A stretch of 64,000 nt of DNA, taken from Macrostomum lignano. Taxonomy: Eukaryota. The stretch covers positions 682,001 to 746,000 of the forward strand of contig NIVC01000052.1 of the NCBI GenBank assembly GCA_002269645.1. The letters run 5' to 3'. Every line of letters begins with the position of its first letter. The stretch's first letter is position 1. The notes under the pieces were generated by a model. The model was not told the origin of the DNA. It made no database searches and saw nothing but the letters and a program-made list of their open reading frames with translations. The position numbers were made by a program, and so were the translations under genes. This document shows positions 1-64,000 of the stretch, piece after piece.

Positions 1-1362
1 CTGGCCTTGCCAAACAGAAACGGCAACCGCCGGTTCGGAGCAGGCCAGCCAGAGCGTCGCCTGCTTGCTGAGCATCCCGACATGATCGTCTGTGGCGGCC
101 TTTGCAGCTACTTTCACACCGAGGCAGCCGGAGCCACCGATGAAGCCGGATCGGATGCTGGGATCGATCACAGCAGGCTGGTGTTCTATGGAGATCGGCT
201 GCGAGTTCTGTCCGCCATGGTGACCGATGCGGAGGACTTGGAGAGGGTGAGATTGCTCTGTCTCCGCCGCCCGTTTCTTATCTCTTGTGTAGCATCTCCA
301 GTCTCACCGTGTCTCATCTCATCTCTCTCCCTGTTGTCTAGCATCTAGTCTCACCCTATCTCATCTCATCTCTCTCCCTGTTGTCTAGCATCTAGTCCCA
401 CCCTATCTTATCTCATCTCTCTCCTTGTTGTCTAGCATCTAGTCTCACCCTGTCTCATCTCATCTCTCTCCTTGTTGTCCAACATCTCTCATCTAGTCTC
501 ACCCTGTCTCATCTCATCTCTCTCCCTGTTGTCCAACATCTCCCATCTAGTCTCACCCTGTCTCATCTCATCTCTCTCCCTGTTGTCTAGCATCTAGTCT
601 CACCCTGTCTCATCTCATCTCTCTCCTTGTTGTCCAACATCTTCCATCTAGTCTCACCCTGTCTCATCTCATCTCTCTCCTTGTTGTCCAACATCTTCCA
701 TCTAGTCTCACCCTGTCTCATCTCATCTCTCTCCTTGTTGTCCAACATCTTCCATCTAGTCTCACCCTGTCTCATCTCATCTCTCTCCTTGTTGTCCAAC
801 ATCTTCCATCTAGTCTCACCCTGTCTCATCTCATCTCTCTCCTTGTTGTCTAGCATCTAGTCTCACCCTGTCTTATCTCATCTCTCTCCTTGTTGTCGAA
901 CATCTCCCATCTAGTCTCACCCTGTCTTATCTCATCTCTCTCCTTGTTGTCCAACATCTCCCATCTAGTCTCAGCCTGTCTCATCTCATCTCTTTCCCTT
1001 AAAATTTTTTTTGAGATGCCCCCTCTCTCTCTCTTTAGACTCTCCGCTCGCTAAAGCTGTCGTCTCTGCAGCCTCTCCTGCCTGGCCAGTGCCTGGCCTT
1101 CATGTTCATCTGCTGCGCCAAGGGCAGCAAGCACTACTTGGACCAGCCGGACATCGAGACCGGCGTGTTCAGTCGCCTGCTGCCCGGCGTGCCAGTGCTG
1201 GGCCTGTTCTCCGAGGGCGAGTTCAGCAGGAACTGCTCGCCTGGGGAGCGGTTTGCGGATGTGCCCAGCCCGCCACTTGGCTTGAGGGCCTACCGCACCA
1301 GCCTGTGCGTGCTGTCCTGGTCCAAGGGTCCTCCAGATCCGAAATGTCACTCCCCGGTCTGA
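1..1362 (+). CDS. FBXO22: FBXO22-like FIST-domain protein, last two exons (1-246 open at window edge; 1039-1362)
   Basis: Donor AGG|gtgaga at 247 and acceptor ctctttag| at 1038 join in phase 0. The product LAFMFICCAKGSKHY...ETGVFSRLLPGVPVLGLFSEGEF matches the FIST_C end of FBXO22 as recalled (GFMFACVGRG...[24 protein letters not shown]). The F-box would lie upstream of the window. Confidence 0.75.
296..990 (+). repeat. 54-bp tandem array filling the FBXO22-like intron
   Basis: Unit ctagtctcaccctgtctcatctcatctctctccttgttgtccaacatcttccat, about 12 copies including shorter variants. Confidence 0.95.
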
Positions 1363-1490
1363 AATGTCACTCCCCGGTCTGAAATGTCACCCCCGATCTG
1401 AAATGTCACTCCCGATCTGAAATGTCACTCCAATCCAATCCAATCCGAAGTGTCACTCCACTATCCGAAATGTCACTCCCCAATCCACAG
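1340..1490 (+). repeat. ~20-bp tandem array overlapping the FBXO22-like stop codon
   Basis: Unit ctgaaatgtcactccccggt, degenerating 3'-ward. Confidence 0.85.
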
Positions 1491-1719
1491 AGTCACTCCC
1501 TGTAAAGTTCATTCTTTAGCAATATGCATCACTTGTGCATTCGATTCGATATTTGTTACGTTTTAAAAATCAAAATATATTTCTTGTGTATGCTATCCAT
1601 TCTTTACATTCGTGCATCTTGAAGCTCTATTAATTTTAATACATTTTGCTTAGTAAGGATAATTAACGACTCGTGAGTAAAATACCACTTGGTCTGTGTA
1701 GTTCCCATTGAGTTTCTTG

Positions 1720-2470
1720 TACAATGAGCAGTTATTGATAATTCCCCTGAGCATTTATTGGTAATTCCCCTGAGCAGTTATTGGTAATTCCCTGAGCAGT
1801 TATTGGTAATTCCCTGAGCAGTTATCGATAATTCCCCTGAGCAGTTATCGATAATTCCCCTGAGCAGTTATTGGTAATTCCCCTGAGCAGTTATTGGTAA
1901 TTCCCTTGAGCAGTTTTTGATAATTCCATCGATAATTCCCCTGAGCAGTTTTTGATAATTCCCCTGAGCAGTTATTGTTAATTCCCATGAGCAGTTATTG
2001 ATAATTCCCCTGAGCAGTTATTGGTAATTCCAATGAGCAGTTATTGGTAATTCCCTGAGCAGTTATCGATAATTCCCCCGAGCAGTTATTGGTAATTCCC
2101 CTGAGCAGTTATCGATAATTCCCCTGAGCAGTTATCGATAATTCCCCTGAGCAGTTATTGGTAATTCCCCTGAGCAGTTATTGATAATTCCCCTGAGCAT
2201 TTATTGGTAATTCCCCTGAGCATTTATTGGTAATTCCCCTGAGCAGTTATCGATAATTCCCCTGAGCATTTATTGGTAATTCCCCTGAGCATTTATTGGT
2301 AATTCCCCTGAGCATTTATTGGTAATTCCCCTGAGCATTTATTGGTAATTCCCCTGAGCATTTATTGGTAATTCCATCGATAATTCCCCTGAGCAGTTAT
2401 CAATAATTCCCTTGAGCAGTTTTTGATAATTCCCCTGAGCAGTTATTGGTAATTCCCTTGGTCAGTTATT
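1720..2470 (+). repeat. 23-bp tandem array
   Basis: Unit gagcagttattggtaattcccct, about 30 copies. Confidence 0.95.
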
Positions 2471-2546
2471 GGCGATTCCTCATATTTCCAACCGTTCCGT
2501 GCCGCATTCCTGCTTGCAGTCCAGCTCTTAGCGAGTTTCTTCTGAG

Positions 2547-5474
2547 ATGATGAACCCGCAGCTTTCAGTCGCCGCCTGTCTGGTTGGAGTTTTCGCTTGG
2601 GCCTGCTTTATGGGCCTTCACATGGTGCCCGAGGGTGCGCGGAATTGATAACTTCTTCATTTAGTGCTATTTCTATTTTTTTCATGCGCGTCTATTTCAG
2701 CTACTTAAAGTAGAAACATGAAAAAAAGCAGCTAAAACTTATTTTTTCGCATTCAGGTTACGTTGGCGTTTACTATCGAGCCGGTGCCCTGCTACAGACC
2801 GTGTCCCAGCCTGGAATGCACGTCATGTTCCCCCTGATCACCTCTGTGCGACACGTTCAGGTAGGATGTTGCCAGTGCTGAAATCTACTTTCCTCCCAGA
2901 CCCTCAGTTACTGAGCCAGCCTCCCAGAGTGTCAGTTGCTGGGCCAGCCTCCCAGATATTCAGTTGCTGGGCCAGCCTCCCAGACCCTCAGTTGCTGGGC
3001 CAGCCTCCCAGAGTGTCAGTTGCTGGGCCAGCCTCCCAGACCCTCAGTTGCTGGGCCAGCCTCCCAGATCCTCAGTTGCTGGGCCAGCCTCCCAGATCCT
3101 CAGTTGCTGGGCCAGCCTCCCAGACCCTCAGTTGCTGGGCCAGCCTCCCAGACCCTCAGTTGCTGGGCCAGCCTCCCAGAGTGTCAGTTGCTGGGCCAGC
3201 CTCCCAGAGTGTCAGTTGCTGGGCCAGCCTCCCAGACCCTCAGTTGCTGGGCCAGCCTCCCAGATCCTCGGTTGCTGGGCCAGCCTCCCAGATATTCAGT
3301 TGCTGGGCCAGCCTCCCAGAGTGTCAGTTGCTGGGCCAGCCTCCCAGAGTGTCAGTTGCTGGGCCAGCCTCCCAGAGTGTCAGTTGCTGGGCCAGCCTCC
3401 CAGACCCTCAGTTGCTGGGCCAGCCTCCCAGAGTGTCAGTTGCTGGGCCAGCCTCCCAGAGTGTCAGTTGCTGGGCCAGCCTCCCAGAGTGTCAGTTGCT
3501 GGGCCAGCCTCCCAGATCCTCAGTTGCTGGGCCAGCCTCCCAGACCCTCAGTTGCTGGGCCAGCCTCCCAGAGTGTCAGTTGCTGGGCCAGCCTCCCAGA
3601 TCCTCGGTTGCTGGGCCAGCCTCCCAGACCCTCAGTTGCTGGGCCAGCCTCCCAGAGTGTCAGTTGCTGGGCCAGCCTCCCAGAGTGTCAGTTGCTGGGC
3701 CAGCCTCCCAGAGTGTCAGTTGCTGGGCCAGCCTCCCAGAGTGTCAGTTGCTGGGCCAGCCTCCCAGATCCTCAGTTGCTGGGCCAGCCTCCCAGACCCT
3801 CAGTTGCTGGGCCAGCCTCCCAGATCCTCGGTTGCTGGGCCAGCCTCCCAGATATTCAGTTGCTGGGCCAGCCTCCCAGATATTCAGTTGCTGGGCCAGC
3901 CTCCCAGATCCTCAGTTGCTGGGCCGGTCGCCAGCCTCCCAGATCCTCAGTTGCTGGGCCAGCCTCCCAGATCCTCAGTTGCTGGGCCGGTCGCCACCCT
4001 CCCAGATGTCCCGAGCTAAACCTGTTGCATTTCTGCACCGCCATCCCCGCGCACCAGGTGACCCTGCAAACAGATGAGGTGAAGAATGTGCCCTGCGGAA
4101 CATCTGGCGGAGTTCTGATCTACTTCGAGCGGATCGAAGTTGTCAACATCCTGGACATGGAGAGCGCGCACACTGTTGTAAAGAAATTCTCTGTCGATTA
4201 CGACAGAACGCTGATTTACAATAAAATCCATCACGAGTTGAATCAGTTCTGCTCAGTGAATACTCTGCAGGATGTCTACATTAAAAAGTTCGGTGAGCTG
4301 ATGCCGCAGTTGGCCCAAACAGGCGTGCTGCTTGTGAGGAGATGAGAAAGGAAAAGAGGGCATTAGAGATTCAGCATAAGAGGAAAGAAAAGGATGAGAA
4401 AATTATGAGACAGGAGAGGTGTGGATTAGAGTCTAGAGGGAAGGGTTAGAGAAGGGTTGAGGGATTGCATAGGCAGGGGGATTAGACAGAAAGGGATTAG
4501 AGAGGGAAGGATTCGAGAGGAGGGATTAGAGAGGGAAGGATTCGAGAGGAGGGATTAGAGAGGGAAGGATTCGAGAGGGGGGATTAGAGAGGGAAGGATT
4601 CGAGAGGGGGGATTAGAGAGGGAAGGATTCGAGAGGAGGGATTAGAGAGGGAAGGATTCGAGAGGAGGGATTAGAGAGGGAAGGATTCGAGAGGAGGGGT
4701 TAGAGAGGGAAGGATTCGAGAGGAGGGATTAGAGAGGGAAGGATTCGAGAGGGGAGTTGAGGTAAAAGAAAAGGAAGCATGAGAGCGGGGAGAGTTGCCA
4801 CCCCAACCGTGTTAATGTCGAACGCAACCCCGGCACCAGACTGAAGACTCCCCCCCCATCCCACCGCACCCGCAGACCAAATCGATGAGAACCTGAAGTC
4901 GGCCCTGCAAGAGGACCTCACCAAGATGGCTCCCGGCCTCTCAATCGTGGCCGTCCGCGTCACCAAGCCGAAGATCCCGGAGACGCTGCGCAAGAACTAC
5001 GAATCCATGGAGGGCGAGAAGACGCAGCTGATGATCGCCAATGAGCGGCAGCGAGTTGAAGAGAAACTGGCCGAGACCGAGCGCAAGAAGGCCGTCATCA
5101 ACGCTGAGAAGGCCGCCCAAATCTCGCGCATTGAATGGGAGATGAAGATCACGCAGAAGGAGAGCGAGAAGAAGATCTCCGAGATCGAGGACCAGGCCGC
5201 TCTCGCCCGCTCCCGGTCCCACTCGGACGCGGAGCTGTACCGGGCCAAGCAGGCCACTGACAGCGAGTTCTACCGGCTGCAGAAGGAGGCCGAAGGCAAC
5301 AAGCTGCGGCTGACGCCCGAGTTCCTTGAGTACACCCGCTTACTGGCTTTGTTTAACAATACCAAGATCTACTTTGGCCAGAGCATTCCAACCATGCTTA
5401 GCGAGAATGTCATGCTTTCCGCCGGGGCCGCGAAGGCCGGTCCCGCCGCCACCGCTGGGAAGCGGCAGCCGTGA
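2547..5474 (+). CDS. ERLIN: Erlin (SPFH-domain ER lipid raft protein), 4 exons: 2547-2634, 2757-2860, 4058-4292, 4876-5474; 341 aa
   Basis: All junctions are GT-AG with matching phases and the total of 1026 nt is in frame. Diagnostic erlin motifs: [67 protein letters not shown]. Confidence 0.97.
2893..4010 (+). repeat. 28-bp minisatellite filling erlin intron 2
   Basis: Unit cagttgctgggccagcctcccag followed by a variable 5-mer (accct/agtgt/atcct/atatt), about 39 copies. Confidence 0.97.
4490..4755 (+). repeat. 29-bp purine-rich array in erlin intron 3
   Basis: Unit gagagggaaggattcgagaggagggatta, about 9 copies. Confidence 0.93.
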
Positions 5475-5695
5475 TCTGCCCTGTAACTGCAGCTAGATCT
5501 GCCCTGTAACTGCAGCTAGATCTGCCCTGTAACTGCAGCTAGATCTGGTCTGTAACTGCAGCTAGATCTGGTCTGTAACTGCAGCTAGATCTGGTCTGTA
5601 ACTGCAGCTAGATCTGGTCTGTAACTGCAGCTAGATCTGGTCTGTAACTGCAGCTAGATCTGGTCTGTAACTGCAGCTAGATCTGGTCTGTAACA
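5473..5695 (+). repeat. 23-bp array starting at the erlin stop codon
   Basis: Unit gatctg(cc/gt)ctgtaactgcagcta, 9-10 copies. Confidence 0.95.
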
Positions 5696-5984
5696 ATAGC
5701 ATGACTTACTGCTCAATATATACTTGTTTGTCTCACTAGACCTGAATGAATGTAATGATTGATGTGAAAATGTCTTGTACTATTAGCAGTCATTCGTTTG
5801 ATTTGCTAAATATGTTATTACAAGCTCCAACAGCTTAGCCAAACAAAAATATGATTTTATAAGTTCTCTTTGTCTAAGCTTGCTTCTTCATCTGTGCCCT
5901 TGATGTTCCACTGAAAACATTTCCGATTGAGAATGTGGGGATCTGTGTGAGGTGTCCCTTCAACGAAGTGCCTCCTGACCCACC

Positions 5985-6565
5985 AAGGAATCGCCCTCCT
6001 GACCCACCAAGGAATCGCTCTCCTGATCCACCAAGGAATCCCCTGCTGACCCACCAAGGAATCGCCCTCCTGACCCACCAAGGAATCGCCCTCCTGACCC
6101 ACCAAGGAATCGCTCTCCTGACCCACCAAGGAATCGCCCTCCTGACCCACCAAGAAATCGCTCTGTTGACCCACCAAGAAATCGCTCTGTTGACCCACCA
6201 AAGAATCCCCTGCTGACCCACCAAGAAATCGCTCTGTTGACCCACCAAAGAATCCCCTGCTGACCCACCAAGAAATCGCTCTGTTGACCCACCAAGGAAT
6301 CCCCTGCTGACCCACCAAGGAATCGCCCTCCTGACCCACCAAGGAATCGCCCTCCTGACCCACCAACGAAGTGCCCCCTGACCCACCAAGGAATCGCCCT
6401 CCTGACCCACCAAGGAATCGCCCTCCTGACCCACCAAGGAATCGCCCTTCTGACCCACCAAAGAATCGCCCTCAAGACCCACCAAGGAATCCCCTGCTGA
6501 CCCACCAAGGAATCGCCTGCTGACCCAGCAAGAAATCGCTCTGCTGACCCACCAAGGAATCGCCC
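5985..6565 (+). repeat. 23/24-bp tandem array
   Basis: Unit atcgccctcctgacccaccaagga with variants. Confidence 0.95.
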
Positions 6566-7103
6566 ATTCAATCGGCTACCCTAGTTTTTATTAATTAGCA
6601 AGACTATTTCTGCGTCTCCTGTTGTGTTAAATGATTGTCCAGCACAATTTTGCTTATCACTGTTATTCAGATTGCGAGAGGCTGCCTACTGTTGGCTTAG
6701 ATGTGAAGTAGTTGCTGCCGCCTGTCATGGGGACTTATGTTATTATTATATGCATTATATAATAATTCGGAGACTTTAATTCTCTACAGAGGCCAAAAAC
6801 AATAGCTAAAACACAGTGAATTGAATTGTCTATCTGTTGCTTTTTTAATCCTGTAATTTATCCATTTGTAAACTCTCTCTGCTTAAAATGCGAGAATTGA
6901 TACCTGTCTGCAACAGACCAATTCCTTATGCTTCAGTTTGCTTTGCAAATTGTTTATCAACTTGCTAGATTTGTTGTGAAACTAATCAAAAATAAATTAA
7001 TTTTTGTCAGAGTGAACCCCAGTTAACGTGTGTTTTGTTTTTCTGCATATTGCTAACGTGTTTCTAATCCATATTTCAAATTGATTGAAACTTGCTGTCT
7101 TTG

Positions 7104-7660
7104 ACTTAGTTTACTGGGCTTGCCAAGCCGCCCTCGATAATCCGTGCCAAGCCGCCCTCGATAATCCAAACCACCCTCGATAATCCGTGCCAAACCACCC
7201 TCGATAATCCAAACTACCCTCGATAATCCAAACCACCCTCGATAATCCAAACTACCCTCGATAATCCAAACCACCCTCGATAATCCTTGCAAAACCACCC
7301 TCGATAATCCACACCACCCTCGATAATCCGTGCCAACCACCCTCGATAATCCGTGTCAAACCACCCTCGATAATCCGTGCCAACCACCCTCGATAATCCC
7401 AACCACCCTCGATAATCCGTGCCAACCACCCTCGATAATCCAAACTACCCTCGATAATCCAAACCACCCTCGATAATCCTTGCAAAACCACCCTCGATAA
7501 TCCACACCACCCTCGATAATCCGTGCCAACCACCCTCGATAATCCGTGTCAAACCACCCTCGATAATCCGTGCCAACCACCCTCGATAATCCCAACCACC
7601 CTCGATAATCCCAACCACCCTCGATAATCCCAACCACCCTCGATAATCCAAACCACCCTC
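7104..7660 (+). repeat. 19-23-bp tandem array
   Basis: Core accctcgataatcc with variable linkers. Confidence 0.95.
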
Positions 7661-8074
7661 GTTAAGCCTTACCAAACTTGAGATGTGTTTATTGTCTCAG
7701 GATTATACGGGACATTTGCAATGCGCGCTACTTACAGTAGCCGGTCGAGGCTACATGAAAAGCCGGCTATAGTGAAGTATCTGCAGCCCACGGGTCCAGC
7801 AAGTCGGCGGTCATTGGCTGGCGAAGCGATTGATTCACTCAGCCTATTGCGCACCGCCGCTCAGTTGAATATTTCGACCCCTATAAAGCACACTTTGCTG
7901 CAGATAGAGACAGGAAAAGGCTCGAATATATTCTTATATCCCGCCACACCTTTCCCTCCTATTACAATGAAGCGTTCGCGGTGATTCTCGTTTCAAAACT
8001 GACTTATACTGAATGGTAAGTGACGATCGGTTGTGTCTATTCATAAATATACATCACTATAATACCTTAGTGAG

Positions 8075-8990
8075 AGGAGAGATTAAGAGGGGAGAGTGGA
8101 CACTGAGAGGGGGAGGGGGAGAGAGTGGACAGTGAGGGGAGAGTGGACTGTGAGAGCGGAGAGAGTGGACAGTGAGGGGAGTGTGGAGAGGGGGAGAGAG
8201 TGGACAGTGAGAGGGGAGAGAGTGGGAGAGAGTGGAAAGTGAGGGGAGAGTGAACAGTGAGGGGGAGAGAGTGGACAGTGAGAGGGGGAGAGAGAGTGGA
8301 CAGTGAGGTGGAGAGGGGGAGATAGTGGACAGTGAGAGAGTGGACAGTGAGAGGGCGGAGAGGGGGAGAGAGTGGACAGTGAGAGGGGGTAGAGGGTGGA
8401 CAGTGAGAGGGAGAGGGGGAGAGAGTGGACAGTGAGAGGGAGAGGGGGAGATAGTGGACAGGGAATGGGGTAGAGGGTGGACAGTGAGAGGGAGAGGGGG
8501 AGAGAGTGGACAGTGAGAGGGGGAGAGGGGGAGAGAGTGGACAGTGAGAGGGGGAGAGGGGGAGAGAGTGAACAGTGAGGTGGAGAGGGGGAGATAGTGG
8601 ACAGTGAGAGAGGGGAGAGGGGGAGAGTGGACAGTGAGGTGGAGAGGGGGAGATAGTGGACAGTGAGAGAGGGGAGAGGGGGAGAGTGGACAGTGAGAGG
8701 GGGAGAGGGGGAGAGAGTGAACAGTGAGGTGGAGAGGGGGAGATAGTGGACAGGGAATGGGGTAGAGGGTGGACAGGAAGAGGGGAGAGGGGGAGAGAGT
8801 GGACAGTGAGAGGAAAGAGGAGAGAGGAGAGTCAGGAGAGAGTGGACAGTGAGTGGAGAGTGGGAGAGAGGGGACAGTGAGAGGAGAGTGGACAGTGAGT
8901 GGAGAGTGGGAGAGAGGGGACAGTGAGAGGAGAGTGGACAGTGAGTGGAGAGTGGGAGAGAGGGGACATTGAGAGGAGGCAGTGTGAAGG
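8075..8990 (+). repeat. Purine-rich degenerate array
   Basis: Core gagagtggacagtgagagggg; the plus strand is nearly all G and A. Confidence 0.92.
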
Positions 8991-9494
8991 AGAGACACGG
9001 ATGAGCTGGTCAGGTGGTAGTGCGGGTTCACCAGTTAAACACGAACCGCGGTTTCACTGCAGTTTTGCGCAGTTGATCAGCGGGTTTGCGAGCTCAGAGC
9101 TCACAGCTGTTCTCCGTACCCTCGGAAGTGTTTGGCCTCATCAAGAACCTTCTTAGAATCACTTTTCTCAATCAGTTATTTTTGCAAACCAGTAATGCCG
9201 TATTTGAGACGAAACCTTGATTCTAGAAGTACATAATAGAGAAATTGCTTTTGCATTTTTGTTCTCTTGCTTACTAACTTTGAAGCAATTCTGCAGCTGC
9301 GTATTGAGGCCGCAGCAGCTGTTGCTCAATGTACCTGCTCTCCATGGCAGTTGGAAAGCGAATCTGCAGAGGTCAGGCCTAGGTGCATTTGAGCGGAAAT
9401 AGTGAAGGAATTTCTATAGCGCTGTTGGAATATTCTAGAAAGCTCAAAGTTTGTTTGTTCTAAGTGCAAAATTGTTTATCATAGCTAAAACTCC

Positions 9495-9950
9495 AGTGTT
9501 TATCCAGCTAAACTCCAAAGTGTTTACCCACCTATAAACTCCAAAGTGTTTACCCACCTATAAACTCCAAAGTGTTTATCCACCTATAAACTCCAAAGTG
9601 TTTATCTACATGTAGATAAAGTCTCCAAAGTGTTTGTCCAGCTAAACTCCAAAGTGTTTATTTAGCTAAACTCCAAAGTGTTTATCTAGCTATAAACTCC
9701 AAAGTGTTTATCTAGCTAAACTCCAGTGTTTATCCAGCTAATCTCTAAAGTGTTTATCGAGCTATAAACTCCAAAGTGTTTATCTAGCTAAACTCCAAAG
9801 TGTTTATCAAGCTAAACTCCAGTGTTTATCCAGCTAAACTCCAAAGTGTTTATCTAGCTATTAACTCCAAAGTGTTTATCTAGCTATAAACTCCAAAGTG
9901 TTTATCTAGCTATTAACTCCAAAGTGTTTATCGAGCTAAACTCCAAAGTC
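9495..9950 (+). repeat. 24-26-bp tandem array
   Basis: Unit aaactccaaagtgtttatctagct(at). Confidence 0.92.
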
Positions 9951-11091
9951 TTCACCTGGCAAAGCGCCAAAAGGTGACAAAACTTGAAGAAGGCGCTCAT
10001 GTTTCACCAACTTCCCGCTCACTGACCCAAAAGCCTTGAAATGCGCCATTAATCTTGTCAAACCCGCGCGCACTGCACTACCTGCGCGTCATAAAGTTTA
10101 ACAGAGTTTTATTAGTTGACGCCGAACTTTAATAGCATCATGAATTCCCGGGAGGATCCCCGCGCCGCCGATCATCCCCAATATAAATTCTTAGATTCGA
10201 TATTCCATTCGGAGACCAACTGTTCACGTGATGACAATGATTTTAATAAATTTAAAAAATAACTTTCTACACCAGCTCTGCAGTTTGGTGTAGCCGTCGA
10301 GGCTTGGTATTAGCAAAGTATTTTGCACCCCGGGGTTTGGCAGCATCAGAACGCTCTTGCTTTTGGCAGCGGCGATAAAACTGCTTGGCCAGGAGCAGAA
10401 GACCAAAAGCAGCCTGTCTGGCTATGGGAAGCAATAAAACTGTTTATGACCGTCTCTGTCTTCACACTTTGCTAGCAGCTTTTCCACCACTGGCTAAGAG
10501 AACGTTGGAATTTGACTTTTAATCTGTCCGGGACCACGGTAGCCTCGGTAGCCACACACTGCAGACTGTTCTGGCTACTCATATTGATGCATAGATTCAT
10601 CATTGCATTGAGAGTTTGTATATTGTAAGTTTTTGCGTGCGCCTGTCTCACGGTACGGTGCGCTCCGAGATACGAAGGGCCAAATACTCCGCACTGGGTT
10701 GTCATGGATACGGTTGACTGGTTGAGAATCAGGTTTGCACTGCAAGCGAGAGAGGCTGGAACGCATGCAGGCATTTGATCAGATGCAGACGCTTGAGCGC
10801 GAAGTGAAACCGGACGCGCCTCGCCGTGCTTGTGCGGCTCCAGCCGGCTTGTTTATTCGATGGGTTCCAAAAGAGGCCGGAGCGGATGTGCTGTGTGAGG
10901 GAAACTGATTTGCATATGTGCTAAACTGCGTGCGAAACTGAGAGATGGAGATTGAAAGATTGGGGGAAATGGTAGATAGATTGGTGGAGACGGTAGACAG
11001 ATTGGAGGAGATGGTAGATTGATTGGCGGAGATAGTAGATAGATTGGAGGAGACGGTAGATAGATCGAGAGAGATGGTAGATTGACTTCTA

Positions 11092-11345
11092 CCAGACTGA
11101 AGGTGACTGCAGATAGACTGAAGGAGACTGCAGATAGACTGAAGGAGACTGCAGATAGACTGAAGGAGACTGCAGATAGACTGAAGGAGACTGCAGATAG
11201 ACTGAAGGAGACTGCAGATAGACTGAAGGTGACTGCAGATAGACTGAAGGAGACTGCAGATAGACTGAAGGAGACTGCAGATAGACTGAAGGAGACTGCA
11301 GATAGACTGAAGGAGACTGCAGATAGACTGAAGGAGACTGCAGAA
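11092..11345 (+). repeat. 21-bp tandem array
   Basis: Unit gactgaaggagactgcagata, about 12 near-perfect copies. Confidence 0.95.
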
Positions 11346-12325
11346 CGCACCGAAACAGCAGAGGCAATCCCCTATAAACAGAAGCAGTGAAGCAAGCAAA
11401 TCGCTTTTCTGCTTTCAGCCCCGCCCGCCCAGCAGCCAGCATCTCGGTCCTCGGCTGTGAGCAGTCTAGCTTGACCCCTGTCTCCTACTCCACTCCCAGG
11501 GAGATGGACCACTCCCCCCCGTGGCTCCCAGCCTCCTCACCGGTGCCTCATCGCCCAGCCTTGAAATCAATGATCGCAGAGCAACCCAGCCGCAGTTCAG
11601 TTCGCGGGGAAAATATTCCTAGAAATAGTCACTCTCTCTCTCTCCGTTAGAAATCGATTGACAATAAGCTCGCTCTCTTCTAGGAGAGAATGCCGCTCGC
11701 TGCTCTCTCTGGCAACAAATAAATTGCCTAAATATTTGCCCCCTGGGCGAGCCGATGGAGAGCGGAGGCTGGGGTGCCCTCAATTCCCCCCCCCGCCGCT
11801 GAAGAGCCGGTCGCGGGCGAGATCAAACAACTCGAACTTATCAACGGCCCAGCAATATGAGGATTCCTGCACTGTTGCTGGGGGCAGGGAAAGCAGACTC
11901 TTATAAGATGGCGAAAAGTTTAACGCTGGGGAGAAGAACTTGAACTCAAATCAACTGACCGCGGGGGGGGCATTGGCGTGACTGACAACTGGAACTAGGA
12001 TTCGAACCGTGCCTTCTCCCTGCCTGCGACTTCCCAAGCCATCTTATCTGTCCGATTCAATCTGGGGATGCCAATCTGATTGGTCATTGGCTCCAATTTG
12101 CACTGGGAATGCCCTCGTGCCGACCCCTCCCAACACTCGGTTCTGTGGATCCGTGACATCCCCTTTAGGCGATAACTGCATTGAGCACTCATTTTCATTG
12201 GCGACTCAGTCACTTATTTCTATTGATCAATTATTGCTGTGGACTTTCTCTGTCCTTCCATATATAGCAAGGGCAGTTCATTTATTCAGAAACTGAATAT
12301 TCCAGTTTCATTTTCGGTTTTGACT

Positions 12326-12850
<525 letters not shown>

Positions 12851-12999
12851 ATAGATGTTTCCAGAAGATACTCGTATAATCACAAGCGTTCCCTCGAATT
12901 CCAGTGCTGATCTGCCGAGATCGCAGGCAATAAATCAGCAGCCGCTTGTCACCTGATTCACCCAGAAGTCAGCCGGATCACCTGGCCCAGCTCATCGAA

Positions 13000-42530
<29,531 letters not shown>

Positions 42531-43664
42531 CGACCGATCGATGGCCCTCCTCTGCCTATATAAGACTGTGGAGCCGGCCATTCTAAGCGGGGGGAATTTG
42601 GTCCAGCGGTCAGCGCAGCCGCCTTACAACTGCAGGACCCGAGCTCGAATCTTCGGCCTTGGAATAACACAAAATTTGGTTGCGGCTTGAAAAAAATTCC
42701 CTCACATAGACGTACCTTACTACTCGTGGGTAGACAGTCTCTGATAAATGCGAGTAGCAAAAGTTTCCAAAAGGGCCTGCATCCGTGGGAAATCTCTGCT
42801 CTCTTGACTGTGTTTAAAATTCCTTCCCATCGATTCATTCGTCCTTGATGAGTTGCGTTCATCCGGATTCTCGAGGCTTTTGTACAGGTTGATAAATAAT
42901 TCTGCACCCTCTGAAACGCTGAAAACAATTAGAGAATTCTAGCTCACTTGCACATGCTACTTAGAAGTAAATTGTCAGTAGTAAAGCCTGCTCGGGTATG
43001 CCACTTATCCGATGTTGATAGCAAAGATTTGTGTACAACCAGTTATTTGCATAAAATTTAAAGTATCAGAATGCTTCCATCTGAAAATTTCAACTCTTAT
43101 CATATCCCAATGCAGCTACTACTGGTGAGTAGTCAAGTTAAAATGAGTTTTTTATTGATATCAAATAAATTTTTCCTACTATGGTAAAGCTGAATCGAAT
43201 GAGCGTGCGTATTTGTTTAAAAAAATTTTCCAGTCAAAGAAAAGTTTCCAACTCAACATATCGGCGTATTGTGTTTTATCTTGGATTTGGCACACGAAAA
43301 TGGAATATTGTTATTGTATTGTTAGGATATGTGTTAATATATGTGTTAAAATAAATCATATCACCTAGCTCGCATAGACTACTGTCAGTAAGGCATTGAG
43401 ACATTCCTACGAGTATTTGGGTAAAATTTACTTGCGCCGCAAGCTGATTGAAGAAGACAATGGTTGCTTCCGTTCTTGGAGTACTTGAGTTAGATATTGT
43501 CAATAAATTTTCCGAAAAATAAACTTTAAAAAATAAATAGAAAATTATTTACCAAAAGGCAGCCTAAAAAACACAAAAACACATCATCACTACTCAGAAA
43601 AACAGTAGTATGTCACGGACTCTGGAAGAGCACTGAGTGGCGAAAAAATAAATGAAATGTTTGA

Positions 43665-44325
43665 GATCCCAATAGTGAGGCTGGGAGATCCCACTGATGA
43701 GGCTGAGAGATCCCGATGATGAGGCTGTGAGATCCCACTGATGAGGCTGGGAGATCCCAATGATGAGGCTGTGAGATCCTATTGATGAGGCTGGGAGATC
43801 CCACTGATGAGGCTGGGAGATCCCAATGATGAGGCTGTGAGATCCTATTGATGAGGCTGGGAAATCCCACTGATGAGGCTGGGAGATCCCGATGATGAGG
43901 CTGTGAGATCCCACTGATGAGGCTGGGAGATCCCAATGATGAGGCTGTGAGATCCTATTGATGAGGCTGGGAGATCCCAATGATGAGGCTGTGAGATCCT
44001 ACTGATGAGGCTGGGAGATCCCAATGATGAGGCTGTGAGATCCTATTGATGAGGCTGGGAGATCCCAATGATGAGGCTGTGAGATCTTACTGATGAGGCT
44101 GGGAGATCCCAATGATGAAGCTGTGAGATCCCATTGATGAGGCTGTGAGATCCCAGTGATGAGGCACAGAGATCAAAATGATGAGGCAGAGATATCAAAT
44201 GATGAGGCTGGGAGATCCCAGTGATGAGGCTGTGAGACTCCAATGATGAGGCAGAGATATCAAAATGATGAGGCTGGGAGATCCCAGTGATGAGGCAGAG
44301 AGATCCCAATGATGCGGCTGAGATA
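43665..44325 (+). repeat. 22-bp array with alternating 44-bp dimer
   Basis: gatgaggctgggagatcccaat / gatgaggctgtgagatcctatt. Confidence 0.94.
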
Positions 44326-44453
44326 CCAACACCCTCAACATAGATGAGCTGCAATGCACATAAGGAACAAAGACACCCAGCGTGGGGATTAGATAAGAAA
44401 ATTGAAGCAGCGGCAAGTTGAGGGTGGCCGATAGAAGCGGGGTTTGGAGCAGC

Positions 44454-47079
44454 CTAACAGGCTCCGCAGTTGGCGCCACCGCCTCCACCGCCGCCGCCGC
44501 CGCCGCCCGAGTGACCAACGCTGGTCCGCTTGCTGCGTTTGATGGGCAGCCGGCTCTTATCCAGCGACAGATCGATGCGCAGCATCACCAGATCCAGCAG
44601 CTTGTCTATGGCCGGCTTCACGTTCTCACCTGTGCAAGCGCTGGTCTCCAGGTAGGGCATGCTTGATGGGGGGGGGGTTGGGTGATTTCCACATTGTCAC
44701 ACGGATATCAATATTCCAATGTCACACCTAATGTCACACGGAAATCGATATCCCATGTCACTCCTAATGTCACACGGAAATCGATATCCCAATGTCACTC
44801 CTAATGTCACACGGAAATCGATATCCGAATGTCACTCCTAATGTCACACGGAAATCAATATCCCAATGTCACTCCTAATGTCACACGGAAATCGATATCC
44901 CAATGTCACTCCTAATGTCACACGGAAATCGATATTCCAATGTCCCACCTAATGTCACACGGAAATCGATATCCCATGTCACTCCTAATGTCACACGGAA
45001 ATCGATATCCCATGTCACTCCTAATGTCACACAGAAATCAATATTCCAAAGTCACTCCTAGTGTCACACGGAAATCGATATCCCATGTCACTCCTAATGT
45101 CACACGGAAATCGATATCCCATGTCACTCCTAATGTCACACGGAAATCAATATTCCAAAGTCACTCCTAATGTCACACGGAAGTCAATATTCCAAAGTCA
45201 CTCCTAATGTCACACGGAAATCAATATTCCAAAGTCACTCCTAATGTCACACGGAAATCAATATTCCAAAGTCACTCCTAATGTCACACAAAAGTCAATA
45301 TTCCAAAGTCACTCCTAATGTCACACGGAAGTCAATATTCCAAAGTCACTCCTAATGTCACACGGAAATCAATATTCCAAAGTCACTCCTAATGTCACAC
45401 GGAAGTCAATATTCCAAAGTCACTCCTAATGTCACACGGAAATCAATATTCCAAAGTCACTCCTAATGTCACACGGAAATCAATATTCCAAAGTCACTCC
45501 TAATGTCACACGGAAATCAATATTCCAAAGTCACTCCTAATGTCACACGGAAGTCAATATTCCAAAGTCACTCCTAATGTCACACGGAAATCAATATTCC
45601 AAAGTCACTCCTAATGTCACACGGAAGTCAATATTCCAAAGTCACTCCTAATGTCACACGGAAATCAATATTCCAAAGTCACTCCTAATGTCACACGGAA
45701 ATCAATATTCCAAAGTCACGCCTAATGTCACGGAAATCGATATCCCATGTCACTCCTAATGTCACACGGAAATCAATATTCCAAAGTCACTCCTAATGTC
45801 ACACGGAAATCAATACCCCAATGTCACTTCTAGTGTCACACGGAAGTCAATATATTCCAATGTCACTTCTAGTGTCACACGGAAGTCAATACATTCCAAT
45901 GTCTCTCCTAGTGTCACACGGAAGTCAATATATTCCAATGTCACTTCTAGTGTCACACGGAACTCAATATCTTGATGCCACTCCAAGTGATGCCAAATGT
46001 CACTCCGGTACTGGATATCTGAATGTCACTCAATAGTCACCCTGACTTTCACTCCAATGTCACTCCAAACATTTCCCAACGTCACAGCCAGGCAGCCAAG
46101 TGCTCACTTGAGCTCGTCCGCCAGCCGCTGTGCCCTGTCGCAGGTGACGGCTCGCAGGTCAGCCAGGTCCTTCTTGTTGCCAACCAGCACAATGTCCGGT
46201 CTGTCGCAGTACGCGTTTGTCTGCAGCAGGCTCAGCCAGTTGCGAATGTCCAGGAAGCTCTGCTCAGAGGTCAGGTCGAACACCAGCAGGAAGCCCATGG
46301 CGTCGCGAAAGAAGGCGGTGCTCAGTGAGCGGAACCTCTCTTGGCCTGCCGTGTCCCTGCGGGCAGGCAGCAATGACTTTGATATTCGCAGAGGAGCAGG
46401 GAACAGGAACTCAGTTCACACATCCAAAGTCAGCGACTAAATCTGACGGCAAACACGTCGTACCAACCAGATTCCACATCATAGCAACCAGATTCCACAC
46501 CATAGCAACCAGATTCCACACCATATCAACTAGATTCAACACCCTAGAAACCAGATCCTACACCCTAGCAACCAGATTCCACACCCTAGCAACCAGATTC
46601 CACACCCTAGAAACCAGATTCCACACCCTAGAAACCAGATCCTACACCCTAGAAACCAGATCCTACACCCTAGCAACCAAGTTTACCACCTTAGCAACCA
46701 GATCCTACGCGATAGCAACCAAGTTCAGCACCCTAGCAACAAGTTCTAACACCTAAAAAACCAGATTAAAAACCCTAGCAACCAAATCCCGCATACCCAT
46801 AACCCCAGGCAACCAAGCGCCAAAAGCAACCAAAACCAACCACAGCTGCAGGTGAATCCGCTGAGTCTCCCCAGACTGCCCGTTGCCGTCAGATTTGTGC
46901 AGCAGCCTCTTCTGCCTAAAATCGATTCCAACTGTGCTGACAAATCTGGCATTGAAGACTCCGTCAGTGTACTGGTAGAGAATCGAGGTCTTGCCTACCC
47001 CCGAGTTGCCCAGGGCCAGCAGTTTGATCAGGTAATCATAATCGTCGGAGTATTTGCCGCCCCAGGAGCCGCTGGCAGC
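44454..47079 (-). CDS. RAB27: Rab27-like small GTPase, exons 47079-46841, 46356-46108, 44661-44454; no genomic ATG found in frame
   Basis: [41 protein letters not shown]|[53 protein letters not shown]. Both junctions are phase 2, and the total of 696 nt is in frame. Confidence 0.93.
44695..46070 (+). repeat. 37-bp array filling Rab27 intron 2
   Basis: Unit gtcacacggaaatcaatattccaaagtcactcctaat. Confidence 0.96.
46460..46790 (+). repeat. 21-23-bp array in Rab27 intron 1
   Basis: Unit accctagcaaccagattccacac with variants. Confidence 0.9.
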
Positions 47080-47159
47080 CTGAAATTCGAGCGGGACCGT
47101 TGTGAGCGGCTGCAGTGTGCCAATGCAGTCAGCGGGCGAATGCTGTTCTGGCTATTCTA

Positions 47160-47209
47160 CAGACAGACAAACAGAGACAGGCAGACAGAAGACAGACAGA
47201 AAGACAGCC

Positions 47210-47250
<41 letters not shown>

Positions 47251-47251
47251 C

Positions 47252-47312
<61 letters not shown>

Positions 47313-47373
47313 GAGAAAGACAGACAGACACTAAGACAGACAGATAGACAGACAGATAGACAGACAGACACTA

Positions 47374-47460
<87 letters not shown>

Positions 47461-47479
47461 TAGACAGACAGACAGACAC

Positions 47480-47518
<39 letters not shown>

Positions 47519-47598
47519 CAGACACTAGGACAGACAAACAGACAGACAGACACTAGGACAGACACACAGACAGACACACAGACAGACAGACAGACGGA
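47160..47598 (+). repeat. (GACA)n tract between Bora and Rab27
   Basis: Direct reading; (TCTG)n on the sense strand. Confidence 0.96.
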
Positions 47599-47972
47599 CA
47601 ACTAATTTCATCAACATTAAAAAAGAATTCTACTCTCTAATTTTCTAGTACAAATATATTAAAAAACAAACGCATTCAATTCTGCCTACTTAAAGTAGCA
47701 GATTTTGTATATTTGATATACGGAGCACAAGTTTAATTGGCCAAGACCGGATTGTATATAGTCGAGTATCTTGCTGCAGCTCGCATTCGCAAGCGGACAG
47801 CCATAAACTCAGATTGAAGCTGAAAGAAGGTAAAGTTTAAATGCAGAAAAGCACTAGAAGGATTGCATATTACAGGTTCCTAAAAAATAGACAAATCCCA
47901 ACAGAGAAGCACTGAGACCAATATAAAAAACAGAGCATAACAGATTCAATGATTTGACAAATGCCTCGAAAA

Positions 47973-50861
47973 TCAAGTTGGCGTCAGCAGGGCGTCTTCA
48001 AAGTTCGCCGACGCTGTCCCAGAAGGTTGGTCAACAGCCGCAAACGCATTCGCCGCTGTTGCCAGCTGCCCGCCAGCAGTGGGGGTGGCAACCAGATCCG
48101 ACATGGAGCCTGACGAGCCAGTTAAAAAACTGCTGCCATCTCCGTAACTGGAGGCGGCCATTCTCTGCTGCTGCTGCTGCTGCTGCTGCTGCAGGCTGCT
48201 GGTGCAGAACACGCTGGCCGGCTGCGAGTCGGAAGTTGTGTCCATGCTGCAGTAGCTGCGATGCAAGGGGAGCCAAACGGTTGATTTTCATGTACACACG
48301 ATTCCCCTGCCCCAATGTACACACGCTCCCCCTGCCCCAATGTACACACGCTACCCCTGCCCCCAATGTACACACGCCCCCCCTGCCCCAATGTACACAC
48401 GCTCCCCCTGCCCCAATGTACACACGCTTCCCCTGCCCCCAATGTACACACGCTCCCCCTGCCCCCAATGTACACACGCTCCCCCTGCCCCAATGTACAC
48501 ACGCTTCCTCTGCCCCCAATGTACACACGCTTCCTCTGCCCCCAATGTACACACGTTCCCTCTGCCCCCAATGTACACACGGTCCTCCTGCCCCCAATGT
48601 ACACACGGTCCTCCTGCCCCCAATGTACACAGGCTCCCTCTGCCCCAATGTACACAGGCTCCCCCTGCCCCCAATGTACACACGGTCCTCCTGCCCCCAA
48701 TGTACACAGGCTCCCTCTGCCCCCCCAATGTAGACACGCTTCCCCTGCCCCCAATGTACACAGGCTCCCTCTGCCCCCCCAATGTAGACACGCTTCCCCT
48801 GCCCCCAATGTACACACGCTAATCCTGCCCCAATGTATACACGCTTCCTCTGTCCCAATGTACACACGCTCCCTCTGCCTCCAATGTAGACACGCTTCCT
48901 CTGTCCCAATTTACACGGGCTCCCTATGCCCCTAATGTATACGCGCTCCCTCTGCCCCAATGTACACATATGCCACTCACGAACGCTCTCTGATAACCTC
49001 CATAGGCTGAAAGTTTGGCTGTAGTTTCGGCCGAGTCTGCTGGCCAAGCTGCGGACTGCCGCTGCTAGGCAAAACCTGAAACGCCTTGACAACGCGATCC
49101 GGCGTCAATGGCAACTGCGAAATCTGCAGCGGTGGCGACGGTCGCACGGGACTGGACTCAGCCGCCCAGTCAGCGGCCGGCTCGCCGCAGCAATTGTTCG
49201 TCCCTCCATCATCATTGTCAGATATGATAGCGGCGAGATCAAAGAAGGCCGGGATAGACAGTATTGTCTGAGTGGACACTGCGGGAAAAAAGCGTAAATG
49301 TATGTTGAGGGGAAGGGCGTGTGTACATTGGGGGCAGAGGGAGCGTGTGTACATTGGGGGCAGAGGGAGCGTGTGTACATTGGGGGCAGAGGGAGCGTGT
49401 GTACATTGGGGGCAGAGGAAGCGTGTGTACATTGGGACAGAGGAAGCGTGTGTACATTGGGGGCAGAGGGAGCGTGTGTACATTGGGGGCAGAGGGAGCG
49501 TGTGTACATTGGGGCAGAGGGAGCGTGTGTACATTGGGGGCAGGAGGAGCGTGTGTACATTAGGGGCAGGGGAGCGTGTGTACATTGGGGGCAGAGGGAG
49601 CGTGTGTACATTGGGGGCAGAGGGAGCGTGTGTACATTAGGGGCAGGGGGAGCGTGTGTACATTGGGGGCAGAGGGAGCGTGTGTACATTGGGGGTAGAG
49701 GGAGCGTGTGTACATTGGGGGCAGAGGGAGCGTGTGTACATTGGGGCAGAGGGAGCATGTGTACATTGGGGGCAGAAGGAGCGTGTGTACATTAAGGGGC
49801 AGGGGAGCGTGTGTACATTGGGGGCAGAGGGAGCGTGTGTACATTGGGGGCAGAGGGAGCGTGTGTACATTAGGGGCAGGGGGAGCGTGTGTACATTGGG
49901 GGCAGAGGGAGCGTGTGTACATTGGGGGCAGAGGGAGCGTGTGTACATTGGGGGCAGAGGGAGCGTGTGTACATTGGGGGCAGACGGAGCGTGTGTACAT
50001 TAGGGGCAGGGGGAGCGTGTGTACATTGGGGGCAGAGGGAGCGTGTGTACATTGGGGTAGAGATAGAGTGTTTTGATTGTGGGTAATATGACGAGTTTAA
50101 ACTACAGAGGGATTGTGTATACATTGGGGCAGGGTTAAGAGGGCGTGTGTACATTAGGGAAGAGGGTGTGTGTACATGGGCGAAGAGAGCGTGTACATAT
50201 GAGGTGGTGGGGGTTTCGCAGCAAGTTCGCACCGTTCCACTTGGGCGCACACTCGGTGCCGCTGTCTACGTGCGGCTCCTCCGGTCGGCTCCGGCCGCCT
50301 CCTTTGCCGTTATCAAAACCGGCCGGAGAAGGCGCCACAATCTGGGACTTGAAGTATGCCTCGATGGCGTCCTGCACGCCGAACTGCGAGTCCCAGTGTG
50401 CCGTTAGGCGAGCGCTATAAGCCTCCTGTTTAAGCGCTGTCTCCTCCGAGCTGTCAATCTGGTCGGGGCAAACCCGAGCCCGATGGTCCGGCGATAGAGT
50501 TGCGGCGGCGGCTGCTGCGGCAGCGGCGGCGGTGGCAGCGGCCACGGCGGCGGTCGGGGCGAAGATGCCGGGGCTGACGGTGATGCCGCCGTTCCAGCCG
50601 CTGCAGCCGCCGCCTGCCAGGCCGGCGCTGGCCTCCCAGCGCAGGAAGGGATTGTAGTAGCGGGCACCGCTGGGTGTGCGCAGGCTGACGTCGCTGATGG
50701 CGCCTCCGGGTCCGTGGCTGTACAGCAGCTCGTAGCCGCCGTTGTGCTGCTGCTGATCAGCCTGCTGCTGCTGCTGCTGCTGTTTTGTCGGAGTGCTTGA
50801 ACTGAAATTTTGTTTGAGCATTTTGCGGCTCAATGCATTTGGTGAAATAGCTGCATTGCGT

Positions 50862-50894
<33 letters not shown>

Positions 50895-50932
50895 GACAGA
50901 CAGACAGACAGACAGACAGGCAGACAGACAGG

Positions 50933-50974
<42 letters not shown>

Positions 50975-50975
50975 C

Positions 50976-51020
<45 letters not shown>

Positions 51021-51023
51021 AAC

Positions 51024-51054
<31 letters not shown>

Positions 51055-51233
51055 CACAGACAGACAGACAGACAGTACCAACTAACCTACCTGAATTTGC
51101 TGGGCGAGAGGCCGGCAGCAGCGCTGCTGTTATCGCAGGCAGAGAGCTGCTGCTGCTGCTGTGACGCCTGCAGAGATTCCACAGTCAGCTCGCAGTCGCT
51201 GGTTGCCATGCAGATGTCTCCCTGGGAGTCCAT
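47973..51233 (-). CDS. BORA: Protein aurora borealis (Bora)-like, exons 51233-51091, 50801-50233, 49278-48981, 48255-47973; 430 aa
   Basis: GT-AG junctions in phases 2/1/2, total 1293 nt in frame. Ordered motif match to the Bora N-terminal domain as recalled: YYNPF (NPF), VSPGIF (SPSVF), [14 protein letters not shown] (SIDQLAVINPVEID), [17 protein letters not shown] (QKAIEEFFTKDVIVPSP), [13 protein letters not shown] (CQTLLSLPVDFNL). Confidence 0.8.
48290..48970 (+). repeat. 25-28-bp array in Bora intron 3
   Basis: Unit cccctgcccc(c)aatgtacacacgctc. Confidence 0.95.
49315..50190 (+). repeat. Same 27-28-bp family, inverted, in Bora intron 2
   Basis: Unit gagcgtgtgtacattgggggcagagg. Confidence 0.95.
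50863..51075 (+). repeat. (GACA)n in Bora intron 1
   Basis: Direct reading. Confidence 0.95.
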
Positions 51234-51269
51234 GAAATTTTCTGGAGTAAACGCCGAAAAGTACAGGTA

Positions 51270-53035
51270 TTCACTACGGGATTATTCAAAATCCACTACG
51301 GGATCATTCAATATCCACTACGGGATCATTCAGTATCCACTACGGGATCATTCAATATCCACTACGGGATCATTCATTATTCACTATGGGATCATTCATT
51401 ATTCACTATGGGATCATTCATTATTCACTATGGGATCATTCAATATCCACTATGGGATCATTCAATATCCACTATGGGATCATTCATTATTCACTATGGG
51501 ATCATTCATTATTCACTATGGGATCATTCATTATTCACTATGGGATTATTCATTATTCACTATGGGATCATTCAATATCCACTATGGGATCATTCAATAT
51601 CCACTATGGGATCATTCATTATTCACTATGGGATCATTCATTATTCACTATGGGATCATTCATTATTCACTATGGGATTATTCATTATCCACTATGGGAT
51701 CATTCATTATTCACTATGGGATCATTCATTATTCACTATGGGATCATTCATTATTCACTATGGGATCATTCATTATTCACTATGGGATCATTCATTATTC
51801 ACTACGGGATCATTCATTATCCACTATGGGATCATTCATTATCCACTATGGGATTATTCATTATCCACTATGGGATCATTCATTATTCACTATGGGATCA
51901 TTCATTATTCACTATGGGATCATTCAATATCCACTATGGGATCATTCAATATCCACTATGGGATCATTCATTATCCACTACGGGATCATTCAGTATCCAC
52001 TATGGGATCATTCAATATCCACTATGGGATCATTCATATTCACTATTCACTATCCACTATCCACTATGGGATCATTCATATTCACTATTCACTATCCACT
52101 ATCCACTATGGGATCATTCATTATTCACTATGGGATTATTCATTATCCACTACGGGATCATTCAGTATCCACTATGGGATCATTCATTATCCACTATGGG
52201 ATTATTCATTATCCACTATGGGATCATTCATTATTCACTATGGGATTATTCATTATCCACTATGGGATTATTCATTATCCACTATGGGATCATTCATTAT
52301 TCACTATGGGATCATTCAATATCCACTATGGGATCATTCAATATCCACTATGGGATCATTCATTATCCACTACGGGATCATTCAGTATCCACTATGGGAT
52401 CATTCATTATCCACTATGGGATTATTCATTATCCACTATGGGATCATTCATTATTCACTATGGGATTATTCATTATCCACTATGGGATTATTCATTATCC
52501 ACTATGGGATCATTCATTATTCACTATGGGATTATTCAATATCCACTATGGGATCATTCATTATCCACTACGGGATCATTCAGTATCCACTATGGGATCA
52601 TTCATTATCCACTATGGGATTATTCATTATCCACTATGGGATCATTCATTATCCACTATGGGATTATTCATTATCCACTATGGGATCATTCATTATCCAC
52701 TATGGGATCATTCAATATCCACTATGGGATCATTCAATATCCACTATGGGATCATTCATATTCACTATTCACTATCCACTATCCACTATGGGATCATTCA
52801 TATTCACTATTCACTATCCACTATCCACTATGGGATCATTCATATTCACTATTCACTATCCACTATCCACTATGGGATCATTCATTATTCACTATGGGAT
52901 CATTCATTATCCACTATGGGATCATTCATTATCCACTATGGGATCATTCATTATCCACTATGGGATCATTCATTATCCACTATGGGATCATTCATTATTC
53001 ACTATGGGATCATTCAATATCCACTATGGGATCAT
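51270..53035 (+). repeat. ~23-bp array between dUTPase and Bora
   Basis: Unit cactatgggatcattcattat(t/c)c, about 75 copies with a recurrent longer variant. Confidence 0.97.
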
Positions 53036-53615
53036 TCGCCAATCGCCAAAACTGTGTGACACCTAAAAGTACATTTGAAAAGGATAAACAGAGGTGCTTG
53101 TGCCAGATAAAGTGAATTAAAATTGAAGTTACGAGTATATTGAATATATTGTGAGTTGAGTTCGTTGTAATAATTAACTAAAAGCTTTAATTTAAGCACC
53201 GGAAAAGGTCGAAAAATAGCGAGCAATATAACGAATGAAATTATGTAATAAATTGCAATTACGATATTAACAATACTACTTACGAGTAGAGCAGCTGCAT
53301 TAATTTTGGAATTGAATAAATGCGGCGAGTAGGTGCAAAAATTATTACAAAAATAAATTATTCTAAGACTGTAAAAACGTATTTAGAGTAGAAAGGAAAT
53401 TAACAGCTACTATTAGTAATATCATAGGTGCGAATTGGGATAGTTAAAGCAATTGTATTATACTACTGACAGCCAGTTAATCAGTAGGACGTAGCAAACT
53501 AGAAATTTTTACTTCCGAATAAAGTATTACTATTTGGGAAAAAAAGTTAGCAAATTATGCTACTGACAACCGGCTGGTCAGTAGTGCAACTGGAGCATTT
53601 TTTCGCTAAACAATT

Positions 53616-54146
53616 TCACTGCATTCCGGTGCTACCGTAGCCGCCAGCTCCGCGAACCGTAGCATCCAGCTCGTCAACTTTAACAGCCGGCGGCGTGGCA
53701 ACCACTTCCAGCACTAGCTGAGCGACTCGATCCCCAACGCTTACTTTGAAGTCCTCGGCGGCGTGATTGAACAGCACAACGCCGACGTTGCCCCGATAGT
53801 CCGGGTCGACAACCCCGGCGCCAACGTCGATGAAGTGCTTGGCGGCCAGGCCTGACCGGGGCGCCACCCGGCCGTAGCAGCCGGGCGGAATGGCCACGGC
53901 CAAATCTGTGGGCACAATTGCCTTGCCCCGGCTAGGGATGCTCATGTCAGCGGCCGAGCACAGGTCGTAGCCAACAGCCCCAGCGGAGCCTCTGACTGGC
54001 GGCCGGGCCTTGTCAGACAGGCACTTGAATAGCAGAGGCTGATGCTGCGGCTGCTGCTGGGGTGACTTGACATTATCGATCTCTGACAGGGCTCGCTTAG
54101 CTGGCGGAATTGGCGAGGCCGATGCGGTGGTCACAGCGTTCTCCAT
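53616..54146 (-). CDS. DUT: dUTP pyrophosphatase, intronless, 176 aa
   Basis: All five dUTPase motifs: [44 protein letters not shown]-terminal [10 protein letters not shown] resembles the nuclear-isoform NLS. Confidence 0.97.
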
Positions 54147-54254
54147 TTTAGTATCAGATGGGCATGCAAAAGTAAGTTTAATAGCAGCCTTGGTTGACTT
54201 GAGTTGTTGGAAAATTGCCCCTGCGATTTAATGAGTATAGGGGGGACATCTTAG

Positions 54255-55125
54255 CACTGGCAGTGCGGGGTGTACGGGTGGAGGTGTGGGGTACAGGGGT
54301 GGCAGTGTGGGGTACAGAGGGGTAGCAGTGTGGGGTACAGGGGTGGCAGTGTGGGGTATAGGGGTAGCAGTGTGGGGTACAGAGGGGTAGCAGTGTGGGG
54401 TACAGAGGGGTGGCAGTGTGGGGTACAGAGGGGTGGCAGTGTGGGGTACAGAGGGGTAGCAGTGTGGGGTACAGAGGGGTAGCAGTTTGGGGTACAGAGG
54501 GGTAGCAGTGTGGGGTACAGGGTGGCAGTGTGGGGTACAGAGGGGTAGCAGTGTGGGGTACAGGGTGGCAGTGTGGGGTACAGAGGGGTAGCAGTGTGGG
54601 GTACAGGGTGGCAGTGTGGGGTACAGAGGGGTAGCAGTGTGGGGTACAGGGTAGCAGTGTGGGGTACAGAGGGGTGGCAGTGTGGGGTACAGAGGGGTGG
54701 CAGTGTGGGGTACAGGGTAGCAGTGTGGGGTACAGAGGGGTGGCAGTGTGGGGTACAGAGGGGTAGCAGTGTGGGGTACAGGGTAGCAGTGTGGGGTACA
54801 GAGGGGTGGCAGTGTGGGGTACAGAGGGGTGGCAGTGTGGGGTACAGGGTGGCAGTGTGGGGTACAGGGTGGCAGTGTGGGGTACAGAGGGGTAGCAGTG
54901 TGGGGTACAGAGGGGTAGCAGTGTGGGGTACAGGGTAGCAGTGTGGGGTACAGAGGGGTGGCAGTGTGGGGTACAGGGTGGCAGTGTGGGGTACAGGGTG
55001 GCAGTGTGGGGTACAGAGGGGTAGCAGTGTGGGGTACAGAGGGGTAGCAGTGTGGGGTACAGAGGGGTAGCAGTGTGGGGTACAGAGGGGTAGCAGTGTG
55101 GGGTACAGGGTGGCAGTGTGGGGAA
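54255..55125 (+). repeat. 20-23-bp G-rich array
   Basis: Unit gcagtgtggggtacagagggg(tg/ta). Confidence 0.96.
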
Positions 55126-56529
55126 AAGGGCAGGAGTAGCGGTGTTACAATCGCACAATCGCAGTCAATGAGACATCAAGGCAGCAGTAAAGTGAGCACA
55201 CATGGCTCAAATAAAATGGACCAAAGGACAAGACGGCGCACCGCCACTGCCCGCTGTGTATTTCGATAATCCAAACCACACGCACTCGTTTAGAGAACAT
55301 TGAAGCAAATAAAAAACCATAAAAATCGAGACAGAGACAAGAGACAAATATACAAATAGATATATTACTAACAGTAGATGTGGCAAATACGCAGTGTTAA
55401 TATAATTAATATTAGTCTGAAATTTGAACTAAAAAAATTATATTGATGCATTGAAACCCAGCAACACAACTCGACTCGAGACTACGAATGGAGGAGCGTA
55501 ATAAAAACTCAGGCAAATTTTCCTATGCATAAATGATAAACCTGGGCGCTGAAGTCCATAATTTACTTTTTTTTTTAAATAAATCGATGACATTAAACAA
55601 AACTCCGGGGACTCAGTAACAAATAGTACATCTGCACTCATGCATAGACATAGACAGGGGAGAGGGTTAGGAGAGAGGTAGATAGGATAGGGGGCAGCTA
55701 GAACTGAGTTATGATACACCGATATGTATCGAAAGTAACTTAAAACACTACAGGGCAGGATTAACTTGAAGAGGGAGGATAACGGACCAGCACAGATTAC
55801 TGTGTATACATTGGCAAATCAAATTTAAGTATTCGAGTATTTGAAGCTCAACTCCAGTGCATACAGCGCAACAGACGAAAGAAGACAGACAAAAGAAGAT
55901 CTGCGTTGGTTAAAAGAAGCAACACGAGATGCCCAAACAGCGGTTGCAATAATACTAAAAATGAAACACGACTCGCAGGATTTATAAAAGTACAAATTTA
56001 AGCTATATGGATTCCAATGTACGGATATGGAATGCACAAGCGCCTAAATAATAATAATAATATACTCGAATTTGTATTCTCTGTAACATATAAGCTAGCT
56101 AAAAGCATGAGAAACAAAAAATCTATAAAAATGTTGTGTACTAAAATTTAGGGCGCAAAAAGACTCATAATTTCTTTACAAATAATATAAAACTGATACT
56201 GGTGACTTGTTCGTATTCAAAGGGAGAGAGTACGGCCGATGCACAGACCAGAAAGTTACAGATTGAGATTAGTTCTCACTCAAACAATAAGAAAAAATAA
56301 ACAAACTGACCTTTGAATAACACTTTAAATAATTAGGGCCGCCTCAATTACAGCATTCTTTATCTTAATTGCTGCAAGGTGTAAAAACCTAACGATAAAA
56401 ATAACAAAATAACATCGAAAGGAATCAATAAAGTACCCTGTCCACTTTTTTGGCTAGACAGTGGCAAATGACGGCAAACATTAAAGAAAGAAATCGGCCG
56501 GCAGCAAAAAAATAAAGTTTCGACAGGCG

Positions 56530-56700
56530 GCAAACATCAAAGTGATCCCCGTAAACTGGAGGCAAACATCAAAGAGAACTCTTGAACTGGCGGCAAACAT
56601 CAAAGTGAACCCTTAAACTGGCGGCAAACATCAAAGTGATCCCCGTAAACTGGAGGCAAACATCAAAGAGAAGTTTAACTGGCGGTTAACATCAAAGCAA
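56530..56700 (+). repeat. ~30-bp degenerate array just 3' of the RhoGAP stop
   Basis: Core aaactggcggcaaacatcaaag, about 5 copies. Confidence 0.8.
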
Positions 56701-56750
56701 AGCTGTATAACGGCGGGTGCCAATTGAGGGCAGCTGGCAGAAACGAAGCA

Positions 56751-59700
56751 TCAAAGCGGCTGCTCGCCAGACGGAGGCGTCGAGGCGGGCGCTGAGGCGG
56801 CGGCACCTGCGGCTGCGGGCACAGGCGCATTTTGGGTCGCCTCGTCGCTCATGCTGGCGCAACGACGCAACGAAGCCGTTGACGGCCGGCGATGCACCGG
56901 CGACGCCTCGCTGCTGCTAGCAGCCGCGGTCGAATCCGCGCCGATTTGACGCTGCCAGTCAGCAAGGAGGCTGCGAACGACGCTTAAAATCCGACGGTGC
57001 TCCTCTTCGACGTCGACTGGTGGCTGCGGCTGCAGAGGCGACGCCGGCGGCGGCGGCGGCGGCGGTGGCGGCGCAGGCGTCGGGGAGGAGGAGTCGATTG
57101 CGGGGATCGCCGACGAGTCGGCTTCGTCAACAGACGCGGCGGCGGCAGCGGAAGGATCAGCGTCAAGCTCCTGATCGTCCAGCTGGGTGGGCACGGACAG
57201 GTCGGCGGTCTGCCAGTCGGCGAACAGCCAGTCCCTGTACACGATGATGGCCTTGGTGAGGCCGATGAGGTGAGCAGAGTCGGAGACCAGGGTCTCCTGG
57301 GCCCGCTGGCCGAACAGAGACGGGGCGAACACCATGGCCAGGTTGTAGACTCGCATCCGATTGCTGGCGCTGAGCTGGGCCACCCTGGCCAGGTGTCCGA
57401 CCAGGTACTGCAGTGTGCGCCTGTGGCATTTGTGCTGCGGATGCTCGGCGTGCTCCTCCATCATGCTGAGCAGGCGATGCAGCTTCAGCATCCGGCCGCT
57501 GTGCTCGTGCAGCTGCTGGGCGCTCACAAAGTCGTTATAGTAAACGGCCGGGATCAGCGGGTCCGGCAGCTGCAACAGGAACCGTTTGAGCACGCTGGCT
57601 ACAACATTGTGCTCAAGCCAGAGCTCGCAGGCCGGGTCCATTTCGTGAGGCGGCTTGGCCAGCTCGGCCTCCAAGGCTTCGATGTTGCGCGCGTTGCCGC
57701 TGACCCGGTAGACGCCTTCGCGGCGCAGGCCGGCGGCTTCCAGCACCCGGCAGCAGAGCTGCACAATCAGCGGCACACCGTCGGGGCCATCGGGCACAGG
57801 TGCAGCGGCACTCCGTAGGAGCCGGGCCGGTGCGATGCGGCGGCGGAGGCTGAGGATGAGGCGGACGAAGAGGCGGCAGCGGAGCGGCCAGGCGGGGGAG
57901 GCGAGCCGGGCCAAAGCCGGTTGGTGCGCAGGTTCCGCAGGAGGCCCAACTTGAACGGCCGGGGAGAGCCAACGCCGCTTCCGCTGCCGCCACCGCCGCT
58001 GCCGGCGCCGCCAGTTTCATCAACGCTGGCGCTATTGAGCATTCTCTGATGCTGCAGCCGGGATCTTCGAGTCTGGTGCTGATGCTGCTGCTGGTGCTGC
58101 TGGGCCCTTGAGGGAGTCAATGGCGGACCAGCTGCCAGGCGCTCCTGCAGCGCCCTCACGTAGCGATCCTCGTCGTGACGGAACACCAACTGCCAGTCGG
58201 GCGTTGTGAGGCGCAGCTTGCGCCGCTTATAACTGGTGGAGCAGTCTCTGCCGATGCCTACAGTGAGCTGCTGCTGCTCGCCAGACACTGGCAGCACAGT
58301 TAAGCTGGCGTCCCGGTCAACTCGGACCCAGGCATCGATGCTGTAGGAACCGGCTGCGGCTGATGGCGCTAGAGTTGATGACGAAGGAGGAGTCTGAGAC
58401 AGTGACGCCGCTGTGCCCGCCGATGTCTGCAATGTTGCCACGTGCGGATGGGCCGGCTGCGAATTGGCGGACTAGGAAAGGAATCTCTCGCTCCGAAGCA
58501 GCTTAGATTATCGGGAGAGGTCCGGGGGAATGGAATAGGGGAGGGCGGGGAGGGGTTCCAGTTTGAACTGCGGAATGGAAACAGAGACCGGGCAGAGGGA
58601 GTCGGAGGGTAGAGTTTGAGGCGGCAGTGTTGGGGGTGGAAATCCAATGCGAGAGGATGGGAAGGCAGCAGGAGAGGGAGAATTGTGGAGCAAGGATTTT
58701 TGGGGATATGAAGGCGAAAGGATAGGGGAGAGGAGGGGAGAGCGAGTTTGAGAGCAGGCAAGCGAGAGCTTCAGCCAGGGAGAAACGGTGGGGCAAGAGC
58801 GCAGGCGCCCGACCGCCAGCAAGTGTGTGGCTAAGCGGAGACGAGAGAGGGCGAGAGAAGAAGGGGCTGGGGGAGCGGGGAGGGGATATTTGCGCTTCCA
58901 TATAGTAGTAGAAAATGAATTCTCCTCTCTTCCCTGCCCCAACAGCTCCCTCCGAATCTCCTGCCAGGCCGCCAGCAGGAATTGGGCCGGGCCGGGCAGG
59001 CTCGGGTGCTGGGGGGGGGGGGGAGCCAAAATCCCGCAGCCCGCATCGCCCACGCCGGAGAGCCAACCCTCCTCGCCATTTCCATTTCTCGAACCAAAAA
59101 AATCGCCATCTCTCCCTGTGGCGTCTCAGAGAGCAGGCGAGTCCGCAGGCGGGCCGTTTCACTGAGACAAGCATAATATAACTATGAATAATACTCGCTC
59201 AAAAGTCTATATTTAGAGGTGCTCAGCGTGCACTCTTATCGACGAGAACAGAGAACAATGCTACAGGGAATATAATCAACTCTTACGTACGCTTGAAACT
59301 ACAATTGAGCCCCCCTATTTGGTTCTAAAAAGGAACTTTTATAATAACAGAACGCAGAACTACTTATAGTCCGCGCAGCGCGCATCAATAAGACCACTGG
59401 GCAAGGAAAAGAAGTTCCTGCGTCAGACTCCCGCCTCATTTCCATCAGGTCTGCGCGGGATTTATCCCACTCTCTCTCGCTGCCTGTCTGTCTGTCTTGC
59501 CTGAAATACTCAAGCAACTCAGAGGCGCGTTTAAGGCAGAGGGAGGGAGAGTGAGAGAGAGCTACGAGCTAGTTTTGCCAATGCTGGCTGCCACTAGAAG
59601 CAGGCCGGCTTCCTTTCTCATCCCGTCTCTTCGCGGCTAACTCCGAATGATCGCACAGCGGGGAGAAGAGACGAGAGAGGAAAAGTATGAGCTACTAGGT

Positions 59701-60731
59701 GGGGGGGGGGTTGCCGGGACGCAAATCAGAAATGGGGGGATGGCGGCCGGAGCCGGAGGTGAAGATAGGGCGAGGGCGAGGGCGAAGGCGAAGGGCGAAG
59801 GCGGAAGGCCGAAGGCATGCGCAAGCAGACAGGGGAAGCCAGACTAGTGAGACTGATGGGCTGAAGGGGGACGACAACGGCCGGGGCGAGATGAAGCGAG
59901 CTGGGGGGGGGGGCGGCGTGCGAAAGACGAAAGCGTCTTTTCCCCAACTGGGAGAGCCAGAATAGAAAATTGGAAAATGGCGTGGCATAATATAGTGTCA
60001 TTAGCCAGTCTGACAGCATCTCACACAGACTGTGACAGCATCTCACAGGGATCAAAGATGTTGGAAAATATCACTGCCTGTCAGGCATGTGACAGAAACA
60101 GTTTGACATGAAATTGGCCCCCTTAACTGTCAAAGTGACAGCACCTTTGACAGACTAGTACTACTACTGTGTGACAGAACCTCACACAGACTGTGACAGC
60201 ATCTCACAGACTGACAGCATCTCACACAGTCTGTGACAGCATCTCACACAAACTGTGAAAGCATCTCACACAGACTGTGACAGCATCTCAAACAGTCTGT
60301 GACAGCATCTCACACCAACTGTGACAGCATCTCACACAGACTGTGACAGCATCTCACACAGACTGTGACAGCATTTCACACAGACTGTGACAGCATTTCA
60401 CACAGACTGTGACAGCATCCACCCGAGTGCGGCTCACCCTAGCAGGCTCTGGGCCGGCAGCCGCCCGCTCCACAGTGACGGAGAACACGGCGGATTCCAA
60501 GTCCAGCGAATTGGCGGTAGACAATTTGCCAGGCGTTGCCGAAACCGGAGGCGAAGCTCCGCCGACTCCAGCGCTGCCTGGCGGCGTGGCCGGACCGTCC
60601 AGAGCGTCGACAGAGTGGGCGCGGCGGCTACCGCTGCCGACAATGCCGAGGCTGCAGGCGGCGCGGGACAGCCGGCCGGGGCGACTTTCCGGAGCCGGAG
60701 AGTGGCCGCTTCCGCTTTTAGAAGAGGCGCT
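56751..60731 (-). CDS. ARHGAP21/23-like PH + RhoGAP protein, exons 60731-60438 and 58471-56751 (1-nt frameshift near 57785); N-terminus unresolved
   Basis: Phase-0 junction AGG|gtgagc ... ttcctag|TCC. PH-like end YKRRKLRLTTPDWQLVF, then YGVPLHLC..VPLIVQLCCRVLEAAGLRREGVYRVSGN (arginine finger intact), NVVASVLKRFLLQLPDPL, NRMRVYNLAMVFAPSL, YRDWLF. Confidence 0.85.
60000..60420 (+). repeat. 22-bp array
   Basis: Unit ctgtgacagcatctcacacaga. Confidence 0.9.
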
Positions 60732-60769
60732 CTAGAAACGGAATGCAAGGGGGGGAGCCTATTTTGTCG

Positions 60770-61095
60770 ACGCAGATGTTACAGCAGTGTGACACAGTGG
60801 TTACACCATTTCGACGCAGGTGTTACAGCAGTGTGACACTAGGGTTACACCATTTCGACGCAGATGTTACAGCAGTGTGACACTGGGGTTACACCATTTC
60901 GACGCAGATGTTACAGCAGTGTGACACAGTGGTTACACCATTTCGACGCAGATGTTACAGCAGTGTGACACTAGGGTTACACCATTTCGACGCAGATGTT
61001 ACAGCAGTGTGACACAGTGGTTACACCATTTCGACGCAGATGTTACAGCAGTGTGACACAGTGGTTACACCATTTCGACGCAGGTGTTACAGCAG
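60770..61095 (+). repeat. 44-bp array
   Basis: Unit gttacagcagtgtgacacagtggttacaccatttcgacgcagat, about 7 copies. Confidence 0.94.
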
Positions 61096-61339
61096 TACAC
61101 CAATACAGCAGTGTGACTGAAAGTCAATAGCTTTAGCTCTCAAGTTGTTACAAAAATTTTTTGAAGTTAACCTTAGATCAGAAACACATTTAATAAGCAT
61201 CGCAGCATAGCATTGGGGTGGGTGACAGAGATAAGGCATGAACAATGGAATAGAGAATGAGCAACGATGTACACAGATTACGCAAACCCTCACCAGACAA
61301 ATAACCCACCCCAAGCACTGACCCCAGAGCCCACAGAGC

Positions 61340-61560
61340 CTGACAGATGCTGTAGCTGTTACACATGTTACAGCAGTGTGACACTGGGTACAGCATTGCC
61401 TGACAGATGCTGTAGCTGTTACACATGTTACAGCAGTGTGACACTGGGTACAGCATTGCCTGACAGATGCTATAGCTGTTACACATGTTACAGCAGTGTG
61501 ACACTGGGTACAGCATTGCCTGACAGATGCTATTGCTGTTACACATGTTACAGCAGTGCG
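61340..61560 (+). repeat. 60-bp array
   Basis: Unit cctgacagatgctgtagctgttacacatgttacagcagtgtgacactgggtacagcattg, about 3.7 copies. Confidence 0.94.
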
Positions 61561-62714
61561 AGTTGCAACCATGATTACTGAACACAGGCACACTGAGAGT
61601 TGGCTCACTCATGTATTGCTGAGATGCAATACATGCGGCACTCGTAATTATCATTATTTTTGTTAGCTATTTCTCCAATGGCATGCCAGCGCCCCGACCG
61701 CAGTTCAGATTTCAGACCCCCCCCCCCTATAGGCAGGCAGTTGCCATGCAAAATCCGGAAGAGTTGTTTTGGTTTGAAGGCCAGAATAGGGGAGGGGGAA
61801 GCAGAGAGAGAGGGGAGAAAGGCACGCGGGAGATTTTCAAATCTCGGCAGACTTTGCGGCTAATCTCGCCATATCATTTCCCTCGGCTGACGTTCAGCCC
61901 CCCTCTATATATATATATCCTATATATGCATGGCCCGGCCGGACACACTTCGAATCAGAGAGAGCTGCTGAGACCGATCAGATCAGATGGGATAACAGAC
62001 AGGCGGCGTGGGGATAGATAAATAGGGGATTTCCGATCAAGCAAAGACGCATCACATTCGCCGGGGGAAGGGGGGGGCAGTATAGAAGCCACAGCCGCTT
62101 GGTTCGTCATCATGGAAGCGACCGTTGCTGCCGACCCCCTCTCAGCTCCCTGTTCCGTTCCACTTCGCGATGTACGCCAATGTGTATGCAGAGAGAGAGA
62201 GAGTACATAGGGTTCAATAAGTATACGACCCCTACCGGAGGGCCACCTACCGCAGTTTAAAATCTGGCTTTCTTAGAAAATAAAATGCACTAAAAGGAAG
62301 GCAGGAGAGCGTATTTTAACACAGGGCATCACTGCACTGGCCTGCATGCAGCAGAGCACTCGAAGCGGATAGCTAGGGGGGGGGGGGTAAAAGATGGCGG
62401 AGGCAGAGAAGAGGAGGCCAGAGGAGAGACGCAGGGAAAGGCGGGAAGCACCAACAAAACAGGAGGCAGTTGGAAACCAGATGAGGATAAATTATTCCCT
62501 ATTATCTGTATAGCCCATCGTTACACTTTATAACCAAACGAAATATTGCATAGAGCCCCAGCACTCGTTTCTCTGCATTCCTGATATTCATATGCACTGT
62601 CTCCTGACAAATGCATATTCAGATAGAAAAATTTACTGATGAAGATGGGGCTTGGGGAATTGCGAAAATGAAATGAAAGCGCATACTCAGAATGCATTAC
62701 TTACACTAGTAGTA

Positions 62715-63812
62715 ACTCTTGATACAGTTCGTATGAATGCATCCCTACATCTATCAATGCTAGCACTGAATGCATCCCTACATCTATCAATGCTAGCACT
62801 GAATGCATCCCTACATCTATCAATGCTACTCACTGAATGCATCCCTACATCTATCAATGCTACTCACTGAATGCATCCCTACATCTATCAATGCTAGCAC
62901 TGAATGCATCCCTACATCTATCAATGCTACTCACTGAATGCATCCCTACATCTATCAATGCTACTCACTGAATGCATCCCTACATCTATCAATGCTACTC
63001 ACTGAATGCATCCCTACATCTATCAATGCTACTCACTGAATGCATCCCTACATCCATCAATGCTACTCACTGAATGCATCCCTACATCTATCAATGCTAC
63101 TCACTGAATGCATCCCTACATCTATCAATGCTACTCACTGAATGCATCCCTACATCTATCAATGCTAGCACTGAATGCATCCCTACATCTATCAATGCTA
63201 CTCACTGAATGCATCCCTACATCCATCAATGCTACTCACTGAATGCATCCCTACATCTATCAATGCTACTCACTGAATGCATCCCTACATCTATCAATGC
63301 TAGCACTGAATGCATCCCTACATCTATCAATGCTACTCACTGAATGCATCCCTACATCTATCAATGCTACTCACTGAATGCATCCCTACATCTATCAATG
63401 CTAGCACTGAATGCATCCCTACATCTATCAATGCTAGCACTGAATGCATCCCTACATCTATCAATGCTACTCACTGAATGCATCCCTACATCTATCAATG
63501 CTAGCACTGAATGCATCCCTACATCTATCAATGCTAGCACTGAATGCATCCCTACATCTATCAATGCTACTCACTGAATGCATCCCTACATCTATTAATA
63601 CTACTCACTGAATGCATCCCTACATCTATCAATACTACTCACTGAATGCATCCCTACATCTATCAATGCTAGCACTGAATGCATCCCTACATCTATCAAT
63701 GCTAGCACTGAATGCATCCCTACATCTATCAATGCTAGCACTGAATGCATCCCTACATCTATCAATGCTAGCACTGAATGCATCCCTACATCTATCAATG
63801 CTACTCACTGAA
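62715..63812 (+). repeat. 32/34-bp array
   Basis: Unit cactgaatgcatccctacatctatcaatgcta(ct/g), about 33 copies. Confidence 0.97.
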
Positions 63813-63893
63813 GTGGCGGGTGAAAGCCTGCTTGAGCATGGTGCCTTTATCAACCTGTTCGTGTGCATCTTCGCTACCAGCCCATGTAGCCAT
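63809..63893 (-). CDS. Candidate coding exon of unknown gene (MATWAGSEDAHEQVDKGTMLKQAFTRHF)
   Basis: An ATG-initiated open frame ends at a consensus donor (TTCA|gtgagt, phase 1). It does not join the 60731 acceptor (phase 0), and no homology was recognised. Confidence 0.3.
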
Positions 63894-64000
63894 GCTGATA
63901 TACTGCTCAAACTACTTATTTAATGCGCGATAAAAACTGTCGGAGGGGATAATTCCGCGATGGAAAATGAGTGAGTGGCATATTGTTAGGGTGAAAATTC

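Follow-up and report, generated by a model that had tools for sequence, protein, structure and literature searches.

The DNA stretch analysed here (the window; 64,000 nt, positions 682,001 to 746,000 of contig NIVC01000052.1) comes from Mlig_3_7, the Macrostomum lignano assembly GCA_002269645.1, which was polished by Pilon with RNA-seq (sets used for the assembly: SRP082513 and SRR2682326). The locus is 100% identical to this contig. Its minus strand carries a Rab27 gene with three coding exons, preceded by a short unique outron segment, a (TCTG)n microsatellite, a gene for a 432-aa product and, further upstream, a dUTPase gene (Table 1). The window copy of Rab27 (L001) was compared with two sister copies, L002 (NIVC01000055.1) and L003. 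A literature search on the gene ids Mlig033567, Mlig016730 and Mlig016845 found no paper naming them.

Table 1. Features on the minus strand at the Rab27 locus, in window coordinates; a slash marks a splice junction here and in the text.
Feature	Position	Strand	Description
dUTPase gene	53616–54169	−	single 176-codon ORF, 54146–53616; Pfam dUTPase assigned on sister gene calls
Upstream gene, 432-aa product	47973–51241	−	no Pfam match; annotated start directly after the acceptor ttactccag/ (51242/51241)
(TCTG)n microsatellite	47159–47600	−	Tandem Repeats Finder: period 4, 110.8 copies
Unique outron segment, 79 nt	47080–47158	−	non-coding, ATG-free, carries an in-frame TAG (47154–47152)
Predicted trans-splice acceptor TTTCAG	47080–47085	−	junction 47080/47079, with the G of the AG at 47080 and exon 1 beginning at 47079
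Rab27 coding exon 1	46841–47079	−	starts GCT, without its own ATG; ends ...HLQLW; donor TG/gttggt
Rab27 coding exon 2	46108–46356	−	DTAGQERF...RLADEL-; acceptor cccgcag/, donor AA/gtgagc; holds Met100 (RDAMGF)
Rab27 coding exon 3	44454–44661	−	NMPYLETSA...poly-Gly...ANCGAC; acceptor atcaag/; stop TAG 44456–44454

The Rab27 product matched Pfam Ras with E = 1.5e-48, and all of its GTPase motifs (G1–G5) were intact. The best PDB matches were Rab27B and Rab27A (E ~1e-83 to 1e-72), followed by the Rab3 family at 1e-48, and the database matches named Rab27A/B shared 60–68% identity with it. The C-terminus, ...ANCGAC in the window and ...NCGTC in L002, is of the C-x-x-C type, with two cysteines in an unusual spacing; a Rab27 paralog of the same animal ends in GCAC and the other retrieved Rab27 sequences in CXC. 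Between the homeologs, 12 codon differences were synonymous and three non-synonymous, and the N-terminal 23 residues were unchanged. Judged from the sequence comparison, the Rab27 coding sequence is under purifying selection.

The sequence-only reading had described this gene as lacking an ATG ahead of a closed frame that an acceptor opens in phase 0, and each element of that description was reproduced. The minus strand is free of ATG in all frames over 571 nt (47610–47040), and the frame is closed upstream by the TAG of the outron segment. The acceptor gaatttcag has its last base at 47080; from 47079 on, the exon reads GCT GCC AGC GGC TCC TGG..., in phase 0 with the ATG of the spliced leader (SL). 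A single added ATG suffices: when the SL and exon 1 were joined in silico, the first AUG was that of the SL and it was in frame. The ATG nearest to the junction (47039, in GAT TAT GAT TAC) is out of frame, and the first in-frame internal Met is residue 100, past the P-loop (24–31), DTAGQ (81) and switch II. The absence of ATG from the 79-nt segment is not significant by itself, since about half of all 79-nt intervals in this sequence have none and the TCTG repeat cannot contain one. What is meaningful is the combination of a closed frame, a perfect [T/C]TNCAG acceptor abutting the ORF in phase 0, no in-frame Met before residue 100, and an ORF under selection.

Two other ways of reading this region were rejected. 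An alternative AG, gccag/C at 47073–47072, lies 8 nt downstream of the junction; splicing the SL ATG to it would shift the frame and lead to a stop after 13 codons, so it is not a productive acceptor. The WormBase/UniProt models with a read-through ORF (…PLEFQAASG…) are artefacts: this ORF is closed by the TAG and has no Met. Moreover, the outron segment differs by a 2-nt indel between the homeologous copies, so any reading frame there would shift.

A single SL has been published for M. lignano, CGGTCTCTTACTGCGAAGACTCAATTTATTGCATG, ending ...TTGCATG (Ustyantsev & Berezikov 2021, PMC8629364; PMC10468722) and followed by the donor GTAAG (PMC8629364). The Macrostomum genome paper describes its final ATG as a translation start codon (PMC10468722). 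The earlier note was right to take the DNA for that of a flatworm, and its premise that flatworm leaders end in AUG is true of this species. In PMC8629364 the trans-splice acceptor motif of M. lignano is given as [T/C]TNCAG, which TTTCAG of Rab27 fits. The GenBank models of the two sister copies (PAA92372.1 and PAA80025.1) are 5′-partial and begin with AASGSW, their gene range running from GCT, the base after TTTCAG. The model of the window copy, PAA92437.1, starts not at the junction but 9 nt further in, at GSW; the predicted product is identical to it from residue 4 on. In the TBONE pipeline, as described in Wudarski et al. 2017 (PMC5730564), gene 5′ ends are cut at peaks of SL-containing reads. 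Trans-splicing of Rab27 at 47080/47079 is strongly supported, by indirect evidence. A search for an SL RNA gene within the window, with up to three mismatches allowed, found none.

The SL has also left a trace in the assembly. The Rab27 junction reads cgctTgaaTGCATG/GCT in L002 and cgctcgaatttcag/GCT in L001 and L003, and all five differences match the SL; L002 thus carries the TGCATG of the leader fused to GCTGCCAGC exactly at the predicted junction. An older ML2 model of the L002 homeolog type (P0001) has ...PLEFQ, i.e. tttcag, at this place. The same footprint was present at the Rab27 paralog in L007 (NIVC01001596.1) and L009 (NIVC01002725.1), as seen by comparison with L008. It also occurs at the dUTPase gene of the window, where TTGCATG (54169–54163) stands directly ahead of the trans-splice junction 54163/54162: the window reads cttacttTTGCATG/CCCATCTGATAC and the duplicate copy L010 cttactttttacag/CCCATCTGATAC. 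With the three genes pooled (Rab27, paralog, dUTPase), every one of the 14 differences is a change to the SL base. A scan of the window for TGCATG returned 16 sites, a number not above chance, and the dUTPase site was the only junction footprint among those resolved (61745 on the minus and 17019 on the plus strand left out). The 176-aa dUTPase of the window, meant to serve as a control for SL junctions in RNA contigs, was looked up by exact match, and no record was returned.

Presumably, the TGCATG footprint is the imprint of RNA reads of the form SL-ATG/GCTGCC that entered during polishing, and the footprint argues for trans-splicing only if it is read as such an artefact. The assembly Mlig_3_7 would then carry SL bases over real acceptors, with AG acceptors destroyed and false genomic ATGs created, and the overwritten sites can mislead gene prediction and the analysis of promoters and outrons. 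It is very doubtful that the TGCATG copies (Rab27 L002, paralog L007 and L009, window dUTPase) are instead real alleles, into which the 3′ end of the SL was copied by RNA- or cDNA-templated conversion. If they were, such conversion would turn a gene dependent on the SL AUG into one with a genomic ATG and without an acceptor, and it would be an evolutionary route by which start codons donated by the SL are hard-wired.

Rab27 lies downstream of the gene for the 432-aa product, which has its own ATG at 51233, out of frame with an SL ATG, ends with TGA at 47975–47973 and is followed by a candidate poly(A) signal, AATTAAA, at 47738–47732. The upstream stop (47973) and the Rab27 acceptor (47080) are 893 nt apart; (TCTG)n accounts for 442 nt of this, and the upstream 3′ UTR falls within the rest. 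The tract, whose length differs among L001, L002 and L003, occupies most of the gap between that 3′ UTR and the acceptor. M. lignano operons have been defined by a same-strand upstream gene, a repeat-adjusted spacing below 1 kb and a trans-spliced downstream gene (PMC8629364); here the repeat-adjusted spacing is ~190–450 nt, depending on where the upstream 3′ UTR ends, which places the pair within this definition. The gene arrangement is the same in L003, and in L002 the last exon of the upstream gene is present, unannotated. Rab27 and the 432-aa gene thus probably form an operon in which Rab27 is downstream, and the same-strand cluster probably begins with dUTPase. The polycistronic pre-mRNA would contain the 432-aa gene, and perhaps dUTPase, upstream of Rab27.

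We consider it highly likely that the Rab27 pre-mRNA is trans-spliced at TTTCAG to the SL, whose AUG starts the Rab27 ORF. The acceptor would be joined to the 35-nt leader, and because the leader ends in AUG and the exon begins in phase 0, the mature mRNA would read ...UUGCAUG/GCU GCC AGC... in frame with the leader AUG (predicted SL–exon 1 junction, ATTTATTGCATGGCTGCCAGCGGCTCC). This AUG would be the first of the Rab27 mRNA and the sole in-frame AUG ahead of the GTPase domain. Initiation there would yield a complete Rab27 of 232 aa; without trans-splicing, no functional Rab27 would be obtainable from any AUG. The proposal of the sequence-only reading, that Rab27 is SL trans-spliced and depends on the leader for its methionine, is supported in this respect by the ATG at the end of the SL, the acceptor motif, the starts of the sister models, the L002 footprint and the phase-0 junction. 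We infer both that ribosomes initiate at the SL AUG and that the window copy, identical to L003 in exon 1, is itself expressed. Telling against the proposal, neither the 232-aa MAASGSW... protein nor its versions from the two sister copies had an exact match in a Logan-containing collection, and a search with the N-terminal 115 aa recovered a UniProt genomic model that continues through the outron but no fragment derived from a transcript.

A comparison is provided by the M. lignano paralog (PAA55647.1 group), which belongs to the same Rab27 family, is 71–73% identical and is also SL trans-spliced. A Logan RNA contig of this paralog starts ATTTATTGCATG/CTAATCC, the first part being the 3′ end of the SL, and an unspliced contig reads caatttcag/ctaatcc. 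The acceptor of the paralog lies 34 nt upstream of its own ATG, whereas that of the window gene lies within the would-be N-terminal coding region, the own ATG being gone. In the M. lignano copies of the paralog, TGA comes directly after the SL AUG; in the Logan RNA contig L006, this AUG begins a short uORF that is out of frame. Since the paralog and Schistosoma retain their own MGDS... start, the ATG of the window-type Rab27 copy seems to have been lost when the start of the CDS became the site of the trans-splice acceptor.

One competitor of trans-splicing is an ordinary cis-spliced 5′ exon, for which TTTCAG would be a cis acceptor; an example is ATG TTG ATG AAA TTA/gttgtc at 47617–47603, which would give M(LM)KL-AASGSW. 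ATGs are indeed present upstream (47675, 47617, 47611), ATGAAATTA followed by GT would join GCT in phase, and in parasitic flatworms acceptor sites are often common to cis- and trans-splicing (PMC12582326). Nevertheless, we regard such an exon as very improbable. Neither the candidate ATGs nor the donor are conserved in the sister copies: in L003 the second ATG is ATA and 1 nt is deleted, and L002 has diverged over the whole segment and lacks TTA/GT. The coding exons, by contrast, show almost exclusively synonymous differences. The donor GTTGTC falls outside the species motif GT[G/A]AG (PMC8629364), and the candidate exon lies past AATTAAA, within the 3′ UTR of the upstream gene. Moreover, the annotated transcripts of the sister copies begin at the acceptor, and the bases imprinted at the junction are those of the SL, not of an upstream exon. 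The earlier note had itself named a cis exon with an ATG, for example in 47600–47950, as a finding that would speak against it; the ATGs at 47617 and 47611 in that interval do not refute it, being unconserved between copies and within the 3′ UTR of the neighbour.

If Rab27 is trans-spliced, the SL AUG could still be irrelevant to translation, with a non-AUG codon or an internal Met as the start, or it could be used by a fraction of ribosomes only. The T at −3 makes the context of the SL AUG suboptimal, an in-frame CTG, which encodes Leu in YLIK, is in principle usable for initiation, and non-AUG initiation on SL-containing mRNAs has been reported in other taxa (PMC9851317). However, the SL AUG is the first AUG, in frame and with G at +4, and under the scanning model downstream non-AUG codons are strongly disfavoured. 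The 16 residues ahead of YLIK are unchanged between the homeologs although third positions differ (K9 and S11, synonymous), which argues for their translation, and a start at Met100 would remove the P-loop and both switch regions. We therefore judge a start elsewhere improbable. A decaying duplicate that has lost its start codon, with the paralog and its own ATG (MGDSMIQQ...) as the real Rab27 of the animal, would fit the genomic ATG of the second M. lignano Rab27, the MGDS N-terminus it has in common with Schistosoma, and the lack of a Logan transcript-derived protein of the window type among those found. Set against this are three intact copies with canonical splice sites, no frameshift and no stop, the excess of synonymous over non-synonymous homeolog differences (12 vs 3), the full set of GTPase motifs with Rab27 top-scoring in PDB, and the SL imprint on L002, which needs many RNA-seq reads of this gene type. 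Decay of this kind is extremely improbable.

Initiation at an SL AUG was described in flatworms in 2006 (Cheng, Cohen, Ndegwa & Davis, J Biol Chem 281:733, as outlined in PMC9851317 and PMC12582326). According to the same summaries, the SL AUG lies in frame in 28% of the trans-spliced mRNAs of S. mansoni and is required by over 40 cDNAs (Cheng et al. 2006 via PMC9851317, PMC12582326). M. lignano Rab27 resembles the S. mansoni mRNAs in its AUG-ending SL, its phase-0 acceptor abutting the ORF, its lack of another usable in-frame AUG and a Met that would come from the SL. It differs from them in that the animal is a free-living macrostomorph and not a trematode, the gene is another one, and initiation is deduced here from sequence and not by translation assays. 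With the trans-spliced genes and operons of M. lignano (Wudarski et al. 2017, PMC5730564; Ustyantsev & Berezikov 2021, PMC8629364) it has in common the SL, the acceptor motif and a 5′ end at the trans-splice site. We found no discussion of which genes depend on the SL AUG in the available text of PMC5730564 and PMC8629364, and GenBank labels such CDSs “partial”. The slORFs of nematodes, Oikopleura and trypanosomes (Song et al. 2023, PMC9851317) are similar in that their start codon is donated by the SL and not encoded at the locus; slORFs, however, mostly use near-cognate NUG and are new or alternative ORFs, whereas Rab27 would use a canonical AUG for its main, conserved ORF.

The mechanism being already established in flatworms, Rab27 would add one clear obligate case from a model animal that is free-living. 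The GenBank proteins PAA92372.1, PAA80025.1 and PAA92437.1 would then be mis-modelled as 5′-partial, and the models beginning AASGSW... would become complete with the Met of the SL placed in front; many other M. lignano proteins labelled “partial” are probably in the same position. The UniProt entries A0A1I8H5M2, A0A1I8ING6 and A0A1I8IAD5 are mis-modelled in another way, as they read through the outron.

The product of the gene is Rab27, as judged by sequence comparison. It matched Pfam Ras with E = 1.5e-48, and the best solved-structure matches were Rab27B and Rab27A (E ~1e-83; Rab3, 1e-48). The top database match was from Macrostomum lignano, and the named relatives were Rab27A/B (60-68% identity). 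The three coding exons, all with canonical GT/AG borders, form an ORF of 231 codons ending ...ANCGAC-TAG. The first gene-encoded in-frame Met is residue 100 (RDAMGF), 3' of both the P-loop (GNSGVGKT, residues 24-31) and DTAGQE (residue 81).

On the minus strand, (TCTG)n gtagaatagccagaac...ccgctcgaatttcag is followed by GCT GCC AGC GGC TCC TGG GGC GGC AAA TAC TCC GAC GAT TAT GAT TAC CTG ATC AAA. The sequence-only reading had described this region as free of ATG, closed by an upstream TAG and opened in phase 0 on GCT GCC AGC. All three points were confirmed: the acceptor is seen in that phase, and a script scan found no ATG in any frame over 47610-47040 and an in-frame TAG at 47154-47152, 25 codons 5' of GCT. 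The ATG-free 79-nt unique segment alone is not unusual, because half of all 79-nt windows in this sequence have no ATG, and a TCTG repeat by its nature excludes that triplet. The signal is the combination of the closed frame, the abutting phase-0 acceptor and the lack of a usable internal Met.

Coordinates of the features (window positions unless a copy is named)
Feature	Position	Strand	Details
(TCTG)n tetranucleotide array	47159-47600		period 4, 110.8 copies (Tandem Repeats Finder)
Rab27 coding exon 1	47079-46841	minus	
Rab27 coding exon 2	46356-46108	minus	
Rab27 coding exon 3	44661-44454	minus	
dUTPase	ORF 54146-53616	minus	junction 54163/54162
432-aa gene	own ATG 51233, stop 47973	minus	junction 51242/51241
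SL footprint, dUTPase	54163-54169	minus	
SL footprint, Rab27 copy L002	L002 5987-6000		
SL footprint, Rab27 paralog	L007 and L009 2988-2999		

The one published M. lignano spliced leader (SL) is CGGTCTCTTACTGCGAAGACTCAATTTATTGCATG, with GTAAG next in the SL RNA gene; ~30% of genes are trans-spliced, ~15% lie in operons, and the acceptor motif is [T/C]TNCAG (PMC8629364). The Rab27 acceptor, TTTCAG, matches this motif. A leader-supplied Met presupposes an AUG-ending SL, and that of M. lignano does end in ATG, which serves as translation start codon (PMC10468722). All flatworm SLs reported so far end in ATG and can supply a start codon (PMC12582326); SL-AUG initiation in flatworms goes back to 2006 work on Schistosoma mansoni, where the SL AUG reads in frame in 28% of trans-spliced mRNAs and is required by more than 40 cDNAs (Cheng et al., as summarized in PMC9851317). 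No SL RNA gene was found within the window.

The window was identical (100% over 14.6 kb) to contig NIVC01000052.1 of the Mlig_3_7 assembly (GCA_002269645.1). The hidden-polyploid genome holds three Rab27 copies: the window copy (L001), L003 on NIVC01000600.1, differing in the CDS by a single synonymous change, and the homeolog L002 on NIVC01000055.1. The GenBank models of L002 (PAA92372.1) and L003 (PAA80025.1) are flagged partial, start with AASGSW and have gene ranges beginning at the G of GCT. In this annotation, 5' boundaries were set by the TBONE pipeline from peaks of SL-carrying reads (PMC5730564). The 14 nt preceding the junction read cgctcgaatttcag in L001 and L003 versus cgctTgaaTGCATG in L002, and all five differences are the SL base at that position. 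In the older ML2-assembly model P0001, of the same homeolog type as L002 (SLTT..., DRNGQ, HPGGG, CGTC), the translated upstream ...PLEFQ corresponds to tttcag.

Similar SL imprints recurred elsewhere. The paralogous Rab27 junction reads ccatttcag then TGACTC in L008 versus caaTGCATG then TGACTC in L007 and L009, and the dUTPase junction reads cttacttTTGCATG then CCCATC in the window versus cttactttttacag then CCCATC in its duplicate, L010. Footprints, present in some copies and not in their duplicates, were found at three of the four trans-spliced genes whose 5' ends were examined, with 14/14 copy differences toward the SL. For the paralog, a Logan RNA contig from a related sample opens ATTTATTGCATG, then CTAATCC; a second, unspliced contig has caatttcag then ctaatcc. 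Given the annotation starts, the SL-directed differences, their recurrence and this RNA control, the L002 footprint can be taken as the trace left by numerous RNA reads in which ...TGCATG runs directly into GCTGCCAGC. Together with the acceptor motif, the sister-model starts and this footprint support the proposed trans-splicing of Rab27.

Mlig_3_7 was polished by Pilon with RNA-seq plus DNA reads, and STAR end-to-end mode was used at least for transcriptome assembly (PMC5730564). End-to-end forced alignment of SL-bearing reads would overwrite exactly the bases before the junction. SL bases over real AG acceptors are thus most likely an artefact of RNA-seq polishing, which introduces spurious genomic ATGs and abolishes acceptors. 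Two further sites, at 61745 on the minus strand and 17019 on the plus strand, resemble the SL 3' end (ATTTTGCATG); with no convincing ORF following either, they could have arisen by chance or represent additional footprints.

When SL and CDS are joined, no AUG precedes that of the SL, which reads in frame into Rab27, as predicted for a single added ATG; those that follow are either out of frame, the nearest giving a 3-codon ORF, or in frame at residue 100. The 23 residues 5' of the P-loop are identical among homeologs while third codon positions differ, which argues that they are translated. Both observations, with the internal Met so far downstream, make non-AUG or internal initiation unlikely. 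A pseudogene is also unlikely, since L002 differs from the window by 12 synonymous and 3 non-synonymous codons and the motifs and splice sites are intact, which shows that the gene is under purifying selection. An ATG-bearing cis exon would contradict the SL model, and one candidate, 47617-47603 (ATG TTG ATG AAA TTA, then gt), would join in phase. Against it, neither the ATGs nor the donor is conserved in L003 or L002, the donor deviates from GT[G/A]AG, and the exon falls in the 3' UTR of the upstream gene. We therefore infer, also in view of the upstream TAG, that Rab27 depends on the leader for its Met and that translation initiates at the SL AUG. SL-donated AUG is a known mechanism, of which Rab27 is a further example; useful by-products are the overwritten acceptors in Mlig_3_7 and mis-modelled public protein entries.

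Four WormBase/UniProt models, A0A1I8H5M2, A0A1I8ING6, A0A1I8IAD5 and A0A1I8FR67 (P0001, P0124, P0125, P0129), lack a Met and include translated outron sequence (…PLEFQ/…ALEFQ) ahead of AASGSW; some keep intron sequence or miss part of an exon. Their read-through N-termini were ruled out as coding because homeologs differ by a 2-nt indel within the 79-nt outron. PAA92437.1, the GenBank entry for the window copy, begins 9 nt inside the junction, at GSW, the next in-frame codon after a second AG (gctgccag, then C; 47072-47073, minus), 8 nt into exon 1. If this AG served trans-splicing, the SL ATG would be out of frame, with a stop after 13 codons.

Rab27 is the last of three head-to-tail minus-strand genes (54162-44454), after dUTPase and a 432-aa gene whose product had no Pfam match; each begins right after a [T/C]TNCAG-type acceptor. 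Tandem repeats alone account for the long spacings between them (an array at ~51300-53020 and the TCTG tract). By the published criterion of a repeat-adjusted distance <1 kb (PMC8629364), Rab27 and its upstream neighbour would qualify as an operon, and the three genes are a candidate three-gene operon. Among them, only Rab27 needs the SL AUG; in the other two it falls out of frame or starts a uORF of 3 codons. An open frame at 40000-40542 (minus), preceded by proline-rich repeats, resembles the C-terminal portion of the reverse transcriptase of a non-LTR retrotransposon.

A second, older M. lignano Rab27, a paralog with 71-73% identity, carries an ATG of its own and begins MGDSMIQQ..., sharing the MGDS start with Schistosoma Rab27. 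The window Rab27 ends ...GGGGANCGAC (44454-44475, minus) in C-x-x-C (CGTC in L002), unlike the C-x-C of the paralog and other retrieved Rab27 sequences; a GGC-encoded run of 11 Gly (10 or 11 by copy) precedes it. Dense minisatellites (period 21-37 nt; 43663-44320, 44695-45970, 46464-46784, 48290-48968, 49317-49500) occupy the Rab27 introns and 3' flank and the introns of the upstream gene, so intron lengths differ by hundreds of bases among the three copies.
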